Assembly: GCA_964483665.1 (NCBI GenBank)
Contig: CAZACP010000004.1
Span: 7,399-71,398, forward strand
Source: an uncultured Candidatus Saccharibacteria bacterium
GTDB taxonomy: Bacteria > Patescibacteriota > Doudnabacteria > UBA920
Reading direction: 5' to 3'
Length of the DNA: 64,000 bases
In this document: piece by piece, positions 1-64,000 of the stretch
Position numbering within the stretch: position 1 is the first letter of the stretch
How the letters are laid out: each line of letters opens with the position of its first letter
Notes under the pieces: model-generated
The model's database searches: none
Told to the model about the DNA's origin: nothing
The model's input: only the letters and a program-made list of their open reading frames with translations
Made by a program: the position numbers and the translations under genes

Positions 1-974
1 CCGCTCGCGTAGGCTTTAAAGTGTTTGCGCATTATGAAAAAAGATTTTTGGCCGCCCAGCTTTTCCTGAAACAATTTAGCATGCTCAAGAGCAACCGTTA
101 GTCGTTCCTTTACTGATGGTTGATAGTTGTCTTCGCGGAACATCCAGGGAAAGCCAAAAGCGCCTCTTGCTATCATAACTCCGTCGCAGCCTGTTTCTGC
201 CATTCGCGACAAGCCTTCCGTGCGAGACTTAACATCGCCATTGCCAATAATTAAAGTTTTTGATTGTAAAGTATTTCTAACATTAACAGCTTTTTTTACC
301 TCGACCCAACTAGCAGGCACTTTGCTTTTTTCTTGCTTGGTTCTTGCGTGCAAAGTTATAGCCGCCAAATTATGTTTGAGCAAATGTCCTATCCAGATTT
401 CGGTTTCAGGTTTAGAATATCCGGTTCTTGTTTTTACAGAGACCGGCAAACTACCAGCTCCTTTTATGGTTGCTTCGATGATCTCTGATGCCAAAACTGG
501 ATTGCGAATTAAAGCCGCGCACGCTCCTATGCCAATTTCCTTGTCCTGCGGGCAGCCCATATTTATATCTATGCCGTCAAAACCTAAATTCACCATTAAC
601 TTACTCGCTTCATAAAACTTTTCCGGGTCAGTCCCCCATATTTGCGCAACTATTGGCCTTTGATTTTCCGTGTATTCCAAATCTATTTTAAGCCGCTCAA
701 AACCAGTAGGATGCAGTATGCCATCCACATTTATAAACTCAGTAAACATAACGAACGCATTGCCTTTTTTTGTCTCCTCCTCCCCTGGCGAGGGGAGGAT
801 GCCCGATAGGGCAGGAGAGGTTGCTGTGGTCGTGTTATCGTTATTGTTATGAGTAATAGTTTTTACTCCCCCGCTATACTTAGCAAACATTTCCCTAAAC
901 ACCACGTCTGTAACTTCTTCCATAGGTGCTAGACAAAAAATGGGTCTATTAAGTTGTTGCCAAAAGTTAGACAT
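1..974 (-). CDS. dus: tRNA-dihydrouridine synthase (partial; 3' end beyond window start)
   Basis: The minus-strand frame is open from the window edge to an ATG at 972-974. The N-terminus MSNFWQQLNRPIFCLAPMEEVTDVVFREMF matches the LAPMxxVTDxxFR motif of Dus enzymes. It is absent from the ORF track because it has no in-window stop. It contains a roughly 35-aa low-complexity in-frame insert. Confidence 0.8.
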   Translation of the reverse strand, partial: MSNFWQQLNRPIFCLAPMEEVTDVVFREMFAKYSGGVKTITHNNNDNTTTATSPALSGILPSPGEEETKKGNAFVMFTEFINVDGILHPTGFERLKIDLEYTENQRPIVAQIWGTDPEKFYEASKLMVNLGFDGIDINMGCPQDKEIGIGACAALIRNPVLASEIIEATIKGAGSLPVSVKTRTGYSKPETEIWIGHLLKHNLAAITLHARTKQEKSKVPASWVEVKKAVNVRNTLQSKTLIIGNGDVKSRTEGLSRMAETGCDGVMIARGAFGFPWMFREDNYQPSVKERLTVALEHAKLFQEKLGGQKSFFIMRKHFKAYAS

Positions 975-1004
975 AGATATAATAATACAATAAAAACCGC
1001 CCTT

Positions 1005-1045
1005 GTTCCAGCCCGCAGGCCGGAATCAAGGGCATAGTCTACACG
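1005..1045. repeat. Terminator-like hairpin element (AAAAACCGCCC...TCAAGGGC); related copy at 1505-1550
   Basis: Inverted repeat gcccttg...caagggc with a nested GC palindrome. It lies downstream of minus ORF 1057..1443. Confidence 0.45.
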
Positions 1046-1056
1046 TCAAGAATCCT

Positions 1057-1443
1057 TTAGTCGTCTTCGGATTCGGGTATTAACTCAAATGTCGTATACG
1101 CGCCCTGGCCGCGAATTGCGGGTCGGTTGATCATTAGATACTTTTGTTCTTTGAACCCGTACCTAACTACCAGCACCACTCTTGTAAACCGAAGCGCTCC
1201 TATGGGTGGCTTCTCCGCGTCAACCTCTATTCCTATTGGGTAGGCGTTGACGAGATCGTTTGCTATGGCATACCCACACCAGCTCGTAAGAGCAAGGTTA
1301 TACTGGTTCATCAGGTTTGAAATTCGTGAAATCGCTCCAAACAAATCACTAGTCACCCACATAGTAAAAGCGGCCAAGCCGATACCCAAGACAGTGAACA
1401 AAACCGCGAGCATAAAGGTCGAAACAGACATCATGGAATCCAT
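1057..1443 (-). CDS. Hypothetical small membrane protein (GC-rich orphan ORF)
   Basis: 128-aa ORF with an N-terminal TM helix. The local GC is clearly higher than in the flanks. I recognise no homology. Confidence 0.4.
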   Translation of the reverse strand: MDSMMSVSTFMLAVLFTVLGIGLAAFTMWVTSDLFGAISRISNLMNQYNLALTSWCGYAIANDLVNAYPIGIEVDAEKPPIGALRFTRVVLVVRYGFKEQKYLMINRPAIRGQGAYTTFELIPESEDD

Positions 1444-1504
1444 ATTGCTCCCTCTTGTATCTTTTTTCCCGACTACTCATTTAAGCAGAGAGAGAGAGAG
1501 ATTT

Positions 1505-1550
1505 GTCAATCCAAAAAACCGCCCCTCCGCCAGTTGGCGGATCAAGGGAC
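1505..1550. terminator. Bidirectional rho-independent terminator-like hairpin containing CCGCCAGTTGGCGG palindrome
   Basis: The sequence is aaaaaaccgcccctccgccagttggcggatcaagggacggttttt: a stem with an A-run before it and a T-run after it. It is downstream of the rplJ-rplL unit on the minus strand. Confidence 0.5.
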
Positions 1551-1726
1551 GGTTTTTATGTTCGGATCATTCGGATGCGTTCGCAAGTTCGGATCGCAAA
1601 ATTATTTAGTAGATCCTTCGGCTCGTAAACGAGCCTCAGGATGAACCTTAAATAACTGTTACTTGAGGGATCCTTCATCCCAATAAATTGGGACTCAGGA
1701 TCAACTTAAAATAATTAAGTCTAAAA

Positions 1727-2137
1727 TTATTTTAAGTTGACTTTTGCACCGGCTTCTTCCATTTTCTTCTTCATTTCTTCAGCCTGGGCTTTGGCAACAT
1801 TTTCCTTAACTACTTTAGGAGCGCCGTCTACAATGTCCTTGGCTTCTTTAAGGCCAAGACCGGTAATTTCGCGCACAACTTTAATCACATTAATTTTGTT
1901 CGCTCCGGCTTCGGCTAGTTCTACGTTGAATTCAGTTTTTTCTTCAGCTGCAGCCGCACCAGCGCCTGCTCCGGCGGCCGGCATTGCACCCATCATCATG
2001 GGAGCAGCGGCAGAAACGCCGAACTTACCTTCTAAAACTTTTACTAACTCGGAAAGTTCCAAAACAGAAAGCTTTTCAATTTGTTCTACCAAAGCTTTGA
2101 ATTTTTCCGGAACTTCTACTTTATTTTCTTCTGACAT
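1727..2137 (-). CDS. rplL: 50S ribosomal protein L7/L12
   Basis: 136 aa with an N-terminal dimerisation helix, an Ala/Gly-rich hinge ([13 protein letters not shown]) and a C-terminal domain ending [24 protein letters not shown]...KVNLK. Confidence 0.95.
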
Positions 2138-2259
2138 ATGTTTTCTTAAATATATTAATTAATAAATTTTGTAATTTTTTTAATTTTATTAATAATTTTC
2201 TAATGTATAATTTTTGAATTAAAACATTATTTAAAAATTATAAAATTAAAAATTGGGAA

Positions 2260-2787
2260 TTATGCTTTTTGCGTAACCGCGTTAAGCACATTTATTAAGC
2301 TTCTTATGTTGCCGGCAAGTACGTTTACAAAACCGGAAACCGGAGCGTTAATTGTGCCAACAAGCATGCCTCGGAGCTGGTCTTTGCTTGGCAAGTCGGC
2401 CAATGCCTCAACCTGAGTTTTAGCAATAACCGCTTTGTCGACCACACCTTCCAAAACTTTTATGGTCTTAATTTCTTTAGCCAGACTTTTTATAACCCTA
2501 GCCGGCGAAGTCTCGTCTTCGTTAGACATAGACAAAATTACCGGGGTTTTATAGTCCGCAATATTACCGCTAACTCCTGCTTCTGACAAAGCTTTTTTTA
2601 CTAGGCTTAATTTGTAAACCTTGGAAAAAACATTTTCCTTGCGCAAAGCGCTGCGGAATTTGGTAATATCTTTAACTGTTGTGCCTTTATAGTCGGTAAA
2701 GACTATAGACTTTGCGGTTTTAACCTTTTCTGTTAATTCCTGCAAATCAGTCTGTTTTTGAGATTTTGATTTAGACATAGTTTGCAA
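2260..2787 (-). CDS. rplJ: 50S ribosomal protein L10
   Basis: 175-aa ORF immediately upstream of rplL with an L10-like sequence (SIVFTDYKGTTVKDITKFRSALRKENV). Confidence 0.9.
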   Translation of the reverse strand: MQTMSKSKSQKQTDLQELTEKVKTAKSIVFTDYKGTTVKDITKFRSALRKENVFSKVYKLSLVKKALSEAGVSGNIADYKTPVILSMSNEDETSPARVIKSLAKEIKTIKVLEGVVDKAVIAKTQVEALADLPSKDQLRGMLVGTINAPVSGFVNVLAGNIRSLINVLNAVTQKA

Positions 2788-2877
2788 TAACTAATAATTG
2801 TTAATTGATAATTAATAACTTTAGGTACAGTTATGAGATATCAATTATTAGTTATAAATTCTTTCTTCTTTTCGACC

Positions 2878-2940
2878 TTTACCCTGTTAAATAACTCGCT
2901 AAAGGCGAGTTGCCGCTAAGCGGCATTTAACAGGGTTAAT
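2878..2940. repeat. Structured multi-hairpin element (copy 1), about 90 nt upstream of the rplJ start; possible L10 leader or repeat
   Basis: The sequence is ccctgttaaataactcgctaaaggcgagttgccgctaagcggcatttaacaggg: an outer 11-bp stem with two nested hairpins. The copy at 17005-17078 is about 80% identical and has compensatory stem changes. Confidence 0.5.
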
Positions 2941-3221
2941 CGTTAAATATCGTAGACAAATTCCGCCTTCGCCAAGGCTATGGCGGATTGTTCTCTATAA
3001 AAATAAATTTATGGGAACAAAAAACTCGGGCTTAGCCGAGTGAAATACTTATAAGCTTACCAGCTTACGCGCTGATTTGCTTTTATATATTCCTCGGTGG
3101 GCTCCTGTTTAGGAATTAACCCCACTTCTCCTAAGAGGCGGGGACCAACTGTCAATGGATATTAAACTTAATATATAATATAATAAACTAGCTAGAATGT
3201 CAAGGAATGAAAGGGGGGTCT

Positions 3222-3401
3222 ATGGACTCCGAATCTATTAGGTCACTGGGCCAATTTCTGTTTTTGGTGGGCTTCTTAGGCAGTCCCATCTGCCTAATCG
3301 AAATTGACCAGGAAGAAACCCCGTTGACATGGGGAATTATTGGTGCGGTTTTGATAGGCAAACTGCTGAGTTTTTTTGCCAACCTGGCGGGCGGATCGTG
3401 A
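3222..3401 (+). CDS. Putative small two-TM membrane protein (59 aa)
   Basis: There is a G-rich RBS (aaagggggg) 3 nt before an ATG at 3222, followed by two hydrophobic segments. A hairpin plus T-run terminator (ggcggatcgtgagatccgcc then tcttctttt) sits at 3394-3425. It lies in an otherwise unexplained 650-bp gap. Confidence 0.3.
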   Translation: MDSESIRSLGQFLFLVGFLGSPICLIEIDQEETPLTWGIIGAVLIGKLLSFFANLAGGS

Positions 3402-3434
3402 GATCCGCCTCTTCTTTTACCTAATTTAAAGTAT

Positions 3435-4013
3435 TTACTTAAACAAAAACTTCGGCACATAGCTTACCATTGCCGCCATTTCCCTTACGTAATAAAAACT
3501 AAGCTCCTTAAATTTAAAATACCCGCTGTCCGGTGCGCTATAGTAAACTTTTTTAAAACCCAAAGACTTGGCCATTATAACGCTTCTGGCCAAATGAAAT
3601 TTGTCTGAGACCACAATTACAGACTCTGCCTGGGGCAATTTTTCCCGCGCATTTTTTATATTTTCGTAAGTATTAGAAGCATTTTCGTCTAAAATTACAT
3701 TTAAAGTCTTATTGGTATTTTTTTGCAGTATTCGCTGCATATTGGTAGCTTCGGAAATATATTTTTCATTTATCCTGCCTCCGGAAAGCACCATTACCGG
3801 GGCCATTTCCTGCTCATAAAGCTTTAGGGCTTCTAAAGTCCTATTTTGCAAAGCCGGCGTGTTTATAGCAGCGCCCATAACTATTATGGCATCGGCTTTT
3901 TGCACTTGCGGCGAACTTAAGGCATAGCCAAAAACCAACCCGGCATCTAAAACAAGCGCCGCAGCAACGGCATATAGCCCTACTTTTATGGAACTAACAA
4001 CTCTTTTCCTCAT
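3435..4013 (-). CDS. DUF218 (YdcF/SanA/ElyC-like) family protein
   Basis: 192 aa with an N-terminal TM helix and the DUF218 pattern VLSGGR...ASNTYENIKNAREKL...VVSDKFHLARS. Confidence 0.7.
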   Translation of the reverse strand: MRKRVVSSIKVGLYAVAAALVLDAGLVFGYALSSPQVQKADAIIVMGAAINTPALQNRTLEALKLYEQEMAPVMVLSGGRINEKYISEATNMQRILQKNTNKTLNVILDENASNTYENIKNAREKLPQAESVIVVSDKFHLARSVIMAKSLGFKKVYYSAPDSGYFKFKELSFYYVREMAAMVSYVPKFLFK

Positions 4014-4185
4014 TCTTTAATTTTAGCATAATTGAAATAAAAATCCTTATTTACTGTATAATATTGTAACTATACCCCGTAATACAACTTTCTATATTAC
4101 CTTAGGGTATGGGTTATGTTTTAGGGCAAAATATTCTACATAAATATTGTGAGCATTAATAAAATGGAAAGATGATATACGGGGT

Positions 4186-4752
4186 ATGACCGAAACGCCA
4201 AAAACCGACGAAGAGTTAGCCAAACAAACACAAAACGGCAATACGGAAAGCTTTGGTGAGCTGGTGGCCAGATTTGAAAAAAAACTTACGCGTTACGCGA
4301 AAAAATTCCTGTTCGATTACTCCGAAGCCGAGGACTTAGTCCAGGAAGTTTTTTTAAAAGCCTACCAGAATATACAAAGCTTTGACGTAAAGCGTTCTTT
4401 TAATGCCTGGATATACCGGATTGCCCATAACTTGTTTATTAACGAAATAAAAAGAAAGGGCAAAGAACCGCTACCCTTTTTTGACCCTGACACGCTCTTT
4501 CCCCACCCCGTAGACAACCATAAAGCCGACGACGAAGTAAAAGAAAAAGAACTAAAGGAAATGATGGACAAATGCTTAAGCAAGCTAAAACCCAATTACC
4601 GTGAGGCAATGGTTTTGTACTATTACGAAGACCTAGACTACCAAAAAATTTCCGATGTCTTGCAAATTCCGGTTTCCACTGTGGGAGTAAGGCTGAACAG
4701 GGCAAAAAAAGAATTAAGAGAAATTTACCTAAAACTTTACCAGCCCGCCTAA
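4186..4752 (+). CDS. RNA polymerase sigma factor, ECF (sigma-70 family) type
   Basis: 188 aa with region 2 (LVQEVFLKAYQNIQSF...FNAWIYRIAHNLFINEIKRK) and region 4 (YREAMVLYYYEDLDYQKISDVLQIPVSTVGVRLNRAKKELRE). Confidence 0.85.
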   Translation: MTETPKTDEELAKQTQNGNTESFGELVARFEKKLTRYAKKFLFDYSEAEDLVQEVFLKAYQNIQSFDVKRSFNAWIYRIAHNLFINEIKRKGKEPLPFFDPDTLFPHPVDNHKADDEVKEKELKEMMDKCLSKLKPNYREAMVLYYYEDLDYQKISDVLQIPVSTVGVRLNRAKKELREIYLKLYQPA

Positions 4753-4776
4753 TAACTAAATGCTAATTGTTAAACC

Positions 4777-5535
4777 ATGAACGAATTACATCAAACATTA
4801 CAGGAAAAAGTTTTAAGCGCTATTAAGTCCGGAGAAGTTAAGCCGAAATCCAAATGGTACTTCTACGCTCAAAGCGCCGGTTTGTCTTTTGTCTTAATTT
4901 TCCTGGGACTCCTAGTTTTGTTTGTAGGCAGCTTAATTATATTCAGTTTAAAACAAAACGGCGCCTGGTACGCCCCGGGTTTCGGCTTTTACGGCCTTAA
5001 AATTTTTGTTTTGTCTCTCCCCTGGCTTTTAATTTTAGCGGTCGCAGGCTTATTAGTTTTGCTGGAACGACTTTTAAAGCACTACAAATTCAGCTATAAG
5101 CAGCCAATGCTGTATTCTTTTGTCGGGGTCGGGCTTTTGTTTGTTTTAGGTACAATTTTAGTTTCACAAATCCATATTCACGAAGAAATTTTTAACCAAA
5201 CCAGGCAAAACAAACTTATGTTTGGAAAAGGCGTTTATAAGTACTACGGAATGCCTGCAAAAGGCAATGTAACGCGAGGAATAATTTTAGAAAAAAATAC
5301 GGAAGGATGTAAAATAAGCACTTTGTCGGAAGAAATTTTGCAGGTTTTAGTTACGCCCAATACCCGCTTGCCTTACGCCTATGATTTTGTTTCCGGGGAC
5401 GAAATTATGGTACTAGGCCCCAGGGACGACCAAACCATTCGGGCAGTTGGCATAGTTAAGCTCGGCAGCATGCCTGAAATTTTTATAACCCCGACTTCAC
5501 CCCCTGTTATGCTAATGCCTCAATTTACGCAGTAA
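4777..5535 (+). CDS. Membrane protein, putative anti-sigma factor partner
   Basis: 252 aa with several TM helices. It follows the ECF sigma gene by 25 nt in the same orientation. Confidence 0.4.
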   Translation: MNELHQTLQEKVLSAIKSGEVKPKSKWYFYAQSAGLSFVLIFLGLLVLFVGSLIIFSLKQNGAWYAPGFGFYGLKIFVLSLPWLLILAVAGLLVLLERLLKHYKFSYKQPMLYSFVGVGLLFVLGTILVSQIHIHEEIFNQTRQNKLMFGKGVYKYYGMPAKGNVTRGIILEKNTEGCKISTLSEEILQVLVTPNTRLPYAYDFVSGDEIMVLGPRDDQTIRAVGIVKLGSMPEIFITPTSPPVMLMPQFTQ

Positions 5536-5595
5536 CCAAAACCATTCCGAGCCTTTGCGAGGAATCCCTTCTTTTTTCACTAACTTATAACAAAA

Positions 5596-5630
5596 ATCCC
5601 GAGTAAAAACGGGGTTTTTATTTTTTTTCT
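5596..5630 (+). terminator. Rho-independent terminator
   Basis: Stem tcccg...cgggg followed by tttttatttttttt after the 4777..5535 gene. Confidence 0.5.
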
Positions 5631-5719
5631 CTTATTTTAATTTTTTTGAAATATTTTTTTTGCGGTAAAGTAGTAATGTGTGAGCAGCTCAAAAAAATTA
5701 ACTTAAGAAAGGACAACCT

Positions 5720-6187
5720 ATGGAAACAAACCTCCAAAAATCTACTTGGATGAAGAAAAAATATTTAGCTTACGGCATTATTCCGGCTTTTGCTTTAGCC
5801 TTAGCCGGGGCGGGCGTAGCCTCCGCCCATGGATTTGGTTTTGGTATGAGTAATTTAACTCCGCAGCAAATTGCGCAAAACCAAACTGACCGCTTCACTA
5901 AACAGGCCGCGCTTTTAGGAGTCAGCGTGGACGAAGTAAAAACGGCTTGGGCCAAAGGCCAGACCTTGCAGGAACTGGCAAATTCCAAAGGCATAACCGC
6001 CGAGCAACTAAAAGCTAAAATGCAGGCGCAAATGCAGGAACAACAAAAAGCGCATTTGCAGGCTTTGGTTGACCAAGGCGTAATAACCCAAGACCAAATG
6101 AACCAACGCCTTGAATTTGAAAAAAACAACCAGGGCAAAGGCTTTGGCAAGCGCGGTATGCGCGGAATGGGTATGATGGGCTTTTAG
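5720..6187 (+). CDS. Secreted Gln/Ala-rich protein (signal peptide)
   Basis: RBS aaagga 8 nt upstream. The signal peptide is LAYGIIPAFALALAGAGVASA, the body is a helical Q-rich region and the C-terminus is Gly/Met-rich. It is part of the ECF sigma neighbourhood. Confidence 0.5.
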   Translation: METNLQKSTWMKKKYLAYGIIPAFALALAGAGVASAHGFGFGMSNLTPQQIAQNQTDRFTKQAALLGVSVDEVKTAWAKGQTLQELANSKGITAEQLKAKMQAQMQEQQKAHLQALVDQGVITQDQMNQRLEFEKNNQGKGFGKRGMRGMGMMGF

Positions 6188-6203
6188 ATTTAAACAATAT
6201 TAA

Positions 6204-6241
6204 CTCTCTCTCCAAGACTTGGAGAGAGCCGGAGAGAGATT
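6204..6241. repeat. Family A palindromic element (CTCTCTCCAAGACTTGGAGAGAG core)
   Basis: It shares its core with the copies at 24627, 45092, 45512 and 63043 and with the intragenic copies. Confidence 0.7.
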
Positions 6242-6353
6242 AATTCGCCTCTGTCATCCCGGCCCCCGACCGCGTCCTCCATAGCTTTATACGAAGGATG
6301 GAGCCGGAATCCAGTAACTCACTTAACAACTATCTCGAGCAACTAATTATAAA

Positions 6354-6392
6354 CAAAAACCCTTAAGATTTATGACCTTAGGGGTTTTTGTT
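6354..6392 (+). terminator. Rho-independent terminator-like hairpin
   Basis: aaaaacccttaag-atttatgac-cttaggggtttttgtttt. Confidence 0.45.
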
Positions 6393-6459
6393 TTGACTAT
6401 TAATAAGTTGATTGCTAAACTCCTTGCATGCTCGCACCTAGCGGGCTGAAGGAGGTTCA

Positions 6460-6846
6460 ATGTTTTGGTTAGTTGCCATGCTCCTAATGGAGAGTCCACC
6501 CAGCTGGAAGGAGCAACCGAAAAATCACTTCGAGCTGGAAAACTCAACCGACAAGTGCTGGGTCGAAGTGAAGGACTCCAGTTTGGTAGGACGAGTCATG
6601 CATTTGAAAGAAGGTGACGTAGAATATTGGCACTACGTCATTATCTCGGGTTCAAAGCTCAGTCACGAGAACTGGCTTATGAACCCCAAAAGCGGTTTAA
6701 CCTACCAATACGGCGCCGGTGAGCCTTTTCGCAGATGGGCGTTTCAGCAGTTATGCGGCAGGCATCTACGCATGCTGCCAAAAGAAATACAGAAAAGGTT
6801 TAAGAAAGTTGGGTACAAATCCCAACGCCCTCCGCCCCATCCCTAG
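6460..6846 (+). CDS. Hypothetical protein (GC-rich orphan ORF)
   Basis: 128 aa with a strong RBS (gaaggagg 6 nt before the ATG). There is a possible promoter TTGACT-N17-TAAACT at 6392-6420. The local GC is elevated. Confidence 0.45.
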   Translation: MFWLVAMLLMESPPSWKEQPKNHFELENSTDKCWVEVKDSSLVGRVMHLKEGDVEYWHYVIISGSKLSHENWLMNPKSGLTYQYGAGEPFRRWAFQQLCGRHLRMLPKEIQKRFKKVGYKSQRPPPHP

Positions 6847-6924
6847 TCCGTCACACGACGACAACATAAGGCATTAGCTAATTTGGACTGTACATCCAAA
6901 AAGCTAATGCCTTTGCTTTTTTGA

Positions 6925-6960
6925 TTCGCACCCTATTGCACTACTGTACTAGTACGATGA
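6925..6960. repeat. Family E element (GCACTACTGTACTAGTAC palindrome core)
   Basis: It matches the repeats at 12631-12665 and 13570-13627. Confidence 0.6.
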
Positions 6961-6970
6961 AACAAAAAAA

Positions 6971-7231
6971 TTATTTTTTTATTAAAGGCAAAGGTTTATA
7001 CAACCCCCAGGGCTTAGTCCAGCCTTTGGTTTTGTAATGAAAGAAAAAATGTACTACCAAAGAAACAATAAAAGAAATAAGTAAAGTAAAAAGAGTAAAT
7101 TCCAAATCCTTCCAAAAATATAAACCTACAAATATCGGAGTGACTATAGAATACTTAAGAATTCTAAACTTACGCGACTGTCCATGCACCACCACATATT
7201 TTTCTTTTTGTAAGATTTCTTTAAAAGACAT
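6971..7231 (-). CDS. Hypothetical small membrane protein
   Basis: 86 aa with two hydrophobic helices. Its end is 3 nt from the start of the upstream gene (stop 7231-7233, start 7234). Confidence 0.35.
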   Translation of the reverse strand: MSFKEILQKEKYVVVHGQSRKFRILKYSIVTPIFVGLYFWKDLEFTLFTLLISFIVSLVVHFFFHYKTKGWTKPWGLYKPLPLIKK

Positions 7232-7233
7232 AA

Positions 7234-7800
7234 CTACACTTTAATTTCACTTAATATTTTACTTGCTACTTCGGCAATGTCTTTGTTTGAATCAATGGGA
7301 ATAGCACCTCTCTTAATCATTCTGATTTCAAACTCCCTACGTCCACTTAAAGCAAATTCTCTTTCCTCATCGTATTTCCCAAAAGCATTTTCTCCAGGGT
7401 TCATATGGCGTGCCTCCATTCTCTGCGCTAGAATGTTGTCTGGCGATTGAAGTAAAAAGATTTTATCAAATAAATGTAAAAACTCATCTTGATTACCGGT
7501 AATACCTGTTGCGATTAACAAACCTTGATTATTTTTTAATATTTTCTGCAAACTTTCAAAATTACAAACCCAATCATGGTCTTTTAGCCAAGTCATTGTT
7601 GGGCTGTAGTCGTCGGCCTTTTCTTTTGTATTTTTATCTATCCAATAACACAAGTCCTCAATTTCTTCTATATCAAACGCAAAAACACCCCTACTTTTAA
7701 ACTCCTTAGCAATTGCCGATTTACCACTACCAGATATGCCGGTAACATAAATTTTCATATACTGCAATTTTAACACAAAATCGGCTTTGTCAGATAGCAA
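7234..7800 (-). CDS. P-loop NTPase, nucleotide/nucleoside kinase-like
   Basis: Walker A GISGSGKS lies near a probable start at MKIYVTG (about 7758). The overall layout resembles AAA_33-type kinases. Confidence 0.55.
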   Translation of the reverse strand: MLSDKADFVLKLQYMKIYVTGISGSGKSAIAKEFKSRGVFAFDIEEIEDLCYWIDKNTKEKADDYSPTMTWLKDHDWVCNFESLQKILKNNQGLLIATGITGNQDEFLHLFDKIFLLQSPDNILAQRMEARHMNPGENAFGKYDEEREFALSGRREFEIRMIKRGAIPIDSNKDIAEVASKILSEIKV

Positions 7801-7856
7801 ATACTAGATTTTTTTTGTTAAATATCATATAATGTATGAAGTTTTTACCACTCTAT

Positions 7857-7931
7857 TGGGGTGTCGCCAAGTGGTAAGGCAGCGCCCTTTGGAGGCGCCA
7901 TTCGTAGGTTCGAATCCTACCACCCCAGCCA
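7857..7931 (+). tRNA. tRNA-Gln (anticodon UUG)
   Basis: Cloverleaf with acceptor stem TGGGGTG/CACCCCA, a 3-bp D stem GCC...GGC, anticodon stem GCGCC/GGCGC with loop CTTTGGA, T arm GTAGG-TTCGAAT-CCTAC, discriminator G and encoded CCA. A TATAAT box sits at 7828-7833. Confidence 0.85.
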
Positions 7932-8025
7932 CGAAAAATGACTTTGTCATCTCGTGGCAGGCCAGCATACGCTTTTGGTATGATGATCTGCTATGAGAAA
8001 ATGATGAGGTCATTTTTCGTGAGCC
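7931..8025. repeat. 95-bp element bounded by perfect 13-bp inverted repeats CACGAAAAATGAC / GTCATTTTTCGTG, immediately 3' of tRNA-Gln
   Basis: The terminal inverted repeats are read directly from the sequence, and the internal sequence is unique. It lies at the tRNA / GIY-YIG junction. Confidence 0.5.
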
Positions 8026-8083
8026 CCGAGATTATCCACCCATGGTGGAGAATTTTTCGGGGCCACGGTATAATATAACTATG

Positions 8084-8341
8084 CATTATGTATATTTATT
8101 GGAATCCCAACAAGATAAATCATGGTATATAGGCCAAACGGATGACTTAAAAGCAAGAGTAGCCAGGCACAATGCGGGTAATGGAGCCAGAACCACCAGC
8201 CTTAAAACAAATTGGGAACTTATATACTATGAAGCCTATAAGACTAAGGCAGACGCCTTGGGTAGAGAGAAATTTTTGAAAAGTGGATCTGGCTACAAGT
8301 ATTTAAAAAAACAGTTAAAAAATTATTTAGAAATCAAATAA
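8084..8341 (+). CDS. GIY-YIG nuclease family protein (UPF0213/YhbQ-like, about 85 aa)
   Basis: MHYVYLLESQQDKSWYIGQTDDLKARVARHNAG...WELIYYEAYKTKADALGREKFLKSGSG. A TATAAT box is at 8069-8074. The start is moved to 8084 from the ORF-track start of 8042. Confidence 0.8.
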   Translation, partial: HYVYLLESQQDKSWYIGQTDDLKARVARHNAGNGARTTSLKTNWELIYYEAYKTKADALGREKFLKSGSGYKYLKKQLKNYLEIK

Positions 8342-8426
8342 TATAAGCAATAAACGGGTATGGGTCCCGCAAGGAACCAGCTGGCGTGGGGCTTTGTGTT
8401 TATAAAATTAATTTAACAAAAAAATT

Positions 8427-8678
8427 ATGGCTAATTCCTTAATACTAAACATATCTAAAAATCCTTCGTATACAACCCAGTCGTTACAAAACCCGGCAGC
8501 AAGTTATGACAAAACATTAGACTATTTGAATATTGCTTTGGCAGTAGCCGTAGCAATCGTTATATTTTTAATAATGCGTTTTATATTGCTTTGGTACTGG
8601 AAAATCAATGAAATTGTTAGTTTATTAACAGATATTAGAAATAACACCAATAAAAATGAACAAAAAACACAGTCTTAG
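8427..8678 (+). CDS. Hypothetical small membrane protein
   Basis: 83 aa with a single TM helix (LNIALAVAVAIVIFLIMRFILLWYW). Confidence 0.4.
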   Translation: MANSLILNISKNPSYTTQSLQNPAASYDKTLDYLNIALAVAVAIVIFLIMRFILLWYWKINEIVSLLTDIRNNTNKNEQKTQS

Positions 8679-8692
8679 GCTGTGTTTTTTTA
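8664..8692 (+). terminator. Rho-independent terminator
   Basis: acacag-tcttagg-ctgtgt followed by ttttttt. The stop codon lies in the loop. Confidence 0.55.
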
Positions 8693-8744
8693 AATTGACT
8701 TTATTTATGCAAAGTTTTAAACTAGTAGTGTAATTTATTTAGAT

Positions 8745-9410
8745 ATGAAACTAGAAAAAATCGTTATTGAATTAAGGTACAAAGATATAAACCCAATTTT
8801 TAATTGGAGGTCTTCTTTGTTTAAAGCATTAACAGGGACCAGGCCAACACAGGATGTTAGTTTAAATGAAGGTTTCGAATTAAAAATAGAAGATAAAAAA
8901 GCTTTACTGATTTTAGAACAAAGGAGGTGGGCTGTTGCTGTCGAAAATACAAGCAATGTTGAAGATGTTAAAAAATTTTTATACGAGCTATTTACTAAGA
9001 TTCATTCCGTAATTAACTGGGGTACAGGTTGTAGAATCGGTGTAAGAACAGTCTGGGTAAAAGAGTATGTTGGAACTCTGGAAAATCTAGTAAATAAAAT
9101 AAAAGAAGAAGTTTACAAAAACATTCCTATAGTTGATTCAGCTAAGGATATTGCTTTAAACTTGAGCCTTTCAAATCGTGAACATAAGGTAAATTATATT
9201 TTGGGACCAATGGAAAAGAAAGAGCCTACACACCAATATTTTCAAAATAAATCATTCGAAGAATTACCAAACGTATTTTTACTGCTTGACTTAGACTATT
9301 TTTTTGTTAAAAACCAAATTTATACCAAAAAATACTTTAAAGAGTTCGTCGAGGAAGCTATGAATTTTGCCTTGATTAAATCAAATGAAAGTGAGGGTTT
9401 GATTTTATGA
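8745..9410 (+). CDS. Hypothetical soluble protein (first gene of a 4-gene coupled cluster)
   Basis: 221 aa with no motif I recognise. Its stop overlaps the next start (ATGA at 9407-9410). Confidence 0.55.
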   Translation: MKLEKIVIELRYKDINPIFNWRSSLFKALTGTRPTQDVSLNEGFELKIEDKKALLILEQRRWAVAVENTSNVEDVKKFLYELFTKIHSVINWGTGCRIGVRTVWVKEYVGTLENLVNKIKEEVYKNIPIVDSAKDIALNLSLSNREHKVNYILGPMEKKEPTHQYFQNKSFEELPNVFLLLDLDYFFVKNQIYTKKYFKEFVEEAMNFALIKSNESEGLIL

Positions 9411-9730
9411 CAATGTATGGAACAACAACTTTTGAAGATTCTTTTATGGGTAGTACAGGAACCTCGCTCAAACTCCCAAAGAGAAAACAGTTCCAAGTTA
9501 AGAGTATAGATTTAGCTCTTAGATCAAGCAAAAGGGCATCCATAAGACCTTTGATAATTTTTAATTATTCAATGGTTGTTTTTTCAGTGTTCTTTGCAGT
9601 TGAATTTATTTTAGTTTTTTTTAGTAAAAGCATTATAAACGGATTTGTATCACTAAGCGCTTTAACAACAAGCTTGGGTTTATTTTGGGTTTTCAGAACT
9701 CTTCAAGCTGACTATGAAAAAAATGCGTAA
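9407..9730 (+). CDS. Hypothetical two-TM membrane protein
   Basis: 107 aa with overlapping, translationally coupled starts. Confidence 0.5.
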   Translation: MTMYGTTTFEDSFMGSTGTSLKLPKRKQFQVKSIDLALRSSKRASIRPLIIFNYSMVVFSVFFAVEFILVFFSKSIINGFVSLSALTTSLGLFWVFRTLQADYEKNA

Positions 9731-10028
9731 TTGGATTCCTAAAATTATTCGCGAATCAATTAAAGTGGAAAAAGAGACAAAGTACGGGCAGATGAATCAA
9801 AAGGCCGTATCGGCTGTAATTGTAGTTGTAATTATTTCATTAGTAGCTGGAATAACTTTCTCGTACACACCACTAAAAAACATAAATCCTCTAAATGGAT
9901 TTTCTTTTGCTTTAAATAGCGGAACACCATACGTGCTGGTAGCAATAATCCTAGTTTCAGCTTTTGTCTGTATGGGATTTCTTATGTACTGTAAAAATAA
10001 AGGTTGGATTAGCTCAAAAGATTTTTAG
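9714..10028 (+). CDS. Hypothetical two-TM membrane protein
   Basis: 104 aa overlapping the previous ORF by 17 nt. Confidence 0.5.
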   Translation: MKKMRNWIPKIIRESIKVEKETKYGQMNQKAVSAVIVVVIISLVAGITFSYTPLKNINPLNGFSFALNSGTPYVLVAIILVSAFVCMGFLMYCKNKGWISSKDF

Positions 10029-10060
10029 AATTAACAAGGATAAGAAAGTAAAGTGTTCTT

Positions 10061-10303
10061 ATGCAAAAATATTATATTGCTATTATAATAATTTTACTCC
10101 TTGGTTCTTTTTATTGGTTTGAATATAGACCAAATAAGATTAGAAAAGATTGTTTTGTCGTTGCCAAAGATTATAAAAATTCCATTACTAGGACTGAAAG
10201 TGATTTAATAATGGAAGGGTTTACAATAACTAAAAGAGCTGACTATGAGAAATTATTTGATGATAAATTTAAGGAATGTAAACTAGAACACGGGATTCAA
10301 TAA
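10061..10303 (+). CDS. Hypothetical single-TM membrane protein
   Basis: 80 aa with an N-terminal TM helix. Confidence 0.45.
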   Translation: MQKYYIAIIIILLLGSFYWFEYRPNKIRKDCFVVAKDYKNSITRTESDLIMEGFTITKRADYEKLFDDKFKECKLEHGIQ

Positions 10304-10397
10304 ATTATAAACCTTAAAAAGAACCATACTTTGACTAAAAATCATCAAAATAAAGGTGATTTTTTGTTTTATTTAAGAGGAATTTCATACATAGTAA

Positions 10398-10428
10398 TTG
10401 ACAAATAAGGCTAAATATGATATAATAT
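10398..10428 (+). promoter_or_regulatory. Consensus sigma-70 promoter TTGACA-N17-TATAAT
   Basis: ttgaca aataaggctaaatatga tataat. It drives the GC-rich ORF that starts at 10542. Confidence 0.55.
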
Positions 10429-10541
10429 TATGGTTATATAGACATTTTGTGGCACTTCTACCGGAGAGGGTTAATAAATCTTTTGCGGTGGGAGCGATAC
10501 AAAGTCCCAAAAATCAAAAACCATTCTATAGGAGAGATCCA

Positions 10542-10838
10542 ATGATCTATACGCCCCGTAGTGAAAGCACGAATCAGACTTGCACGATCATCAGATTCCG
10601 TGGCTTTATAATTTCTATTGCCATGGACGACCGTTCTCGTGGGGGCACAACTCCACTTACCCGATCTTCTCTGGCAGTCATCGAAGGCAAGGAGATCGTC
10701 ACGCACAGATTTGCAGGTCGTCATAACACCAATGACGGCTACATCGAAGAAGTGGAAGGCGAAACGCTGTTTGAAATTATGGCAGCGATTGCCGCAGTGA
10801 CGCAGCCCGAATCGGAGTTGGTCGCCAAGACTTCGTAA
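10542..10838 (+). CDS. Hypothetical protein (GC-rich orphan ORF, about 55% GC)
   Basis: RBS aggaga 7 nt before an ATG at 10542. The ORF-track start at 10398 coincides with the promoter -35 box, so I trimmed it. A hairpin gggcaag...cttgccc at 10886-10908 follows the gene. Confidence 0.4.
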   Translation: MIYTPRSESTNQTCTIIRFRGFIISIAMDDRSRGGTTPLTRSSLAVIEGKEIVTHRFAGRHNTNDGYIEEVEGETLFEIMAAIAAVTQPESELVAKTS

Positions 10839-11100
10839 AGAAATACAATCAGGCGTATCGCACATAAATCCAGTGACGAACTGGTGGGCAAGATGAACTT
10901 CTTGCCCCTTTACCTTAATTCATTAATAATTGTGGTTTGAGGTAAAGTTTTAAGCAAAACTGTTCCAACTTCGTCAAACAAGGCCAGCCAAAGAAAAGAC
11001 AGTAATCAATGATTGCAGTCTTTTCTTTGTTTATGACCGACTTGTACTTAAGCCTTGCTTTTAGAGCAATATTTTTTTGCCATATGTTATAATTAACACT

Positions 11101-12198
11101 ATGAAAAAACATCAAATAGCCATTTTTTTATTTATTGTCCAAGGAATTTTGTTTCTTGGGCACTATTTTGTTTATAAAATTTTTACTTTGGTTTTTGGCA
11201 TAACTTCCCCACAAAGCCTGTTTTGGACACGGCTAATATTTTTTATTATGTCCGTAAGCTTTCTTTTTGCAACGCTTTTTAATTACAAATTCTACGGCTT
11301 CTTTGGCCGCTTTATATATAGAACTGCGGCTATTTCACTTGGAACCTTTTATTGGCTATTTTTTGCCGCTTTATTAAGCGGAGCCCTTTATATATTAAAC
11401 CTAAGCTTAGCGCCTGTTTTAAGCCAAATTTTAATGTTTAGCGCGGTTTTAGTAAGCCTATACGGCATTATAAATAGCCACAATACCAAAATCACCCAAA
11501 TAAAGGTAACTTTGCCAAACTTGCCTAAAACCTGGTTAAATAAAAAAGCTGTATTGGTGGCAGACACGCACTTTGGCAGTTACTGGAATATAAATTTTGC
11601 CAAAAAAATAGTTAGGCTGATACAAAAACAAAATCCGGATATAGTATTTTTTTCCGGCGACTTTTTCGACGGTCCGCCGGCTTACTTTGACCGTTTAGCC
11701 AAACCCTTTGCGGAATTAAAAATAAAAAACGGCATCTGGTTTGCCCCGGGAAACCACGAGGAATTTTCCGACCCCAAACCTTTTTTTGACGCACTAAATA
11801 AAGCCGGAATAAAAGTTTTAAACAACGAACTTGTAGAAATAGAAGGCGTGCAAATAATTGGCGTGGGTTTTGGCGCGGCTCATAGAGCTGAGCAGGAAAT
11901 GGGCGTGCTGGAAAATTTAAAGATTGATAAAATAAAGCCAAGCATTCTAATTAAGCACGAACCCTCGCATATTAATGTAGCCGAAAAATTCAATATTTCC
12001 CTACAGCTTTCAGGCCATACGCACTCAGGCCAAGTCTGGCCGCTTAACTACATTACCAAAAAAGTTTACGGCAAATTCCACACGGGGCTTAACAATTTAG
12101 GCCAAACTCAAGTATATACAACCACCGGCGCAGGCTCCTGGGGCCCGCCCCAAAGAATTGGCAACCGCCCGGAAATTGTGATAATTAATTTTAAATAA
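11101..12198 (+). CDS. Membrane-anchored metallophosphoesterase (calcineurin-like)
   Basis: N-terminal TM helices, then the motifs LVADTHFG, FFSGDFFDG and GNHE. The start is moved to 11101 because a TATAAT box at 11085-11090 overlaps the ORF-track start. Confidence 0.75.
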   Translation: MKKHQIAIFLFIVQGILFLGHYFVYKIFTLVFGITSPQSLFWTRLIFFIMSVSFLFATLFNYKFYGFFGRFIYRTAAISLGTFYWLFFAALLSGALYILNLSLAPVLSQILMFSAVLVSLYGIINSHNTKITQIKVTLPNLPKTWLNKKAVLVADTHFGSYWNINFAKKIVRLIQKQNPDIVFFSGDFFDGPPAYFDRLAKPFAELKIKNGIWFAPGNHEEFSDPKPFFDALNKAGIKVLNNELVEIEGVQIIGVGFGAAHRAEQEMGVLENLKIDKIKPSILIKHEPSHINVAEKFNISLQLSGHTHSGQVWPLNYITKKVYGKFHTGLNNLGQTQVYTTTGAGSWGPPQRIGNRPEIVIINFK

Positions 12199-12199
12199 C

Positions 12200-12628
12200 A
12201 TGGAAAGATTTAAAATTATCCCAACTGTGCATTTATTTTTAATAAAGGATGAAAAAATCCTCTTACTTAAACGAGCCAATACGGGTTACGAAGATGGTAG
12301 TTATAGCGTTCCGGCCGGGCATTTAGACGGAAATGAAACCGCTAGCTCCGGCATGCTGCGTGAAGCCAAAGAAGAAATTTGCGTTATTATTCAAGAAAAA
12401 AATATAAAATTAGTTCATTTAATGCACAGAAAAAACGAAAGAGAACAATTAGATTTATTCTTTTTATGTAAAAATTGGTTTGGGGAACCAAAAATTGGGG
12501 AACCTGATAAATGCAGCGAACTAAAATGGTTCGAGTTAAATAAATTACCTTCAAATACTATTCCTTACATACAAAAAGCTATTTACAATTATCAAAAGAG
12601 TGTTATTTATTCCGAATTCGGCTGGTAG
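12200..12628 (+). CDS. NUDIX hydrolase
   Basis: Nudix box GHLDGNETASSGMLREAKEEICV. Confidence 0.8.
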   Translation: MERFKIIPTVHLFLIKDEKILLLKRANTGYEDGSYSVPAGHLDGNETASSGMLREAKEEICVIIQEKNIKLVHLMHRKNEREQLDLFFLCKNWFGEPKIGEPDKCSELKWFELNKLPSNTIPYIQKAIYNYQKSVIYSEFGW

Positions 12629-12630
12629 CT

Positions 12631-12665
12631 TTCGCCTGGCCATTTGCATTAGCGTACTAGTACGC
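12631..12665. repeat. Family E element (TTCGCCTGGCC...GCGTACTAGTACGC)
   Basis: A direct-repeat partner is at 13570-13627. Confidence 0.6.
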
Positions 12666-12675
12666 TTATAAAGTT

Positions 12676-13548
12676 ATGACTGAAACAAAAAAAGGCGAGA
12701 TTTATATTTTTTTAGAAACCCTGCTTTGGGCGCTTTTCCCAGTTATTACTCTGCTAAGCTTTTCGAGCTTAAAACCTTTAGCTTCATTAGCTTTAAGCAC
12801 GCTAAGCGCCTCTGTATTCTTTGGGTTTGTTATAACCAAAAAGAAACTCTGGAAAGAAGTTTTCAGCAAAACCGCCAGAAAAGAAATACTGCTCGGCACT
12901 TTGTTTGTCGGGGTAATTTTTTATTTGTTGCAATTTTTCGGCATAAGCCATACCACAGCCGGCAACGCGGCATTAATTTCGCAAATGGAAATATTTTTCA
13001 GTTTTTTAGTTTTTAATGTATATAAAAAAGAATATTTCGATACAAGCCACATTTTTGGAGCTCTGTTAATGCTTTTAGGAGCCTTAATTATACTATTGCC
13101 TAAAAGTTCGCAAATAAACCCGGGCGATATTTTTATTTTGCTTTCAACTGTTGCGGCCCCATTAGGCAATGTCTTTCAACAAAAAGCCATGAAAAAGGTC
13201 AGTAGCTTTAACATTATGTTTTGGCGAAACACCCTAAGCTTTCCTATATTTTTTTTGTTGATGTTTATTTATGGCCAAAACTTTTCTGGTGCGGATTTGC
13301 AAAAAAGTTTGTGGCTTGTAATATTTAGCGGCGTATTTTTGTTCGGTATTTCCAAAATTCTTTGGCTGGAAGCTATACATAGAATACCGGTTGTAAAAGC
13401 CAACGCGCTTAACTGCATAGGGCCTTTATTCACCATAATTTTCGCTTATTTTTTACTCAAACAATCCCCTACCATTTGGCAGCTTTTAGCGGTTTTGCCT
13501 TTAAGTCTAGGGATACTAATTCTCACCAAGCCTTCAAAAAAACATTAA
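12676..13548 (+). CDS. EamA/DMT-family membrane transporter
   Basis: 290 aa with about 10 TM helices in two similar halves. Confidence 0.6.
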   Translation: MTETKKGEIYIFLETLLWALFPVITLLSFSSLKPLASLALSTLSASVFFGFVITKKKLWKEVFSKTARKEILLGTLFVGVIFYLLQFFGISHTTAGNAALISQMEIFFSFLVFNVYKKEYFDTSHIFGALLMLLGALIILLPKSSQINPGDIFILLSTVAAPLGNVFQQKAMKKVSSFNIMFWRNTLSFPIFFLLMFIYGQNFSGADLQKSLWLVIFSGVFLFGISKILWLEAIHRIPVVKANALNCIGPLFTIIFAYFLLKQSPTIWQLLAVLPLSLGILILTKPSKKH

Positions 13549-13569
13549 AAAAACAAAAGCTACTAGCTT

Positions 13570-13627
13570 TTGCCTTAAAATTTTCGCCTGGCCCTTTTGC
13601 ACTACTGTACTAGTACAGTAGTGCAAA
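13570..13627. repeat. Family E element with perfect 38-bp palindrome CCTTTTGCACTACTGTACTAGTACAGTAGTGCAAAAGG
   Basis: Read directly from the sequence. It shares the TTTTCGCCTGGCCC leader with 12631. Confidence 0.65.
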
Positions 13628-13631
13628 AGGT

Positions 13632-14675
13632 TTATCGTATAAAACTCGCTTCAAATGCCCATTTGGTGCACTGGTCTAACTGGCTTTGTGTTAGAATTCC
13701 ATTTTTCCTTAAAAATTCTTCTTCGTGCACAATATTACTTTTGTACATTTCCGGCCCGTCGGTATTTATGGTAAATTTTACACCGTGCTTTATAAGCGTA
13801 TGAATAATATTTTTTAAATCTGAAACATTTTTAACCACGCTATTGCGTAAATTCGACGTCGGACAAATTTCCAAAGTAATATTATTTTTTACCATAGCTT
13901 CCATAATTTTTTTGTCTTTTACGCACAAAATTCCGTGTCCTATTCTGTTTGGCTTAATTTCATTAACTACATATTTTAACTCTTCTAAACTCCCCGCTTC
14001 TCCGGTATGAATGGTTATGCCCAAGCCGGCTTCCCTTGCTCTTTTAAAAAGCGGCGCATGCTTTTTCATTGAAAAAGTTTTTCTTTCAGGGTCGGCAATA
14101 TCAAGGCCAATAACGCCCTCATTTTTATACTTAATGGCTTTGTTGGCAATTATTTCATTTTGCGTAAAACTTAAAGACCTGCCCATCATTAAAATAATTC
14201 CGGCTCTAACTTGAGGGTATTCAAGCATGGCACGCTCAGTGCCCCAAAGCGCGGAATATATAGTGTGGTCCAAATCCCGCTCGCCGCTTCTGTTGCGCTT
14301 CATGGGGTTAAACCTCAATTCATGCAGCACAATATTGCTTTTCCTAAATCCTCCGGCAATAGTTCCCTTTACCGACTCTTCTATCGCTTCGGGCGAAGAC
14401 TGTATTAGTTCGGTCCAATGGAAAAAATTCTTGTCCATTTGGTCAAGGTTTTTGTTTTTTTCCTCACCCGTCATAGTTATCATGTCTTCAAACTCCCAGT
14501 AACTTTTGGTGGGAAGCTTTATGCCTTGCCTGTGCGAAATCGCCCATAAAATGGAAGGGTGTACAGCCGAGCCCAAATGCGAATGAAGCTCTACGTGTTG
14601 TTTAAAAATTTTTTGAGGCACTTTAAATACGTTTAATATAAAACTAATAATAACAAATTTCAGGGATTCTGACAA
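13632..14675 (-). CDS. add: Adenosine deaminase family protein
   Basis: The motifs HSHLGSAV, TIHTGEAG, RIGHG and FTINTDGP are typical of the adenosine/AMP deaminase fold. Confidence 0.75.
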   Translation of the reverse strand: MSESLKFVIISFILNVFKVPQKIFKQHVELHSHLGSAVHPSILWAISHRQGIKLPTKSYWEFEDMITMTGEEKNKNLDQMDKNFFHWTELIQSSPEAIEESVKGTIAGGFRKSNIVLHELRFNPMKRNRSGERDLDHTIYSALWGTERAMLEYPQVRAGIILMMGRSLSFTQNEIIANKAIKYKNEGVIGLDIADPERKTFSMKKHAPLFKRAREAGLGITIHTGEAGSLEELKYVVNEIKPNRIGHGILCVKDKKIMEAMVKNNITLEICPTSNLRNSVVKNVSDLKNIIHTLIKHGVKFTINTDGPEMYKSNIVHEEEFLRKNGILTQSQLDQCTKWAFEASFIR

Positions 14676-14789
14676 CGTCCTGGTATTTTTAAAAAATACG
14701 AAATACGAAACAAACTAAAAATTCTAATTTATGAATTTTAAAAACTAAAATTTTTCGAATTTCGGATTTAGTGCTTCGAATTTTTAGCT

Positions 14790-16523
14790 TTATCTTGTTT
14801 CTCTTGTCGGAGGGATTTGGAAATAATTAACCAAATACTGCGCCAGCTGGCCAAAAGCCGGTGCCGCGGTGCTTTCCGCAAACTTTACTGTTTTTGGCTT
14901 GTCTATACGAACAAGCATTAAAAATTTTGGGTCTTCCACGGGACCAAAGCCAATAAAGGTGCCTATGTTTACATTTTCTTCATATCCAAGGCCGTTAATT
15001 TTAGGAACCTGGGCTGTGCCGGTCTTCCCCGCAATATAGTAGCCAGGAACACCAGCTCTTTTTCCGTGTCCGTTTTCCACGACATTTACCATCATGGCGG
15101 TTACGGTATTGGCGGTTTGAGCAGAAATTATTTGCCTTACTTCCTTAACTTTGGTGTCAGTTCTTTGGCCTTCCGGAGAAATTCTACTGGCAACAATATA
15201 TGGCTTAAGCATCTTGCCTGAATTTGGAAATGCGGTAAAGGCTTGTATGAGCTGTATGGGCGTTACTGTTAAACCCTGGCCAAAACTGGCTGTTGCGAAG
15301 TTTACATTAATATTTGCCTTTAGGTTGTCTAAATTACCTTTTCTCTCCATTAACTCAATCCCGGTTTTTTCACCAAAACCAAATTTTTTTACGTATTCTA
15401 AAAATTTTTGATTCCCGATTTGGTCTTTAACAAAAATCAAGCCCGTATTTAAAGATTCTTCCAGTACTTGTGTCATTGTCTGCAGGCCCCTTGGTTTTGG
15501 GTCAGAATTTTTTATAGTTTTGTCATCTATTTTTACAAACCCCTCGTCCACAAAAGTCGTATCCGGAGTTATTTTGCCTTCGTTTAAAGCCGCGGCCATG
15601 GTTAAAGGTTTAAATACGCTTCCTGGTTCATAAGAACCTATGGTGGCTTCGTTGTTAAAAGCGGCCGGGTCAGTTACTTCGCTGTATTTATTTGGGTCAA
15701 AATCTGGGAAACCGGCCATAGCCAAAATTTTTCCGGTTTTTGGGTCAGCGATTATTACCGTCCCGCTAGTCGCCTCATTTTTTTCCACCGTTTCTTTTAA
15801 AACTTTTTGAGCCTCGTACTGGATATTTTTGTCTATGGTTAAAATTAGAGAGTCACCGTCTTTTGCGGCATCCAGCTGCCTATTGCCGCCAAAAATCCAG
15901 GCTCCGCTTATATCGCCCTCCTGTTTTAAAACTCCTTCTTTTCCGGCTAATTCACTTTCAAAAAAACTTTCAAGCCCGTAAACCCCTTGCTTTGTATCGC
16001 CCTTATAGCCAACAAATCCCAGCACCTGGGAAAGTAAGGATCCTTGCGGATAGTACCTAAAACCTTCGTGGTCAAAATATATACCGCTTAACTTTATTTC
16101 CTTAATTTTATTTACTTCTTCATCGCTGAGCTGTTTTTTTAAAACCACATATTTTTTTTGCTTGTTTGCCAGCTTGTTTAAAAGCTCGTTATGTTCTAAA
16201 GACAAGACCGAAGAAAGACTGGCTGCTGCTAAAACCGGATTTTGAATCTCGCCCGGTACGGCATAAACCAGCGGTTTTTGAATATTGGTAGCCACAGGCA
16301 AAAGCTGGTCGGTCGAGTTTTCAATTAAATTTATTTCCCCCCTTGTGGGCAAAAGTTTTAAAACCATATTCCTTTGCGCTTCCGCCCTGGCTTTACTCTC
16401 CTTGCCGCGAACTATTTGCAAATATCCAAGCCGTAAAACAATTATAAAAAAACATACTATAAAAAAAGCAGCCAATAAACTGCTTCTTAGGTCTAATGGA
16501 TTTTTAACCTTTCTCTGCACCAT
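14790..16523 (-). CDS. ftsI: Penicillin-binding protein (FtsI/PBP2-type transpeptidase)
   Basis: N-terminal TM helix. The motifs are SVFKP (SxxK) and KTGTAQ (KTG). It is positioned after ftsL in the dcw cluster. Confidence 0.85.
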   Translation of the reverse strand: MVQRKVKNPLDLRSSLLAAFFIVCFFIIVLRLGYLQIVRGKESKARAEAQRNMVLKLLPTRGEINLIENSTDQLLPVATNIQKPLVYAVPGEIQNPVLAAASLSSVLSLEHNELLNKLANKQKKYVVLKKQLSDEEVNKIKEIKLSGIYFDHEGFRYYPQGSLLSQVLGFVGYKGDTKQGVYGLESFFESELAGKEGVLKQEGDISGAWIFGGNRQLDAAKDGDSLILTIDKNIQYEAQKVLKETVEKNEATSGTVIIADPKTGKILAMAGFPDFDPNKYSEVTDPAAFNNEATIGSYEPGSVFKPLTMAAALNEGKITPDTTFVDEGFVKIDDKTIKNSDPKPRGLQTMTQVLEESLNTGLIFVKDQIGNQKFLEYVKKFGFGEKTGIELMERKGNLDNLKANINVNFATASFGQGLTVTPIQLIQAFTAFPNSGKMLKPYIVASRISPEGQRTDTKVKEVRQIISAQTANTVTAMMVNVVENGHGKRAGVPGYYIAGKTGTAQVPKINGLGYEENVNIGTFIGFGPVEDPKFLMLVRIDKPKTVKFAESTAAPAFGQLAQYLVNYFQIPPTRETR

Positions 16524-16632
16524 AGTTTAGTAAAATTGACGTTGCTAGATTCTGTAGTTTTCCCCGCCTACAACGCATATGTCGTAGCATTTCGGGCAGG
16601 TGTAGTGTATTTCTATTTGTTATTCTGTAGCT

Positions 16633-16998
16633 TTACTTTAATGCCGTAGCCGGCGCTTGTAAAGTTACAAAAGTCGGCGCCCCTGCCTGGACAAAACCGC
16701 TTTTGGAAAAATCGTCCGTTAAAACTGAAATAGCTGTTGCTTCAGACATTTTTAAATTTAAAGCTTTTTGGGTTTCATTCAATTTTTGGGCTTGTTTCTG
16801 CAACTCCTTTATTTCATAGCCGGTAGAGGCTCTGGCGTTTACTCCGAGCAAATAGCTTAAAAGCAAGGCCGCGTTAACCGCAATTATGGCATAAAGCAGC
16901 CATGGCCTTTGTTGCTCTACTCCAAAATTTCGCCTGGCAGCGGAAATTTGCGGGCGAGCGCTGAAAAATAAATTTTGTAATATGTCGGTTTTTATCAT
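16633..16998 (-). CDS. ftsL: Cell division protein FtsL-like
   Basis: Single TM helix plus coiled coil, sitting between rsmH and ftsI. The start is trimmed to MIKTD at 16998. Confidence 0.5.
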   Translation of the reverse strand: MIKTDILQNLFFSARPQISAARRNFGVEQQRPWLLYAIIAVNAALLLSYLLGVNARASTGYEIKELQKQAQKLNETQKALNLKMSEATAISVLTDDFSKSGFVQAGAPTFVTLQAPATALK

Positions 16999-17004
16999 AT
17001 GTTT

Positions 17005-17078
17005 TTTTGCTTGCCCCGTTAAATAATTCGCTTGTCGAATTGCCGTCAGAGGCGGCATTTAACAGGGTGAATTTTTTG
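17005..17078. repeat. Structured multi-hairpin element (copy 2)
   Basis: ccccgttaaataattcgcttgtcgaattgccgtcagaggcggcatttaacaggg. The stems are conserved relative to 2878-2940 with compensatory substitutions. Confidence 0.5.
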
Positions 17079-17175
17079 TTTTAATTTTTGCTTGTCCGTC
17101 TAAATGTCCCGCCCAGGCGGGACTTTTGACGAGCTTTTGTTTTTTAGTTAATTGTTAATCGTCAATTGTTAATTG

Positions 17176-18153
17176 TTACAGCTTCACTATTGCCCTTAAT
17201 TTAGCGGGCTTTGAGCGAGGATTATTTTTTAATTCGTTTTCAGAAGCAGTTACTATTTTTTTGGTTAATATTTTTCCTTGAGGATTTTTGCCACACACAC
17301 ATTGAGGGAAATCTATTGGGCATACGCAGCCTTTACTTAAGCTATTAAAGTATTGTTTTACTATTCTGTCTTCAAGCGAATGGAAGCTTACTATTACTAG
17401 CCTGCCGCCCGGGTTTAAAAGGTCAAAACTTTTTGGCAAAAACTCTTCTAAGGCTTCCAGCTCATGGTTAACCGCTATTCTTAAGGCTTGAAATATTCTT
17501 CTGGCTGAATCATCGGCGCGATGTTTTACAGGCTTAGGAAGTGAATCATGGATTATTTGATAGAGTTCTGTTGTATAGCGGATTTGGCTCTTAGATCTTG
17601 ATTCTTGGATCTTCCTTGCTATCTGGCGGCTAAACTTTTCCTCACCGTAATCGCTAAATATTTTACTAAGCTCCTGTTCGCTTCTGTTATTTAGTAAAAA
17701 ACTTGCGTCTTCGGGTTTAGTTTGATCAAACCGCATGTCTAGCGGCTCTTTTTTCTGAAAGCTAAATCCCCGCCCAGACTGGTCAAGTTCATATGACGAA
17801 AGTCCCAAATCTGCAACAATGCCTGAAATATTATTAAACTCATGTTCTTTTGTTATTTTGTTTATGTTTTGAAAATTGCCGTGCACCGCTATCACTCCCT
17901 CTCCCTCTGGGAGAGGGCCGGGGTGAGGGTGTTTGATATTTGTCCGCCAGTTTGCGGATTGAAATTTGAAATTCTCAATCGCATCCTTGTCCAAATCTAT
18001 AACCAACAACTTGCCGCCCGGAGATATTTTTTGCAAGATCGTCTTACTATACCCTCCTCCGCCTAGCGTCGCGTCGACAAAATTCTCACCGGGCTTAGGG
18101 TTAAGAAAGTAAATAACTTCCTCAAGTAATACTGGAATATGTTCATAATTCAT
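17176..18153 (-). CDS. rsmH: 16S rRNA (cytosine1402-N4)-methyltransferase RsmH/MraW
   Basis: MNYEHIPVLLEEV...DATLGGGGYS and a C-terminal FHSLEDRIVK. It contains an in-frame repeat-derived insert. Confidence 0.85.
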   Translation of the reverse strand: MNYEHIPVLLEEVIYFLNPKPGENFVDATLGGGGYSKTILQKISPGGKLLVIDLDKDAIENFKFQSANWRTNIKHPHPGPLPEGEGVIAVHGNFQNINKITKEHEFNNISGIVADLGLSSYELDQSGRGFSFQKKEPLDMRFDQTKPEDASFLLNNRSEQELSKIFSDYGEEKFSRQIARKIQESRSKSQIRYTTELYQIIHDSLPKPVKHRADDSARRIFQALRIAVNHELEALEEFLPKSFDLLNPGGRLVIVSFHSLEDRIVKQYFNSLSKGCVCPIDFPQCVCGKNPQGKILTKKIVTASENELKNNPRSKPAKLRAIVKL

Positions 18154-18585
18154 TTAAACTCCTAGGCTCCCTAATTGTTCTGCTATTTGATTACTCGCGG
18201 CTTCGGTTTGCTGTTTGTACGCTTTCCACAGTTCTTCGCTCCAAATTTCTATGCGGTTATACAGTCCGGCAATTACTGCTTTTTTCCCAATTTTTGCAAA
18301 TTCCTTTAAATAGGTCGGTAAAATTATTCTGCCTTGCTTGTCTATTTCACAGTCCATAGCCCCGGCTAACATTAAACGGCTAAAGGCTCTGGTATTTGCC
18401 GTGGCAATTGGCAAGCTGGAAAGTTTTTCCGCCAATTTCTTCCATTCTTCCATTGAGTAAAGAAACAACGAATTGTCTAAACCCCTGGTAACAACGACTT
18501 TTCTTTTAAGTTCTGCTCTAAATTTGGCCGGAACTGAAATTCTGCCCTTTTCATCTATACTTGCTTGATATTCACCTATGAACAT
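18154..18585 (-). CDS. mraZ: Transcriptional regulator MraZ
   Basis: 143 aa, two-domain MraZ with DEKGRISVP and DKQGRIILP motifs. Confidence 0.85.
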   Translation of the reverse strand: MFIGEYQASIDEKGRISVPAKFRAELKRKVVVTRGLDNSLFLYSMEEWKKLAEKLSSLPIATANTRAFSRLMLAGAMDCEIDKQGRIILPTYLKEFAKIGKKAVIAGLYNRIEIWSEELWKAYKQQTEAASNQIAEQLGSLGV

Positions 18586-18769
18586 ATGAGCCGCTGTTTT
18601 CTCGCTGATCGGAACGCTGAGAGATCGCCGATGCTGTTTTTTCAGTGTCAGTTCAGCGTTTCTTTCTTCTGCGACAAATCCGCGTTTTAAGGAGAGACCA
18701 GCCCCGGTTTTCTTAAAAAGCCAGAGCTGGAAGCCGTAAATGACTTACAATTTAAGATGTTTTAGTTTT

Positions 18770-18806
18770 TCCACTTTACTTCCCACTTTTTCCCACCAAA
18801 ACCCAC
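18770..18806 (-). promoter_or_regulatory. MraZ operator: GTGGG direct repeats at exact 10-bp spacing
   Basis: Plus-strand CCCAC at 18782, 18792 and 18802, with a degenerate copy at 18771. On the mraZ strand this reads GTGGG-N5-GTGGG-N5-GTGGG, immediately 3' of the -10 box. Confidence 0.6.
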
Positions 18807-18824
18807 TTTTTAACATCTAAAGCA

Positions 18825-18853
18825 ATTATACCCCACCTTTTAACACCAGTCAA
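18825..18853 (-). promoter_or_regulatory. Consensus sigma-70 promoter for the dcw cluster (TTGACT-N17-TATAAT)
   Basis: On the minus strand: ttgact ggtgttaaaaggtgggg tataat. Confidence 0.55.
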
Positions 18854-19039
18854 AACTATTTGAGCATAAAAAAACAGCCGTTTCATTGGCTATTTCTAAT
18901 ATCTACCTTCCAATATTTAATATCTTCTTAATCTATCCACAGAACAAATAAAAAAACCTAAGAGAATCTCTGGGGTTAAATAACAAACATTTGATTACAA
19001 CATATTTGTTTGTTTTTAGGAAATTTTAAAAATTTTCAA

Positions 19040-19078
19040 ATAAAAACGGCGTGCTATTCCTCCATATAGCACGCGCGT
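19040..19078 (-). terminator. Rho-independent terminator
   Basis: On the minus strand: gcgtgctat-atggaggaat-agcacgc followed by a U-run. Confidence 0.55.
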
Positions 19079-19091
19079 TTCGCTGGTTAGT

Positions 19092-19871
19092 TCAGTCTTT
19101 TGGATTGAACGGGGCCAAAAACGCGGCAAGCTGTTCAAGCTTCCTAGCCAGTACAATATTCTCACCTTGAAGCCTGACGATGGCAGCCTGGTTTTCTTCT
19201 CTCTCACGCCGAAGAGCATCTAGAAACCCAGGTAAGGTCTCTGAAAGCTGGGTCAACAACCTAAGAAAGGCATTGACCTGAGGCGCTTCAAAACATTCGA
19301 CAGAGCCTGAATTCGCACGTTTTTTCCCCCGAAGAGACTGTTTGACAACACCCCTGTTTTTACAGAATTGGTAATAGTAGGTCGAAACCCCACTGTACGT
19401 TGCCCCAGTAAACCCATTTGAGATGGCAAGCATAACAAGCCTGTTAATCTCTGGGGGTGATTCCGCGTCTGGATTGCCGTTTTGGTACACAAACGCTTTC
19501 AGCGTTAGTCTGACTCCATTTCCCACACCGGGTGGCTGAACCGGCTTTACTGCAAGGGGCTCGGGTTCGGCCAAACCCAAGACCCTATGTAGCTTCGTCT
19601 CAAAATCGTTCTGCGCTTCAACCTTCACATACACGCAGCCTTCAATCTCGCCCGCACCTTTTATGACCAAAGCGGTCGCGTTCTCTCTAATTGCAGATTC
19701 GCAGCACAGAACGTGGGTTGTGTTCGAAGGAAACCGGAAAGGGTTTCTTATATCTGCTGTCAAAACTACACCAATTCTCGTGTCATCTGTGACCAGTAGA
19801 GCCAACTCGTTGCTAGCCGTAGTGATGTTAAAACCCACCAACCAGATGCTTGCCCCACTCCCTTTCTCCAT
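19092..19871 (-). CDS. Hypothetical protein (GC-rich orphan ORF, about 50% GC)
   Basis: 259 aa. The C-terminal 60 aa form a heptad leucine zipper ending LEQLAAFLAP. Confidence 0.4.
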   Translation of the reverse strand: MEKGSGASIWLVGFNITTASNELALLVTDDTRIGVVLTADIRNPFRFPSNTTHVLCCESAIRENATALVIKGAGEIEGCVYVKVEAQNDFETKLHRVLGLAEPEPLAVKPVQPPGVGNGVRLTLKAFVYQNGNPDAESPPEINRLVMLAISNGFTGATYSGVSTYYYQFCKNRGVVKQSLRGKKRANSGSVECFEAPQVNAFLRLLTQLSETLPGFLDALRREREENQAAIVRLQGENIVLARKLEQLAAFLAPFNPKD

Positions 19872-20087
19872 GTGTATGCCCGCCTTTCGCTCAAAATCTC
19901 CGGGAAGTTTAACTAATTTTCATTAATCTTCCTCCCTGGAATATGTTTGTAATTCTACATTAAAAAAAGCCCTATTTCAAGGCTTAAAATATACCTAGCA
20001 AGCTAAACTGAATAGTGAACAAAAACAAATAGATTCCGGATAAATTTAACAGCAAAATAAATTTTCCGGAATGACATACTAAAAAAA

Positions 20088-20561
20088 TTATTTATACTTT
20101 GAAATCTCGTATGCTGCAACTCCGAACGCCACAGACACATTCAGACTTTCTTTTTGTCCAAACATAGGGATTTCTACCACCCTATCACAAAGCTTTAATA
20201 ATGCTTTTTCCACACCCCCAACTTCTTCGCCCAATATTAAAACCAAGGGAAACTTTGGTTTAAACTTGTTCAGCTTTATAGTTTTACCTTTTATATTGTT
20301 TTCAAGCGCAACAACCTGAATTTTTGGGTGTTTAAGTTTTAGCTCCTTAACTAACCTAACCGGTGAAATTTTATGTTCCCAAGGCACAAACTCTTCCGCC
20401 CCCAGCGCAGTTTTGCTAATTTTAACTTTATGCTTAAAAAGCTCCGGCGTAGGCGTATAGCCGGTTAAATAAATTTTACTTACAGAAAAAGCATCGGCAG
20501 TTCTAAACAGCGAACCAACGTTAAAAAGTGAGCGAATATTGTGAGCAACCACATAAAACAT
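20088..20561 (-). CDS. SpoU/TrmH-family RNA 2'-O-methyltransferase
   Basis: 157 aa with the C-terminal SpoU motif IPMFGQKESLNVSVAFGVAAYE. Confidence 0.7.
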   Translation of the reverse strand: MFYVVAHNIRSLFNVGSLFRTADAFSVSKIYLTGYTPTPELFKHKVKISKTALGAEEFVPWEHKISPVRLVKELKLKHPKIQVVALENNIKGKTIKLNKFKPKFPLVLILGEEVGGVEKALLKLCDRVVEIPMFGQKESLNVSVAFGVAAYEISKYK

Positions 20562-20579
20562 AACAAAATTATGGAAGTG

Positions 20580-21136
20580 TCAAAGGTCACCTTTGACACT
20601 AAGGGTACTTTCGGCCTTCGATCTACGATTTTTTATTACCCACCAGCTATACCAAACAGCAAAAAAAGTATATTGCGGTATTAGAATTGCCCAATGCGCC
20701 CAACTAAGGCCCCAAGTTAACTTATAGTTAGAGATCGGGAACAAAAACGGGGTGTTGTAAAAATTTGGATGCGTCGGCATATCGAGCAAAATATGAAAAC
20801 CCCACGCCAGCATAGGAAAATAAACAATTTCCCATCCGCTTTTTTTGTGTTTAATTTTTCTGTACAAAGATGTAATTAAAAAACTACCGAAAAAACCACT
20901 AAGGAATGGGTAAAATTGTAAGCAAACGGCGCCCAATTTAAAGTCCAGTGGCTAAAATTCCAATTTTCAGGCCCGCCAAATCTGCCGGTTAAAAACGTAT
21001 ATATAAACAAAGGGGCAAATGGAATTAAGTCAGGCAAAACGCCAAAAGCCACCGCCACCCAGCGCATTTTGCTGTTATGCGGGTATTTTTTATAAACAAT
21101 AATATTACTCCAAAGACCGTGGGCTAAAACATCCAT
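20580..21136 (-). pseudogene. Membrane-bound metal-dependent hydrolase (YdjM/DUF457-like), frameshifted
   Basis: Two overlapping ORFs in different frames cover the N-half (LPDLI...FTHSL) and the C-half (HILLDMPTHP) of a single protein. The shift falls in an A6/T6 homopolymer near 20885-20895. Confidence 0.55.
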
Positions 21137-21148
21137 AATTAGGTTACC

Positions 21149-21568
21149 TTACTCCAAGAGCTTTAAATTAAATTCTTCGTTATTCGTTCTGCTAATTTGC
21201 CCGTCCAGTTTTATTAAAAACATCTCACAAGTTACGGAAACGGTTAATTTAAAAACATGACCGCCAACAGTGGTAAAGTCATTGCGGCCAAACATACCAT
21301 GAGCGTGAATAAAAGGCTTACCATCAACCACACTGCCGTTGCCATTTAAAGAAACCATTTCAAATTCTTCCAAAAATATTTTTTTTCTGTAGTCTTTTAC
21401 ATGAACATTAAAGAAGCCCATTTCCAAGTCTATAACAGCTCCTACCGCGCTAAAAGTACAAGCTCCTATTTGCTCGCTTTGTAAAAATTCTCCCAACTTG
21501 CTTAAAACTTCTTCGCCTTTGTCAAAACGAAGAATATAACGACGGCCGTCTTTAAGAATGGTTTTCAT
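21149..21568 (-). CDS. PPC/DUF296-domain protein (predicted DNA-binding)
   Basis: 139 aa with a PPC-domain-like beta-rich sequence. Confidence 0.45.
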   Translation of the reverse strand: MKTILKDGRRYILRFDKGEEVLSKLGEFLQSEQIGACTFSAVGAVIDLEMGFFNVHVKDYRKKIFLEEFEMVSLNGNGSVVDGKPFIHAHGMFGRNDFTTVGGHVFKLTVSVTCEMFLIKLDGQISRTNNEEFNLKLLE

Positions 21569-21666
21569 AGTAAGCGATCCTAACCTACGAATGCATCCGA
21601 ATTATCCGAATACTTAATTATTTAGACTTCGGGTCATTCGGATAAAGTTCGGATTGTTAGCGTCGG

Positions 21667-22050
21667 TTAATTAAGCTTCACGTCCCTGCTTAAAACGTCT
21701 CTAACTTTTTTCATTACTTCGTCTATAGACTGGTCGCTTTTAAGCAAATAGTCAGTAGCGCCGGCTTCCAAAATTTTGCTTATAGTCTCCATATCGCCCA
21801 TATTAGTCAAAACCACAACCGCGGTTTTTTTTGTTTCTTCGTTACTCCTAAGCTCCCACAATACCGAAATGCCGTCTAACTTAGGCATCATTATGTCTAA
21901 AAGCAAAAGGTCAGGCTTTATTTCCTTGGCTTTTGCCACAGCCTCTTCACCGTCATACGCCGGCGTGGCGTCGTAGCCGTTTTGTTTAAGCGCATCGCAC
22001 AAAGACGCGGAAATGAGTTTATCGTCTTCGGCAACCAAGATTTTGATCAT
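21667..22050 (-). CDS. Response regulator, receiver domain only (CheY-like)
   Basis: MIKILVAEDDKLI...LLLLDIMMPKLDG...TNMGD...ATDYLLK. Confidence 0.85.
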   Translation of the reverse strand: MIKILVAEDDKLISASLCDALKQNGYDATPAYDGEEAVAKAKEIKPDLLLLDIMMPKLDGISVLWELRSNEETKKTAVVVLTNMGDMETISKILEAGATDYLLKSDQSIDEVMKKVRDVLSRDVKLN

Positions 22051-22179
22051 AAATTTGTCTTTTATTTAAGGTTAATTTGTTGACATTATTATAGCAAAAA
22101 ACAAAAAAAATCAACACTATCTAGTAAAATCCCTTTAGTACTTTCGTATATTTTCGCACTTTAGTAGCCAATAGCCAAT

Positions 22180-23853
22180 TTACTCCAAAGGCAACGAAAA
22201 ATAAAAAGTGCTACCCAAATTTTCACCCGGGCTTTCCGCCCAAACTTGGCCGCCATGGGATTCCACAATGCCTTTTGTAACAACCAAACCAAGTCCGGTG
22301 CCTTTACGACTCCTGTCGCCGCTTTTAAGCTGTTTAAATTTCGAAAACAACACGGGCAAATCTTCCGGCGAAATGCCTATACCGGTGTCTTTAACCCCCA
22401 CGACAACGCGCTTTTTTTCCGGCTCGGTATTTACGTTAACGACTATTTCGCCCGTGTCCGAATATTTTATTGCGTTGCTAATTAAATTGCCTAACACCTG
22501 AGCCACCCTAACTCTGTCAAATTTGCACTTAAATTTTTCAGGCGAAGTGAACTTTATAGACAAATGTTTGGCTTCGGCCTGGGGTTTAAATGCGTCCACC
22601 TGCTGTTTTAACACTTCGACCAAATCATACTCCTGGGCATTTAACTCAAACTTCCCGGCTTCTATTTTTGCCACGTCAAGCAGGTCGTTAACCAACTCCA
22701 GCATATTGTTAGAAGCCGTTTCTATGGTTAAGAAGGTATCTTTTACCTTGGTTTGGTCGGTACCTTGAGCCGCGGCCAAAGTTTTTATCATTGATTCGCT
22801 TGACCAACGAACCGCGGTCAAAGGAGCCCTAAGCTCGTGCACCATCATGGCGGTAAATTCCTGACGCAATTTTTCCAAAGATTTTTCCGTGGTAATGTCG
22901 TGAAAAACCACGTTGGTGCCTATTTTTTCACCTGCATCGGTTTTAACCGGCGTAATGGTAATTTCTAAAGCTTTGTTTTTCAACACTACATCCGGCACAA
23001 AAACAGTTTTGTCTTCACTCAGTGCCTGGTCTATTTTAGTTCTCAAGTCCGTCTTGCCGGCAAGCGCGTCAACTATGTCGAACATCGTTAAAGCCTGACC
23101 CGGCTTAAGGCCCGTAATTTCTAAAATTTCCTTTACCGAATGATTAGCAATTAACAATTGGTGGTTTAAGTCCACGTTAATTATACCGTCGGCAATTGAG
23201 TCAATAACTGCTTCTAACTTCCCTTTTTCGCTATGCAAAACGGCCTGCAGTTTAGTAACCGCGGTTGCTGCCTGGTTGGTAATAGCATACAAAATAGATG
23301 CCTGTTCGTCGCCATAACGGCCCGCTTCCGAAGAAGCCACGTTTATAAGGCCGATTAACTTTTCTCCAATAACCACAGGTAAGTTGAAATAAGATTTTAC
23401 ATTTACGTTTATATTGTCGTCTAAAATATTTCCGGTTACGCTTTCATCAACTTTTTGAGGCTTTATATCCTCGTTTAAAATAGCCGCAAAAGCCTGGAGC
23501 ATTTTTTCTTTTACTTCCGAAATAAACTCGTGGTTAACCGTATTTTCTACATGGCATTTAAACACCACTTTATGGTCGTCGGTTAAAACCATATACGAAA
23601 CTGTGTCGTACTCCAGCAAATTACCAAGCGAATTGGTAATAATTTCCACCACTTTGTTGGTGTCTAAGCTATAGCCAATACGTTCGCTTATTTCTTTTAA
23701 CACCTGGGCTTGATAGACTTTTTGTTGCAGCTGCAGGCTCTGGCTTAAGCGTTTTCTTAAAACATTACGCTCTTTTAAAGAGCGAAAAACATACCATGTT
23801 ACAACAATGGCAAGGATAATAAAATCTACTACTAATAAAATATTGATGATCAT
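22180..23853 (-). CDS. Sensor histidine kinase (TM, GAF/PAS-like, HisKA, HATPase)
   Basis: H-box MMVHELRAPLTAV, N-box LISNAIKYS and G-boxes VKDTGIGI and GTGLGLVVTKGIV. Confidence 0.85.
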   Translation of the reverse strand: MIINILLVVDFIILAIVVTWYVFRSLKERNVLRKRLSQSLQLQQKVYQAQVLKEISERIGYSLDTNKVVEIITNSLGNLLEYDTVSYMVLTDDHKVVFKCHVENTVNHEFISEVKEKMLQAFAAILNEDIKPQKVDESVTGNILDDNINVNVKSYFNLPVVIGEKLIGLINVASSEAGRYGDEQASILYAITNQAATAVTKLQAVLHSEKGKLEAVIDSIADGIINVDLNHQLLIANHSVKEILEITGLKPGQALTMFDIVDALAGKTDLRTKIDQALSEDKTVFVPDVVLKNKALEITITPVKTDAGEKIGTNVVFHDITTEKSLEKLRQEFTAMMVHELRAPLTAVRWSSESMIKTLAAAQGTDQTKVKDTFLTIETASNNMLELVNDLLDVAKIEAGKFELNAQEYDLVEVLKQQVDAFKPQAEAKHLSIKFTSPEKFKCKFDRVRVAQVLGNLISNAIKYSDTGEIVVNVNTEPEKKRVVVGVKDTGIGISPEDLPVLFSKFKQLKSGDRSRKGTGLGLVVTKGIVESHGGQVWAESPGENLGSTFYFSLPLE

Positions 23854-23860
23854 TTTTGTT

Positions 23861-23905
23861 TTTGCTACAGAAACCTACTAAAACACACTACGTAAAACTA
23901 CAGAA
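23861..23905. repeat. Family F element (CTACAGA tandem motifs)
   Basis: gctacagaaacctactaaaacacactacgtaaaactacagaagc. The inverted partner is at 24289-24330. Confidence 0.55.
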
Positions 23906-24035
23906 GCTATTTAAAGTTATTTTGATTAAGCACCCTTTTTGGTGCTAAATATTTAGTTCGAAAGTTAACTAAAATACCAAGCTTAAAATTAGTTATATCC
24001 AAGTATCTTTTTATTTGTTCGAAATGTTCTTTTAT

Positions 24036-24314
24036 TTAAAACCGAACAGCCTTTAGCTCCAATATTAATGCATTGTCAATAATAAAATCCACAATATTTC
24101 CTGTGTCCCCGATTATTACTTCTTTCTTATACTTAATACCATTTTCTGAAAATTTTTTCTCTAGCAACTTACTATATTGTTTCTCCTTAGCATATGGACC
24201 TAATTCTTTATAAACTTCAATCAATAAACCGTTTATTTTATAGCTCAAATCCCCGTACAAAAAATCTACCTTCAGTTTCTTCGTTTCTGTAGTTTTCTGT
24301 AGGTTATTACTCAT
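24036..24314 (-). CDS. GxxExxY family protein (PD-(D/E)XK-like), C-terminally truncated paralogue
   Basis: FLYGDLSYKINGLLIEVYKELGPYAKEKQYSKLLEKKF is about 60% identical to the 39534..39923 protein, but it stops at LKAVRF and lacks the last 35 aa. Confidence 0.65.
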   Translation of the reverse strand: MSNNLQKTTETKKLKVDFLYGDLSYKINGLLIEVYKELGPYAKEKQYSKLLEKKFSENGIKYKKEVIIGDTGNIVDFIIDNALILELKAVRF

Positions 24315-24328
24315 TCGTAGTTCTGTAG

Positions 24329-24595
24329 CTACAATGCTTTTATTGAAGGGTATTTTTCGAGCAATGAATTTAATGTCATTTGCGCGATTTGTCCGGAAAG
24401 CGCCATATATTCGTTGGCCACGCCTTTTAAAACCATAGGCGGGTTGCCGTCCATGTCCAAAACCGTTCCGTCGTCGGCTATTTTTACCCCCGGCACTTTG
24501 CGGGCTTTATCGAGTGCAATATTGGGGCCTAACACAACCATTTGCTTTTGGATCAAATCCGTAAGCATTTTTTTGTATTCTGCTTGGTCTTGCAT
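24329..24595 (-). CDS. Hypothetical protein
   Basis: 88-aa ORF with no motif I recognise. Confidence 0.35.
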   Translation of the reverse strand: MQDQAEYKKMLTDLIQKQMVVLGPNIALDKARKVPGVKIADDGTVLDMDGNPPMVLKGVANEYMALSGQIAQMTLNSLLEKYPSIKAL

Positions 24596-24626
24596 ATTTT
24601 TGTTTCCTTAGCTCTTTCCTTATTTT

Positions 24627-24670
24627 TTCCCTCTCCAAGACTTGGAGAGGGTTAGGGAAAGGTTGATGAT
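24627..24670. repeat. Family A element (CCCTCTCCAAGACTTGGAGAGGG TTAGGGAAAGGTTG)
   Basis: Matches the cores at 63043 and 6204. Confidence 0.7.
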
Positions 24671-24763
24671 TTGTAAACTGAGGTAAGTTAACTTATTATA
24701 CCATAAAAAATACAAACACGCCTCTTAAGAGAAAACTCCACTGAGGCGTGCTTAGCAAAAATT

Positions 24764-25429
24764 TCAGCTTTGGAACGCGAGCCGTGCCCGCATGATCAAC
24801 TGTTTTTGAACCGCGGGAAAACCTTTCAACTCAGACAGGCGCATACTCACCGCACCACCCATAAGAATTTGGACTTTCAACTCATGGGGCTTATAAGGCA
24901 CTGAGTCGCGTGTTTGAAACTGAGCTATCTTGAGGTCAAAGGTTGGGCCGATCACATTCGAAACCTTACGCTGCGGTTCGTAGTAGACCACACCAAGGCC
25001 CAATCGACCTGAAAAAACCTTGGTACAGCCTTTGCCCCTAAGCATGTTGTTGAAACTTCGACCGTTCGTCCACGACCATGCACTGTAACAACGGACGGGG
25101 CTGTTTTCAGGCCAATCTCTAGGCTGAATTTGCCCGGGCCCTTCCACCATGAGGCAAGTGTGGAAAGCGTAGCCTGATCCGTCGATCGGTCTTAGTTGTC
25201 CCGCTTCAAGAAGAATCTCGGTTTGCTCCCACTTGGCAGCCATTTGCGACAACCAAGACAGCGAGAACATCTCGGGAGCAAACCGTGGCACGTAGGTGGT
25301 ATTTCCCGGCGAAAAATTATTCCAACCAGTTCCGGGTTTCCCAACCTGATACTTGTAACAATCATCCTCGAAGCGAAACCCGTAGCAAGGCACCAAAAAG
25401 CTGTTGTCGTTCTTTTCAACGTCTTTCAC
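24764..25429 (-). CDS. Hypothetical protein (GC-rich orphan ORF; GTG start)
   Basis: 221 aa, Trp/Gly-rich, with elevated GC and no match I recognise. Confidence 0.4.
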   Translation of the reverse strand: MKDVEKNDNSFLVPCYGFRFEDDCYKYQVGKPGTGWNNFSPGNTTYVPRFAPEMFSLSWLSQMAAKWEQTEILLEAGQLRPIDGSGYAFHTCLMVEGPGQIQPRDWPENSPVRCYSAWSWTNGRSFNNMLRGKGCTKVFSGRLGLGVVYYEPQRKVSNVIGPTFDLKIAQFQTRDSVPYKPHELKVQILMGGAVSMRLSELKGFPAVQKQLIMRARLAFQS

Positions 25430-25534
25430 TTTAACCTACTTTTCCCTTCTTTAACTTGGTTTTGTCGCCTTGGTAGAAAGGAACACCAATACAAGCGACA
25501 ATATTTTATAGCACTTTCAACAGCAATGGTCAAC

Positions 25535-26968
25535 TTACCTTTTAAAACTCTTCCCCGGCCTTATGGAAATATCACCATCGTTATCAACTTCCTTAACTCT
25601 CCCAAAACCTACGCTGTCCCTAAATACTTTCCCTGCCTTTAAAACCGGGGCGTAAGACAAAGTAAATTTGCCGTATTTGGCGTTTACAACATCTATCGCG
25701 CGAGTAAGCGAAGCTTTGGCCGTTTGTTTTTTAAACAAAGACTGCTGAAGAATAAAAGGCTTAAGGCCTGCTACGGTAACGCCTATTAATTTACAATTGG
25801 CGATGATTTTATGTATATCGGTATAATTCTTTATAATATGCCTGGCTTCCCAAAATAAATCCCTTGCGTCAAAAATATCGGTAGACAATTTTGCAGAATG
25901 CCCGTAACTGTTATAATCGCCGTCGCGCACATACGCCACCACAATATTGCCCATTAATTTTTTGCGCCTAAGCCTCTCCCCCACCATTTCGCAAAGCTTG
26001 TATAAAACCGGCTCAAAAAATTCCGGCTTTCTGTATTCCTTAGGCAGAGTATACATATGGCCGATTGATTTTATACTTTCATCAAAATTCACTTTTGCTT
26101 TCCAGCTACCGCTTAACTGTCCCATATGGTGAAGGTGATAGCCGTTAATGCCAAACACTCGCACCAGTTTGCTTAAGGGGTAATCGCGCAGCTCTTTTAA
26201 AGTTTTTATGCCAAGTTCGTTTAACCTTTTTTCCTGCCTTTTGGCTATACCCGGTATGTCGGTAAGTTTAAGACGAGTATAAAGATCTTCTTTGGTTAGA
26301 TTTAAAACCCCATTTGATATTTGAAATTTGATATTTGAAATTAGCACTATTCCATCCGGCTTTTTTAAATCACTCGCAATTTTTGCTAGGAGTTTGTTCT
26401 CCGCAATACCTATGCTGCAAGTTAAATAATCCCCCACTTCTTTTTTCATTCGTTTTTTTATTTCCACAGCTACCCTAACCGCTTCTTGCCAAGGATTGGC
26501 CAATAAATAATCTTTAATTTCTGCCATATAAAAATATGGGTGTTCTATATTTTGAAATTTGGATTTTAAAATTTGTCCGCCAGCTGGCGGATTATTTAAA
26601 AATTTAAAATTTAAAATTGGAAATTTAACATTACAGCTTGCTGTAATGTCCACATACGCTTCATCTATGCTGGCCGGCTCAACAAAATTGCTGTAGTCCC
26701 TTAAAACTTTTAAAAACCGGCGATGATACTCCCTGTAAGCATCGGCCCTTGTATGCACCAAAATAATTTTAGGATACAGCTTTTTAGCTTCCCAGACCGG
26801 CGTGCCGGTCTTTATGCCCCAGCGCTTGGCTTCTATGCTGGCGGCAATAATAATGCCGCCCAAATGTTCGCACACGCCTAAAACCTTGCCGCGGTACTCT
26901 TTATTGTCTTGCTGCTCCACCGAGGCAAAATAGCTGTTCATATCTAAATGCAAAATTACATTTTGCAT
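25535..26968 (-). CDS. dinB: DNA polymerase IV (Y-family)
   Basis: MQNVILHLDMNSYFASVE...SIDEAYVDIT...CSIGIAENKLLAKIAS. It carries two in-frame repeat-derived inserts. Confidence 0.85.
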   Translation of the reverse strand: MQNVILHLDMNSYFASVEQQDNKEYRGKVLGVCEHLGGIIIAASIEAKRWGIKTGTPVWEAKKLYPKIILVHTRADAYREYHRRFLKVLRDYSNFVEPASIDEAYVDITASCNVKFPILNFKFLNNPPAGGQILKSKFQNIEHPYFYMAEIKDYLLANPWQEAVRVAVEIKKRMKKEVGDYLTCSIGIAENKLLAKIASDLKKPDGIVLISNIKFQISNGVLNLTKEDLYTRLKLTDIPGIAKRQEKRLNELGIKTLKELRDYPLSKLVRVFGINGYHLHHMGQLSGSWKAKVNFDESIKSIGHMYTLPKEYRKPEFFEPVLYKLCEMVGERLRRKKLMGNIVVAYVRDGDYNSYGHSAKLSTDIFDARDLFWEARHIIKNYTDIHKIIANCKLIGVTVAGLKPFILQQSLFKKQTAKASLTRAIDVVNAKYGKFTLSYAPVLKAGKVFRDSVGFGRVKEVDNDGDISIRPGKSFKR

Positions 26969-26984
26969 AACTAATAATAATTAA

Positions 26985-27105
26985 TTTAGGACTTAGGCGC
27001 TCGTCATTGCGAGCCCCGAGTCCTCGAGGGGCGAAGCAATCTTTTAATATAAACAAGCCTTATTAATAACAGATTGCTTCGTCCCAAAACCTCCTCGCAA
27101 TGACG
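26985..27105. repeat. Approximately 120-bp imperfect palindrome (CGTCATTGCGAG...GAAGCAATC // GATTGCTTC...CTCGCAATGACG)
   Basis: 12-bp and 9-bp complementary arms surround a 31-bp AT-rich centre. It lies between the dinB start and the upstream gene. Confidence 0.5.
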
Positions 27106-27204
27106 AAAAACCATACTTTGCTTTGTCTCAAATATATTTTTATAGTAAACGATAGTTCACCCAAAGTCAACAAAAACAAACGCCGCGGGGGTATGGAAAA
27201 CCCC

Positions 27205-27471
27205 TCACGGCGCGTCTTTCCTAGACGGTCCAATTACCATTATTGCCCTTGCCGGTAAAAGCGGTTGAAAGTTTAATCTCGCGAGTGGATGAATAATAAA
27301 TATGTCAGGGGGGTCATCAATCAAAAAGTCTCTTACGACCCTTAATTGATTAATATGGGCAACCCAAATCACTTGATGGCATTTAATATCATTCACTGAT
27401 TGGACAAGAGCGTCTCTCCTGTCATAACCAAAAAACCCAACCTTCAATGGCTCTTTATGAGAATGCCACAT
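27205..27471 (-). CDS. Hypothetical small protein (GC-rich)
   Basis: RBS aaggagaagg before MWHSHKEP. The start is trimmed from 27537. Confidence 0.35.
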   Translation of the reverse strand: MWHSHKEPLKVGFFGYDRRDALVQSVNDIKCHQVIWVAHINQLRVVRDFLIDDPPDIFIIHPLARLNFQPLLPARAIMVIGPSRKDAP

Positions 27472-27720
27472 TTTTTCCTTCTCCTTGTTGTACGATACAA
27501 AACCCGTCCCAAAGAATAACAAAAAAGTTATTCTCAAGGACGGGTTGATGAAGTTTCATCAGTTTGCCGCGGTACCACCTTGCTTTCCTAAAACTTAGGA
27601 CTCTTTTTACCGGATTTTACGGCTCGGGCAACCGTGCGGGATATTCCCCCGCCAGCGTTTTGGTGTGCGAAACCAAATCTTTAACTGCTTTATACTATTA
27701 TTCCGCCAAAGGCGGATCCG
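27472..27720 (-). promoter_or_regulatory. Putative structured 5' leader with terminator/attenuator hairpin (riboswitch-like arrangement, class unknown)
   Basis: On the minus strand the hairpin is cccgtccttgagaataac-tttttt-gttattctttgggacggg followed by ttttg, 25 nt before the RBS. The GC-rich upstream segment has several short hairpins. Confidence 0.3.
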
Positions 27721-27788
27721 CCTTTGGCGGAATTTTAGCTTAGTTTACCACTTACAAAAATTCTGTCAATAACTTTGAATAACCAAAG

Positions 27789-27880
27789 ACAAAATTTTAG
27801 TGTTCGACTTCATGGAGAACCTAAAATTTTATCTTAAATACTCAATATTGTTCTCCACGAGGTCGAACAATATTCCGGTT
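27789..27880. repeat. Family H element (AAAATTTTAGTGTTCGACTTCATGGAGAACC + inverted partial copy)
   Basis: Same family as 42511-42552 and 42893-42964. No gene is enclosed. Confidence 0.6.
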
Positions 27881-27903
27881 TCATGATTCAAAGTCAAGAA
27901 AAA

Positions 27904-28281
27904 CTAATGGTGAGCATGCATTTTTTTCCTGGTTTCTATATAACGCTTTTTGTGCAGCAAAAAAACCACGCCGCACATAATTAAATGCCCCAACCAAAAC
28001 TCCCAGGAACGAAAAATAACCGTGCCTAAAATAGCTGAAGTAATTAACAAATCTAAAAACAAAAAAACAACAAACCAAAAAAAAGCTACAAAAGCAGCTT
28101 CTAAAAAAGTTATAGCGCCCAAGCGGCGGCTTAAAACCAAACTCACAAAACCTACCGACCCTAAATAAACATAGTAGCCGGTTTCGCCGCTGCCTAAATT
28201 CCCGTTAAAATAAAAATACCTTAGGGCAAACAGACTTAAGCCGGAAATAAAAGTTATTAAAAAAAAGCTTTTTAGGGTCAT
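27904..28281 (-). CDS. Hypothetical multi-TM membrane protein
   Basis: 125 aa with about 4 TM helices. I reject the antisense Lys-rich ORF on the plus strand. Confidence 0.4.
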   Translation of the reverse strand: MTLKSFFLITFISGLSLFALRYFYFNGNLGSGETGYYVYLGSVGFVSLVLSRRLGAITFLEAAFVAFFWFVVFLFLDLLITSAILGTVIFRSWEFWLGHLIMCGVVFLLHKKRYIETRKKMHAHH

Positions 28282-28323
28282 TGTGGTAAATCTGAAACTT
28301 ACCTTTTACAAAAGCCGATTGTC

Positions 28324-28830
28324 TTAAGCTTTAGGTTTGGAAGTTTTTTTAGTCTTAGTAGTTCGTTTAGCCGCCGGCTTTTTTGCGGAAACCGTACTTC
28401 TTTTTATAACCCGTTTGGGTTTTAAAGCAACCGGAAAATTATTTTCCAAGTTTTCCAATTTTAACAAATCTGCTTCTATTTTTTGTGTGGCTTCCTGAAG
28501 CTTATGTTTGTAAACCTCAACCTTAACAGGCTTGTCGTCCCATATCCAGGCATTTAAGTAGGAAACCAGCCCTCCGTGAGCAGCTTCATGGTATACGGAT
28601 TTGTACCAATACTTGCCTAGCCATAAACCGTAACAACCGCCAATCACTAATACAACACTTAACGTCGCATAGTCCCAAAAAACAAACCTATAGTATTCAA
28701 AGCCCACATCAGCATAAGTAGCAAAAAGCAAGTAAAAAAATACGGCTATTCTATGGAGGATAAAAAACAACAGCAGCCCCATAAGGCCCGCCATAAACAA
28801 ATACGCCGATCTCCTAAAAGCATGTATCAT
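28324..28830 (-). CDS. Hypothetical membrane protein with coiled-coil and Lys-rich tail
   Basis: 168 aa with 3 TM helices. It is downstream of mreB but does not resemble MreC. Confidence 0.4.
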   Translation of the reverse strand: MIHAFRRSAYLFMAGLMGLLLFFILHRIAVFFYLLFATYADVGFEYYRFVFWDYATLSVVLVIGGCYGLWLGKYWYKSVYHEAAHGGLVSYLNAWIWDDKPVKVEVYKHKLQEATQKIEADLLKLENLENNFPVALKPKRVIKRSTVSAKKPAAKRTTKTKKTSKPKA

Positions 28831-28924
28831 TTTGTTTTGATTTTTAGTTTAAAATCTAATTTATTATAAAATAGATTTAACCTTTAAGCAAGATACTTGC
28901 GCTGTGGAAAAGTAAAATAAAATA

Positions 28925-28985
28925 AATGAGCAAAAATGACAAAAATATAAGTACAGATGCATCTAAGTTTTTGTCATTTATTTTA
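28925..28985. repeat. Family G element (AAATGACAAAAAT ... TTTTTGTCATTT inverted repeat)
   Basis: Read directly from the sequence. Related copies occur at 29995-30130 and 53238-53285. Confidence 0.5.
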
Positions 28986-29990
28986 TCTGACGCTCAATAT
29001 ACTTCTCTTATAGCTGTCTAAATTATCTAAAGCAACGCCGGTTCCTTTTGCAACGCAAAGCAGCGCTTCTTCAGCCACATAGCACGGTACACCCACGCTT
29101 TGGCTAATATACTTATCTAAGTTTCTTAAAAGCGCGCTGCCGCCCGTCATAACCATACCTTTTTCTATAATGTCCGAAGCCAGCTCCGGCGGCGTGTCCT
29201 GCAAAACTATTTTTACAGCTTTGGCTATTTCATATAATTCCTCTCCTAACGCGTCAACAATCTCGTTGGTAGAAACATTTACAGTTTTGGGGAGTCCGGT
29301 TACCATATCGCGCCCTTTTATTTCCATAATTTCTTCTTCTTTAACCGGCAAAGCGCTGCCAATATTTATTTTTATTTCTTCGGCGGTTCGGTCGCCAATA
29401 GCTATGCCCTGTTTTTTTCTAACATATTCCACAATCGCCTGGTCGAGCTTGCTGCCCGCAACTCTGACCGAGGTAGAATTCACTATCCCGCCCAAAGACA
29501 AAACAGCCACGTCAGTAGTACCGCCGCCAATGTCTATAATTAAATTTCCTCTTGCTTCAGAAATAGGAATACCCGCGCCAATGGCCGCGGCAACTGTTTC
29601 CTTAATAACATACGCAGCCCTAGCCCCGGCCGCCTGCGCTGCTTCTATAACCGCTCTTCGTTCTGTAGAGGTAATGCCTCCGGGAACCGATATCATAACT
29701 TCGGGTCTGAAAAACCTTACCTTGCCCAAAGCCTTGTTTATAAAATAGCGCAGCATAGCCTCGGTTACCCTATAGTCGGCAATAACCCCGTCTTTCATAG
29801 GCCTGGACGCAACTATGGTTTCCGGCGTTCTGCCAAGCATGTCTTTTGCTTCCTGGCCCACTGCCAAAACCTTATTGTCAGCCAAAGAAATTGCCACAAC
29901 TGTTGGTTCGTTTATAATTATGCCTTTTTTGGGCAAATAAACGAGGGTATTTGCAGTTCCCAAGTCTATGCCGATTTTTGATTCAAACAT
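28983..29990 (-). CDS. mreB: Rod shape-determining protein MreB (actin-like ATPase)
   Basis: MFESKIGIDLGTANTLVY... and the overall actin-fold motifs. Confidence 0.9.
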   Translation of the reverse strand: MFESKIGIDLGTANTLVYLPKKGIIINEPTVVAISLADNKVLAVGQEAKDMLGRTPETIVASRPMKDGVIADYRVTEAMLRYFINKALGKVRFFRPEVMISVPGGITSTERRAVIEAAQAAGARAAYVIKETVAAAIGAGIPISEARGNLIIDIGGGTTDVAVLSLGGIVNSTSVRVAGSKLDQAIVEYVRKKQGIAIGDRTAEEIKINIGSALPVKEEEIMEIKGRDMVTGLPKTVNVSTNEIVDALGEELYEIAKAVKIVLQDTPPELASDIIEKGMVMTGGSALLRNLDKYISQSVGVPCYVAEEALLCVAKGTGVALDNLDSYKRSILSVR

Positions 29991-29994
29991 AAGT

Positions 29995-30130
29995 TAAATG
30001 ACAAAAATGACATAAATGAGCAAAACGGCATTCTCTGAAACACTTTATAGTATGCCTTCCCGAATGAAATGAGGGATCCCTCGCTGTGCTCGGGACGATA
30101 CTTAGTACCGTTTTTTTGCTCAATTTTGTC
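29995..30130. repeat. MITE-like element, about 135 bp, with imperfect terminal inverted repeats AATGACATAAATGAGCAAAACGG / CCGTTTTTTTGCTCAATTTTGTCATT
   Basis: Read directly from the sequence. The internal GGGATCCCTCGCTGTGCTCGGGAC segment is related to the 1611 and 47539 motifs. Confidence 0.5.
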
Positions 30131-30207
30131 ATTACTCTGACTATCGTACCATATAATACAAAAACTCGGCAATTGATACAACTAAGCACTTAATGTAGAA
30201 TATTCTT

Positions 30208-31497
30208 ATGACAAAACGTTCCCGATATTTGCTAATTGTCTTTTGTGTTGTTTTGTTTGCAATTTTGGCCCCATTAACTATTTTTTATAGTATGGGTCTT
30301 AGTTTTGATTGGCAAAAAAAATCTTTAACTAAAACCGGAATTTTGGCTTTTTTCACAGAGCCCAAAGAGCCAAAAGTTTTTCTTGACGGCAAGGAAGTAG
30401 AACAGCCCGTAAGCACCTTACGCTTTTTAAAACCCAAAGATTATACATTAAAATTTGAATTACCCGGGTACTGCTCTTGGCAAAAACGGCTGCCGGTTAA
30501 TCCGGAACAAGTCACCTGGGTAAGTCCGTTTGATAGCAAAATTTATTTGCTCAAATCTGCGCCCAACACAAATGTTTTAGCCACAGGTACGGAAGATTTT
30601 TTTTACAAAGAAAATTACGTTTTTGCAGCAAAAACAAATTCATTAAGCGTTATTTCAACAAAAAATTTTGCAGAAAAAAAATTCCCGCTTGAAGGAAAAT
30701 TGCGCTATATAACTCCCTTAAACACCAGCTCTGACTTTTTATTGGAACTTAAGTTAACCGCTTCAACTTCAACTTTTTCTGTATTTAACCAAACCTTGGG
30801 CACTCTAAACAAAATACCAGGTGACTTTTCTACGGAAACCAAAATTTTTACCCATAACAACGACTATTTAGTTTTTGAAAAAAATATTCTTTATAGCTTA
30901 GAACCCAAAAGCGGAGAAAAAAAAGTTTTGTTAAAAAATGTTTTAGATTTCGTAATCTTATTTTCAGACGGTTACATTTTAACTAAAGGAGATAATTCTT
31001 CAGTATTATATAATTTTCCCCTAAACAACATTGGTCAAATAAACGAACTGGCAAAACTTCAGTCTTTTTCAAAAGCGAAAATTTTTGTAACTGAAGAAAA
31101 ACAAATTTTTATTTTGGCTGACAAAAAACTTTACGAGTTAGGTTTACAAATAAAAAATATAGGCTCCGCTGAATTTGCCTATTTTGAACAAACAAGCCCA
31201 AACTTAATATATTTTGGACAAGGTGAAACTTTTTTCTTTGACTTTTCCTCAAACCAGCAAAAACTGATTTCAAGGACAAGTGAAAAAATCACCAACCTGT
31301 TACTAGCTAGCAATTTGGGTTATGCTATTTTACAAAAAGGACAAAAAATTGAAGCCTTAGAGTTAGATACCCGTGACGCGCAAAATAACTGTGTTTTGTA
31401 CCAGGGGCAAAATATAATAAAAATATTTCCCGACGAAGACAATCACCGCTTATTTGTATTGGACGGGAACGAATTAAAAATGCTGGAAATAAGATGA
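30208..31497 (+). CDS. Membrane-anchored PEGA-domain protein
   Basis: N-terminal TM helix, then a PEGA-like segment (PKVFLDGKEV...YTLKFELPGY). Confidence 0.45.
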   Translation: MTKRSRYLLIVFCVVLFAILAPLTIFYSMGLSFDWQKKSLTKTGILAFFTEPKEPKVFLDGKEVEQPVSTLRFLKPKDYTLKFELPGYCSWQKRLPVNPEQVTWVSPFDSKIYLLKSAPNTNVLATGTEDFFYKENYVFAAKTNSLSVISTKNFAEKKFPLEGKLRYITPLNTSSDFLLELKLTASTSTFSVFNQTLGTLNKIPGDFSTETKIFTHNNDYLVFEKNILYSLEPKSGEKKVLLKNVLDFVILFSDGYILTKGDNSSVLYNFPLNNIGQINELAKLQSFSKAKIFVTEEKQIFILADKKLYELGLQIKNIGSAEFAYFEQTSPNLIYFGQGETFFFDFSSNQQKLISRTSEKITNLLLASNLGYAILQKGQKIEALELDTRDAQNNCVLYQGQNIIKIFPDEDNHRLFVLDGNELKMLEIR

Positions 31498-31502
31498 GTC
31501 AG

Positions 31503-31943
31503 CTAATTTAATTTTGTCATTTCAAGGTCTATTGCTTCATTTACTAGTCTGTCGGCGTCTGAATTTTGGACTCTAGGAACGTGGATGAAATTTACGTTTG
31601 CAAAATTTTTACAAAGTTTTAATACCGTTTCAGCCAGGGGTTTAAGCCCCTGGTCTTTTATTTTATAACGGCCCTGCATTTGCCTGACTATTAACTCACT
31701 ATCCATTCGGATTTCTAGGCTCGCCTTTTCGTTTGAAATTTGAAACTTGTCATTTGAAATTTTAATTGCTTCTTCCAACGCCAAAATCAGAGCCCTATAT
31801 TCCGCCTGGTTATTGGTAGTTTCTCCGATATATTTTTTAAATTCAGCGGTTATTAACCCTTGTTCATTTTTAAAAACCACACCGATCCCCGAAGGGCCTG
31901 GATTCCCCCTAGAGCCGCCATCTGTGTTGATTATTAGTTTCAT
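31503..31943 (-). CDS. rnhA: Ribonuclease HI
   Basis: INTDGGSRGNPGPSGIGVV...TNNQAEYRALILALE...HVPRVQNSDADRLVNEA. It contains an in-frame KISNDKFQISNEK insert. Confidence 0.8.
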   Translation of the reverse strand: MKLIINTDGGSRGNPGPSGIGVVFKNEQGLITAEFKKYIGETTNNQAEYRALILALEEAIKISNDKFQISNEKASLEIRMDSELIVRQMQGRYKIKDQGLKPLAETVLKLCKNFANVNFIHVPRVQNSDADRLVNEAIDLEMTKLN

Positions 31944-32018
31944 AAAATTTATTTGTATATACTAACATTCTATCATCCTAACACAAGCAAAATACCCCGT
32001 TGTTAAAATGTTAAAAAG

Positions 32019-33746
32019 TTAAGATGATAACTGCCTAATATCTATAATTCTTAACTTTAATTGCTTATTCCCGTTCCATTCATCTTGCAATAATTCACAG
32101 GCTAAATCTAACTCTTGGCCTATTTGTAAACTGCTGTCTTTAGGCCCAAAATTAAAAGCGATGCAGGAAATTTGTCTGTTGCCTAAAGAAATTTTCATTT
32201 GCAAATGCTGTGCTTTTTGTCCCACAGCCCGCTTACTTAATATTTTAGCATTTTTCAGCAAAAATTTTGGTTTCGGGTTGCCAACCCCAAAAGGCTCTAA
32301 GGAAGCAATCAAGTTGTAAGTTGTAAGTTGTAAGTCTTCGGAGGAAAGTTCTGCGTCAATATTTAAAACAGGCCCGTCATCTTCTTCCATATTCTTTTCC
32401 GCAAAATCCAAAACGCTTTGGTAAAATATTTCAAAATTTTCCGTTTGCAAGGTAAGCCCCGCCGCCTGCTTATGCCCGCCATAGCGGATTAAATGCTGGC
32501 CGGAATATTTTAAAGCCTCAACTACATTAAATTCCCCCGCGCTTCTGGCCGACCCGGTCGCTTCAAACTCCCCCTTCTCCAGCACAATTGTGGGTTTATA
32601 AAATTCTTCGGCTAATTTGCCCGCAACTAACCCCACAACGCCTTTATGCCAACTTTCCCCCATTAACACCAAAACCTTCCTGTGAAGTATTCCTTGGGCT
32701 TTTTCTCTCGCTTCGCTCATTATCCGCGCTGTTATTTCCTGCCTTCGCAAATTTATTTCTTCAATATTTTGAGCTTGAATTTTTGCCTTTAAGGGATCGT
32801 TTTCTAACAAAAGTTCCAGGGCAACATTAGCGTGTTCAAGCCTTCCAGCCGCGTTTATCCTTGGTGCAATTACAAAACCTAAGGAATAAGTATCCAGCGG
32901 CTGCTTTGCAGGATCCAGCTTTGCTAAATCCATTAAAGCCCTAAGCCCAACCCACTTTGTTTTAGCTAAAACTTTAAGGCCATACTTAACAAAAATTCTA
33001 TTCTCGCCTATAAGCTTATGACAGTCAGCCACTGTGCCTATAGCCACAAGGTCTAATAGCCACTTTTCCCACCCTTGGGATGATTTCGGATTTCGTCCGC
33101 CAGCTGGCGGATCGGATTTCGGATTTTGCAGCAATGCCTGAGCGAGTTTAAAAGCCACGCCGACCCCAACAATTTGGTCATCCGGATAATTATCGTCTTG
33201 ATTTTTAGGGTTTATAAGCGCTAAAGCGTTTGGTAAATTTCCAATAATTTCATGGTGGTCGGTAATAATTAAGTCTATGTTATTTTCCTTGCACCATTCT
33301 GCGGCATCTACAGAATTTGTGCCGCAGTCCACGGTAATTATTACTTTTGAACCATGTTCTTTAATTTTTTTTAAGGCGTCTAAATTTACCCCGTACCCTT
33401 CCAAAAAACGGTCGGGTATATAACTTTCACAGTCCGCGCCCAAATAATTAAAGGCTTGGCGCAAAACCGCATTAGCGGTTATGGCGTCTGCGTCATAGTC
33501 GCCGTAAATAGTAATTTTTTCTTTATTCTCTATTGCCTGCCATATCCTGTTAACGGCTTTTTCCATATCGCGGAATAAAAACGGGCTATTAAGCCCTGTA
33601 GTATAGTCCGCGTTAATAAATTTTTTTATTTCTTCCGGTTCCTTAAGGCCGCGATCAAAAAGCAATTGCCTTAAAAGGACCGGGTAATCTTTATAAACTT
33701 CTTCCAGTTCTGTCGGAATATTGGGTTTTAATTTCCAAATTTTCAT
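32019..33746 (-). CDS. recJ: Single-stranded-DNA-specific exonuclease RecJ
   Basis: DHH motifs (YGDYDADAITANAVL and IITDHHE) and a DHHA1 domain. It has two in-frame repeat inserts. Confidence 0.85.
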   Translation of the reverse strand: MKIWKLKPNIPTELEEVYKDYPVLLRQLLFDRGLKEPEEIKKFINADYTTGLNSPFLFRDMEKAVNRIWQAIENKEKITIYGDYDADAITANAVLRQAFNYLGADCESYIPDRFLEGYGVNLDALKKIKEHGSKVIITVDCGTNSVDAAEWCKENNIDLIITDHHEIIGNLPNALALINPKNQDDNYPDDQIVGVGVAFKLAQALLQNPKSDPPAGGRNPKSSQGWEKWLLDLVAIGTVADCHKLIGENRIFVKYGLKVLAKTKWVGLRALMDLAKLDPAKQPLDTYSLGFVIAPRINAAGRLEHANVALELLLENDPLKAKIQAQNIEEINLRRQEITARIMSEAREKAQGILHRKVLVLMGESWHKGVVGLVAGKLAEEFYKPTIVLEKGEFEATGSARSAGEFNVVEALKYSGQHLIRYGGHKQAAGLTLQTENFEIFYQSVLDFAEKNMEEDDGPVLNIDAELSSEDLQLTTYNLIASLEPFGVGNPKPKFLLKNAKILSKRAVGQKAQHLQMKISLGNRQISCIAFNFGPKDSSLQIGQELDLACELLQDEWNGNKQLKLRIIDIRQLSS

Positions 33747-33749
33747 TGA

Positions 33750-33830
33750 GTAGTTGGTAGTTGGTAGTTGGTAGTTGGTAGCCCAAATTGCTCCGGCTAC
33801 TTACTACTTTACTACCTACTACTTACTAAA
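33750..33830. repeat. Family D element: (TAGTTGG)4 array - spacer - (CTACTTA)n array
   Basis: Read directly from the sequence. The second copy is at 62515-62590. Confidence 0.65.
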
Positions 33831-35745
33831 GTATTTCCAATAAATTTATGCCTGTCATTTCTTCCGGCTTAGGCAAGTCAAATAAAGCTAAAATAGTGGG
33901 CGCTACGTCTGAAATAACGCCATTTGGCATTTCGCCTGAGAGGCTTTCAAAATTAATCCCTAAGGGATTTTTAAACTTTAGACTATTACTTACAAAAAGG
34001 CAAGGCACCGGATTAGTGGTGTGGTCTTTGTCTATTTCCCCGGTTTGCGAAGAAATCATTTCTTCCACGTTGCCATGGTCAGCGGTTATTATTAAAGTTG
34101 CGTTACTTAAAAGCGCTGCGTCCATAACTTGCCGAAGAGATTGGTCAATAAACTCAACTGCTTTAATTGAGGCCTGTAAATTTCCGGTATGCCCTACCAT
34201 ATCGCAGTTAGCGTAATTGGCAACAAAAAAATTAGTGTTGGTTCCGGTAATTTTTTGGGTCAGTATGTCTGTTAACTCTTCCGCGGACATTTGCGGGCTG
34301 TCGGTATAGTTGCGGGCGTTGTTTGGACTGGTTACAATATGCCGCTCTTCTCCCGGGTAGGGGTCTGTTTTGCCGCAATTAAAAAAAGAAGTAACGTGGG
34401 CGTATTTTTCGCTTTCTGAAATATGAAACTGGGTATAACCGCTGTTAGACAATACTTCGGCTAAATTATTTTTTAAATCCATTGGGGGAAATGCAACATG
34501 GACCCCTTTTAAATTTTGGGAATATTCGGTCATTGTACAAAAGTACAAATTCTGCAAAACCGGGTGCCTAAATTCCGCCGGCACGTTTTGCGGCGCCACA
34601 AACATTTCGGTTAATTGGAGTGCTCTATCTTGGCGGAAATTAAAGAAAATAACCGCGTCATTTTCTTCTATTGTGGCCAACGGTTTTTGGTCAAAATTTG
34701 TTATTACCGTAGGCAGTATCATTTCATCAAAAATTTGCTTTTGGTAGCTTTGAGTAATTACATCTTCCGCTGAGGCGGCCATGGGACCCTTGCCATTGAC
34801 CAAAGCTTGATAGGTCATTTCAGTTTGGTTATAGTGCCCGCCTCTGTCCATGGTGTAAAACCTGCCGCCTAACGTGGCAACAGTTCCGACACCTATTCTG
34901 TTAATGCGCTCTTTAACTTTTTTAAGCTCATCCATCGCAACTCTTTCGGGCGTGTCGCGGCCGTCGGTAAACATATGTATAAAGACCCTATTTAAAACCA
35001 TTTCCGAACAGAGTCCCAAAATAGCGAACATATGTTCATCTAAGCTATGCACCCCGCCGTCTGAAACCAGTCCGAGCAAATGGAGTTTGGAATTATTTTT
35101 TTTGGCGTGCTCAACCGCACCCCGCAAAATGGGATTTTTAAAAAAATCGCCGTTTTGTATAGCCATGGTTATGCGGGGCAAATCTTCGCCCACAATCCTG
35201 CCGGCTCCAATATTTAAATGCCCGCTCTCGCTGTTGCCCATTTGTCCCCAAGGCAGGCCAACCAAGGGTCCGCTAGCCTGCAAGGTCAACGAAGGGAAAT
35301 TATTTACAATATGGTTTAAGGTTGGTGTTCTGGCCCTAAAAATCGCATTGCCGGTTGCGGGAGGAGCTACGCCAAAACCGTCTAAAATTACCAGAACAAC
35401 TTTTTTTAATTCTTTCTTATTCGAAGATGTTTGTTCTGGTTGCTGCTTTGTAAAAATTTCAGGTTCCTTTTGTAAGTTATGAGGGCGAGGTATCGGGGCA
35501 TTTGGCATGTTTGCAGCTAAAAAATTTTGGTCGTTATTGGCCTTTGGCCGCAATATTCTTTGTGGAATATTCGGAGCAATCACAGGTTTAAAAGGCTTGC
35601 TGCTTGGGGTTTGTAAATTTTTTTGAGGCAAAATGCCGGCCGGATTTTTCTTTTCCGCCTGTTTTTCTTCGCCATTCTTTGCAACAGAAAAAGGTAATCC
35701 CCCAATTTTATGCGGCCTTGGAATTTGTAAGCTGTCGTCAGACAT
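33826..35745 (-). CDS. gpmI: 2,3-bisphosphoglycerate-independent phosphoglycerate mutase with Pro-rich N-terminal extension
   Basis: The core VVLVILDGFGV...GNSESGHLNIGAGRIV matches iPGM. It is preceded by about 110 aa of low-complexity sequence. Confidence 0.8.
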   Translation of the reverse strand: MSDDSLQIPRPHKIGGLPFSVAKNGEEKQAEKKNPAGILPQKNLQTPSSKPFKPVIAPNIPQRILRPKANNDQNFLAANMPNAPIPRPHNLQKEPEIFTKQQPEQTSSNKKELKKVVLVILDGFGVAPPATGNAIFRARTPTLNHIVNNFPSLTLQASGPLVGLPWGQMGNSESGHLNIGAGRIVGEDLPRITMAIQNGDFFKNPILRGAVEHAKKNNSKLHLLGLVSDGGVHSLDEHMFAILGLCSEMVLNRVFIHMFTDGRDTPERVAMDELKKVKERINRIGVGTVATLGGRFYTMDRGGHYNQTEMTYQALVNGKGPMAASAEDVITQSYQKQIFDEMILPTVITNFDQKPLATIEENDAVIFFNFRQDRALQLTEMFVAPQNVPAEFRHPVLQNLYFCTMTEYSQNLKGVHVAFPPMDLKNNLAEVLSNSGYTQFHISESEKYAHVTSFFNCGKTDPYPGEERHIVTSPNNARNYTDSPQMSAEELTDILTQKITGTNTNFFVANYANCDMVGHTGNLQASIKAVEFIDQSLRQVMDAALLSNATLIITADHGNVEEMISSQTGEIDKDHTTNPVPCLFVSNSLKFKNPLGINFESLSGEMPNGVISDVAPTILALFDLPKPEEMTGINLLEIL

Positions 35746-35753
35746 TTTTTAGG

Positions 35754-37454
35754 CTATTTGCTTTTATTACTATTGCTTATAAAAAAGAGAGTTATTAACA
35801 AAATGCCGCCGTACAAGCCAATTTGGGCAATTGTCCACCCAAAAACTTTAGGCTGGCTCCCAGCCTGGTATAACAAAGCCGAAGCTAAGACAATAGCACC
35901 CAAAAGAGTACCGTAGCTATTAATTTTTGAATTCGCATTTAAAAGCCTTTCGTAATCAACAAGCTGCTGGGTATTAATTTCCATCCCAAAGCGCCCTCTT
36001 TCTATATTACTTATAATAGAAGACGAACTCGATGGCAGCCTTTTTATTAGATCTTCAATAATGATTGCCATATTTTGAGATTTGGATTGTAAATTCTTTA
36101 AAGAAAGCTTTCTTTTCACAATTCGCTGAAGAGTCGGTTTTTCCCATTCTTCCATTTTGAAATCATTACTCAGCTGTTTTACAACCACATCTAAAGTAAC
36201 AATTGCCTTACCCATCATAGTTAAATCTGTCGGTACTCTAATCCCATTCATAACTGCTATGTTCAACATTTGCGAAAAAAGTTTGGTAAAATTTCCCGAC
36301 TGACCAGACATGCCCGAAGACCACTGTAATATTAAAATATTCAGCTCTTTCCTTAAATTATTTATATTAACTAAATCTCCAACATTCTGTTCTTTTAAGC
36401 GTTCGTCATAATTTTCTTCCATTTTGATAAATAATTCCACCAGATTCTGGGTATCTTTTTGAATTAACGCCAAAAACATAGCTGACCCCAAAGCCGTTAA
36501 GCTTTCATCTAAAAATCCAACCATACCAAAATCTAAAAACAAAATCTTTTTATCGGGTAAAATAAAAATATTACCCGGATGCGGGTCTGCGTGAAAATAG
36601 CCATATTCAAAAAATTGTCTAATAAATGCGTCGGCAATATGTCTGGCAAGAAGTGTTTTTTCGTTTTGGGGATACTCACCATCTTTTATAACCTCAGACA
36701 ACTGCTTGCCCTCAACAAACTCCAAACAAAGCACGCTTGAAGAAGAATAATCCCAAAAAACTTTAGGGCCGTAAATATTTTTGTCTTTTTTAAAAAAATT
36801 GGAAAATATCTCGCAATTTGTAGCTTCTTTTCTGTAGTCAAGTTCATTTAGAGTCCAGCGCCTAAACTCCTGTACTGTTTCCATAATGTTAAAATTTTTT
36901 GCTTCCACGCTATACTTTTCCGCCAGGTGAGCCAAAGTTAATAGCACTTCGGTATCTAACATTATTTGCTCTTTAGCTTTTGGTCTTTGTACTTTTATCG
37001 CAACAATTTCTCCGGTATGTAACTGTGCCTTATATACCTGGCCCAAAGAAGCAGAGGCGAAAGGCTTTTCATCAAACTTTTTAAAAAGTTTTGTTAAAGG
37101 CTTTTCAAACTCCCTCTCAATAATTTCCACGGCTTTTTCATAAGCAAAAGGCGGAACTTTTGCCTGCAATTTTTCCAGCTGTTTAATAAAACTTTTAGGC
37201 AAAAAGTCAGAACGGGTACTTAAAATTTGCCCAAATTTAACAAATACTGGACCCAATGACTCCAATGCCAATCTAAAGTTTAAGGCCAAAACCAATTCTT
37301 CCTCTTCTTCTTTACCCCTAAACTTTTTTAAAGGATTTATGTGCTTTTTAAAACCGTAAGCGGAAATAACTCCTGCAAACCCTGCCTTAAAAAACACAAA
37401 AATTATGTGGTTTAACCTGACAATAACTCTTATTTTTTTAAAAAATTTAAACAT
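35754..37454 (-). CDS. ABC1/UbiB-family atypical kinase
   Basis: LGQVYKAQLHTGEIVAIKVQRP...HADPHPGNIFI, with C-terminal TM helices. Confidence 0.75.
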   Translation of the reverse strand: MFKFFKKIRVIVRLNHIIFVFFKAGFAGVISAYGFKKHINPLKKFRGKEEEEELVLALNFRLALESLGPVFVKFGQILSTRSDFLPKSFIKQLEKLQAKVPPFAYEKAVEIIEREFEKPLTKLFKKFDEKPFASASLGQVYKAQLHTGEIVAIKVQRPKAKEQIMLDTEVLLTLAHLAEKYSVEAKNFNIMETVQEFRRWTLNELDYRKEATNCEIFSNFFKKDKNIYGPKVFWDYSSSSVLCLEFVEGKQLSEVIKDGEYPQNEKTLLARHIADAFIRQFFEYGYFHADPHPGNIFILPDKKILFLDFGMVGFLDESLTALGSAMFLALIQKDTQNLVELFIKMEENYDERLKEQNVGDLVNINNLRKELNILILQWSSGMSGQSGNFTKLFSQMLNIAVMNGIRVPTDLTMMGKAIVTLDVVVKQLSNDFKMEEWEKPTLQRIVKRKLSLKNLQSKSQNMAIIIEDLIKRLPSSSSSIISNIERGRFGMEINTQQLVDYERLLNANSKINSYGTLLGAIVLASALLYQAGSQPKVFGWTIAQIGLYGGILLITLFFISNSNKSK

Positions 37455-37455
37455 G

Positions 37456-38235
37456 TTACTTGAACAAAAAAATTGTTATGCCGTAAATTGCCCAGAAATA
37501 AAACCCCAATATGGAAAAAGGTATTATTACCAGAGGGGTAAAATGCCCGCCGTCAAAAGAAAAGGGCTTGTATTTCCAAAATTTTGTCCCCAAATTTCGC
37601 TCCAAAATTTTACCATAAAGGTATTCAAAAAAGCTGGCACTGATTCCTATTATTAACGCAAGCAGGATTAACCCCTCGGTAAAAAGAATTCCACTTACTG
37701 TTAACGCAAACATAAAAGGGAACAAAAATAACAGCTGATTTAACGGTCTTACTGTTTTAAATTTAAAGCTTCTTGGATGTAAAAACTCCATAACAACTCT
37801 CACCATAAATTGAAACGCTAGTCCGGCAAAAAAACATAAAATAAATATGTAGTAAAATATATCTGAGTTTAGACCGTTTAAACTAATTCCATATTGCGGA
37901 AAAATTTTTGAAAAAATGCTTATTACCCATAAACAAAAAAGACCTCCGGCACCCCATGGAATATAATTAATTCTTGCGGAATACGAATGGACAATACCCT
38001 GGACAGAATATTTATAAAGCGGCTGCTCATAAAAACTCATCCACCATTCCAAAAAAATTATTTCACCAAGCATACCAAACACACCAAAAAGACAAAAATA
38101 AACCATTGGCCAAATAGTTTTAGAGTCTATTGTCCACCAAATCGGAAAAATTAAAAGCAAGCTAACCAGCTTATAATACTTATTAACTGAAAAATTTTTG
38201 TGTTTATTTTGAATTGGCATTTTTATTTGTGTCAA
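37456..38235 (-). CDS. Hypothetical multi-TM membrane protein
   Basis: 259 aa with 6-7 TM helices. Confidence 0.4.
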   Translation of the reverse strand: MTQIKMPIQNKHKNFSVNKYYKLVSLLLIFPIWWTIDSKTIWPMVYFCLFGVFGMLGEIIFLEWWMSFYEQPLYKYSVQGIVHSYSARINYIPWGAGGLFCLWVISIFSKIFPQYGISLNGLNSDIFYYIFILCFFAGLAFQFMVRVVMEFLHPRSFKFKTVRPLNQLLFLFPFMFALTVSGILFTEGLILLALIIGISASFFEYLYGKILERNLGTKFWKYKPFSFDGGHFTPLVIIPFSILGFYFWAIYGITIFLFK

Positions 38236-38260
38236 GTTGTGTCAAGGGTCACCTTTGACA

Positions 38261-39478
38261 TTATTTTAATGCTTCTATTCCCGGCAGTTTTTTGCCGGCT
38301 AAGTATTCTAGCATAGCTCCGCCGCCTGTTGAGACGTGGTCTATATTTTCAAATTGGTGCGCTTGTCTTATAGCATCTACCGTATCTCCCCCGCCAGCGA
38401 CCACAAACGCTTTGCCTTTACCCCGACCACCAATAAGCCTAGCTAAAGCAAAAGTTGCATGGTGAAAAGGCTTTTTTTCAAAAAGCCCTAAGGGCCCGCT
38501 CCAAACTATGGTTTTAGCCGCTTTTATGTGTTTAGAAAACTCCAAAATAGTTTTTGGGCCGGCATCTAAAATTTGCTCATTTTCTCTTACCTCGTATGGG
38601 GCGCAGGAACGAATATTTTTTAATTCTTTATTTGCCACCACAACATCTACGGGTAAAACCAATTTGTTTTTATAATTCTTTGCTATTTGCATAGCGGTTT
38701 TCCTTTCGCCTTCCTCTACGCGGGAAATCCCTATTTCAAAACCCTTGGTTTGAAAAATTAAATTTGCCACTCCCCCGGAAACTAAAATTTTATCTGCCTT
38801 TTTGCCTAAATTTTCGAGTGCTCCCACTTTTTCTGAAAGTTTTATACCGCCGGTCATAACCACAAAGGGGCTTTTTGGGTGCCTAATAAGAGCGTCCAAA
38901 GACTTAATTTCCTTTTCTAAAAGAAGCCCGCAATATGAATTTAAATATTTTGTCACGCCCACTATAGAAGCCGCAGACCTATGGTCAACGCCAAAAGCGT
39001 CGTTTACATATACATCCGCTAAATTTGAAAGTTTTTTAGAAAATACCGGGTCGTTCTCTTCTTCCCCTTTATAAAATCTTAAGTTTTCTAAAAATACAAT
39101 GTCTTTTTCAGAAATTGCCTTTATTTGTTTTTGATGCTTGTCTTCCGTGATTTTTCCGGTGTAAAAAATTAAATGCCGTGCATGGTAATCCGGAACCCTA
39201 TGGTCTGTTTCAATGAATTTAAGTTCCAAAAAATCCGCCATTAGCTTTGCCGCCGGTTTTAGGCTGAATTCTTCATTCCATTTGCCCTTTGGCCTGCCCA
39301 AATGCCCGCAAACTATAACTTTATTTTTATTTTTTAGCAAATGTTTTATGGTTGGCACAACCTGCTCAATTCTAAAAGCGTCGGAAACTTTGCCGTTTTC
39401 TATAGGCACGTTAACGTCTACGCGCAAAAGAACAGTTTTGTTTTTAAGTGTTGATGTTTTAAGATATTTAATAGCCAT
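38261..39478 (-). CDS. pgk: Phosphoglycerate kinase
   Basis: LLRVDVNVP...VIVCGHLGRPKG...GGGA. Confidence 0.9.
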   Translation of the reverse strand: MAIKYLKTSTLKNKTVLLRVDVNVPIENGKVSDAFRIEQVVPTIKHLLKNKNKVIVCGHLGRPKGKWNEEFSLKPAAKLMADFLELKFIETDHRVPDYHARHLIFYTGKITEDKHQKQIKAISEKDIVFLENLRFYKGEEENDPVFSKKLSNLADVYVNDAFGVDHRSAASIVGVTKYLNSYCGLLLEKEIKSLDALIRHPKSPFVVMTGGIKLSEKVGALENLGKKADKILVSGGVANLIFQTKGFEIGISRVEEGERKTAMQIAKNYKNKLVLPVDVVVANKELKNIRSCAPYEVRENEQILDAGPKTILEFSKHIKAAKTIVWSGPLGLFEKKPFHHATFALARLIGGRGKGKAFVVAGGGDTVDAIRQAHQFENIDHVSTGGGAMLEYLAGKKLPGIEALK

Positions 39479-39480
39479 AA

Positions 39481-39533
39481 AACTACAAAACTACAGACAT
39501 ATACGAATCTACAGATACCTACAGAATCGTATA
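39481..39533. repeat. Family F element (CTACAGA motifs)
   Basis: aaactacaaaactacagacatatacgaatctacagatacctacagaatcg. The inverted partner is at 39925-39960. Confidence 0.55.
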
Positions 39534-39923
39534 TTAAATATTATTTGGATTTAAAACTCTCTTTATTTGTAATCTGGGGACGCGGAAGTTTACTAATAGA
39601 CCTAATTTTAAATTCGTTTGAATTAAATAACGCTTTAACTGATCATATGTTTCTTGTATTAAAAAAGGTACTGTTTTTAATTCTAGAATAATTCTATTTT
39701 CAATAATGAAGTCAGCAATATTACCAGAATCCCCTATCCTAACCTCTCTCTTATAATTCACGGCTCTGTTTTTAAATATAATTTCTATTTTATCGGCTAC
39801 TTGTTTTTCTCTAGCATATGGCCCCAGTTCTTTATGAACCTCAATTAAAATGCCATTGATCTTGTAAGTAAGATCGCCGTACAAAAATTCTGACATCTTT
39901 TTAAACTTAGTTTCTGTAGGCAT
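39534..39923 (-). CDS. GxxExxY family protein (PD-(D/E)XK-like), full length
   Basis: FLYGDLTYKINGILIEVHKELGPYAREKQ....ELKTVPFLIQETYDQLKRYL. Confidence 0.7.
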   Translation of the reverse strand: MPTETKFKKMSEFLYGDLTYKINGILIEVHKELGPYAREKQVADKIEIIFKNRAVNYKREVRIGDSGNIADFIIENRIILELKTVPFLIQETYDQLKRYLIQTNLKLGLLVNFRVPRLQIKRVLNPNNI

Positions 39924-39956
39924 CTGTAGTACATTTAATTCTGTAGTTCTGGTAGT

Positions 39957-40976
39957 TTACTTTCCCACTAACACAACTTCCTCCACCAGCCTGTTTGAAT
40001 ACCCAAACTCGTTGTCGTACCAGGCAATAACTTTTACAAAATTACCGTCTATAACCTGGGTTAGCGACAAATCTACTATGCTTGATGCCGGGTTGCCGAC
40101 TATGTCTTGCAAAACCAATTGTTCACGCGAAGCAATGAGTATATTTTTATAATGCGGAAGCTTTGCCGCGTCTTCAAAGGCCTCGTTAACTTCTTCTTTG
40201 GTGGTTTTCTTTTTAAGCAGTAAAGTAAAATCAGAAAGGCTGCCAACAGGGGTCGGTACCCTAAAAGCAATGCCGTCAAATTTGCCTTTTAGCTCTGGTA
40301 TTGCCTGAGTTGCGGAAATGGCCGCGCCGGTTGAAGTGGGAATTATATTTACTGCCGCTGCACGGGCACGACGGAGGTCAGTTGATTTTCCGCCTGGCGG
40401 AGGCCCGTCTACCAAGTTTTGCTCGGCTGTATAACTATGAATAGTAGACATAAACGCCTTTTCCACGCCAAATTTTTTGTGCAGCACATCTAAAACCGGT
40501 GCTATGCAGTTTGTGGTACAAGAAGCATTGCTAATAATATTTTGCTTATGGTACTCTTCCTGGTTAACGCCAAGGACTATGGTGGGGGTTATGCCTTCGT
40601 CTTTAGCCGGCGCGGAAATAATAACTTTTTTTGCTCCGGCTTTTATATGCGCGCTTGCTTTTTCACTGTCTGTAAAACGACCGGTGGATTCTATAACCAC
40701 GTCCACATTCAGCCTGCCCCAAGGCAGAGCTTGCGGCTCTTTTTCCGTAAACACCGGATATTTTTTTCCGTCCGCAATAATATGATTTTGGTCAAAAGAA
40801 ACTTTATGTTTAAACTTACCGTAATTGCTATCATATTGTAATAAATGCGCTAACACTTCTGTGGAAGTTAAATCATTTATACCCACAACCTCTATTTCCG
40901 GTTTTTCTATGGCAATTTTAAAAGCCTGCCTGCCAATCCTCCCAAAACCGTTTATTGCTAATTTAATTTTTTGCAT
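39957..40976 (-). CDS. gap: Glyceraldehyde-3-phosphate dehydrogenase
   Basis: INGFGRIGR and ASCTTNC. Confidence 0.9.
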   Translation of the reverse strand: MQKIKLAINGFGRIGRQAFKIAIEKPEIEVVGINDLTSTEVLAHLLQYDSNYGKFKHKVSFDQNHIIADGKKYPVFTEKEPQALPWGRLNVDVVIESTGRFTDSEKASAHIKAGAKKVIISAPAKDEGITPTIVLGVNQEEYHKQNIISNASCTTNCIAPVLDVLHKKFGVEKAFMSTIHSYTAEQNLVDGPPPGGKSTDLRRARAAAVNIIPTSTGAAISATQAIPELKGKFDGIAFRVPTPVGSLSDFTLLLKKKTTKEEVNEAFEDAAKLPHYKNILIASREQLVLQDIVGNPASSIVDLSLTQVIDGNFVKVIAWYDNEFGYSNRLVEEVVLVGK

Positions 40977-41094
40977 TTGATTAATTTAAATTCGAAGCAT
41001 CAAATACGAAATTCGAAACAAATTCAAATAAAAAATTTTTAAATATTAAACTGTAACTATTTTTCGGATTTCGATATTCGGATTTCGAATTTTG

Positions 41095-42111
41095 CTAGTC
41101 TTTTTTCCTTCCCACTATCTCCATTACCTTTTGTTTTATTTTGTCGTTTGTAATGGCAATTGGCTTAAAACTCTTTAGTTTTTTTAATTTGGTTTCTATT
41201 TCGCGCCTTGTTAAAAGCCCGGCCTGCGGCCCTACTTTTTGCACCACGCTGCCGGCATTGACCGGCCCCCACATGAGCGCATCATGGTGCGAAAGACCAT
41301 GGCTTAAAGCCGCAATATAAGCGGTGGTAAAACTGTCGCCCGCTCCGGTGGCTTCCACACGCTCGCCCGGGTATTCGGGGCAATAGTAAAACCCTTCCGC
41401 GCTATAACTATACGCACCCCGCCTACCGTCTGTAAGCGCTATTGCCTTGGGGCCTAACTTACCAAGCCTTCTGCAAAGTTCTTCCGGATCCCTACCGCAG
41501 TCGCCCACCCACGCCTGGCTTTCCTCTATATTTAATGATAGCACACTGGTACGCTTAAGCATTATTTCATTGGTCTTAGGACCTGCCCTTAGCATAAAGG
41601 TCCCCGGATTAAAGCCTAATTTTACTTTGTATTTGTCTAAATATTTTGCCAAATCTTTATAAATTTTTTCAAAACCTTCACCCATACTGGTTAAATACAC
41701 CCAAGCAGAGGCGGGAAATTTGGGTAGTTTGTAGTTACGGTGCTGATGATAAACAAAAATTGTTCGTTCGCCCTTAAAACTTAAAACATAAGAAGCGTTA
41801 GTGCCGTGCTTGTCATCTATTACAATAAACCTGTCAGAAACGCCCTCTTTTCTCATTTTATGCACAATTTCCCTTCCGCCTGTGTCATGAGCGAGTACCG
41901 TATAAAAAGCCGCTTTAAGGCCAAGCCTTGAGCTTCCAACAGCGTTATTAGCAGCATTGCCGGCTACCGACTTATATAATTCATCTACCGGCAATTTGTC
42001 TCCCCAATTCAAAAGGGCTTTTTGTTTGCCGTCGATTTCTTTAACCTCAACGTCATGAACAAATAAAAAGGTGTCTATTGTGGCATCGCCGATGGATATT
42101 ATGTCAAACAT
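41095..42111 (-). CDS. PfkB-family carbohydrate kinase
   Basis: C-terminal GAGDSFTTAYIAAL motif within a ribokinase-like fold. Confidence 0.7.
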   Translation of the reverse strand: MFDIISIGDATIDTFLFVHDVEVKEIDGKQKALLNWGDKLPVDELYKSVAGNAANNAVGSSRLGLKAAFYTVLAHDTGGREIVHKMRKEGVSDRFIVIDDKHGTNASYVLSFKGERTIFVYHQHRNYKLPKFPASAWVYLTSMGEGFEKIYKDLAKYLDKYKVKLGFNPGTFMLRAGPKTNEIMLKRTSVLSLNIEESQAWVGDCGRDPEELCRRLGKLGPKAIALTDGRRGAYSYSAEGFYYCPEYPGERVEATGAGDSFTTAYIAALSHGLSHHDALMWGPVNAGSVVQKVGPQAGLLTRREIETKLKKLKSFKPIAITNDKIKQKVMEIVGRKKD

Positions 42112-42166
42112 ATATTCTTAGATACACAAATAAAATGCAGGTTACACAGATTTCAATCTGTTTCCT

Positions 42167-42472
42167 TTATAAAACCATAGAAACTATATAAACCACCATA
42201 AATATAAATATTAACAATGAAATCAGTTTAATTGCACTTAATAACTTTGTTTGTTTTGGAAAAAATATCTTTATAAGAAGATGTAAACATAAACATAAAA
42301 ATAAAACTCCTATAAATGGAATAGCGAGTACTGCAGCAAAAAATAGTATCCCTTCGGAATTTGAAAATTCTAATGGCCACAAAGCCAGGCCAATTTCTGG
42401 CAACAACATAAATATGAAGAGCGCAAAGAACCAAACTAACTGTTTTTTGATTTGTAAAGAAAAAATAGACAT
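42167..42472 (-). CDS. Hypothetical small membrane protein
   Basis: 101 aa with 3 TM helices. Confidence 0.35.
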   Translation of the reverse strand: MSIFSLQIKKQLVWFFALFIFMLLPEIGLALWPLEFSNSEGILFFAAVLAIPFIGVLFLCLCLHLLIKIFFPKQTKLLSAIKLISLLIFIFMVVYIVSMVL

Positions 42473-42510
42473 TGTGTTTTTGTGTCATCCAAAGCCTGTG
42501 TAAATGGGTG

Positions 42511-42552
42511 GCAAATAATAGTGTTCGACCTTGTGGAGAACCTATTATTTGC
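42511..42552. repeat. Family H element (solo unit GCAAATAATAGTGTTCGACCTTGTGGAGAACCTATTATTTGC)
   Basis: 10-bp flanking stem around the conserved core. Confidence 0.6.
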
Positions 42553-42603
42553 TTTCATCAGTCTAGCAAAATATCTTCTCCATAAAGTCGAAGAATATTT
42601 TGC

Positions 42604-42879
42604 TTACACCCATTTACCCCACTCTCCGCTAATTAATTTTCTTTTCTTTTTCTGGCCCCAACCTTTAACTTGCTTTTCTCTAAGTCTTGCTTCTTCCAAA
42701 TTTTCAAATTCTTCAATATAAACTATATTTTTAACTCCGTGCTTCTTGGTATACTCCGAACCTTCTCCAAGCAAATGCTGATTTCCGCGAATATCGTGGT
42801 TCCAAGTCATTCCGGTATAAAAAGTATCGTCCAGGCACTCCACAATATACACATACCATTTCCAGTTTTCTTTGGTCAT
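42604..42879 (-). CDS. GIY-YIG nuclease family protein (second copy)
   Basis: WYVYIVECLDDTFYTGMTWNHDIRGNQHLLGEG...IVYIEEFENLEEARLREKQVKGW. Confidence 0.75.
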   Translation of the reverse strand: MTKENWKWYVYIVECLDDTFYTGMTWNHDIRGNQHLLGEGSEYTKKHGVKNIVYIEEFENLEEARLREKQVKGWGQKKKRKLISGEWGKWV

Positions 42880-42892
42880 TGCTTAAAAATTT

Positions 42893-42964
42893 TAGTGTTC
42901 GAGCTTGTCGAGAACCCAAAATTTTACGTACTTAATAGTATCACAAGGTCGAATAATATTAAGT
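42893..42964. repeat. Family H element (direct copy plus inverted partial copy)
   Basis: ttttagtgttcgagcttgtcgagaacccaaaatttt ... tcacaaggtcgaataatatt. Confidence 0.6.
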
Positions 42965-42978
42965 GCTCCTACGTGCAT

Positions 42979-43956
42979 CTACCCAGCTTTCCTCTTTACC
43001 ACCCTCCTAACCGCTTCTATTACCGCTTTTTTCCCCATCCCGTACTTTTCAATTAATTCTTCAGGCTGGCCGCTTTCGCCAAAACTGTTAGGCATACCAA
43101 CCATTTCAACCGGCACGGGGTAGTTCATAGCTAAAACCTCACACACAGCCGAGCCGCAGCCGCCCATAATTTGGTGTTCTTCCAAAGTTACCACTGCTCC
43201 GCATTTTTTTGCGGAAGCTATTATAGTAGCCGAATCAATGGGCTTAATAGTGTGATTGTTAATAACTTCTACGCTTACGCCTTCTTTTTCTAGTTCCATT
43301 GCCGCCAAAAGCCCGTTATATAAAACAGGACCGCTGGCAATTATAGAAACATCTTTTCCTTCCTTAAATATTTCCGCTTTGCCTACTTTAAAAGGGGTCT
43401 TTTCAGTGGTTATAACCGGAGTTTTTGAACGGCCTAAACGAAAATAGGCCGGACCCTTTATAATCCCTAGCGCTATTGTACATTTACGCGCTTCTATAGA
43501 ATCGCACGGCACGACTACGGTTAAATTTGGTAATACCCTTGTCATAGCCACGTCCTCTAAAGCCTGGTGCGTTGCGCCGTCAGGACCCACGGTTACACCC
43601 GTATGTGCTCCGGCAACTTTTACATTAGCCATACTGTAACAAACACTAACGCGTAATTGGTCCCAGCTTCGCCCCGGGCTAAACGTGGCATAACTAGACA
43701 CAAACGGAGTTTTGCCGTACAAAGCAAGTCCGGCTGCCACGCCCATCATATTTTGTTCTGCCACGCCGCATTCTATAAACCTTTCAGGATATTTTTTGGC
43801 AAAATCTAAAACCATTGTGCTTTCCGCCAAATCAGCAGTAAGCACAACCACGTTTTCATTTTCCGCTCCCAAATCCAAAGCCCCTAAGCCATACCCTTTG
43901 CGTGTTGGTTCTTGTTCAATATCGGTTTGTCCGATTTTTGGATTTAATAATTTCAT
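42979..43956 (-). CDS. tkt: Transketolase, C-terminal (pyrimidine-binding) subunit
   Basis: 325 aa, transketolase C-half (GVAEQNMMGVAAGLA...). Confidence 0.85.
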   Translation of the reverse strand: MKLLNPKIGQTDIEQEPTRKGYGLGALDLGAENENVVVLTADLAESTMVLDFAKKYPERFIECGVAEQNMMGVAAGLALYGKTPFVSSYATFSPGRSWDQLRVSVCYSMANVKVAGAHTGVTVGPDGATHQALEDVAMTRVLPNLTVVVPCDSIEARKCTIALGIIKGPAYFRLGRSKTPVITTEKTPFKVGKAEIFKEGKDVSIIASGPVLYNGLLAAMELEKEGVSVEVINNHTIKPIDSATIIASAKKCGAVVTLEEHQIMGGCGSAVCEVLAMNYPVPVEMVGMPNSFGESGQPEELIEKYGMGKKAVIEAVRRVVKRKAG

Positions 43957-43959
43957 CTT

Positions 43960-44211
43960 TTATTTTTTTCTTTCTACCCAGGTTTTTTGAATCTCCAATC
44001 TTCTTCTTAAAATTCCTTTTTCTAAATCACCTTGTTTCATTGCTAAGTCTGTTGCCAGCTGCTCAAAATCATCATAAGTTTTACAGTTACCAATTTTTTT
44101 CATCCAGCGTTCAACTGAAGGACGATGATCTTTATATATCTTATGGATTCTTTCAGTCAAAACGGTTTCAGCTAAATGAATATCAAAATTTTTTTCGTTC
44201 ATAATTAACAC
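43960..44211 (-). CDS. Hypothetical 83-aa protein interposed between the two transketolase subunit genes
   Basis: AT-rich ORF fitted between them with 4-nt and 10-nt gaps. Confidence 0.4.
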   Translation of the reverse strand: MLIMNEKNFDIHLAETVLTERIHKIYKDHRPSVERWMKKIGNCKTYDDFEQLATDLAMKQGDLEKGILRRRLEIQKTWVERKK

Positions 44212-44220
44212 TTGAATATT

Positions 44221-45075
44221 TTATTGATGCTCGCTTGTTATTTGTCCTCGTAGAGTTCTTAGCTCGTCTAATGCTAATTTTGCCTGTTCTTTGTTTGGCG
44301 GGTTGCCGTGCCACTTATAGTCGTATTCCATAAAATCTACACCCTTGCCCGGTATTGTATGCGCAATTATTAAAGTCGGCTTTTCGTATATAGCTTTTGC
44401 TTCAAAACAGGCGTCTATAATTTGCTGGTGGTTGTGTCCATCTACTTCAAGCACATGCCAATTAAAGGCTTCATACTTTTGGCGTAGATTCTCCAAAGGC
44501 ATAACTTCTTCTGTATAACCGTCTATTTGAATATTGTTCCTGTCCATAATAGCGGTAATATTATGCAAGCGGTATTTGCCGGCAAACATAACCGCTTCCC
44601 AGGTTTGGCCTTCCTGCTGCTCTCCGTCAGACATAATTAAATACACTCTTTGGGATTTTTTCCTGTCCATAAGCAAACCGTAAGCCATGCCGCAGGCCTG
44701 GCTGGTGCCTTGAGCAAGCGGTCCGCTCGAAGTTTCAATGCCGGGCAAAGCTAAATTATGCGGATGTCCATGAAGCCTGGTGCCAAACTTTCGTAAAGTA
44801 AGCAGTTCTTCTTTTCTAAAATACCCCGCCTCGGCCAAAGTCGCGTACAAAACCGGATTTATATGGCCGCAGGAAAGTATGAGGCGGTCGCGAGTTTCCA
44901 TTTTAGGATCCCTCGGATCGTGTTCTAAAACATTAAAATAAAGGCAAGCAAAAACATCTGCCATACCTAAAGGACCCGCGCTATGTCCGCTTCCGGCTGC
45001 TAGCAGCATTTCTATTATGTCCTGGCGTATATCGTTTGATTTGTATTTTAGTTCGTTGACCGATAGTTTTTGCAT
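44221..45075 (-). CDS. tkt: Transketolase, N-terminal (TPP-binding) subunit
   Basis: GSGHSAGPLGMADV...GHP...DGEQQEG. Confidence 0.85.
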   Translation of the reverse strand: MQKLSVNELKYKSNDIRQDIIEMLLAAGSGHSAGPLGMADVFACLYFNVLEHDPRDPKMETRDRLILSCGHINPVLYATLAEAGYFRKEELLTLRKFGTRLHGHPHNLALPGIETSSGPLAQGTSQACGMAYGLLMDRKKSQRVYLIMSDGEQQEGQTWEAVMFAGKYRLHNITAIMDRNNIQIDGYTEEVMPLENLRQKYEAFNWHVLEVDGHNHQQIIDACFEAKAIYEKPTLIIAHTIPGKGVDFMEYDYKWHGNPPNKEQAKLALDELRTLRGQITSEHQ

Positions 45076-45091
45076 TTTGTTTTTGCGGTAT

Positions 45092-45131
45092 TTCCCTCCC
45101 CTCCTAAGGGGAGGGATTAAGGGAGAGGTTG
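45092..45131. repeat. Family A element (CCCTCCCCTCCTAAGGGGAGGG ATTAAGGGAGAGGTTG)
   Basis: Read directly from the sequence. Confidence 0.65.
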
Positions 45132-45135
45132 TATT

Positions 45136-45501
45136 TTAAAACCCGCATGCTTCTTTTATTTTACTTAAAACTCCTTGAATATTTGTGTCTATTTCATTAT
45201 TCCAAAATCTTAAAACTTTGTAGCCTATTTTTTCTGCGTACTGTTGTTTTCGCTTATCGTAAGCCGATATTTCTTGCTCGCTGTGCTGTCCTCCGTCTGC
45301 CTCCACTAAGAGCATTTTCTCTTTACAACTAAAATCATAAATATACTGTCCAATTTGCATTTGACGCTTAAATTTTAACCCATAAAACCTACCAGCTCTT
45401 AAATAATACCAAAGCTTGCTTTCCCAAGGAGTCTGATTTTTTCTTAGGCTTCGGGAATTGGTTAAATATGGCTCTGGTATAACTCTTTTGGCAGTATCCA
45501 T
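45136..45501 (-). CDS. DUF559 endonuclease-domain protein (Vsr-like fold)
   Basis: YGLKFKRQMQIGQYIYDFSCKEKMLLVEADGGQHS...YKVLRFWNNEI. Confidence 0.75.
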   Translation of the reverse strand: MDTAKRVIPEPYLTNSRSLRKNQTPWESKLWYYLRAGRFYGLKFKRQMQIGQYIYDFSCKEKMLLVEADGGQHSEQEISAYDKRKQQYAEKIGYKVLRFWNNEIDTNIQGVLSKIKEACGF

Positions 45502-45511
45502 ATGTTTTTAG

Positions 45512-45620
45512 TCTCTCCCCTTTTAAGGGGAGATGTCACGAGTGTATCCGAGTGACAAAGAGGTTGTATACTACATCTACTGCAACCTCTCCCTAACCCT
45601 CTCCTTAAAAGGAGAGGGTA
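45512..45620. repeat. Family A composite element (4 hairpins: CTCCCC/GGGGAG, GTCAC/GTGAC, GAGGTTG/CAACCTC, CCCTCTCC/GGAGAGGG)
   Basis: Same stem set as 63043-63138 in inverted orientation, but with different loops. Confidence 0.7.
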
Positions 45621-45645
45621 CCTGTAAAGATATCGTACGTTTCTT

Positions 45646-46284
45646 TCAATTTATCTCCTTCTGCAATTTTTCATACGCCACGTTTAAATTGTCCGCTTTT
45701 ACCAAAGCGCTGCCTACGCATATTAAATCCGCGCCGGCATCTTTTAGGCTTTTTATATTGCTTTCTCCTACTCCGCCGTCCACTTCTATTATAGCATGGG
45801 GCATAAGAGCGCGCAGTTGAGCTATTTTGTCTGGGGTGGATTCTATAAAAGCTTGTCCCTGTTTGCCCGGCACCACGCTCATAACTAAATATTGATCGGC
45901 AGTAATGTCTTTTAAGACATTTACTTCCGTATCCGGATTTATAGCCACACCGGTCTTAAAACCCATACTTTTTATTGAAGCAAGCGATTCTTTAAGTTCT
46001 TTTGCCGATGAAAAAGCCTCATAATGCACAATTAAAGTTTTAAACCCGCAAATTTGATAGTCTAAAAAGTCATTTGGCGCTTTTACCATTAAGTGTGCTT
46101 CCCATTCAAAGGCCGGGTTTAAAGTATCCATTTCTCCTGCTTCTAAAAGCTTATTTTCTATAAATTCCCCGTCCCCAAAATCTACCTGTATTTTACTCAG
46201 ACCGGGAATTTTACATACCAAATTCAGCCTTTCGTTAAAAGCTTCCTTAGTTTTTTCCAAAATTGCGGGAATTATAATAGCCAT
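45646..46284 (-). CDS. rpe: Ribulose-phosphate 3-epimerase
   Basis: SKIQVDFGDGEF...HLMV...IEVDGGV. Confidence 0.85.
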   Translation of the reverse strand: MAIIIPAILEKTKEAFNERLNLVCKIPGLSKIQVDFGDGEFIENKLLEAGEMDTLNPAFEWEAHLMVKAPNDFLDYQICGFKTLIVHYEAFSSAKELKESLASIKSMGFKTGVAINPDTEVNVLKDITADQYLVMSVVPGKQGQAFIESTPDKIAQLRALMPHAIIEVDGGVGESNIKSLKDAGADLICVGSALVKADNLNVAYEKLQKEIN

Positions 46285-46285
46285 A

Positions 46286-46516
46286 TTACTTTTGTCCTAA
46301 AAAATATTGACGTGCTTTTTTGTATGTGTGGGGGTACAAATTATAGCGCGGATGATTACTAAAATTTGAATCTTTTTGGATTGTGCGAACATTTTCCAAA
46401 ACAAATAGTCTTTTAACAACTTCTTCCCATATCTTATCAGCAATAACTTCTTGCTTACCAGACTCCACGTGTAGGGCATCAAAAAATTCTTTCCTAATTC
46501 TTTTAATTTCGTTCAT
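46286..46516 (-). CDS. Hypothetical 76-aa protein
   Basis: Its start overlaps the upstream nucleotidyltransferase stop (ATGA). Confidence 0.35.
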   Translation of the reverse strand: MNEIKRIRKEFFDALHVESGKQEVIADKIWEEVVKRLFVLENVRTIQKDSNFSNHPRYNLYPHTYKKARQYFLGQK

Positions 46517-47028
46517 ATCCCAATATAGGGCAAAAACAACCTAACATATCCATCCAAAATTATAGTCCTTAAATCATCATCTCTCTTATCGGTTAAATTT
46601 TTAGACAAATCAGACATATCCCTGGATAAACGCGCGCCATCATATACTGAAAACTTAACTTCGGGATAACTATAGTCTTTACCAAAAACAATATTTTTTT
46701 TATCAGAGAATTCTTCAAACGCCCTGTTGACCGGAGTAAGTGAATCACTAATATCAGAATACTGTTTTTTTCCTTCGTCAAATAATAAATTTAAATCCCA
46801 GTCACTATCAGGTTTAGCATAGCCTTTAATCTGAGAACCAAGGAACCCTACCCCAATAAATTCAGGGTATAACCTGTGCTGTTCTGTGAAGAGTTCCCTA
46901 ATTGCATCGCGAACATCTTTTCCTTCTTTTACTAAACGAAAACGGTGCCCCAACAATTTTTCTTGAGTAAAATGCCCCAGCTCTCTAGTTATTTTTTCAT
47001 TCTCAACCTTTTCAAAACCCTTATTCAT
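46513..47028 (-). CDS. Nucleotidyltransferase-fold protein
   Basis: GVGFLGSQIKGYAKPDSDWDLNLLF (GS...DxD pol-beta-like motif). Confidence 0.5.
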   Translation of the reverse strand: MNKGFEKVENEKITRELGHFTQEKLLGHRFRLVKEGKDVRDAIRELFTEQHRLYPEFIGVGFLGSQIKGYAKPDSDWDLNLLFDEGKKQYSDISDSLTPVNRAFEEFSDKKNIVFGKDYSYPEVKFSVYDGARLSRDMSDLSKNLTDKRDDDLRTIILDGYVRLFLPYIGI

Positions 47029-47467
47029 TTTCTAAATTATTAATTTTTTTTACTCTCCGCTCATGCCTTCCACCTTCAAATTCAGTATTTAAAAATAAAT
47101 CTATTGCTTTTTTTGCTTCTTCAAAACTTAAAAATTTAGCGCCCAAGGCAAGTACATTTGCGTTATTATGTTTGCGCGCAAGCAAAATAATTTCTTCGTG
47201 GCCACCATAATAATGTGCGGCCCTAACGCCCTTTGCCTTGTTAGCAACTATACCTTCCCCGTTTCCTGACATACCCAAAACTATACCCATACTTCCCGGA
47301 TTCTTGCCTACCTTTTCTGCTGCTAGATAACAAAAATCCGGATAATCATCGTCTTTATCAAAAACAAACGCTCCACAATCTTCAACTTCCAAACTTTTTG
47401 ATTTTAAATATTCAATAATTTGGTTTTTAAGTTCAAACCCTGCGTGGTCAGATGCGATAAATATCAT
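47021..47467 (-). CDS. rpiB: Ribose-5-phosphate isomerase B
   Basis: MIFIASDHAGFELK...GIVLGMSGNGEGIVANK. Confidence 0.85.
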   Translation of the reverse strand: MIFIASDHAGFELKNQIIEYLKSKSLEVEDCGAFVFDKDDDYPDFCYLAAEKVGKNPGSMGIVLGMSGNGEGIVANKAKGVRAAHYYGGHEEIILLARKHNNANVLALGAKFLSFEEAKKAIDLFLNTEFEGGRHERRVKKINNLENE

Positions 47468-47578
47468 ATGTAGCGCTGATTGGCGCGGAACTTTACGCGA
47501 GACAACGCGGAAAGAACTGCGTGTTAATTTTATATTTTCTTAAAAAGGATCCTTCGCTTCGCTCAGGACGACATGTTA

Positions 47579-48262
47579 TCACATGTCGATTATTTCGTTA
47601 AAGTAACTAGGGATCAAACTGGCACCGCCAACCAAAAGCCCGTCTACATTTCTTTGTTCCAAAAATCCTTTGGCATTTGTAGGACTTACGCTGCCACCAT
47701 ATAAAACTTTTTTTACACCATAACGATTTTTTATAAAAAGGCCAATTGTCTCTGCGTGTTCAGGGCTAGCCACTTTGCCTGTGCCAATTGCCCAAACCGG
47801 CTCATAAGCGACCACAACTTTAGAAACTTCTATTCCTTTTAAATCCGTATCTAGTTGCTGTTTTATTACATCGGTTACTTCTAAATCGTCCTGCTCAACT
47901 TTTGTTCCAAAACCAACGCATACTACCGGCGTAATCGCATTGGCCAACGCCGCCTTCGTTTTGGCATTTATCATTTCGTCAGTTTCGCCGGTCGCTCTTT
48001 TCTCGCTATGACCTATTATGCTGTATTTAATTTTCAAAGACTTTAATTGTAAAGGGGAAACTTGTCCGGTAAAAGCACCCTTCTCCTCCCAAAAACAGTC
48101 TTGGGAACCTAAGTTAGGATATTGGATATTAGATACGTAGATGGTAGGCGGGCACAAAACCACGGTATTTTTTTTTGTGCGGGATATAGCAGCCGCAAGC
48201 TTCTGCGCTTCCTTTAAAGTGGTTGGGTTTAATTTCCAGTTGGCGATAATTAGTTTTTTCAT
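47579..48262 (-). CDS. tpiA: Triosephosphate isomerase
   Basis: IIANWKLN...IGHSEKR...GGSV. Confidence 0.9.
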   Translation of the reverse strand: MKKLIIANWKLNPTTLKEAQKLAAAISRTKKNTVVLCPPTIYVSNIQYPNLGSQDCFWEEKGAFTGQVSPLQLKSLKIKYSIIGHSEKRATGETDEMINAKTKAALANAITPVVCVGFGTKVEQDDLEVTDVIKQQLDTDLKGIEVSKVVVAYEPVWAIGTGKVASPEHAETIGLFIKNRYGVKKVLYGGSVSPTNAKGFLEQRNVDGLLVGGASLIPSYFNEIIDM

Positions 48263-48269
48263 AAAAAAT

Positions 48270-49283
48270 TTATGTATTGCTTTTTAAAAACTTTGCAGTA
48301 ACTTCCGGCGGGATCGGGTTTACAGGTATGCCGGTGGCAAATTCAAACCCTGCCCACATTGTAATTCTAGGAAAAATTGTTAAGTGCCAGCGATATGCTT
48401 TTTCATTGTAAGTTTTGCTTTCACGCCTAAGCGGCATATTGTGAATATAAAAATTTAGGGGCGGGTCGGAAAGCTTAGTGTATAGCTGGCCTAAAGTAAC
48501 TTTTAACACAAAAGACAAGTGCTTTATTTCGTCTTCCGTCATTTCCTCAAAACGAGCAGACTGGCGTTTTGGAATAATCCAAGTTTCAAAAGGCTGGCGG
48601 GAGGCGTATGCGGACAAAACCACAAAATGATCGCTCTCATACAAAATTCTGTCTTTTACTTTTAACTCCTCTTTCAACATATCGCCGTAAATGTCCGTGC
48701 CATGAACGCCAAAATAATGCTGGCAACCCACAATTTCGTTATGAATGTGCGAAGGTACTATAGGAGTTGCCATTAATTGGTAATGCGGGTGGATTATGCT
48801 TGCTCCGGCATCACGCCCGTGGTTGTGGAATATTTGAATGTACGCCAGCTCCTTATGTTTGTCCAGTTCGTTTATTCTTCTGACAAAAACTTTTAAAGTG
48901 CTCTCAACTAAGCCTATGGACTGCAAAGAAACAGGCTCGTTGTGCTTTCTGGTAATAATTACTTCGTGGTCGCCGTCTCCCGAATGAGAAACATAAAATT
49001 CTTTATGGCTGTAGCTGGCTGAATGTTCTAAACTGGCAAATTTGTTTGGAATGATTCTTATATCCCAGTCAGGACTGTTCTTTTCTATCAGTTTACCATA
49101 ATAATCAAACCTCTCTATTTCCGGGTTTAAATTTTCGTTGCCCGGACAAAACACGCATTTTTCGTCATGCTCCGGCACGCCGTGCATAACGCTGTAGGTC
49201 TTGTACTCATCCGGCCGTTTGTTCCGCCCCGGAGCTACAAGTACCCAAGACTTTGTTATGGGATTTTGTCGAAACTCACTCAT
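48270..49283 (-). CDS. galT: Galactose-1-phosphate uridylyltransferase-family (HIT-like) protein
   Basis: Zinc-knuckle CVFCPGNE and HIT-like HPHYQL. Confidence 0.7.
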   Translation of the reverse strand: MSEFRQNPITKSWVLVAPGRNKRPDEYKTYSVMHGVPEHDEKCVFCPGNENLNPEIERFDYYGKLIEKNSPDWDIRIIPNKFASLEHSASYSHKEFYVSHSGDGDHEVIITRKHNEPVSLQSIGLVESTLKVFVRRINELDKHKELAYIQIFHNHGRDAGASIIHPHYQLMATPIVPSHIHNEIVGCQHYFGVHGTDIYGDMLKEELKVKDRILYESDHFVVLSAYASRQPFETWIIPKRQSARFEEMTEDEIKHLSFVLKVTLGQLYTKLSDPPLNFYIHNMPLRRESKTYNEKAYRWHLTIFPRITMWAGFEFATGIPVNPIPPEVTAKFLKSNT

Positions 49284-49371
49284 AAAACTTAACAGTGGTT
49301 GGATTAAATTTACTTATTATTGACAATCTACCGACAAAATTATTAATATAAAATCTGAAAAGAGGGCTCAA

Positions 49372-49473
49372 ATGGATCAAGGTACCGGTTTTGTGTTGTT
49401 TTTGCTGATCGTTTTTGTTGTCGGAGCTTTCTACCTCGGGGGCACTGACGACGGGAGTTGTGACAGAGATTAG
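49372..49473 (+). CDS. Putative 33-aa hydrophobic peptide (MDQGTGFVLFLLIVFVVGAFYLGGTDDGSCDRD)
   Basis: RBS agaggg 8 nt upstream, a single TM segment, and a terminator immediately after. It is too short to appear in the ORF track. Confidence 0.3.
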   Translation: MDQGTGFVLFLLIVFVVGAFYLGGTDDGSCDRD

Positions 49474-49480
49474 CTTCCTG

Positions 49481-49520
49481 GGCTCGGGCGGTTCAAAACT
49501 GCCCGAGTTCTATTGTTTTT
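49481..49520 (+). terminator. Rho-independent terminator
   Basis: ggctcgggc-ggttcaaaact-gcccgag followed by ttctattgttttt. Confidence 0.5.
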
Positions 49521-49589
49521 ACTCCACCCCCGAACTATGCATTATATTGGAATTATAAATTTAAAACCATAATTCCTAATTCCAGACCG

Positions 49590-49973
49590 CTAATTCTTTT
49601 TCTTATCTAAATAATTTTGTAAAAGTATTTGCGCGGCAAGGCTGTCTAAATCTTTTTTACTTCCGCTTATATTTTTTGCCATAACAGATGTTAATCGCTC
49701 GTCTATAGTTTCTACCGGCAAACCTGTCTTTTTTGTAATTTGCAATTTGAAACCGGAAATTTCTTCCGTCTTTTTTGTCATTTCCCCGCTCATATTTAGC
49801 GGCCAGCCCAAAACAATTTGGGTAATTTGATGTTCCTCGATAACTCCCGTAATTTTCTCCCAAAATTCCTTTGGCGACAAAATAGTTAACTCCCGCGCAA
49901 AAGTTTTTGTCTCATCAGAAATTGCCAAACCAATCCTCTTTGAGCCATAGTCGATCCCTAGGATTTTAGACAT
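49590..49973 (-). CDS. ruvX: Holliday-junction resolvase-like protein RuvX/YqgF
   Basis: ILGIDYGSKRIGLAISD... Confidence 0.85.
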   Translation of the reverse strand: MSKILGIDYGSKRIGLAISDETKTFARELTILSPKEFWEKITGVIEEHQITQIVLGWPLNMSGEMTKKTEEISGFKLQITKKTGLPVETIDERLTSVMAKNISGSKKDLDSLAAQILLQNYLDKKKN

Positions 49974-50025
49974 TAGAAATTAGAATTAGAAATTATTTAG
50001 TATAATTAGGTTAATTAGAATAATT

Positions 50026-51300
50026 TTATTTGCTATCCTCAAGCCTCACCTTAACCGTCTTCTCATCCCCTTTATGATAAATTTTTAAACTGACTTCGTC
50101 GCCGGTGTTAAAATTCTTAAGAAGCTTGGCTAAAGTATTTTCACCTTCAACCTTCTGTCCTTCTACCTCTAAAATTATGTCATTCTCACCCAAACCCGCC
50201 TTGTCAGCCGGGCTGCCGGGTAAAACAGCAAAATCCGTAACTTTTTCACCCCTTACTATTAAAGCGCCAAAATTCTTAGGTAGTTTTTGAGAGTCCGCAA
50301 GCGCCTGGTTTATCATTATATACCTGACCCCAAGCATAGGACGGCTAATTTTGCCGTTTTTTTGAAAGCTGGCTAAATCTTTTTGCGCGTCGTTAGAAGG
50401 TATGGCAAATCCGACAAGCTGACCCTGCATATCTACCGCGGTATTAATTCCAACCACTTGGCCTTCCAAATTTAATAGCGGTCCTCCGCTGTTGCCCGGG
50501 TTTATGGCTGCGTCAGTTTGAATAACCCCTTCAAGGCTTTCTGAGCCGCCCGTTCCGCCCGCTGTTATGCTACGCCCTATTCCGCTTACAATTCCGCTGG
50601 TAACGGAATTCTGGTATTCGCCCAGCGCGTTGCCTATAGCAATAACGTACTGGCCGACCTGCAATTTTGAAGAGTCTGCCAATTGTAAAAAAGGCGCGTT
50701 GCTTATTTCTATTTTTACTATGGCTAAATCATTAAGCGGGTCTCTCGCCAGTACTTTTGCATCGTATTTTTTTCCGTCATTGGTTAAAACAGTATAGCTG
50801 GCTGACGTGTCGTCGACCACATGCTTGTTGGTTAAAATAAGCCCGTCTGCTGAAACTAAAAACCCGCTACCCGCGCCGACTTGCTGAATATCCGGACCAC
50901 CGGAATTACCGGCGGATGGAAACCCAAAAAATGGGGAAAAAAAGTCATCGCCAAAAGGACTAATGCCATAACCGGGAAGTTTACTTAAGTCTTTACTGAC
51001 CACGATTGAAACCACGGCAGGACGGGATTTTTTTACAACGTCAATTATTACTGAATCTTCTGCTAGAGTAATTTTTTTACTGCTTAAAATTCCAGGCTTA
51101 TTTGAAGTGTTTAAACTGCCGTTTTTTAACAAATAAGAAGTAGCCGCGCTGCCTCCCAGTGCCCCAAAAACTAAGCTTAAAACTATTACCGCTATAAACA
51201 GCGAGCTGTGGTGCTTAGGTTCTAAATTATCTGATTGAAGAGCCGGATGAGGCGGTTCTTTTAATTCTCCTAATGGTTTATTTTCCTTTGTATTCTCCAT
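50026..51300 (-). CDS. htrA: HtrA/DegP-family serine protease with PDZ domain
   Basis: N-terminal TM helix, then GSGFLVSADGLILTNKHVV, GNSGGPL and a C-terminal PDZ domain. Confidence 0.85.
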   Translation of the reverse strand: MENTKENKPLGELKEPPHPALQSDNLEPKHHSSLFIAVIVLSLVFGALGGSAATSYLLKNGSLNTSNKPGILSSKKITLAEDSVIIDVVKKSRPAVVSIVVSKDLSKLPGYGISPFGDDFFSPFFGFPSAGNSGGPDIQQVGAGSGFLVSADGLILTNKHVVDDTSASYTVLTNDGKKYDAKVLARDPLNDLAIVKIEISNAPFLQLADSSKLQVGQYVIAIGNALGEYQNSVTSGIVSGIGRSITAGGTGGSESLEGVIQTDAAINPGNSGGPLLNLEGQVVGINTAVDMQGQLVGFAIPSNDAQKDLASFQKNGKISRPMLGVRYIMINQALADSQKLPKNFGALIVRGEKVTDFAVLPGSPADKAGLGENDIILEVEGQKVEGENTLAKLLKNFNTGDEVSLKIYHKGDEKTVKVRLEDSK

Positions 51301-51380
51301 ATTTTTTTAAATTTAATTGTTGTATTTTCTAATACAACATTCTATTCCCTGTATTTCAAAATTTCATATATTATAACACA

Positions 51381-51410
51381 AAAAACCGCCTTTTTAAAGC
51401 GGTTTTTAAG
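51381..51410. terminator. Bidirectional terminator hairpin
   Basis: aaaaaaccgcc-tttttaaa-gcggttttt. Confidence 0.5.
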
Positions 51411-51421
51411 GATTTGTATTT

Positions 51422-53086
51422 TTAGCGTGGCAAACACGACACATCGGAAGGATTTTGCTGGCAATAAACTTCGTCTACAGTCGGAGGAGGAGGTGGTTGT
51501 ATATATTGCGTCTGATCTAAAGCTAAAATTGGCTGAATTTGAGCAACCGCAACGCAAGTTGCCTGCTCTTTAAGAACCCCAACACCTCCGGCGGGCCCGC
51601 CGGTTACGCCTTTAAATACAAAGTTATTTATTAAAGTTTGGGTTAACTGCGAAACAAAGCCGCTAATCATGCCTTCCGCGTTCTGAGCGCCAAGTTGTAA
51701 AAGAGCTGAAAAACTTGCCCGCTGCGCGCTTACTATGCTGCCCACCGACTTTGCCAAACCACTCTTAGCGGTATCGCGCGCTGCCTTAAGACCCTCGCTG
51801 CTTAACTCTCTGTCTGCATTTTTCTCTGCTTCACTTTTTGCCTGGTCGGCAATATCCTGATAATAAACCTGCCAACCTGTTGGGGAAGCCATAAAATCAC
51901 CCACTTTTGCCATTTTGGAATAGTAGTCAGGGTCGTTAGGGCTAATATTTTCAGGGGTAAAACCCAAATAGTCTTTTGCTTTAGCTTCAAAAACAGGCCT
52001 TAAATCTGCGGTATTTCTTCCACAGGAAAGCTGCGGTATAAACCGCTTTATAATTTGCCTGTCGGACTGCAATTGAACATACTTATTTAAGTAGTCGTCG
52101 GTGTATTGCCCGGCAACAAGCGCATCCGAGTAGTACAAAAAATTGGCGATCATATAATTACTCTCAATTTTGGCAATGAGCTTATTTAGCATTGTTCCCA
52201 TAAAAGAAACAAATGCGCTACGCAGACCTTCTTTTATAGCGTCCATAATAATTCTTGGTATATCACCCACTGTAATAGTTACGTCGCCGATTCCTAAAAA
52301 CGCATGCGCGGTTTTTACAAAGGGAATTTTTGACCTCTGGGAAGCGGCAAAATTTTTGGGCAAGCTAATACTTGCTATTTTATATTTGCCTGTCAGCTTA
52401 GTTAACTCGCTTGAATAATTCTTTGTGGCTTCGTTTATTGCGGTGTAATTTTGGTAGACATTTGGCCAAAGCTCGTCATTTTTTGTGTAATCCGAGGCGT
52501 CGTAATTTTCCGATACGTTTAAAAGCCTGCCGTAACTTTCTACGGCTAACACTATGTCTTTATGCAGACTTTCCGCTTCCTTTGGAACCAAAACAGCTAA
52601 AAGTTGGTCTTTGTAATTACTATAAAACTCCTGCGCTTTTTTAAGGCTATCTTTGTCACCGGTAAATAAAGTCGTCTGAAACTGAGCTGATTTGTTGTTA
52701 AAATCTATTGCCTGACCCACAGTTTCACTCAAGTATTTTTCCACCGCCGGTTTACCTGAGTCCTCCGAAATTTTTATACTGCCTTCGGTTATTTGGGTAA
52801 GTTGTAACGGCTGGTTGGATTTTAAAGCATTTTCAACTTCCTGTTTTATTTCCTGGTCAGTAATAATAGTCTGAAATAAATCTTTACTCGCCGCTTTGTC
52901 TATGGGAAGGCTGTTTACGTAAGCTAAATATTTTCTTGCAAGTTCTACATCGGTATTATTTTGAGTGTATTTTTTTTCGTCGGTAAATTTAAAAGACGTG
53001 CGGTTCCAGAAAGAAACGCCGATTAAAGAAAGTATTAACACAATTACTATTCCAAAATATTGTTTTTGTTCTTTTGTTTCTAGCAC
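51422..53086 (-). CDS. Hypothetical large membrane-anchored extracytoplasmic protein
   Basis: 554 aa with an N-terminal TM helix, no motif I recognise, and a C-terminal PPPPPT...C...C. Confidence 0.45.
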   Translation of the reverse strand: MLETKEQKQYFGIVIVLILSLIGVSFWNRTSFKFTDEKKYTQNNTDVELARKYLAYVNSLPIDKAASKDLFQTIITDQEIKQEVENALKSNQPLQLTQITEGSIKISEDSGKPAVEKYLSETVGQAIDFNNKSAQFQTTLFTGDKDSLKKAQEFYSNYKDQLLAVLVPKEAESLHKDIVLAVESYGRLLNVSENYDASDYTKNDELWPNVYQNYTAINEATKNYSSELTKLTGKYKIASISLPKNFAASQRSKIPFVKTAHAFLGIGDVTITVGDIPRIIMDAIKEGLRSAFVSFMGTMLNKLIAKIESNYMIANFLYYSDALVAGQYTDDYLNKYVQLQSDRQIIKRFIPQLSCGRNTADLRPVFEAKAKDYLGFTPENISPNDPDYYSKMAKVGDFMASPTGWQVYYQDIADQAKSEAEKNADRELSSEGLKAARDTAKSGLAKSVGSIVSAQRASFSALLQLGAQNAEGMISGFVSQLTQTLINNFVFKGVTGGPAGGVGVLKEQATCVAVAQIQPILALDQTQYIQPPPPPTVDEVYCQQNPSDVSCLPR

Positions 53087-53237
53087 AGTTTAATTGACAA
53101 GATTTACCTGCCCGCCAAAATTAATGTTTAGAATAAAAACAAAACAGATATTTATCAACAAAAAGCTAGTCGTTGGCAGGCGGGAAAGATTGAACAATAT
53201 TGACAAAAATAACACCGAACTATGCCTTTAGTGTATT

Positions 53238-53285
53238 TCATTTTTGTCATTTTTGTCAATTATTTAATTTTTGTCATTGGTTTTA
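53238..53285. repeat. Family G tandem TTTTGTCATT motifs
   Basis: tcatttttgtcatttttgtcaattatttaatttttgtcatt. Confidence 0.5.
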
Positions 53286-54857
53286 TTCAATTATTTCCCC
53301 GCCAAAAATTTTCAGCGCGTCACTTAAAACCGCAACTGGGTTTTGCCCTTCCGTAATTTTGTCAGGCAATTCTCCAACAATGCCCAAATTTTTACCGCTA
53401 ACCTCTGTTATTTCCTGGGTAATAAAATTTAAGTTTTTTTCAATAGTTTTTTTATCAAACTGATATTTTACGCTTATTACAATTTTTCCGTTATTTACGC
53501 CAATTATTTGGGCTGCCTTAAGCATACTACCTAGGGGGCCGTTTTTGTCTTTAATTCTAAGAACGACTTTTGGCCAAAAATCTAAAACTTCTTTCAAACT
53601 AACATTTTGGTCAAGCCGGCTTAAAATTTCGCTTTGCGGTTCTAAATCAGGCTTTATAGACTCTTGATTTTGCACTTTGATAATCGGCTGTTCGGTTACT
53701 TCTGTTTTTTCCCTTTGTGGTGCTGGAATTATATTATTTGGCTTTTTTTTTAAAGCCCCTTCAATCGCGGCAAGCAAAAGGGGTATTTCAGGACTGGGAG
53801 CGCCTTGCAGATCTTTAAACGACTTTAAAAACAGCCGGATTATAAAAATAATCTCGCTAATGCTTAAATTCTGTAAAACCCCCTCATTCTGCCCTGTAAT
53901 TTTTTTAACCATTAAGACTCTTAAGTGTTCTAAGAAATCTTTGTTAAAAGCGTTAAAATCAACTCCGGCTTCCAGCAAACGGTCAAAATATTCCGGAATT
54001 TCATTGGCCTTTCCTTCAGAAATAAGCTCTGTAAGTTCAGCTAACAGTGCTGTGTCCGTGATTCCTAAAATTGTTCTAATGTCGCCCAACGAAGTGCTGT
54101 TCCCCAGAGTTGAAATCTTGTCTAAAATAGAAAGCGCGTCGCGCATTCCGCCGCCCGCGTTTTGGGCGACTAAATCTAAAACTTCTTCCGGGTAGCTTAA
54201 ATTCTCTTTGTTTACAATATTTTTTAAATGCTCTTTAATATCTGCCGCTGAATATGCTTTAAAATCAAACCGCTGGGTGCGGGAAATTATAGTAGCCGGA
54301 ACTTTTTGAATTTCCGTGGTAGCCAGAATAAATATAGCGTGTTTGGGAGGTTCTTCTAAAGTTTTTAAAAGCGCGTTAAAAGCGCCTTTGGAAAGCATAT
54401 GCACTTCGTCTATTATAAATACTTTATATTTGCCTAAGGTTGGAGAAAATTTAACGTGGTCAATAATATCCCTGACATTGTCTACCCCGGTATTGGAAGC
54501 CGCGTCTATTTCTATTAGGTCAATAAAGTTGTTGTTTTCAATTGCCTTGCAAACACTGCACTCCCCGCACGCATCCCCCAAAGCACCAGGCGAAGCCTGT
54601 ACATTATTTTTCTCCCCATCTGGGGGGAGATGTCCGGCCGACAGGGCGGATAGAGAGGGTTGATTATTCAGACAGTTAACGCTTTTTGCGAATATCCTAG
54701 CCACGCTGGTTTTTCCAACTCCTCTGCTGCCAATAAATAAATAAGCATGGGCAAAAGCACCCCCGGCGATTTGGTTTTTAAGGGTTTTAATTATTGCTTT
54801 TTGACCAACAACCTGAGCAAAAGTTTGAGGTCTATATTTTCGGTAAAGTACAGCCAT
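53283..54857 (-). CDS. dnaX: DNA polymerase III subunit gamma/tau
   Basis: MAVLYRKYRPQTF...GSRGVGKTS...DEVHML and a zinc module CGECSVC. A repeat-derived insert sits next to the zinc module. Confidence 0.85.
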   Translation of the reverse strand: MAVLYRKYRPQTFAQVVGQKAIIKTLKNQIAGGAFAHAYLFIGSRGVGKTSVARIFAKSVNCLNNQPSLSALSAGHLPPDGEKNNVQASPGALGDACGECSVCKAIENNNFIDLIEIDAASNTGVDNVRDIIDHVKFSPTLGKYKVFIIDEVHMLSKGAFNALLKTLEEPPKHAIFILATTEIQKVPATIISRTQRFDFKAYSAADIKEHLKNIVNKENLSYPEEVLDLVAQNAGGGMRDALSILDKISTLGNSTSLGDIRTILGITDTALLAELTELISEGKANEIPEYFDRLLEAGVDFNAFNKDFLEHLRVLMVKKITGQNEGVLQNLSISEIIFIIRLFLKSFKDLQGAPSPEIPLLLAAIEGALKKKPNNIIPAPQREKTEVTEQPIIKVQNQESIKPDLEPQSEILSRLDQNVSLKEVLDFWPKVVLRIKDKNGPLGSMLKAAQIIGVNNGKIVISVKYQFDKKTIEKNLNFITQEITEVSGKNLGIVGELPDKITEGQNPVAVLSDALKIFGGEIIE

Positions 54858-55012
54858 AAGAAAGATACTCGGATATTCATTGATATTACATATTAAGTGG
54901 GAAAGATTAATATCCCAATATCTAATATCCTTATTGGATTATACCACCGTCTTACATAAAAACAAAAAACCCATACTTCTGGGTTTATAATATCAAAATA
55001 TCCAATATATAT

Positions 55013-55681
55013 TTACTTCCGAAACACAATAACTTTATAACCCGTAAAATTCCAAAATAAAGAGACGCCGGTGGCCAGAGCCGCGGCTATATTTTTGTCC
55101 AAGTCTGAACCGGTTAGACGCAAATTTTCCGATATAAAGGATATTAGAGAAAAATTTATGCCTAGTCCAATTAAAGTGACAATAAAAAACACAACAAAAG
55201 AATGCCCTTCATGATCCCAATCCGACAAATGAAAACCAAAAACCTTCCACAAAACGCTTTCAAAAATTAAATAAACAATTAGAGCAAGAGCAAAAAAAAT
55301 AGCAGGGGCTGAAAAACGAGACCCGATTAAAACAAAAATTATTCCTATAACCCCAAGAGCTCCGACCAAAATAAGCCTGGTAACATTTTTCCAGAGCGTT
55401 ACACCCATTTCATTGCCAAAAGTCCAAGTTCTGTTCCAAAGATAACTTTGAATTACCGCGGCGCAAAAGGATATTACCGAAACACCTCCCAAAGACCAAC
55501 CTCGATCTATATTTAAAAATTTAGAAATCGAATTTAGTATTAAAAAATTAAGAGCGGTATTCAAAAAACCTATACAGACGAAACGGAAAAATTGATAAAT
55601 TACCGGCTTTTTTTCCAAAAAAGCAGTTATTTTTAATTTTAGCGTGTTCGATTGAACTTGATTATCTATTAGATTTTCCAT
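55013..55681 (-). CDS. GtrA-family membrane protein (duplicated GtrA-like fold)
   Basis: FFRFVCIGFLNTALNFLIL...SYLWNRTWTF. Confidence 0.55.
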   Translation of the reverse strand: MENLIDNQVQSNTLKLKITAFLEKKPVIYQFFRFVCIGFLNTALNFLILNSISKFLNIDRGWSLGGVSVISFCAAVIQSYLWNRTWTFGNEMGVTLWKNVTRLILVGALGVIGIIFVLIGSRFSAPAIFFALALIVYLIFESVLWKVFGFHLSDWDHEGHSFVVFFIVTLIGLGINFSLISFISENLRLTGSDLDKNIAAALATGVSLFWNFTGYKVIVFRK

Positions 55682-55891
55682 CTAGTTTTGGACCCCTTAA
55701 TACACCTTGTGGGATGGATTGCTTAGATTTGTTGTTGGTGAACTGATTATATGAGTAAAAAAGCGCTCAGCCGAATATTAATCGAATATTAATCCTGTAA
55801 TAAACAATAAAAAAAAATTAAATTGTTGAGACATTTTTTATAAATTTTGTTTATATCTGTGTAATCTGCATTTTATCAGTGCATCTGTGAT

Positions 55892-56506
55892 TTACATTTC
55901 TTCGTCTTCGTCTAACTTAACTTTCCTTCCACTTACCCCCATTTCCATATCGGTATGCGACGTCCCAGCGCCTTTCTTTATAACATTTTCCACGGCTGCC
56001 CAGTCTGAATCGTGCTCCTCGGGCACTATAATAGTTACTTCATCTCCCGGTTCTGACTTAAAGTAAGTTAAAGAAGCGAGCAAAACTTTATACGGCTTGC
56101 CCTCGGCCATAACTCTAAAATCACCTTTGTCGTCTAGCATTAAAATGCCGAGCATTTTCTTTCGTTCAACCGGACCAATTTGCTTGTATATAAAAGAGCC
56201 GTCGTCAGAGATGGTTAATTTCAGCACGTCGCCTTCCACTAATTTAGATTTGGAGGCATAGTTAGCCGGTACCGGATATTGTTTTTTGTCCGGACCTATC
56301 ATATTTTGTCCGTCAAACACGCCTTCTATAACCTTGCCGCCTTCGGACACGCTTAAAGTCCCCGCCTTGCTGGCTATATTTTCTAAGGTAGCCTTGGCGT
56401 TTGGCATACCCATTACATCACGCAACAAATTCTTGGCGGTTTGAATATTTTTTTCCGCCGACTCTATTGCCTGCACTATTAAAGCTAGGTTCGAAATTTG
56501 GTCCAT
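55892..56506 (-). CDS. Hypothetical acidic protein
   Basis: 204 aa with no motif I recognise. It is flanked by ATCTGTG repeat clusters at 55840-55890 and 56520-56630. Confidence 0.4.
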   Translation of the reverse strand: MDQISNLALIVQAIESAEKNIQTAKNLLRDVMGMPNAKATLENIASKAGTLSVSEGGKVIEGVFDGQNMIGPDKKQYPVPANYASKSKLVEGDVLKLTISDDGSFIYKQIGPVERKKMLGILMLDDKGDFRVMAEGKPYKVLLASLTYFKSEPGDEVTIIVPEEHDSDWAAVENVIKKGAGTSHTDMEMGVSGRKVKLDEDEEM

Positions 56507-56688
56507 ATTATATTCACTGACGCACGGATCACACGGATATCACTAATGCCCTAAAATTCAAACTACCTGTTTAAATAGGTGTCTGCGGCATCTGTGCAAT
56601 CTGTGTATCTGTGATTTTATTTTTTGTTTCAAATAGTTTTTCCTATTTAATACATTATAACACAAGTAAAAATTTATGCAAAAGTGGA

Positions 56689-56964
56689 TTAATGATGTTT
56701 AGGCGCTTCTCCACCTTCAGAAATATCTGCAATCCCCCCCAAGACAGCCCCACCAATTCCCTTAACAACTTTATGACCAGCTTCCAGATCAGCCCCAGCC
56801 TGCGACGCGACTTCAGCAATTCCATGATGCCCAAAAAGCAGTTCCTCTATATTTGGTACTGGGCTTACTGCTTTTGCGACATCTTTTAAAAATCCCCCGC
56901 CCTTACCTCCACCATGATCTCCTGAATGAGATGACTCATGTTCATGACCATGTCCGCCTGACAT
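56689..56964 (-). CDS. His/Gly-rich small protein (possible metal-binding)
   Basis: MSGGHGHEHESSHSGDHGGGKGGG...PKHH. I reject the antisense plus-strand ORF. Confidence 0.4.
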   Translation of the reverse strand: MSGGHGHEHESSHSGDHGGGKGGGFLKDVAKAVSPVPNIEELLFGHHGIAEVASQAGADLEAGHKVVKGIGGAVLGGIADISEGGEAPKHH

Positions 56965-57059
56965 AAAATTCCCTTTCTTAAATATAAGCTAAATATTTCG
57001 CTTATATTATACCATTTATTAATATATTCTACAAGCCTAATTAGGTTTTATTTCAAATG

Positions 57060-57110
57060 TAGCGCAGGCCCGTGGCCTGCTGTTTGCAGGGCAAGGCCCT
57101 GCGCTACGTT
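57060..57110. other. Perfect 10-bp-stem palindrome GTAGCGCAGG...CCTGCGCTAC with nested hairpin
   Basis: Read directly from the sequence. It is immediately 3' of the ATPase gene and has no flanking U-run. Confidence 0.4.
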
Positions 57111-57112
57111 AA

Positions 57113-59665
57113 TTAGAGCCCTCTTTCTACATCGGGCAAACCTTCGCTCATACTTTCCGCCACATTGCCGGCTTCCAACATTTCCGCCTCAACCTCGGAT
57201 CTGGGTCTGCCAAATTTAAGCCTCGAAAGTTGGCGGATGCTTTGCGCCAATTCCTCTGTGCCTGATTTTTGCGGCGGCATAGTTGCCATATTAAAGGGCT
57301 TGCTGGCCGTGCCGTTTACCATAAGCCTGACATAGGCGTTGTAACGGTCTATATTCACCAAATCAAACTGGTTAAAGGTAGGCGCAAACTCTTTACCCAA
57401 AACTTCGCTGTCTTCGGCGCCGGTTCTAAACACCACCATTGTCCCAACATTGCCGAACACTGCGTTTCGCAAGTCTTTACTGGCCGCGCCTTGAGCTCCG
57501 GCCTGAGTTTCCAGTTGCCCCAAATATTGGTGTGCGATGATGAGATTTAACTTATACTTTCTGGCCTCAGAAAGTATGGAAGCAAAGGCATCGGTTATAA
57601 AATTCTGGAACTCGTCTACATATAAATAAAAATCTTTTCTTTTTTCCTCCGGCACATCTGCGCGGGAAAGCGCGGCCATTTGGATTTTAGAAACTAGTAT
57701 AAGCCCGAGCAGCTTGGCGTTTATTTCACCCGTGCGGCCCTTAGACAAATTCACCAGCAAAACTTTGCCCTCGTCCATAACTTTCCTAAAATTAAAGCCG
57801 CTCTTGCTTTGGCCGACTATGTTGCGCATCATGGTATTTTCCACAAAACGCCCGACTTTGGAAATTAAATAGCCAAGCATTTCGCTTCTATGGAAGTCGG
57901 AGGTTTTTGCCATTTCCTTTTCCCAAAAAAGTTTTACCACCGGATCTTTTAGCTTTTCCACCTTATATTTCTGAAAATCTGTGTCCGTAAATATCCTCGG
58001 GATATCTGTAATAGTGCCGGGATGCTCTTCGTCCGCCATAAGCGTGAGCATTGCGTTGCGCATATTGTGTTCAAACATAGGACCAAGCATAGCAGGATCA
58101 GTAACTAATTTATAAAATATAGATATCATTTCCTGCACCGCAAAATCTTTTTGCTCTTCGCTGTCCACTTCCAGCATATTTAAGCCGAGTGGCCTGTCCA
58201 TATCAAACGGCTCAAAGACTATAATGTCCTCCGCCCGTTCTTTAGGCACATTTTGTAAAATATCCTGTATTAAATCCCCGTGAGGGTCAACCACGCACAA
58301 ACCTTCCCCATTTTTTATATCCTGAATGGCCATATTGGCAAGCAATACAGACTTGCCGCTGCCCGTGCGACCTAGCACGTAGGTGTGGCGCCTACGGTCT
58401 TCCCTGCCCATAAAAATTGGGGTCTCCACGCCTCTATAAATATTTTTACCAATTAACAAACCCTCTTTGTGAATATTTAAAGGCGGCGGGGCTTTTTTAG
58501 AAACCAGCCACTTAATGTTTGGCGTTTCAATATACGGCGTTGGCAAATGCCACAGGCTTGCCAGCTCTTCGGTATTTAAAACGGTTTTTAAGCCATAATC
58601 CCTAAAAACTCTAAAAATATAATCTTTAACTATTTCTTCCTTATTTCTTTTTTTGTGTTTAAAACCGTTAAATGGGGGCATATTATACTGCAAAAATGCG
58701 CCCATTAAATTACGCATATGGCTCTGAGCCTGGCCGGGTGTGGCAGATGAAGTTATAAGTCTGACATTAACTTTATACCCCGGACGGCTGGCTTTTTCTT
58801 CAAGTTTCTTTACTATTTCCTGCTGCATTGGGGTAAGCTGAATTGGCGAATAGTATCCGCTTAAATCTTTATGCTTATGCGACTGATTTTGTCCCCCGCC
58901 TTTTACCCCCGCGGCCATTCCGCCAAAGCCTTTAAGCAACCCCATAACCGCTCTGTAAAAATGCCCTTTTTCAACCAACTCCGGATTTTTCCCTTGCTGG
59001 ACTTCTAAAGCCATGTGCCTGGGTTTTCCCTGCCAGGCTGTGCCGGCCGGACTTAAAATAAACTGTACCGCTGCGCCCTCGTTTTCCAAAAGTTTACTCA
59101 TTGCATTGGTTATGGCATTAAGCGGGTCTGACTCCATAGTTTTGTAAGTACGGAAAGGATAAAAATATTTTTTGTTTAAAACTAATTCTTCCGCTTCCAC
59201 CTGCCCGCCTTTTTGGAATGGATTATAACCTTTTACCGCTTCTACAAAAGCATGCGGGTATTGTGCCTGCAATTGCTTTTCTACCAATTCCTGCAAATGC
59301 TTGGGGCAATTTATATAAAAGCTTATTTTTTTGTCTGTGCAAGCTATTTCAAAACTATAGTAGTCCTTACCCAAAAGCCAGCCTTTGCTGTGTCCGCTTT
59401 CAGAAAGCGTGGTAAACAGCTGTTCAGCTATGCCAATTAAATGTTTTTTTTCTTCTTCTGTCTTGGGCTTTTGCTGGTCTTTGTCTTCAGAGGATTCTTT
59501 AGGCATCTGAATTTCCAAAAACACCCACTCCATAGTCCTGGGAATAACATGGCCTAAGTGATAACGGTGGCGCTTGTAAAAATAAAAAAACACGGCCCCA
59601 AAGACAAACAAAAGGCCGACAAATACCAAAAGCACTATATTAAAAGTATTTATTTCAAAAGGCAT
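57113..59665 (-). CDS. TraD/TraG/VirD4-like (DUF87-type) membrane-anchored P-loop ATPase
   Basis: 850 aa with an N-terminal TM helix. Walker A GRTGSGKS is followed by CVVDPHGD. Walker B-like LYVDEFQNF is present. The long N-terminal domain is atypical. Confidence 0.5.
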   Translation of the reverse strand: MPFEINTFNIVLLVFVGLLFVFGAVFFYFYKRHRYHLGHVIPRTMEWVFLEIQMPKESSEDKDQQKPKTEEEKKHLIGIAEQLFTTLSESGHSKGWLLGKDYYSFEIACTDKKISFYINCPKHLQELVEKQLQAQYPHAFVEAVKGYNPFQKGGQVEAEELVLNKKYFYPFRTYKTMESDPLNAITNAMSKLLENEGAAVQFILSPAGTAWQGKPRHMALEVQQGKNPELVEKGHFYRAVMGLLKGFGGMAAGVKGGGQNQSHKHKDLSGYYSPIQLTPMQQEIVKKLEEKASRPGYKVNVRLITSSATPGQAQSHMRNLMGAFLQYNMPPFNGFKHKKRNKEEIVKDYIFRVFRDYGLKTVLNTEELASLWHLPTPYIETPNIKWLVSKKAPPPLNIHKEGLLIGKNIYRGVETPIFMGREDRRRHTYVLGRTGSGKSVLLANMAIQDIKNGEGLCVVDPHGDLIQDILQNVPKERAEDIIVFEPFDMDRPLGLNMLEVDSEEQKDFAVQEMISIFYKLVTDPAMLGPMFEHNMRNAMLTLMADEEHPGTITDIPRIFTDTDFQKYKVEKLKDPVVKLFWEKEMAKTSDFHRSEMLGYLISKVGRFVENTMMRNIVGQSKSGFNFRKVMDEGKVLLVNLSKGRTGEINAKLLGLILVSKIQMAALSRADVPEEKRKDFYLYVDEFQNFITDAFASILSEARKYKLNLIIAHQYLGQLETQAGAQGAASKDLRNAVFGNVGTMVVFRTGAEDSEVLGKEFAPTFNQFDLVNIDRYNAYVRLMVNGTASKPFNMATMPPQKSGTEELAQSIRQLSRLKFGRPRSEVEAEMLEAGNVAESMSEGLPDVERGL

Positions 59666-59697
59666 TTATTTTTGTTTTCAGAATTCTTTTAGTTTAA

Positions 59698-60048
59698 CTA
59701 CTGCTTTGTAACAAAGTTAGTCAATTCATAAGGGTCACCACCACTATTTTGAAGTTTGTGTAACAAATCATTAATTTTTTCTTTTGGGTCAGCAGCACTC
59801 ATAATAGCCGGATCAACATAACCCTCGGGCATATTAAGAATTTTCTCCCTTACTTCTACGGGCAAAACCCCGTTTGGCTGAGTTCCGCCTGTTTCCAACG
59901 ATAAATTTCCCTCTGATATCTTACTGGTTTCAGGGGAATTTTTCGCAGCCACTCTTTCCAAACTATCCTGATTGCCAACACCAAGCTTTTTTCTTACCTC
60001 CGGACTTAATCCACTTATTTCTTCCGGAGTTAAATTTAATTCAGCCAT
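59698..60048 (-). CDS. Hypothetical protein
   Basis: 116-aa hydrophilic ORF. Confidence 0.35.
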   Translation of the reverse strand: MAELNLTPEEISGLSPEVRKKLGVGNQDSLERVAAKNSPETSKISEGNLSLETGGTQPNGVLPVEVREKILNMPEGYVDPAIMSAADPKEKINDLLHKLQNSGGDPYELTNFVTKQ

Positions 60049-60137
60049 AAAATAATTTTATTATACTTATTTATTATACCACACATATAAAATGACCTAA
60101 TATTATAATATTTTTTTAGAATATTGTCAACATTAAG

Positions 60138-60527
60138 TTAAATTTTGCCTTCCTTGGCCCATTTTTCTTCTAAACGCCTTACCCCTTCTTCGTCAAAACC
60201 AAAGTGATGTCCGATTTCATGCCAAACTACCCGTCTAACTAAAGACGCGATTTGATCTTCCCCGGCCGTTAAGCCCTGAGCTTGTCGAAGGGCAAATTTC
60301 TCTATTGTGCCTTTATAAATAGTAATTTTGTCCGGTAATGTTGCGCCCATGCCATACGTTGACCCACGCTTTATTTGCGAAACACCATGGTACAAACCAA
60401 ACAAACTATTGTTTGGCGACTCCCCTTCTTCCATGGTTATAGAAACATTGTTTAACTTTTCACGAATATTCTGAGGCAAAGCTGCCACCGCCTCAGTTAT
60501 TAAATTTTCAAATTGTAGATTTTCCAT
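60138..60527 (-). CDS. Putative zinc metallopeptidase (HExxH)
   Basis: WHEIGHHFG motif. Confidence 0.5.
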   Translation of the reverse strand: MENLQFENLITEAVAALPQNIREKLNNVSITMEEGESPNNSLFGLYHGVSQIKRGSTYGMGATLPDKITIYKGTIEKFALRQAQGLTAGEDQIASLVRRVVWHEIGHHFGFDEEGVRRLEEKWAKEGKI

Positions 60528-61134
60528 TTAAAATTTCGTAACTAGTTAATTGCTGTTTAAAGTTTTCAAACGTTGTAAAGAATTCTGCTTTGAAACCAAA
60601 TTCTTTGGCTGAATCAACAAGGTGTTTCTGGTTATCAAAAACTAAAATTTCATCTTTTTTGTAGCCCTGCAATCGTTTAAACACCTCGTGCCAAAAATTT
60701 GGATCTGGTTTTAAGTAACCTGCACCGGCTGAAGAAAAAATCCCGTCTAAAATTTTTCCTAAGCCAACTGTGTTGGTTAAATATTCAACACGATATTTTT
60801 CGTTGTTTGTAGTAAGATAGCATTTAACCCCTTGTTTGCGTAAACTATTTATTTCTTCAACCATAAACTGGTCTTTTTCGGCCTCTCCTTCAAACCAGTA
60901 CTTTAAAACTTCCTCAACTGGCCAGCTTATGTTCCAAATCGGTAATTGTTTTGCGAGCTCTACTTTTAAATCAAGCTTACCGGTTTCGCAAAGTAAAAAA
61001 TCATTCCGAAAAAAATCTGTTGCTACTGCCTCATTAATATTTATACCAAATTCGTCTTTCATCCTATGACGAAAATACTTTTCTCTCTCTTTCACAATCA
61101 CCCCATCACAGTCAAACAAAATAACTTTAATCAT
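60508..61134 (-). CDS. HAD-superfamily hydrolase
   Basis: Motif I MIKVILFDCDGVIV and the overall HAD layout. Confidence 0.75.
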   Translation of the reverse strand: MIKVILFDCDGVIVKEREKYFRHRMKDEFGININEAVATDFFRNDFLLCETGKLDLKVELAKQLPIWNISWPVEEVLKYWFEGEAEKDQFMVEEINSLRKQGVKCYLTTNNEKYRVEYLTNTVGLGKILDGIFSSAGAGYLKPDPNFWHEVFKRLQGYKKDEILVFDNQKHLVDSAKEFGFKAEFFTTFENFKQQLTSYEILNGKSTI

Positions 61135-61220
61135 AAAAATAACTTAAAAACCTGCCGGTATTATAGCAGGTTTTTAGCGTCGATTCAGCGTTTCTTTTTT
61201 CAGCGATTTATTAGCGGCTT

Positions 61221-62510
61221 TTAAAAGCCCTCATAGTCATGCATTGTCAACTGTGCTTCGATTTTCTTGATTATTTCTATAACCACGGACACCACAATCA
61301 ATAACGAAGTACCGCCCAAAGTTAAGGCCTTGGTTCCGGTTAAATTTTGGGCAACTAGAGGCAGAATAGCAATAATTGCTAAAAATACTGCACCGGCTAA
61401 AGTAATGCGGTTAAGCACAGAAGACAAATAGTCAGCAGTTTGAGCTCCGGGCCTAAGTCCCGGAATGAAGCCGCCATTTTTTTGCACATTTTCGGCAATT
61501 TCCTGAGGGTTAAAGACTACGGCAGTATAAAAATAAGTAAAGCCTAGTATCATAAGGAAGTAAACAATGCCGTAAAACCAGGTGCCGGTGTCATTAAACA
61601 AGGCAATGGTTTTTTGCGCATAGTTAGCAATAAGTGCGCTTTTTGCATTTACAAAGAACTGGGCTATCATTGCGGGAAACAGCATTATGGAAATAGCAAA
61701 AATTATAGGAATAACTCCGGCTTGGTTAAGGCGCAAAGGCAAATGGGTATTAACGCCGCCAAAAAGCCTGTTGCCCCTAACGCGCTTAGCGTAAGCAACC
61801 GGGATATTGCGCTGAGCCTCTGTTACCAAAACCACTCCGGCAATAACGGCTAAGAATACCAAGACAAAGCCGACAATAGTAGGAACTGCGTCCGGATTAC
61901 CCTGATAAATTTGGTAAGCTTGGGAAATGGCGCTCGGGACTCTGGATACAATACCGGCAAAAATAACCAAAGAAATTCCATTGCCAATGTCGAATTCAGA
62001 CATAATTTCACCAATCCACATTATTAACATAGTGCCGGCAGTTACAGAAAGCAAAACCAAAAACCATTGAAAAGGAGAAAAAGTTCCTAAAATTGATCCG
62101 GCTCCCTGGCTGGAAAGAAGCCTAATGGTGCCAAAAGCCTGAAGCGGGGCAAGCGGAATGGTTAAATAGCGGGTGTACTGGTTAAGCTGAGCCCTGCCGG
62201 CTTCCCCACCTTCCTTTTGCATTTCAGCAAAAGAAGGAACTATTATGGTTAAAAGCTGCATTATAATGCTGGCAGTAATGTACGGGCCAACGCCAAGCAT
62301 GGCAATAGAAAAATTAGTCAAACCTCCGCCGGAAAAAACATCAAGCAAATTTAAAAACTGACTCTGCTGAAAAAAAGCTTTAAGCCCGGTTGGGTCTATA
62401 CCCGGAATGGGTATGTGAGTTAAAACCCGCGTAACTAACAAAAGACCAAGCACAATTAAAATTTTGTTGCGTAGGTCTTTGGTTTTCCAAATAAGTAGGA
62501 TTTTGTTCAT
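61221..62510 (-). CDS. secY: Preprotein translocase subunit SecY
   Basis: 429 aa with 10 TM helices. It follows rplO. Confidence 0.9.
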   Translation of the reverse strand: MNKILLIWKTKDLRNKILIVLGLLLVTRVLTHIPIPGIDPTGLKAFFQQSQFLNLLDVFSGGGLTNFSIAMLGVGPYITASIIMQLLTIIVPSFAEMQKEGGEAGRAQLNQYTRYLTIPLAPLQAFGTIRLLSSQGAGSILGTFSPFQWFLVLLSVTAGTMLIMWIGEIMSEFDIGNGISLVIFAGIVSRVPSAISQAYQIYQGNPDAVPTIVGFVLVFLAVIAGVVLVTEAQRNIPVAYAKRVRGNRLFGGVNTHLPLRLNQAGVIPIIFAISIMLFPAMIAQFFVNAKSALIANYAQKTIALFNDTGTWFYGIVYFLMILGFTYFYTAVVFNPQEIAENVQKNGGFIPGLRPGAQTADYLSSVLNRITLAGAVFLAIIAILPLVAQNLTGTKALTLGGTSLLIVVSVVIEIIKKIEAQLTMHDYEGF

Positions 62511-62514
62511 TATG

Positions 62515-62590
62515 TAGTTGGTAGTTGGTAGTTGATAGTTGGTAGCCGAACATTGCCTGACTACTTACTACTTACTACTTCACTAATCGC
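62515..62590. repeat. Family D element (TAGTTGG array - spacer - CTACTTA array)
   Basis: It overlaps the last 8 codons of rplO. Confidence 0.65.
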
Positions 62591-63019
62591 TATTACTGTT
62601 CCACCGGCTTTCTCTATAGCTGCTTTAGCCGATGCCGAAACAGGTAATTTTACGTTTAATTTCTTTTTTATTTCGCCGGCCAATATTTTTACCGACTGGC
62701 CTTTCATAATTATACCTTTTTCTTCCAAAGATTTTAAATCTACAGTTGCTCCGTCTGCGAAAATATCTAGTTTAGTAACCGGCAAAGCAAATGGTTTTGA
62801 GCTTAAAGATTTAAAACCGCGTAATTTAGGCAACTGCCTAACAATAGGCTGGCGTCCGCCTTCAAAACCGGCAGGCATTTTGGAGTGACCGGTTCTTGCA
62901 GTCTGACCTTTACCACCGCGGGTGGAATAAGTACCGTGGCCGCTTCCAAGACCGCGTCCCACAACTTTGCGCCTGCGGGTGGATTTCGGATGTTTTTTTA
63001 ATTGATGTAATTTTAACAT
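62561..63019 (-). CDS. rplO: 50S ribosomal protein L15
   Basis: MLKLHQLKKHPKSTRRRKVVGRGLGSGHGTYSTRGGKGQ. Confidence 0.9.
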   Translation of the reverse strand: MLKLHQLKKHPKSTRRRKVVGRGLGSGHGTYSTRGGKGQTARTGHSKMPAGFEGGRQPIVRQLPKLRGFKSLSSKPFALPVTKLDIFADGATVDLKSLEEKGIIMKGQSVKILAGEIKKKLNVKLPVSASAKAAIEKAGGTVIAISEVVSSK

Positions 63020-63042
63020 AAATAGATATATTCCTTATAGTT

Positions 63043-63138
63043 TCCCTCTCCAAGACTTGGAGAGGGTTAGGGAGAGGTTGAAAATTATTAACCTCTCTGT
63101 CACCTTTCGGGTGACATCTCCCCAAGCTTTCGGGAGAA
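63043..63138. repeat. Family A composite element in the rpsE-rplO spacer (where rpmD/L30 would normally be)
   Basis: ccctctccaagacttggagaggg ttag ggagaggttg..aacctctct gtcacctttcgggtgac atctcccc.. Confidence 0.7.
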
Positions 63139-63155
63139 TTATATTGTGCTTCGCG

Positions 63156-63662
63156 CTACTTGCGCATCTTGGCAAGGGCTTCCTTGCTCTTCATTTTGGT
63201 AAAAGCTTCGAAAACCGCCTTAATATTATTTACTTTGTTATTGCTGCCAAGCATTTTTGAAACAACATTTTTAACTCCGGCTAGTTCAAAAACCTGGCGA
63301 ACCGCGCCGCCGGCAATAACACCGGTACCTGGCCTTGCGGGCTTTAGCATTAATTTGGACGATTTATATTTAACATTAATTTCATGCGGTATGGTTTGGT
63401 TTACCAATGGCAAAGTAATCATATTCTTTTTTGCGGCGTTTACTGCTTTGTTTACGCTTTCGGAGACATCTGCGCCTTTTCTTAAGCCCATACCCACTTT
63501 GCCTTTATGGTCACCAATAACTACGAGTGCGCGAAAACGCATTCTTTTTCCGCCGGCCACAACACGAGTAACACGCTTAACCTCTACGGTCTTTTGGTCA
63601 AACTCGCGGGGTTCTCGTTCCTGCCCGTCTCTGGATGTTTTTCGTCTTTTTTCAAATGCCAT
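63156..63662 (-). CDS. rpsE: 30S ribosomal protein S5
   Basis: RVTRVVAGGKRMRFRALVVIGDHKGKVGMG. Confidence 0.9.
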   Translation of the reverse strand: MAFEKRRKTSRDGQEREPREFDQKTVEVKRVTRVVAGGKRMRFRALVVIGDHKGKVGMGLRKGADVSESVNKAVNAAKKNMITLPLVNQTIPHEINVKYKSSKLMLKPARPGTGVIAGGAVRQVFELAGVKNVVSKMLGSNNKVNNIKAVFEAFTKMKSKEALAKMRK

Positions 63663-63684
63663 AAGTGTAAATATAATTAATAAC

Positions 63685-64000
63685 TTAAAACTTTAATCCG
63701 CCTTCTCTTGCACCCTCAGCCAAGGCTTTTACCCTGCCATGATAAGCAAATCCGCCTCTGTCAAAAACACAAGTTGAAATTTTCTTTGCTAAAGCTTTCT
63801 CAGCTAAAAGTTTTCCCACTTCCTTTGAAACATCTGTCTTTTTTGCTTTAGACCCGGCCTTGCCCGTAATATCTTTTGTGGAAGCAAAAACCAAAGTTTT
63901 ACCGGAAGAGTCGTCTATTAGCTGGGCATAAATACCCGCAAGGCTTCTATATACGCTTAAGCGAGGGCGGTCTGATGTGCCTGAAATTTTAGCCCTTACT
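63685..64000 (-). CDS. rplR: 50S ribosomal protein L18 (partial; 5' end beyond window)
   Basis: The frame stays open to the window end, reading ...[31 protein letters not shown]...[27 protein letters not shown]. Confidence 0.85.

What the first reader, a model, noticed from the sequence alone, without database searches (positions are those of the whole stretch)
2878..2940. Twice-occurring nested-hairpin element with compensatory base changes (upstream of rplJ and of ftsL)
The 2878-2940 and 17005-17078 copies share an 11-bp outer stem (CCCYGTTAAAT / ATTTAACAGGG) and two inner hairpins. The first inner stem changes from CTCGC/GCGAG to TTCG/CGAA, and the second keeps its stem GCCGC/GCGGC while changing loop. 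Covariation that preserves pairing suggests selection on structure, either as RNA (leader or attenuator on the minus-strand transcripts) or as a DNA cruciform. The first copy sits where an rplJ autoregulatory leader would be expected.
Basis: seen in the sequence. Interest (0 to 1): 0.6.

Follow-up and report, generated by a model that had tools for sequence, protein, structure and literature searches.

The report
Dispersed three-way-hairpin repeat of ultra-small bacteria
The two look-alike hairpins are copies of a roughly 60-base palindromic repeat scattered between genes in many ultra-small bacteria (Patescibacteria and Omnitrophota); it is an insertion that comes and goes, not the rplJ control element, which lies just next to it.

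Summary
Copies at 2881-2936 and 17013-17068 are about 78% identical. Both fold into an outer 12-bp stem closing two hairpins.

The real L10 (rplJ) leader is at 3010-3176 on the minus strand. The element is inserted between that leader and rplJ.

These are many Patescibacteria classes plus genuine Omnitrophota. Across 110 distinct copies the inner stems covary strongly, while the arm TTYACCCYGTTAAAT is nearly constant.

Copies are intergenic, in either orientation relative to genes. They sit next to unrelated housekeeping genes, never as single arms, sometimes in tandem, and with no recurrent partner gene. At orthologous sites presence is sporadic: 2 of 12 rplJ loci, and 5 of about 80 rsmH loci (4 distinct sequences).

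No Rfam family, phage, plasmid or paper in the library matches it.

Best reading: a REP/REPIN- or MITE-like non-autonomous palindromic element, probably acting as folded DNA, with an unknown trans-acting partner. Its branched form, cross-phylum arm conservation and lack of GTAG/CGTC tags make it a new variant of a known kind.

The parts
2881..2936 (.). Copy 1 of the repeat. Outer arms are 2881-2892 and 2925-2936, hairpin 1 is 2893-2911 and hairpin 2 is 2912-2924. Conserved flanks TTT (2878-2880) and TAA (2937-2939) extend it.
   Evidence: Sequence. Fold. Covariance model 77.8 bits, E 1.7e-19. Relative to empty orthologous sites it is an insertion between GATATTTAAC (2951-2942) and TAAAGGTCGA (2881-2872).
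17013..17068 (.). Copy 2 of the repeat. Outer arms are 17013-17024 and 17057-17068, hairpin 1 is 17025-17041 and hairpin 2 is 17042-17056. It lies between the rsmH stop (17176) and the ftsL-like start (ATG at 16998), 14 nt upstream of that ATG.
   Evidence: Sequence. Fold. Covariance model 53.6 bits, E 1.1e-12. Present in the same-species contigs L001-L006. Present at the same intergenic site in L139/L140, L145 and L175, and absent in L135 and others.
3010..3176 (-). Context, not part of the repeat: the real ribosomal protein L10 leader. Its promoter-like site is 3203-3175 and its terminator-like hairpin is 3041-3024.
   Evidence: RF00557 scores 29.8 bits, E 0.008, full length. The homologous region in orthologous loci scores 54.6 and 48.7 bits (gathering score 44) and 33-42 bits in five others.

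Best explanation
Both copies belong to a large family of about 57-65-nt palindromic dispersed repeats found in Patescibacteria (CPR) and Omnitrophota. The window itself comes from a Candidatus Doudnabacteria relative.

The unit is a pair of inverted 12-15-nt arms (TTYACCCYGTTAAAT ... ATTTAACRGGGTRAA). They close one or, usually, two short hairpins, so that a single strand folds into a perfectly paired three-way junction.

Shown here:
- Copies are gained and lost in intergenic DNA.
- They occur in either orientation, sometimes in tandem.
- Some genomes carry near-identical sets of copies.
- No linked gene recurs next to them.

Inferred:
- The element behaves like REP/REPIN or MITE elements. It is a non-autonomous unit, propagated or maintained through its folded DNA form (single-stranded hairpin or cruciform).
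- A protein encoded elsewhere in the genome would recognise the sequence of the outer stem.
- Once inside an operon it is simply co-transcribed. It may secondarily act as an RNA hairpin. Copy 2 ends 14 nt before the ftsL-like start codon, and copy 1 sits between the L10 leader and rplJ.

The enzyme and the insertion chemistry are not identified.
For: Family size and spread:
- The Omnitrophota contig is genuine: all named homologues of its pilus ATPase are from Omnitrophota.

Structure:
- 93% of cells are paired.
- 263 cells carry a change on both sides, against 86 in shuffles (0 of 500 shuffles reach the observed value).
- Sliding the 3' partners drops pairing to 33-46%.
- Variants keep the arms but swap the inside for one hairpin or for unrelated hairpins.
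- Arms never occur singly: 124 are paired, and all 22 apparent solos are explained by a mismatch in the partner arm, a contig end or, once (L028), a partner arm about 133 nt away.

Not gene-specific:
- Orientation is 57 sense to 43 antisense.
- Neighbours are diverse housekeeping genes.
- The largest neighbouring protein cluster covers only 6 loci.

Gain and loss:
- 0 of 10 related rplJ loci carry it. The window and L009 carry it at the same point but with the inner part inverted.
- Among about 80 rsmH loci only L139/L140, L145 and L175 carry it.

Amplification within genomes:
- Identity of the inner part is 0.77 within genomes and 0.64 between them.
- Several genomes hold near-identical sets that also share flanks.
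- Some loci hold 5 copies in 8 kb.

DNA rather than mRNA:
- There is no G-U excess overall (39 versus 36).
- There is none on the transcribed strand either (25 versus 23).
- Hairpin-2 loops are strongly purine-rich on one strand, independent of gene direction: GAA 24, AAA 20, AGA 8 versus TTT 5, TTC 2.
Against: - No transposase, recombinase or other partner gene was found near any copy.
- No clean target-site duplication could be defined. The flanks are TTYA...TRAA, mostly with one T and one C type arm.
- At the rsmH-ftsL site the element is kept in lineages with only 45-66% RsmH identity. It has the same orientation and the same 13-14-nt distance to the start codon, and L139 has a compensatory change in the outer stem (GTCAAAT/ATTTGAC). 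This looks like long vertical retention, and perhaps host-level function.
- In several lineages the conserved core lies in the middle of a longer lineage-specific repeat. This is the reverse of a classical MITE, where the ends are the conserved part.
- Convergent intergenic regions are under-used (6 of 88 versus 61 of 333, p about 0.03, crude gene calls), unlike REPs.
- The outer-arm conservation is partly imposed by the search pattern.
Confidence: 0.6

Rival explanations
1. It is a functional RNA hairpin inside host transcripts. As an intercistronic element it would stabilise or process mRNA, or gate translation of the next gene, working in either orientation because the fold is nearly symmetric.
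For: - Both window copies lie inside operons on the transcribed path.
- Copy 2 ends 14 nt before the ftsL-like ATG with no Shine-Dalgarno sequence between.
- The same 13-14-nt spacing and orientation recur in L139, L145 and L175.
- L139 has a compensatory change in the outer stem.
- Convergent intergenic regions are depleted.
- The RNA folds are strong.
Against: - There is no orientation bias relative to genes.
- G-U is not enriched over A-C on the transcribed strand (25 versus 23).
- A plain hairpin function does not explain a nearly invariant 12-15-nt arm sequence across two phyla.
- The element is absent from most orthologous sites, including the closest relatives.
- The hairpin-2 loop bias is tied to the element's own polarity, not to transcription.
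Confidence: 0.2
2. It is a DNA site for a conserved host protein, for example a tyrosine recombinase of the Xer or integron-integrase kind, or a nucleoid protein. The protein would recognise the outer stem as a duplex in an extruded cruciform or a folded single strand. Its role would be in chromosome maintenance rather than mobility.
For: - The arm contains TGTTAAAT, the outer 8 nt of the XerD arm of E. coli dif (dif sequence as printed in PMC3025954).
- GTTAAAT/ATTTAAC fits the integron R-box consensus GTTRRRY/RYYYAAC (from my own knowledge).
- Tandem copies abut as ATTTAACAGGGT-TG-ACCCTGTTAAAT, a 26-bp palindrome shaped like a recombinase core site.
- The arms are conserved across phyla, as dif arms are.
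- Arms occur only in pairs.
Against: - In single elements the two arms are inside-out relative to dif or attC.
- No conserved second arm lies 6 nt from either end.
- Identity to dif is 8 nt only, a resemblance recalled from memory.
- Sporadic presence at orthologous sites is odd for a maintenance signal.
- No integrase is linked.
Confidence: 0.13
3. It is the rplJ autoregulatory leader or attenuator, reused upstream of ftsL.
For: Copy 1 lies in the 5' untranslated region of rplJ.
Against: - The L10 leader is a different, adjacent sequence at 3010-3176.
- Ten relatives keep that leader without the element.
- The element occurs next to dozens of unrelated genes, in both orientations.
Confidence: 0.02

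Closest known systems
REP elements and REPINs (repetitive extragenic palindromes, REP doublets forming hairpins; mobilised by RAYT tyrosine transposases). PMC3733652, PMC3116915, PMC2817692.
   Same: - Small palindromic extragenic repeats.
- Many copies, in both orientations.
- Tandem or clustered arrangements.
- Fold as single-stranded DNA or mRNA.
- Non-autonomous.
- Within-genome families.
- Often lie inside operons.
   Different: - No GTAG or CGTC tag.
- 57-65 nt and branched (a three-way junction) rather than a 20-40-nt simple hairpin.
- The same arm sequence is shared across many classes and two phyla, whereas many of the described REP families are species-specific.
- Convergent intergenic regions are under-used rather than preferred.
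- No RAYT gene was seen, though whole genomes could not be searched.
Bacterial MITEs (for example Correia, ERIC/IRU, RUP). PMC3184786 and my own knowledge.
   Same: - Terminal inverted repeats.
- Small size and intergenic location.
- Filled and empty orthologous sites.
- Bursts of near-identical copies in some genomes.
- TA-like flanks.
   Different: - Very short.
- The inner stems are kept by compensatory change.
- In several lineages the conserved part is the centre of a longer lineage-specific repeat rather than its ends.
- No consistent target-site duplication.
- No parent insertion sequence with the same ends was found in about 1 Mb of fetched loci.
Integron attC sites and other folded single-strand recombination sites (my own knowledge).
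   Same: - Function would depend on a folded single strand.
- The conserved stem carries GTTRRRY/RYYYAAC.
- The inner part is variable.
- One strand is distinguished (hairpin-2 loop bias).
   Different: - The order of the two boxes is reversed: GTTAAAT is 5' and ATTTAAC is 3'.
- There are no extrahelical bases and no unpaired central spacer.
- Not in cassette arrays.
- No integrase nearby.
Rfam RF00557, ribosomal protein L10 leader.
   Same: Copy 1 lies in the same 5' untranslated region.
   Different: It is a separate sequence. The leader is at 3010-3176. The element is an insertion 3' of the leader and is absent in relatives.

Membership tests
Rfam L10_leader (RF00557) | The sequence and structure match the covariance model upstream of rplJ. 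| tested here: not met
   The model matches 3010-3176 on the minus strand, not the element. Orthologous leaders score up to 54.6 bits without any element present.
Any Rfam 15 family | A match at or near a gathering score. | tested here: not met
   At the element there are only noise hits of 13-26 bits, far below gathering scores. This holds for the window copies and for the best-scoring member, L064.
REP (GTAG/CGTC-tagged, PMC3733652) | An unpaired GTAG or CGTC tag at one end. | tested here: not met
   The consensus TTYACCCYGTTAAAT...ATTTAACRGGGTRAA holds neither tag.
REP (PMC3733652) | A simple palindrome of 20-40 bp. | tested here: not met
   The element is 57-65 nt with two inner hairpins. 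Only rare variants have one hairpin.
REP (PMC3733652) | Many extragenic copies per genome. | tested here: inconclusive
   There are 2 copies in this 64 kb and up to 5 per 8 kb in Omnitrophota contigs. Whole genomes could not be counted.
REP (PMC3733652) | Mostly located between unidirectional and convergent genes. | tested here: not met
   Co-directional 69, divergent 13, convergent 6. Convergent regions are under-used against background (p about 0.03, crude gene calls).
REP/REPIN | A cognate RAYT gene in the genome, flanked by the repeats. | not testable with these tools
   Only 8-kb loci were available. No recurrent protein was found in them.
MITE | Terminal inverted repeats. | tested here: met
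   The arms are 12-15 nt and always paired.
MITE | A target-site duplication. | tested here: inconclusive
   The flanks TTYA/TRAA allow a TA reading. However, 67 of 87 copies with a pyrimidine/purine at the variable flank position have unlike flanks. The rplJ site fits TAA...TAA only for the window copy.
MITE | Filled and empty orthologous sites. | tested here: met
   rplJ: 2 filled of 12 loci. rsmH-ftsL: filled in the window, L139/L140, L145 and L175, and empty in L135 and others.
MITE | A parent insertion sequence with the same ends. | tested here: not met
   No arm pair encloses a gene in the fetched loci. The widest pair is 133 nt apart, in L028. Whole genomes were not searched.
Integron attC | Box order 5'-RYYYAAC ... 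GTTRRRY-3', location in cassette arrays, and an integrase nearby. | tested here: not met
   The order is reversed, and the copies are solitary next to housekeeping genes.
dif / Xer core site | Two 11-bp arms around a 6-bp centre, one site per replicon. | tested here: not met
   Only 8 nt match the XerD arm. There is no second arm beside either end, and there are many copies per genome.
Intrinsic terminator | A G+C-rich hairpin followed by a T run. | tested here: not met
   The scan does not call either copy. The consensus 3' flank is TRAA, and a T run is present in only a subset.

The most novel reading that the evidence does not exclude
The element is the recognition site, in folded single-stranded or cruciform DNA, of a conserved and still unidentified sequence-specific enzyme. 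This could be a recombinase or an HUH-type nuclease shared by Patescibacteria and Omnitrophota. That would define a new class of hairpin-borne mobile DNA, or a genome-maintenance signal, specific to ultra-small symbiotic bacteria. Its three-way junction and its GAA-type mini-hairpin would be required features.
Probability: 0.25. Interest if true: 0.75.

Novelty: new variant of a known kind. Interest (0 to 1): 0.55.

Why it matters
Patescibacteria and Omnitrophota have tiny, streamlined genomes and almost no experimental genetics. A 60-nt element with an almost invariant arm is therefore unexpected, given that it is shared across many classes and two phyla and reaches one copy per intergenic region in some genomes. 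It points to a conserved trans-acting protein, or to gene flow between these lineages.

Practical consequences:
- Annotation pipelines start a 141-aa ORF inside copy 2.
- A reader could mistake copy 1 for the L10 leader.

The family, with the covariance model built here, could serve as a marker for these lineages. It is also a handle for finding the enzyme that recognises it.

Tried and rejected
- **Rfam:** searched at gathering and at permissive thresholds on both window copies and on the best family member. Nothing relevant turned up.
- **Literature:** searched for the arm sequence and for repeats or RNA motifs in Patescibacteria, CPR and Omnitrophota. No description was found. The one paper holding both arm strings was a primer coincidence.
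- **Phage or plasmid carriage:** 0 hits in IMG/VR, PLSDB and INPHARED.
- **Linked gene:** Pfam counts over 100 start-facing neighbours and all-against-all clustering of 756 ORFs found nothing recurrent.
- **Strand of action from wobble pairs:** no asymmetry. The test has limited power, because mismatches make up only about 3% of cells.
- **Link between the flank asymmetry and gene direction:** none.
- **DNA-uptake-signal idea:** rejected, because arms never occur singly.
- **Terminator idea:** rejected.
- **An upstream degenerate copy in the window:** I first read GATATTTAAC (2951-2942) as the remnant of one. Orthologues show it is ancestral sequence that seems to pair with the 5' end of the L10 leader.
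- **Xer/dif and attC resemblance:** kept only as a lead, because the architecture does not fit.

Full report
**What is there**

The two copies are real.
- Copy 1 is 2881-2936 and copy 2 is 17013-17068.
- They match at 45 of 58 aligned columns, and the similarity ends at the element borders.
- Each strand of each copy folds into a 12-bp outer stem that closes two hairpins, with no unpaired junction bases. RNA z-scores run from -2.6 to -6.2 and DNA z-scores from -4.4 to -8.0.
- A covariance model built from the family finds only these two copies in the window with filters off.

**Genes around them**

All relevant genes are on the minus strand.
- Around copy 1: rplL 1727-2137, rplJ 2260-2778, and a DUF218 gene at 3435-4013.
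- Around copy 2: mraZ 18154-18585, rsmH 17176-18153, an ftsL-like ORF, and a PBP/FtsI gene at 14790-16523.
- The window comes from a Candidatus Doudnabacteria relative, because L10 homologues at 69-84% identity are named so.
- Gene callers start the ftsL-like ORF at 17058, inside copy 2. The relative L135 begins its gene at the ATG that corresponds to 16998 (MIK...LQNLFF). Copy 2 is therefore intergenic and ends 14 nt before that start.

**The real L10 leader**

- On the minus strand a promoter-like site (TTGACA-17-TATTAT, 3203-3175) is followed by a terminator-like hairpin with a T run (3041-3024).
- Rfam L10_leader matches 3010-3176 over its full length at 29.8 bits, E 0.008, below the gathering score of 44.
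- The homologous stretch in orthologous loci scores 54.6 bits (L133) and 48.7 bits (L131), both above gathering, and 33-42 bits in five others.
- The leader is therefore next to the element, not the element itself.

**The family**

- 116 of these are true members, from 63 assemblies. L075 and L089 are chance hits.
- They cover many Patescibacteria lineages, including Doudna-, Nealson-, Nomura-, Harrison-, Giovannoni-, Staskawicz- and Magasanikbacteria, Moraniibacteriota, Sungiibacteriota, Saccharibacteria, Paceibacterota and Minisyncoccales. They also cover four Omnitrophota genomes.
- A few genomes are labelled Gammaproteobacteria, Spirochaetales or Bathyarchaeia. I did not verify those labels.
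- The Omnitrophota label is sound. The pilus ATPase flanked by copies in L037 has only Omnitrophota-named homologues at 60-77% identity.

**Structure across the family**

Across 110 distinct copies:
- 93% of cells form standard pairs.
- 263 cells carry changes on both sides, against 86 in column shuffles (0 of 500 shuffles reach the observed value).
- Sliding the 3' partners by 1-3 columns drops pairing to 33-46%.
- Hairpin 1 is the most varied. Examples of its 5' arm are TTTCGCC, TTTTGC, CCCGC, CCCCTCC and CCAACACTTTT, each with its complement. Hairpin 2 switches between GCCGC, GCCAC, GCCC and GCCCC.

The search pattern left the inside free, so this covariation is not imposed by it. The invariance of the outer stem is partly imposed.

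Model-based searching then found variants:
- Some keep the arms but have a single inner hairpin (L037:7330, L029:3000, L090:3076).
- Some have unrelated inner hairpins (L103:7720, L103:5245).
- Some have compensatory changes in the outer stem (GTTAGAAAT/ATTTCTAAC in L063 and the related GTTAGAAGT/ACTTCTAAC in L048). L139 has GTCAAAT/ATTTGAC.

Arms never occur alone. The constant unit is therefore the pair of arms closing some hairpin content.

**Context**

- Copies are intergenic.
- Relative to flanking genes the element's own polarity is close to random: 57 sense to 43 antisense for start-facing genes, and 52 to 41 for end-facing genes.
- Neighbours are unrelated housekeeping genes, including pilB, ftsZ, atpF, topA, aminoacyl-tRNA synthetases, rpsA, rplN, mraZ, lexA-like, dnaK, secA, secY and tuf.
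- No protein family recurs in more than 6 loci.
- Host intergenic regions are 69 co-directional, 13 divergent and 6 convergent. The background for regions of 60 nt or more is 229, 43 and 61. Convergent regions are under-used, p about 0.03, with crude gene calls.
- Some loci hold 5 copies in 8 kb (L037, L103).
- Adjacent copies abut as ...ATTTAACAGGGT-TG-ACCCTGTTAAAT... (L076, L037, L009, L014).

**Gain and loss**

At rplJ I fetched 10 further orthologous loci with L10 identity of 65-91%.
- All have the leader.
- None has the element.
- Their sequence reads GATATTTAAC-(0-4 nt)-TAAAGGTCGA.
- In the window and in L009 (67% identity) the element sits exactly between those two blocks. In L009 it is a tandem pair, with the inner part in the opposite order.
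- Two other relatives (L133, L126) carry unrelated hairpins at the same point.

At rsmH-ftsL I fetched 80 related loci.
- The element follows rsmH only in L139/L140 (66% identity), L145 (63%, degenerate) and L175 (45%).
- In the well-scoring copies (L139/L140, L175) it has the same orientation as in the window; the degenerate L145 copy scores too weakly to orient. In all of them it lies 13-14 nt before the start codon.
- The closest relative (L135, 74%) and the rest have a short A-rich spacer or other hairpins instead.
- Not all of those loci extend past rsmH.

The element therefore comes and goes, and one site can also keep it for a long time.

**Signs of amplification**

- The variable inner part is more alike within a genome (mean identity 0.77) than between genomes (0.64), after identical copies were already collapsed.
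- Genomes such as JAHJSK01 and JAHIMV01 hold eight or more near-identical copies that also share 30-40 nt of flank on each side.
- In Nomurabacteria the core caps a longer palindrome of about 130 nt.
- The two window copies are old and diverged (0.63).

**Which molecule acts**

- G-T and A-C mismatches are equally common: 39 versus 36 overall, and 25 versus 23 on the transcribed strand of co-directional sites. There is therefore no sign of RNA wobble tolerance. The test has modest power.
- Hairpin-2 loops are strongly purine-rich on the element's own forward strand (GAA 24, AAA 20, AGA 8, against TTT 5 and TTC 2). Hairpin-1 loops are symmetric.
- GCGAAGC is, from my own knowledge, a hyperstable DNA mini-hairpin. 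I treat that as a lead only.
- A strand preference tied to the element and not to transcription fits folded DNA better than host mRNA, as do the paired-only arms and the sequence-conserved outer stem.
- The outermost flank position is asymmetric: TTTA...TGAA 40, TTCA...TAAA 27, TTTA...TAAA 16, TTCA...TGAA 4. It occurs in both orientations relative to the inner part, which suggests that the inner part has flipped between the arms during evolution. I have no explanation for the preference for unlike arms.

**Comparison with known kinds**

- The closest are REP/REPIN elements (PMC3733652, PMC3116915) and bacterial MITEs.
- The element shares their habit but fails the REP tags and size.
- It lacks a demonstrable target duplication or parent element.
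- It differs in its branched fold and its cross-phylum arm.
- The arm contains the outer 8 nt of the XerD arm of dif (sequence in PMC3025954). It also fits the integron R-box consensus. The arrangement matches neither site, so this stays a lead.
- Nothing matches in Rfam, IMG/VR, plasmids or phages, or the paper library.

**Verdict**

The thing is a member of a large, apparently undescribed REP/MITE-like family with a three-way-junction fold. Its mechanism remains inferred, not shown.

Noticed in passing
window 3010-3203, minus strand: This is the real L10 leader, with promoter-like site TTGACA-17-TATTAT (3203-3175) and terminator-like hairpin (3041-3024). Its 5' end (TTTAATATCC, about 3166-3157) seems to pair with GATATTTAAC (2951-2942), which lies 3' of the terminator. 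Both blocks are conserved in 11 orthologous loci, with some matching changes (for example CTTAATATCC/GGATATTGAG in L129). The Rfam model has no such closing helix.
   Followed up: partly
window 16996-17058, minus strand: Public gene calls start the ftsL-like ORF at 17058, inside copy 2. Comparison with L135 puts the real start at the ATG at 16998, giving a 120-aa product instead of the called 141-aa one. The ORF has no Pfam hit and is called ftsL-like by position only.
   Followed up: partly
L133 about 1060-1130; L126 about 1410-1455; L009 1944-2030: The spot between the L10 leader and TAAAGGTCGA carries different, unrelated hairpins in different Doudnabacteria relatives. It looks like a hot spot for hairpin insertions.
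   Followed up: partly
window 6185-6241, 24608-24664, 63023-63079; 27791-27831, 42512-42552, 42886-42926; 26562-26592, 33082-33112; 13593-13630: The window holds several other short palindromic repeat families. Examples are CTCTCCAAGACTTGGAGAG, TAGTGTTCGAC..GAGAAC, GTCCGCCAGCTGGCGGAT, and a perfect 19+19 palindrome. None is related to the element studied.
   Followed up: no
window 2786-2863 and 17144-17176; L005 about 1410-1440: AT-rich TAATTGTTAATTGATAATTAATAAC-like motifs lie next to both copies. One is a 38-nt imperfect inverted repeat just upstream of the rplJ start. Another lies right after the rsmH stop. Their function is unknown.
   Followed up: no
window 17100-17135; L005; L135: The hairpin AAAAGTCCCGCCTGGGCGGGACATTTAGACGG, downstream of rsmH, is shared with L135. 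In strain contig L005 it is replaced by a different hairpin, while copy 2 beside it stays nearly identical.
   Followed up: partly
L028 1160-1310: Here a pair of family arms encloses about 133 nt instead of about 35 nt. This is the only large variant seen.
   Followed up: no
window 1-64000: GC skew is negative in every 4-kb bin across the window. In the first 20 kb, the part whose ORFs I listed, most long ORFs lie on the minus strand. Both copies have their forward strand on the plus strand.
   Followed up: no
window 33742-33809 and 62506-62573: Two copies of a TAGTTGG tandem-repeat block share 84% identity.
   Followed up: no

What the first reader, a model, noticed from the sequence alone, without database searches (positions are those of the whole stretch)
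7931..10900. tRNA-Gln-adjacent accessory island with a tightly coupled five-gene cluster of unknown function
Directly 3' of tRNA-Gln there is an IR-bounded 95-bp element, then a GIY-YIG nuclease gene, then a small membrane ORF with its own terminator. After that comes a cluster spanning 8745-10303: a 221-aa soluble protein and three small TM proteins with overlapping starts (ATGA at 9407, a 17-nt overlap at 9714). Last is a GC-rich ORF driven by a perfect TTGACA-N17-TATAAT promoter. tRNA 3' ends are classic integration sites. The soluble-plus-membrane-protein architecture recalls abortive-infection or membrane-effector defence modules, but no domain is recognisable. I think this is the best candidate in the window for an undescribed system.
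Basis: inference. Interest (0 to 1): 0.65.

Follow-up and report, generated by a model that had tools for sequence, protein, structure and literature searches.

The report
Undescribed three-gene TBP-fold/membrane cassette
Next to a tRNA-Gln gene in a candidate-phyla-radiation bacterium sits a sporadically distributed, translationally coupled three-gene cassette (a soluble TBP-fold protein plus two small membrane proteins) whose sister branch carries a PIN RNase toxin instead, so it is most likely an undescribed toxin-antitoxin or abortive-infection type module, but no function has been shown.

Summary
The unit is different from the one it proposed.

**The conserved unit is three genes, not five.**
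- A (221 aa, 8745-9410) is soluble. With a 73-sequence alignment it folds at pLDDT 95 into a tandem TBP-like fold.
- B (107 aa) and C (104 aa) are hairpin membrane proteins with two transmembrane helices each.
- The A-B-C order, with overlapping or abutting genes, recurs in eight independent contexts. One of these is an A-B fusion protein.
- The 80-aa gene D has no homolog in any other A-B-C locus sampled (its own family was not searched).

**The GC-rich gene is separate.** It is a mobile 98-aa gene (true start 10542). Most homologs examined have their own consensus promoter, and three lie on viral contigs.

**There is no sign of an integrated island.** tRNA-Gln, two hairpins and the start of the GIY-YIG gene are conserved in the nearest relative. 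No integrase or att repeat was found.

**A-B-C is accessory.** It is absent downstream of tRNA-Gln in 10 related genomes. The A family has only about 127 representatives among 1.84 billion proteins.

**A sister branch of A is coupled to a 161-aa protein and a PIN toxin.** This supports a conflict-module reading at about 0.4 confidence. No known defence, Pfam or NCBIfam family matches. Function is inferred, not shown.

The parts
7857..7931 (+). tRNA-Gln (anticodon UUG)
   Evidence: ARAGORN; Rfam tRNA at 64.4 bits. All 75 nt are identical in the Doudnabacteria locus L022.
7930..8063 (+). Two tandem hairpins directly after the tRNA: a 92-nt hairpin at 7930-8021 and a second at 8023-8063.
   Evidence: Inverted repeats I1, I2 and I4. 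Fold energy -60.3 kcal/mol, z = -9.2. Both hairpins are kept in L022, with one-sided changes that preserve pairing (GU/GC, UA/UG, UG/CG) and one AU-to-GC change in the long hairpin. No second copy in the window.
8081..8341 (+). Stand-alone GIY-YIG nuclease gene (86 aa; the ORF opens at 8042)
   Evidence: PF01541 at E = 1e-17. Gene callers use the 86-aa start. GIY-YIG genes also abut tRNA-Gln in L021, L030 and L022. A TATAAT box at 8069-8074 is conserved in L022.
8427..8690 (+). 83-aa ORF with one transmembrane segment (8427-8678) and a palindromic terminator-like hairpin (8662-8690)
   Evidence: Transmembrane segment at residues 29-61; hairpin. Only weak hits: PHROG 28494 at E = 7e-5 and BlyA holin at E = 0.03. 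No homolog in any other A-B-C locus.
8745..9410 (+). Gene A: soluble 221-aa protein with a tandem TBP-like fold; founding member of an unannotated family
9407..9730 (+). Gene B: 107-aa membrane protein with two transmembrane helices; its start overlaps A's stop codon (ATGA)
   Evidence: Hydrophobic segments at residues 46-86. Homologs directly follow A in L013, L014, L016 and L018, and a B-like gene follows A in L058. P0011 is an A-B fusion.
9714..10028 (+). Gene C: 104-aa membrane protein with two transmembrane helices (101 aa if it starts at 9723); it overlaps the end of B
   Evidence: Transmembrane segments at residues 26-55 and 63-95. Homologs follow B in L013, L014, L016, L018 and L058. 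Not detectably related to B.
10061..10303 (+). Gene D: 80-aa ORF with an N-terminal transmembrane segment; probably co-transcribed but not part of the conserved cassette
   Evidence: No homolog in any other A-B-C locus. In those loci other, unrelated genes follow C.
10398..10426 (+). Perfect sigma-70 promoter TTGACA-N17-TATAAT with a TG extension
   Evidence: 12/12 match. Two perfect matches in the window against 0.02 expected. Consensus promoters also precede homologs in L038, L041-L046.
10455..10494 (+). Conserved stem-loop in the 5' leader of the GC-rich gene
   Evidence: The outer helix is conserved, and the variable apical helix is self-complementary by inspection, in the window, L009, L010 and L040. 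No Rfam match.
10542..10838 (+). 98-aa GC-rich gene of unknown function (the 'MIYTPRS...IAMDD' family); an independent mobile gene
   Evidence: Homologs at 58-63% identity in the protein alignment, 65-69% in the database search. 10 metagenome loci and 3 IMG/VR viral contigs. Third-codon-position identity is 33-49% against 67-78% amino-acid identity, which indicates a coding gene. The gene is 49-53% GC inside flanks of 35-42% GC in three hosts.
10886..10907 (+). Terminator-like hairpin after the GC-rich gene
   Evidence: 8-bp stem with 5 GC pairs; the T-run is weak.

Best explanation
Genes A, B and C (8745-10028) form a mobile, translationally coupled conflict module of the toxin-antitoxin or abortive-infection type.

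**Proposed mechanism.**
- A is a cytoplasmic protein with two TBP-like repeats. A conserved set of Arg, Lys, Asp and Glu residues lies on its beta-strands, most plausibly on the face not covered by helices.
- A docks on the cytoplasmic N-terminus of B.
- A acts as the ligand-binding subunit, probably for a nucleic acid or nucleotide, and serves as sensor or regulator.
- B and C together contribute four transmembrane helices and form the membrane effector, a pore or depolarising complex.
- In the sister branch of the family, the same A module is coupled to a 161-aa protein and a PIN RNase toxin instead.

**What is shown.** The three-gene co-conservation, the gene overlaps, the A-B fusion, the fold, the sporadic distribution and the PIN-coupled branch.

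**What is inferred.** Ligand binding by A, toxicity of B and C, and any anti-phage role.

**What is not part of the module.** Gene D, the 83-aa ORF, the GIY-YIG gene and the GC-rich 98-aa gene are neighbours only.
For: 1. **Co-conservation.** A-B-C occurs in the same order, with overlapping or abutting genes, in the window, L013, L014/15, L016/17, L018 and L058. L048 has A followed by a B-like gene.
2. **Physical link.** P0011 (348 aa) is an A-B fusion: 39% identity to B of L013, E = 1e-8. A sits at the N-terminus, which is consistent with B's short basic C-terminal tail being cytoplasmic.
3. **Sister branch.** A homologs with the same conserved residues are followed, with a 4-nt overlap, by a 161/162-aa soluble protein and then a PIN-domain gene (PF01850, E = 5.5e-12). 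This is seen in three different genomic contexts.
4. **Sporadic distribution.**
   - Only 127 representatives exist among 1.84 billion clustered proteins.
   - A-B-C is absent downstream of tRNA-Gln in 10 related Patescibacteria genomes.
   - L021 has tRNA-Gln and the metallophosphoesterase gene 1.4 kb apart without it.
5. **Neighbours.**
   - A type II restriction-modification pair lies directly upstream in L013. The methyltransferase matches at E = 1.6e-98; the endonuclease match is weak, E = 1e-5.
   - A ThsA-like SIR2 gene (E = 1.4e-14) lies near the PIN-type triad in L049.
   - A DUF2726 gene abuts A in L014.
   - A terminase gene abuts the triad in L051.
   - One A-B-C triad lies on an IMG/VR contig.
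6. **Fold and precedent.** The model has pLDDT 95 and a tandem TBP-like fold. TBP-like domains are the substrate-binding modules of RNase HIII and of the RnlA toxin (PMC3710099, PMC8266594).
Against: - No member of A, B or C matches any PADLOC, Pfam or NCBIfam model consistently.
- No toxin domain is recognisable in B or C.
- In L018 the triad sits among housekeeping genes (uvrA, uvrC, ddl, a sigma factor).
- Known defence genes are neighbours in only about 2 of roughly 11 contexts. Only about 11 contexts could be sampled, so no enrichment statistic exists.
- The conserved acidic residues would fit an enzyme as well as a binding protein.
- No experiment of any kind exists.
Confidence: 0.4

Rival explanations
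1. A-B-C is a lineage-specific housekeeping membrane complex of Patescibacteria. One example would be a membrane-anchored nucleic-acid or ligand-binding device for uptake or envelope function. It would have no role in conflict, and its patchy distribution would reflect genome reduction and rearrangement.
For: - In L018 the triad sits among uvrA, uvrC, ddl and a sigma-factor gene.
- In the window and in L014 it lies in the same general neighbourhood: tRNA-Gln upstream and a NUDIX gene downstream.
- There are no defence-model hits.
- Synteny around tRNA-Gln is poor in this group generally.
Against: - The family is very small, 127 representatives at 50% clustering.
- It is absent from all 16 tRNA-Gln loci of GTDB relatives that were fetched.
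- The sister branch is wired to a PIN toxin in unrelated contexts.
- One copy lies on an IMG/VR contig.
Confidence: 0.2
2. A-B-C is a remnant phage lysis cassette. B and C would be holin and antiholin-like proteins with two transmembrane helices each, and A a cytoplasmic lytic enzyme of a new fold.
For: - B and C have the size, the two-helix hairpin topology and the short charged C-terminal tails typical of class II holins (the comparison with holins is from general knowledge).
- The neighbouring 83-aa ORF has weak BlyA-holin and PHROG hits.
- One triad lies on an IMG/VR contig.
- A has conserved acidic residues.
Against: - No muralytic domain or fold was found.
- There are no PHROG hits for A, B or C below E = 0.01.
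- There are no tblastn hits in 50,697 phage genomes.
- No other phage genes lie at the window locus.
- The PIN-coupled sister branch does not fit an endolysin role for A.
Confidence: 0.08
3. The whole interval 7931-10900 is one genomic island that integrated at the 3' end of tRNA-Gln and works as a single five-gene system.
For: - The position is directly 3' of a tRNA.
- GC is 31% against a window mean of 39%.
- Content between tRNA-Gln and the metallophosphoesterase gene varies among relatives.
Against: - No integrase, and no direct repeat of the tRNA 3' end.
- tRNA-Gln, both hairpins and the start of the GIY-YIG gene are conserved together in L022.
- D and the GC-rich gene never accompany A-B-C elsewhere.
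- The GC-rich gene has an independent promoter, a different base composition and a different set of host contigs.
Confidence: 0.05

Closest known systems
RnlA-RnlB / LsoA-LsoB toxin-antitoxin and anti-phage systems
   Same: Two TBP-like domains are associated with an RNase toxin in a small mobile operon. In RnlA the TBP-like domains serve substrate binding (PMC8266594, PMC3710099). The PIN-type branch of the A family has the same logic, with a tandem TBP-like module plus an RNase toxin.
   Different: - In RnlA the TBP-like domains are fused to a HEPN RNase in one polypeptide. Here A is a separate protein.
- The toxin here is PIN in the sister branch, or two membrane proteins in the window.
Lambda RexA-RexB abortive-infection pair, and membrane-effector abortive-infection systems in general (comparison from general knowledge)
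   Same: A soluble cytoplasmic partner is encoded next to a small polytopic membrane effector. B and C together give four transmembrane helices, and the genes are tightly coupled.
   Different: No homology was tested or found. There are two separate two-helix proteins rather than one four-helix protein. Neither activation nor depolarisation has been shown.
Three-component toxin-antitoxin operons such as omega-epsilon-zeta or toxin-antitoxin-chaperone systems (comparison from general knowledge)
   Same: A three-gene, translationally coupled operon in which a third protein precedes the antitoxin-toxin pair. The A, 161-aa protein, PIN order in L049, L051 and L054 fits this layout.
   Different: A is unrelated to the omega repressor or to SecB-like chaperones. 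The 161-aa partner has no recognised antitoxin domain.
TIGR04255 family (NCBIfam, uncharacterised and sporadically distributed)
   Same: Similar length. Two of the 73 A-family members give weak hits, best E = 8e-4.
   Different: The window protein gives no hit, and 71 of 73 members do not match. All scores are far below any trusted cut-off. No paper in the library mentions the family.
TATA-box-binding protein / TBP-domain superfamily
   Same: Tandem repeats of a beta-alpha-beta(3-4)-alpha unit form one curved antiparallel sheet. Foldseek probability is 0.97-0.99.

Membership tests
Known anti-phage defence systems (PADLOC-DB v2) | At least one protein matches a system HMM | tested here: not met
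   A, B, C, D, the 83-aa ORF and the GC-rich ORF give no significant hit. Among 73 A-family members there are only two isolated single-member hits.
Toxin-antitoxin / abortive-infection modules (generic) | Small, tightly coupled operon with sporadic, mobile distribution | tested here: met
   Gene overlaps are conserved in 7 loci. The genomic contexts are all different. The cassette is absent from the relatives' tRNA-Gln loci.
Toxin-antitoxin / abortive-infection modules (generic) | A recognisable toxin or effector domain | tested here: inconclusive
   A PIN domain (E = 5.5e-12) is present in the sister branch only. B and C have no recognised domain.
Toxin-antitoxin / abortive-infection modules (generic) | Toxicity that is neutralised by the partner; protection against phage | not testable with these tools
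   Requires expression and phage-challenge experiments.
tRNA-integrated genomic island | Integrase gene, and a direct repeat of the tRNA 3' end at the far boundary | tested here: not met
   The ORFs in 7931-11100 that were scanned against Pfam gave no integrase domain. The tRNA 3' 24-mer occurs only once even with up to 3 mismatches allowed. There are no long direct repeats.
tRNA-integrated genomic island | Variable presence at the same locus in relatives | tested here: met
   L021 has tRNA-Gln, then 1.4 kb, then the metallophosphoesterase gene, without A-B-C. Nine further loci also lack it. However, tRNA-Gln, the hairpins and the start of the GIY-YIG gene are conserved in L022.
TIGR04255 family | Score above the NCBIfam cut-off | tested here: not met
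   No hit for the window protein even at E up to 1. Two of 73 relatives hit weakly.
TBP-domain fold | Tandem alpha/beta repeats forming a saddle-like sheet, with significant structural matches to TBP | tested here: met
Phage holin-endolysin lysis cassette | A muralytic enzyme next to a holin, within a phage late region | tested here: not met
   There is no muralytic domain or fold in A, no significant PHROG hits and no phage genes at the locus.
GIY-YIG nuclease superfamily (gene at 8081-8341) | Match to PF01541 above the gathering score | tested here: met
   64.6 bits against a cut-off of 22.6, E = 1e-17.
Rfam RNA families (GC-rich region and leader) | Covariance-model match | tested here: not met
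   Only the tRNA passes. Nothing in 10430-10910 scores better than E = 2.6. The region is protein-coding.

The most novel reading that the evidence does not exclude
The A family would be a previously unrecognised TBP-fold sensor module that couples to interchangeable effectors, either a PIN RNase or a B/C membrane pore. That would define a new family of abortive-infection or toxin-antitoxin systems. Most sampled members look like Patescibacteria (CPR), a group in which defence systems other than restriction-modification are thought to be scarce (general knowledge, not checked here).
Probability: 0.3. Interest if true: 0.7.

Novelty: new variant of a known kind. Interest (0 to 1): 0.5.

Why it matters
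**If A-B-C and its PIN-coupled sister are conflict modules**
- They add a new sensor fold family, with no Pfam or NCBIfam model, to the repertoire of toxin-antitoxin and abortive-infection systems.
- They do so in CPR bacteria. The immune repertoire of these bacteria is poorly known, and their episymbiotic lifestyle makes membrane-targeting effectors interesting.
- The pairing of one conserved soluble module with two unrelated effector types is a clean and testable case of effector swapping.

**If instead the cassette is a housekeeping membrane complex**
- It is a small lineage-specific curiosity.

**Usable results in either case**
- A high-confidence structural model and a 127-member family definition now exist for a protein that had no annotation.
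- The finding is corrected from 'five-gene island' to 'three-gene cassette plus unrelated neighbours'.

Tried and rejected
**The GC-rich region as a structured non-coding RNA.**
- The + strand folds with z = -4.8 against -0.8 for the - strand, and there are long ORFs on both strands.
- Rejected. Homologs conserve the protein from the same ATG. Third codon positions diverge far more than the amino acids. There is no Rfam hit.

**A single-sequence AF2 model of A.** It was useless, with pLDDT 45. The alignment-based model was used instead.

**The word-indexed protein search for A.** It found only A itself. The exhaustive HMMER search was needed.

**The search for related loci with A-family alignments.** A broad context census was therefore not possible. 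Contexts come from 12 single look-ups plus viral scans.

**The afdb50 fold library.** It was unavailable.

**Sequence searches that found nothing.**
- The profile search against PDB sequences gave nothing for A or for the 98-aa family.
- tblastn of A, a PIN-type A (P0100), the 98-aa protein and its viral homolog against annotated phages or plasmids gave no match.

**L057, a 'viral' hit to A.** It is spurious by HMM.

**B and C as paralogs.** Rejected by hhalign, probability 0.1%.

**The hairpin element as a repeated MITE.** There is no other copy in the window. It is conserved in place in L022.


Full report
**Observation.**

- tRNA-Gln(UUG) is at 7857-7931.
- The '95-bp IR-bounded element' is a near-perfect 92-nt hairpin at 7930-8021, with -60 kcal/mol and z = -9.2. 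A second hairpin follows at 8023-8063.
- The GIY-YIG gene matches PF01541 at E = 1e-17. Its most likely start is 8081.
- The 83-aa ORF has one transmembrane segment and ends in a palindromic T-flanked hairpin.
- A (8745-9410) and B (9407-9730) overlap by ATGA.
- B and C overlap by 17 nt, or by 8 nt if C starts at 9723.
- The promoter at 10398-10426 is a 12/12 match. It is one of two in the window where 0.02 are expected.
- The GC-rich ORF is real, but it starts at ATG 10542 behind an AGGAG, giving 98 aa.

**The organism.**

- The window has about 39% GC.
- Its tRNA-Gln pattern recurs in 16 species-representative genomes, nearly all labelled Patescibacteria, either Doudnabacteria or 'Saccharibacteria'.
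- The best penicillin-binding-protein match is 59% identity to a Doudnabacteria MAG, L022.
- The contigs that carry A's exact sequence are all identical or near-identical (at least 99.96% DNA identity) to the window, so they give no comparative signal.

**What is conserved, and with what.**

A has no hit in Pfam, NCBIfam, PADLOC or PHROGs. The word-indexed search found only A itself. Exhaustive HMMER against 1.84 billion representatives found 127 relatives, almost all 215-240 aa.

Context look-ups show that A is followed by homologs of B and C, in the same order and with overlapping or abutting genes. This holds in:
- L013, L014/15 (where the gene caller missed B), L016/17 and L018;
- L058, a 35-kb IMG/VR contig that carries a divergent triad.

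L048 shows A followed by a B-like gene. P0011 is a 348-aa A-B fusion.

Gene D and the 83-aa ORF have no counterpart in any of these loci. The conserved unit is therefore A-B-C.

**Structure of A.**

With a 73-sequence alignment, AlphaFold2 gives pLDDT 95.3 and pTM 0.90. The strand and helix order repeats twice, beta-alpha-beta3-alpha then beta-alpha-beta3-alpha, which is a tandem TBP-like arrangement.
- Foldseek's best PDB hits are TBPs: E = 5e-4, probability 0.97-0.99, but TM-score only about 0.3.
- No close solved relative exists.
- The near-invariant residues E9, R97, G99, R101, D135, G154, D182 and D184 lie on or next to strands, and they alternate along those strands. I infer that they line one face of the sheet, which would be a polar ligand or catalytic site. 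Coordinates could not be inspected, so this is inference.
- The link to TIGR04255 is weak, with 2 of 73 members hitting and a best E of 8e-4.

**B and C.**

Each has two hydrophobic helices and a short charged tail. They are not detectably related to each other. In the fusion protein A lies N-terminal to B, so B's N-terminus is cytoplasmic.

**A second branch with a different partner set.**

More distant A homologs keep the same conserved residues. They are followed, with a 4-nt overlap, by a soluble 161/162-aa protein and then a PIN-domain protein (PF01850, E = 5.5e-12).

This arrangement appears in three unrelated contexts:
- next to a ThsA-like SIR2 gene (L049);
- next to a terminase gene (L051);
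- next to a methyltransferase gene (L054).

A BLAST-based split of the family puts about 88 members nearer the A-B-C references and about 24 nearer the PIN references. One soluble module is therefore wired to two unrelated outputs, one of which is a classic toxin.

TBP-like domains are substrate-binding modules in RNase HIII and in the RnlA toxin (PMC3710099, PMC8266594). That gives a precedent for a pairing of a TBP-like domain with an RNase toxin.

**Accessory or core.**

None of the 16 relatives' tRNA-Gln loci contains A, B or C. Ten of these loci have at least 2.5 kb downstream of the tRNA.

L021 keeps tRNA-Gln and a 46%-identical metallophosphoesterase only 1.4 kb apart, with other small ORFs between them. 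L014, by contrast, has tRNA-Gln, then two other genes, then A-B-C, then a NUDIX gene. That resembles the window.

The 'island' framing still fails.
- There is no integrase and no att-like repeat.
- tRNA-Gln, both hairpins, a conserved TATAAT box and the start of the GIY-YIG gene are shared with L022. The alignment averages 87% identity, and the hairpin arms are 92-96% identical, with changes that preserve pairing.
- GIY-YIG genes also abut tRNA-Gln in L021 and L030.

**The fifth gene.**

- The 98-aa protein has homologs at 58-63% identity in the protein alignment (65-69% in the database search) on contigs of 51-54% GC. It also has 10 metagenome loci and three more distant homologs on IMG/VR contigs of 81-88 kb.
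- Amino-acid identity is 67-78%, but third-position identity is only 33-49%. This shows selection on a protein. I therefore dropped my initial non-coding-RNA idea, which had come from the asymmetric fold z-scores.
- In three low-GC hosts the gene is 10-15 points richer in GC than its flanks.
- Most homologs examined carry their own consensus TTGACA-17-TATAAT or TATACT promoter.
- Four share a leader stem-loop.
- No Pfam, PHROG or PDB match exists.
- It is an independent, horizontally moving, strongly expressed small gene. Its function is unknown.

**Interpretation.**

The best-supported reading, at confidence about 0.4, is that A-B-C is a mobile conflict module. A would be the cytoplasmic ligand-binding sensor or regulator docked on B, and B and C would be the membrane effector. 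It would parallel the PIN-coupled branch.

Support beyond the architecture is contextual:
- a type II restriction-modification pair directly upstream in L013, and SIR2 near the triad in L049;
- DUF2726, terminase, and one IMG/VR contig.

Against this reading:
- there are no known-system hits;
- one context is housekeeping (L018);
- only about 11 contexts were sampled;
- there is no experiment.

The rivals are a lineage-specific housekeeping membrane complex (0.2), a lysis-cassette remnant (0.08) and the original five-gene tRNA island (0.05).

**Novelty and score.**

No homology places this in a described system. By architecture it is a new variant of the toxin-antitoxin or abortive-infection kind.

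Interest is 0.5. It is a clean, well-defined candidate with a confident structure and an effector-swap signature, in a phylum whose defence repertoire is poorly known. Candidate systems of this type are numerous, however, and function here is wholly inferred.

Noticed in passing
window 7930-8063; L022 7830-7959: Two tandem hairpins directly follow tRNA-Gln: a 92-nt near-perfect hairpin (z = -9.2) and a second shorter one. Both are conserved in a Doudnabacteria MAG, with arm identity of 92-96% and pair-preserving changes, although the penicillin-binding proteins of the two genomes are only 59% identical. This could be a conserved tRNA 3'-trailer, a terminator, or a mobile-element end.
   Followed up: partly
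window 8069-8341; L021 589-840; L030 278-568; L022 7963-8000: A small stand-alone GIY-YIG gene abuts tRNA-Gln in four different Patescibacteria genomes, upstream of the tRNA in two and downstream in two. In the window and in L022 a conserved TATAAT box lies 6 nt before the ATG, which suggests a leaderless mRNA.
   Followed up: partly
window 10433-10541; L009 8992-9085; L010 2576-2663; L040 868-966: The 5' leader of the 98-aa gene has a conserved outer helix (ACUUCYACC paired with GGYGGGRG). It encloses an apical helix that varies in sequence but is self-complementary by inspection. A conserved GYGA...UCC AAAWUCA stretch follows. There is no Rfam match. It may be a cis-regulatory RNA, but only four sequences are available.
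   Followed up: partly
L038/L039, L041-L046, L037 (upstream of the 98-aa gene homologs): Most homologs of the 98-aa gene that were examined, in hosts of 38-55% GC and on IMG/VR contigs, carry their own near-consensus TTGACA-N17-TATAAT or TATACT promoter. This is a pattern typical of highly expressed mobile or phage early genes.
   Followed up: partly
L049 6001-7556; L051 4629-6187; L054 1647-3202: A conserved triad of an A-family protein (225 aa), a 161/162-aa soluble protein of unknown family and a PIN-domain protein (129 aa) occurs in three unrelated contexts. It appears to be an undescribed three-component PIN toxin-antitoxin-like operon.
   Followed up: partly
P0011 (348 aa, metagenomic): This is a fusion of the A domain with a B-like two-helix membrane domain in one polypeptide. 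It could be a true fusion, or a frameshift across the overlapping A and B genes.
   Followed up: partly
L058 1891-3485 (IMGVR_UViG_3300037502_003275, 35 kb): A divergent A-B-C triad lies on a contig that IMG/VR classifies as viral. An ORF that by eye resembles a PD-(D/E)xK / HsdR-N-terminal-like nuclease is upstream, and a 369-aa ORF that by eye resembles a replication initiator is downstream; neither was scanned against a family library. Whether the contig is really viral was not verified.
   Followed up: no
window 10458-10865 (- strand) and 10398-10541 (+ strand): A 135-aa antisense ORF and the 48-codon upstream extension of the GC-rich ORF are most likely artefacts of stop-codon paucity in a GC-rich stretch of an AT-rich genome. 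Only the frame starting at 10542 is conserved.
   Followed up: yes
window 60102-60130 (- strand): This is the only other perfect TTGACA-N17-TATAAT promoter in the window. It lies upstream of a 116-aa ORF (59698-60048) and an 850-aa ORF (57113-59665) with a GRTGSGKS Walker A motif.
   Followed up: no
window 8427-8678: The 83-aa single-transmembrane ORF has weak similarity to PHROG 28494 (E = 7e-5) and to BlyA-family holins (E = 0.03). It has no counterpart in the related loci.
   Followed up: no

What the first reader, a model, noticed from the sequence alone, without database searches (positions are those of the whole stretch)
17895..17990. RsmH carries a composite in-frame insert made of three repeat families
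Between the conserved DAIEN and VIAVHGNF segments, RsmH has FKFQSANWRTNIKHPHPGPLPEGEG. The DNA reads TTCAAATTTCAA (family C), then CCGCAAACTGGCGG (family B palindrome), then CCCTCACCCCGGCCCTCTCCCAGAGGGAGAGGG (family A hairpin). Three different mobile motifs have landed together inside an essential rRNA methyltransferase without breaking the frame.
Basis: partly seen in the sequence, partly recalled or inferred. Interest (0 to 1): 0.7.

Follow-up and report, generated by a model that had tools for sequence, protein, structure and literature searches.

The report
Repeat-built loop inside RsmH gene
A candidate-phylum bacterium's rRNA methyltransferase gene carries, in frame, a short stretch made of three kinds of small DNA repeat, one of which is the "triplex motif" known from E. 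coli spacers; the repeats accumulated one after another at a hypervariable surface loop, not in a single event.

Summary
RsmH (17176-18153, minus strand) contains, in frame:
- a 7-nt microsatellite, AATTTCA x2.1;
- a degenerate copy of a 16-nt palindrome, TCCGCCAGCTGGCGGA;
- a perfect 33-nt G/C-rich motif.

Each part belongs to a family with other copies in the window. At least 10 contigs carry the identical protein, and the six read (six samples, two contig-naming styles) hold the same insert, so it is not a chimera.

"Family A" is already known. It matches the TMECO/PIT/BoxC intrastrand-triplex pattern exactly and is about 95% identical to the E. coli copies, which are always intergenic.

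The three parts did not land together:
- The heptamer tract sits at this site in most related (mostly Doudnabacteria) RsmH genes.
- The triplex motif is shared with orthologues that are only 66-70% identical in DNA, yet the motif itself is 90-97% identical.
- The palindrome is shared only with the closest relative (85%), which lacks the triplex motif.

A structure model places the insert as a helix extension plus a disordered loop before strand β3. DinB and RecJ in the same window carry the palindrome inside heptamer tracts, and an RNase H-like gene carries the heptamer tract alone.

Best reading: small repeats acquired one after another, tolerated and translated, at a permissive hot spot. This resembles Rickettsia palindromic elements, but the pieces are much smaller. 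How they spread is unknown.

The parts
17176..18153 (-). rsmH (16S rRNA m4C1402 methyltransferase) ORF, 325 aa. It lies in the order mraZ-rsmH-ftsL-like-ftsI.
   Evidence: ORF list. PF01795 hits and source-given names. PDB RsmH/MraW hits at E=1e-53 to 1e-57. Neighbours MraZ and PBP.
17959..17973 (-). Family C: heptanucleotide microsatellite AATTTCA x2.1, encoding N-F-K-F-Q.
   Evidence: TRF gives period 7, 2.1 copies, 100% matches. The same unit occurs x4 at the orthologous site in L092 and L096.
17943..17958 (.). Family B: degenerate 16-nt palindrome TCCGCAAACTGGCGGA (consensus TCCGCCAGCTGGCGGA), encoding S-A-N-W-R-T.
   Evidence: The closest relative L091 has TCCGCCAAATGGCCGGA at this site, one heptamer further upstream and in another frame.
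17932..17942 (-). Remnant of the heptamer tract (CAAATATCAAA) between palindrome and triplex motif, encoding (T)-N-I-K.
   Evidence: Sequence. It aligns with ATATCAAATGCCAAA in L087.
17897..17929 (+). Family A: complete TMECO/PIT-type intrastrand triplex motif, type B. It reads CCCTCTCCC-TCT-GGGAGAGGG-CCG-GGGTGAGGG, lies antisense to rsmH, and encodes (H)PHPGPLPEGEG.
   Evidence: Exact match to the published pattern. It is 94.7% identical over 38 nt to copies in 4592 of 5426 E. coli genomes. The mRNA forms a perfect 9-bp hairpin. pLDDT is below 50 for residues 74-83.
26576..26591 (.). Family B, perfect copy inside DinB/Pol IV (25535-26968, minus strand), encoding NPPAGGQ. It is flanked by heptamer tracts at 26549-26575 and 26594-26632.
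   Evidence: The Pfam IMS domain has about 45 extra residues. The 77%-identical orthologue L095 lacks LNNPPAGG.
33096..33111 (.). Family B, perfect copy inside RecJ (32019-33746, minus strand), encoding DPPAGGR. It is flanked by GGATTTC heptamers at 33082-33095 and 33112-33126.
   Evidence: Pfam DHH/DHHA1/RecJ_OB.
1526..1541 (.). Family B copy (TCCGCCAGTTGGCGGA), intergenic. It is nested inside a longer terminator-like hairpin downstream of rplL.
27702..27731 (.). Two abutting variant B palindromes (TCCGCCAAAGGCGGA / TCCGCCTTTGGCGGA), intergenic.
   Evidence: (I2).
24629..24662 (+). Family A, intergenic type-A copy (CCCTCTCC-AAGACTT-GGAGAGGG-TTA-GGGAAAGG).
45586..45618 (-). Family A, intergenic type-A copy (CCCTCTCC-TTTTAA-GGAGAGGG-TTA-GGGAGAGG).
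63044..63077 (+). Family A, intergenic type-A copy (CCCTCTCC-AAGACTT-GGAGAGGG-TTA-GGGAGAGG).
26312..26342 (-). Family C tract (ATTTGAA x4.4) inside DinB, encoding ISNIKFQISN.
   Evidence: The orthologue L095 has a different 7-aa repeat (SSEQWLVSSEQCLV) at the same site.
31732..31762 (-). Family C tract (TTTGAAA x4.4) inside an RNase H-like gene (31503-31943, minus strand), encoding ISNDKFQISNEK.

Best explanation
The segment is a translated, tolerated patch of small repetitive DNA. It built up in successive layers at one permissive spot of RsmH: the junction between helix alpha-B and strand beta-3 of the Rossmann fold.

**Layer 1 (oldest).** A heptanucleotide microsatellite tract lies at this site in most related RsmH genes. 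The unit differs between lineages: AATTTCA, GCAATCA, AGCTACA, AATCTTA-like and others. Three units make 21 nt, or 7 aa, so the tract reads as FKFQISN-type periodic peptides. I infer that it grows and shrinks by replication slippage.

**Layer 2.** A 33-nt polypyrimidine/polypurine motif of the TMECO/PIT/BoxC 'intrastrand triplex' class sits at the 3' edge of the tract. It behaves as a nucleic-acid-level entity: its DNA is far better conserved than the gene around it, and different lineages read it in different frames.

**Layer 3 (youngest).** A 16-nt palindrome of a family that in this genome sits inside heptamer tracts (also in DinB and RecJ).

Only combinations whose total length is a multiple of three and that contain no stop survive, so the frame is kept. 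The protein accommodates the extra 15 residues as a longer helix plus a disordered surface loop. By class I methyltransferase topology this loop is on the side of the sheet away from the SAM pocket.

**Shown:** the composition; family membership; the in-frame status; the patchy orthologue distribution; the DNA-over-protein conservation; the low model confidence in the loop.

**Inferred:** that the patch is neutral or slightly deleterious for RsmH, and that the motifs arrive by some insertion or template-switching process that favours heptamer tracts. That process is not identified.
For: - **Insert anatomy and chance:**
- **Family A is TMECO.** The published pattern is CCCTCNCCC-N3-6-GGGNGAGGG-N3-GGGNGAGGG (PMC4666352), and the window matches it exactly at 17897-17929. 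It is 32/34 identical to E. coli TMECO no. 1. blastn gives 94.7% over 38 nt in 4592 of 5426 E. coli genomes, with no annotated feature under the listed best matches.
- **Other family A copies** lie at 24629, 45586 and 63044. There are none in 1.28 Mb of rsmH loci from other phyla.
- **Layering:**
  - L088 (79% aa identity) has only a degenerate heptamer tract.
  - L091 (85%) has heptamers plus the palindrome.
  - L087 (74%) and L092 (69%) have heptamers plus the triplex motif at the same site and in the same frame.
  - The window has all three.
- **Tree.** With the segment masked, the window nests among triplex-free sequences.
- **DNA-level conservation.** Window against L087: 70.3% nt identity over the gene, 43.5% at third positions, but 38/39 in the motif (P about 2e-5). 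L099/L100 carry the motif at the same site in another frame (TLTPSLSQGDRV).
- **Translation.** All 19 DNA-sampled relatives and all 120 protein hits are open and in frame across segments of about 14 to 96 aa.
- **Structure.** Helix 56-72, loop 73-86 with pLDDT below 50 at 74-83, strand 87-91. Solved RsmH structures lack these residues.
- **Generality.** DinB and RecJ carry the perfect palindrome inside heptamer tracts. An RNase H-like gene carries the heptamer tract. The 77%-identical DinB in L095 lacks the palindrome.
- **Independent assemblies:**
- **Precedent** for in-frame repeat insertions: Rickettsia RPEs (PMC10969869; PMC3184786).
Against: - No clean filled-versus-empty boundary, target-site duplication or transposase was found. 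Filled and empty orthologous sites differ by more than the element alone, and 10 ORFs scanned gave no transposase. 'Insertion' as a mechanism is therefore inferred, not shown.
- The triplex motif sits at the identical site and phase in distant orthologues. This could instead mean ancient vertical inheritance with strong DNA-level selection, which would imply a function rather than neutrality.
- The tree is a quick neighbour-joining tree on one 287-column protein alignment without support values.
- There is no proteomic or transcript evidence that the segment is actually translated.
- Its position relative to the rRNA-binding surface was not computed.
Confidence: 0.68

Rival explanations
1. One reading: the three motifs form, or travelled as, one composite mobile unit that inserted into rsmH in a single event.
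For: The three motifs are contiguous. The palindrome co-occurs with heptamer tracts in DinB and RecJ as well. Intergenic family A copies are part of larger composite repeats.
Against: Orthologues carry every sub-combination at the same site: C only, C+B, C+A and C+A+B. Nowhere else in the window do A, B and C occur together. The B copy is decayed while the A copy is perfect, which suggests different ages.
Confidence: 0.04
2. No transposition at all. The site is simply a fast-evolving low-constraint loop in which slippage and quasi-palindrome correction (intrastrand template switching) generate heptamer tracts and perfect hairpins in place. The resemblance to other loci reflects genome-wide mutational bias.
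For: Heptamer tracts with different units occupy orthologous sites in RsmH and DinB. No target-site duplication or transposase was found. Holder et al. link these motifs to local small indels rather than to mobile elements.
Against: A 33-nt sequence matching an exact published pattern, and about 95% identical to E. coli copies, is very unlikely to arise locally several times. The 16-nt palindrome is identical in DinB and RecJ. Family A copies at 24629 and 63044 share even the loop AAGACTT.
Confidence: 0.15
3. The triplex motif or hairpin is a functional nucleic-acid signal kept inside the ORF. Possible roles: a transcription or translation pause, or an RNA-stability element tuning expression of rsmH-ftsL-ftsI; or a DNA structure used in replication or recombination. 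On this view the peptide is a by-product.
For: Nucleotide conservation is far above the gene background, including at synonymous positions. Different lineages use different reading frames. The mRNA forms a strong perfect 9-bp hairpin. The intergenic copies at 45586 and 63044 lie about 85 nt upstream of start codons.
Against: The closest relatives lack it entirely while keeping the same operon. In E. coli the motif showed no promoter or terminator activity and no functional class bias. The overall fold z-score is only -2.5.
Confidence: 0.12
4. The insert is not part of the mature protein. It is removed from the mRNA, or skipped by the ribosome as in T4 gene 60 or the GC-rich 'byp' elements of Magnusiomyces mitochondria (these comparisons are from memory).
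For: It is a GC-rich hairpin-forming element inside an AT-rich gene.
Against: Every sampled orthologue keeps the variable segment in frame and free of stops despite lengths of about 14-96 aa. Without translation, two thirds would be out of frame. No Rfam intron or other family matched. There are no matching take-off and landing codons flanking the hairpin. In this copy the zero frame contains no X_XXY_YYZ slippery site.
Confidence: 0.03
5. Assembly chimera or sequencing artefact.
For: None beyond the general difficulty of assembling short repeats.
Against: At least 10 contigs carry the identical protein. The six read, from six samples with NODE_ and k141_ contig names, hold the identical insert. 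Related inserts occur in many independent metagenomes.
Confidence: 0.01

Closest known systems
TMECO / PIT / BoxC G/C-rich intrastrand triplex motif (Holder et al. 2015, NAR, PMC4666352; earlier Hoyne and Maher, cited there)
   Same: The sequence pattern matches exactly: 9-nt C stem, 3-nt loop, 9-nt G stem, CCG loop (type B), 9-nt G stem. The window copy is 32/34 identical to E. coli K-12 copy no. 1 and about 95% identical by blastn. Copies are dispersed, and the motif is associated with locally variable sequence.
   Different: The E. coli copies are always intergenic, and the motif was reported in 262 proteobacterial genomes. Here it lies inside an ORF, is read as protein, and occurs in a Patescibacteria (Doudnabacteria) genome of about 40% G+C. 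The window's three intergenic copies have 8-nt stems.
Rickettsia palindromic elements (RPE; Ogata et al. 2000 and 2002, as summarised in PMC10969869 and PMC3184786)
   Same: Repeats present in both coding and non-coding DNA. They are inserted in frame into unrelated housekeeping genes at positions compatible with the fold.
   Different: RPEs are about 105-150 bp, and each family encodes a conserved peptide. Here the pieces are 7, 16 and 33 nt, are stacked, and are read in different frames in different lineages, so nothing is conserved at peptide level.
Small dispersed repeats (SDR) of Nostocaceae (Elhai et al. 2008, Genome Res; paper not held, so details are from memory; its existence is cited in PMC3116915 and PMC5861425)
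   Same: Very small (21-27 nt) hairpin-forming repeats that are often embedded in tandem heptanucleotide repeats and nested in one another. This is what family B does here.
   Different: SDRs are cyanobacterial, essentially intergenic, and have different sequences. [quoted passage not shown]
REP / REPIN elements with RAYT transposases (PMC3116915; PMC3733652)
   Same: Short G/C-rich imperfect palindromes in many copies. One locus (27702-27731) is a doublet.
   Different: REPs are extragenic, whereas 3 of the 5 family B loci found here lie in ORFs. No RAYT was seen among the ORFs scanned. No GTAG or CGTC tag is present.

Membership tests
TMECO/PIT intrastrand triplex motif | Sequence pattern CCCTCNCCC-N3-6-GGGNGAGGG-N3-GGGNGAGGG | tested here: met
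   One exact match at 17897-17929 (+), with 0 expected in shuffles. The pattern is taken from PMC4666352.
TMECO/PIT intrastrand triplex motif | Direct sequence similarity to the E. coli copies | tested here: met
   94.7% over 38 nt, in 4592 of 5426 genomes, median 7 places per genome. 32/34 identical to K-12 copy no. 1.
TMECO/PIT intrastrand triplex motif | Multiple dispersed copies in the same genome | tested here: met
   Three further three-part copies (24629, 45586, 63044) with 8-nt stems and a TTA loop. Only 64 kb of the genome was available.
TMECO/PIT intrastrand triplex motif | Intergenic location (always so in E. coli) | tested here: not met
   This copy lies inside rsmH and in frame. 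The other three copies in the window are intergenic.
TMECO/PIT intrastrand triplex motif | Forms a stable intrastrand triplex as single-stranded DNA | not testable with these tools
   Only the 9-bp hairpin could be predicted. Triplex formation needs CD or NMR.
TMECO/PIT intrastrand triplex motif | Flanking sequence unusually variable between relatives | tested here: met
   The segment ranges from about 14 to 96 aa among 120 orthologues, and presence of the motif is patchy.
Rickettsia palindromic element-like in-frame repeat | A repeat family present in both coding and non-coding DNA, inserted in frame into conserved genes | tested here: met
   Families A, B and C each occur in ORFs and in spacers. 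RsmH, DinB, RecJ and the RNase H-like gene are affected.
Rickettsia palindromic element-like in-frame repeat | Element of about 100-150 bp encoding a conserved peptide | tested here: not met
   The pieces are 7, 16 and 33 nt. The same DNA motif is read as PHPGPLPEGEG or as TLTPSLSQGDRV. The palindrome is read as SANWRT, IRQMAG or PPAGG.
Rickettsia palindromic element-like in-frame repeat | Insertion at a surface position compatible with fold and function | tested here: inconclusive
   The model gives a helix extension plus a loop with pLDDT below 50 before beta-3. Distance to the SAM and rRNA sites is inferred from fold topology, not measured.
REP/REPIN-RAYT | Extragenic palindromes arranged as inverted doublets | tested here: not met
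   3 of the 5 family B loci found are intragenic. Only 27702-27731 is a doublet.
REP/REPIN-RAYT | A cognate RAYT (IS200-like Y1 transposase) gene in the genome | not tested
   Only 10 window ORFs were scanned with Pfam, and none was a transposase. The whole genome is not available. L087 has an IS1595 transposase near mraZ, of unknown relevance.
MITE | Terminal inverted repeats plus target-site duplication | tested here: not met
   No duplication or clean boundary appears when filled and empty orthologous sites are compared. The pieces are far shorter than MITEs.
SDR-type hairpins in heptamer tracts | Small hairpin repeat embedded in tandem heptanucleotide repeats | tested here: met
   Heptamer tracts flank all three intragenic family B copies on both sides. 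The defining description is from memory because the paper is not held.
Intein / intron / bypass element | Removed before or during translation (splice-junction residues, an intron RNA fold, or take-off and landing codons) | tested here: not met
   The insert is only 15-25 aa. No Rfam family reached its threshold. The frame is preserved in all 19 DNA-sampled relatives.

The most novel reading that the evidence does not exclude
In Doudnabacteria, heptanucleotide microsatellite tracts embedded in permissive loops of housekeeping genes act as recurrent landing pads, or generators, for tiny structured DNA motifs. One of these is the cross-phylum TMECO triplex motif, which is then actively maintained at the DNA level inside an ORF.

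This would imply one of two things:
- a sequence-specific insertion or gene-conversion machinery for elements of 33 nt or less that works across very distant phyla; or
- a nucleic-acid-level function, such as pausing control within the dcw operon.

The coding setting gives base-exact filled and empty sites for studying how these motifs spread.
Probability: 0.2. Interest if true: 0.7.

Novelty: new variant of a known kind. Interest (0 to 1): 0.45.

Why it matters
How very small repeats spread is still not known. The G/C-rich triplex motif has been known in E. coli for decades (as BoxC and PIT), with no agreed function or means of dissemination, and has been described as strictly intergenic.

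Here the same motif is embedded in frame in a conserved gene of a Patescibacteria lineage. It is present or absent among close orthologues, and it is conserved well beyond the neutral expectation for its surroundings. This provides a natural series of filled and empty sites under a frame constraint. Such a series can be used to date gains and losses and to test whether selection acts on DNA or on protein.

The finding also shows that genes in these reduced genomes (RsmH, DinB, RecJ, an RNase H-like gene) tolerate repeat-derived peptide patches. That matters for annotation, for alignment-based phylogeny of these bacteria, and for interpreting 'lineage-specific insertions' in their proteins.

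If the ordinary reading is right, the practical message is more modest: this is junk-like repeat DNA read as protein, as in Rickettsia.

Tried and rejected
- **Genome-contig scan with the RsmH alignment.** These were useful only as a 1.28-Mb negative control for the motifs.
- **Metagenome-contig scan.** It found no relative closer than 74%, so no strain-level presence/absence alleles were obtained.
- **Elhai et al. 2008 (SDR paper).** Not held under either DOI or PMC id. The SDR comparison therefore rests on memory and on citing papers.
- **Literature search linking heptamer repeats with Patescibacteria.** Nothing found.
- **Rfam.** Only a tRNA at 7857-7928 reached threshold. The insert gave sub-threshold chance-level hits (whalefall-1 and a flavivirus stem-loop, E of 0.15-0.25).
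- **ARAGORN on the 80-94-aa inserts of other orthologues (L113, L103).** No tRNA-like element.
- **Intein, rejected.** The insert is too short and has no junction residues.
- **Programmed -1 frameshift, rejected for this copy.** AAATTTC is an X_XXY_YYZ heptamer, but in the window's two-unit tract it is not in the zero-frame register. In four-unit tracts such as L092, about 17 nt separate it from the strong 9-bp hairpin, which is too far.
- **DNA-uptake-sequence reading of family B, considered weak.** The density is only about 1 per 13 kb.
- **Filled versus empty site comparison.** No clean target-site duplication emerged.
Full report
**1. What is there**

The minus-strand ORF 17176-18153 encodes a 325-aa RsmH. 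It lies between mraZ (18154-18585) and an ftsL-like ORF plus ftsI. It carries PF01795 and matches solved RsmH/MraW structures at E = 1e-53 to 1e-57. The best hits with source-given names are from Candidatus Doudnabacteria / Patescibacteria.

On the coding strand the DNA runs:
- AATTTCAAATTTCAA (17973-17959);
- TCCGCAAACTGGCGGA (17958-17943);
- CAAATATCAAA (17942-17932);
- CA;
- CCCTCACCC-CGG-CCCTCTCCC-AGA-GGGAGAGGG (17929-17897).

**2. Is it more than chance, and is it an artefact?**

- The G/C-rich motif never occurs in shuffles.
- The palindrome occurs 7 times at up to 2 mismatches, against 0.36 expected.
- The 12-mer TTCAAATTTCAA occurs 9 times at up to 1 mismatch, against 2.45 expected.
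- Period 7 is the only short period with several perfect tandem runs in the window: 5 runs, against 0-1 for every other period from 4 to 13 and for 15. Period 14, its multiple, has 3 (TRF rows).

At least 10 contigs carry the identical 325-aa protein. The six read come from six ENA samples with NODE_ and k141_ contig names, and all six contain both the palindrome and the G/C motif. An assembly chimera is excluded.

**3. What the three families are**

*Family A* is not merely a hairpin. Read on the plus strand it is CCCTCTCCC-TCT-GGGAGAGGG-CCG-GGGTGAGGG.
- This is an exact instance of the pattern CCCTCNCCC-N3-6-GGGNGAGGG-N3-GGGNGAGGG. Holder et al. (NAR 2015, PMC4666352) named that pattern TMECO; earlier names were PIT and BoxC.
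- It is their 'type B' (CCG second loop) and is 32/34 identical to E. coli K-12 copy no. 1.
- A direct blastn of the window segment finds 94.7% identity over 38 nt in 4592 of 5426 complete E. coli genomes. The median is 7 places per genome, with no annotated feature under the listed best matches.
- In E. coli the motif is always intergenic, is not linked to transposons, has no promoter or terminator activity, and marks loci with excess small indels.
- The window holds three further three-part copies, all intergenic and all of type A (TTA loop, 8-nt stems): 24629-24662, 45586-45618 and 63044-63077. Two of these are embedded in a longer shared module.
- No such motif occurs in 1.28 Mb of rsmH loci from other phyla. 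Doudnabacteria loci L087, L088 and L093 have one each.

*Family B* has the consensus TCCGCCAGCTGGCGGA.
- Perfect copies lie inside DinB/Pol IV (26576-26591, read NPPAGGQ) and RecJ (33096-33111, read DPPAGGR).
- A near-perfect copy is nested in a terminator-like hairpin downstream of rplL (1526-1541).
- A variant doublet lies at 27702-27731.
- The RsmH copy is decayed: 6 of 8 arm positions still pair.
- All three intragenic copies have heptamer repeats on both sides.

*Family C* is a heptanucleotide microsatellite. Three units make 21 nt, so it translates as a 7-aa period (FKFQISN). The same unit occurs in RsmH, twice in DinB and in an RNase H-like gene.

**4. Orthologue comparison**

Among 120 RsmH relatives, the segment between AI(E/K)N and the beta-3 strand ranges from about 14 to 96 aa.

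In many insert-free proteins this segment already looks like translated heptamer repeats, with lineage-specific units: LKSLNLKS, SAIRNPQS, AKTQNPNTK, FQFLISNFQ. DNA from relatives shows perfect (AATTTCA)x4, (GCAATCA)x4 and (AGCTACA)x4 at this very site.

The parts have different depths:
- L088 (79% aa identity) has only a degenerate tract.
- L091 (85%, the closest relative) has the tract plus a family B palindrome. The palindrome sits one heptamer further upstream, is read in another frame (IRQMAG), and there is no triplex motif.
- L087 (74%) and L092 (69%) have the tract plus the triplex motif at the same position and codon phase, and no palindrome.
- L093 has a symmetric double version of the motif.
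- L099/L100 have a decayed copy in a different reading frame (TLTPSLSQGDRV).
- L106 and L102 have other palindromes.

In a neighbour-joining tree with the segment masked, the window pairs with L091's protein. It nests inside a clade of eight triplex-free sequences, while the triplex-bearing orthologues sit in three other clades. So the motif was either gained several times at one hot spot, or was ancestral and lost many times.

Either way the three parts did not arrive together.

**5. The motif is conserved as DNA, not as peptide**

Window against L087: the gene is 70.3% identical in nucleotides and 43.5% at third codon positions, yet the 39-nt block holding the motif is 38/39 identical (P about 2e-5). 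Against L092 it is 35/39 in a gene that is 65.8% identical.

The alternative reading frame in L099/L100 points the same way. The constraint, or the recency, applies to the nucleic acid.

**6. Is it translated, and where does it sit?**

Every one of the 19 relatives sampled at DNA level by tblastn is open and in frame through the segment, whatever its length. So is every one of the 120 protein hits. Removal before translation would impose no such constraint.

No Rfam family fits. The mRNA forms a perfect 9-bp hairpin (MFE -32.7 kcal/mol for 101 nt, z = -2.5), which I assume a translating ribosome can unwind.

An AlphaFold model built on 48 orthologues (mean pLDDT 85) gives:
- helix 56-72, so the heptamer and palindrome peptides prolong helix alpha-B;
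- an unstructured stretch 73-86, with pLDDT below 50 at 74-83, which is the triplex-motif peptide;
- strand 87-91.

The T. maritima and E. coli structures lack 14-15 residues exactly here.

In class I methyltransferases the helix-to-strand connections lie at the edge of the sheet opposite the SAM pocket. This is established fold topology; the inference for this protein was not measured.

All the columns that are invariant across the 48 aligned orthologues, including the GGGG, GNF, DLG-SS and SFHSLEDR stretches, are also intact in the window protein.

**7. Generality in this genome**

DinB has about 45 residues more than its Pfam domain model, and RecJ's DHH domain about 37 more.

The 77%-identical DinB of L095 lacks LNNPPAGG (the palindrome) and a further 16 residues. 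It still has a heptamer-type peptide there. At a second DinB site the two genomes carry different 7-aa repeats: ISNIKFQISN against SSEQWLVSSEQCLV.

Repeat-derived patches in conserved genes are thus a property of these genomes, not a peculiarity of RsmH.

**8. Mechanism**

Best supported (confidence about 0.68): small repeats accumulated stepwise, and are tolerated and translated, in a permissive loop.
- The heptamer tract is the old substrate. I infer that it changes by slippage.
- The structured motifs preferentially end up in or beside it.
- Only length combinations that preserve the frame survive. Compared with L087, for example, the window has +16 (palindrome), +3, -7 (one heptamer) and -3, which sums to +9 nt.

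The means of arrival is unknown. I found no target-site duplication, no clean boundary, and no transposase among 10 ORFs scanned.

Rivals, with confidence:
- Local generation by slippage and template switching, without transposition (0.15). The exact cross-locus and cross-phylum identity argues against it.
- A functional nucleic-acid signal inside the ORF (0.12). The DNA-level conservation argues for it; absence from the closest relatives argues against it.
- A single composite insertion (0.04).
- RNA removal or ribosomal bypass (0.03).
- Artefact (0.01).

**9. Comparison with known systems**

The closest analogue in behaviour is the Rickettsia palindromic element: repeats inserted in frame into unrelated housekeeping genes (PMC10969869; PMC3184786). 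But RPEs are 105-150 bp with conserved peptides, so this is not a member of that family.

In sequence, family A is a member of the TMECO/PIT class, apart from its intragenic location.

Family B inside heptamer tracts recalls the Nostoc small dispersed repeats. That comparison is from memory, because the paper is not held.

The REP/REPIN and MITE definitions are not met.

I found no paper in the held library describing heptamer tracts or such patches in Patescibacteria.

**10. Verdict**

It is a new variant of a known kind (in-frame small-repeat insertion). The noteworthy points are:
- a well-known 'intergenic' cross-phylum motif is here read as protein;
- it is conserved as DNA inside a diverged gene;
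- it sits at a hot spot seeded by heptanucleotide repeats.

RsmH is not essential in E. coli, where delta-rsmH lengthens the doubling time by 15% (PMC2831307). This lowers the surprise.

Interest: 0.45.

Noticed in passing
window 17580-17613: A second heptamer tract inside rsmH, (GGATCTT) x about 5, encoding QESRSKSQIR. It coincides with another length-variable region of the orthologue alignment (A1 columns about 283-305).
   Followed up: partly
window 33750-33828 and 62514-62585: Two intergenic loci carry the same pair of perfect heptamer arrays, (GTAGTTG) x4.6 followed by (CTACTTA/ACTACTT) x about 4. The two arrays are partly complementary, so each locus could form a long imperfect hairpin. 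Function unknown.
   Followed up: no
window 45495-45630 (-) and 63030-63150 (+): A shared intergenic module of about 100 nt. It consists of the triplex-type motif followed by two further hairpins (TGTCAC...GTGACA and TCTCCCC...GGGGAGA). In both cases it lies upstream of a start codon. A shorter relative lies at 24600-24665.
   Followed up: partly
window 1513-1556: The family B palindrome sits in the loop of a larger G/C hairpin followed by a T run, on the minus strand downstream of rplL. This is a nested, terminator-like structure. An (AG) x7.5 run lies just beside it at 1487-1501.
   Followed up: no
window 26549-26632 (DinB) and L095:1479-2837: DinB carries about 26 extra residues (LNNPPAGG plus EHPYFYMAEIKDYLLA) relative to a 77%-identical orthologue. 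At a second site the two genomes have unrelated 7-aa repeats. Heptamer tracts at orthologous sites therefore change unit between relatives.
   Followed up: partly
L113:233-1420, also P0038 and P0108; L103:5470-6522: Some orthologues carry much larger in-frame inserts at the same RsmH site: about 85-96 aa in P0108, P0038 and L113, and about 50 aa in L103. The content is non-repetitive (e.g. ...LDGGPEGNRIPETRLSM...). ARAGORN finds no tRNA in them. Origin unknown.
   Followed up: partly
L087:7623-8483: In the relative that shares the triplex motif, an IS1595-family transposase gene lies about 0.9 kb upstream of mraZ (about 1.5 kb upstream of rsmH). The window has no counterpart at that position.
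   Followed up: no
window 17893-17930: Sub-threshold Rfam hits to whalefall-1 RNA (15.5 bits against a gathering score of 37) and a flavivirus stem-loop. They most likely just reflect the G/C hairpin.
   Followed up: yes
window 1-64000: GC skew is negative across almost the whole window, and nearly all genes from 13.6 kb onward are on the minus strand. This is consistent with a single replichore and co-oriented transcription.
   Followed up: no
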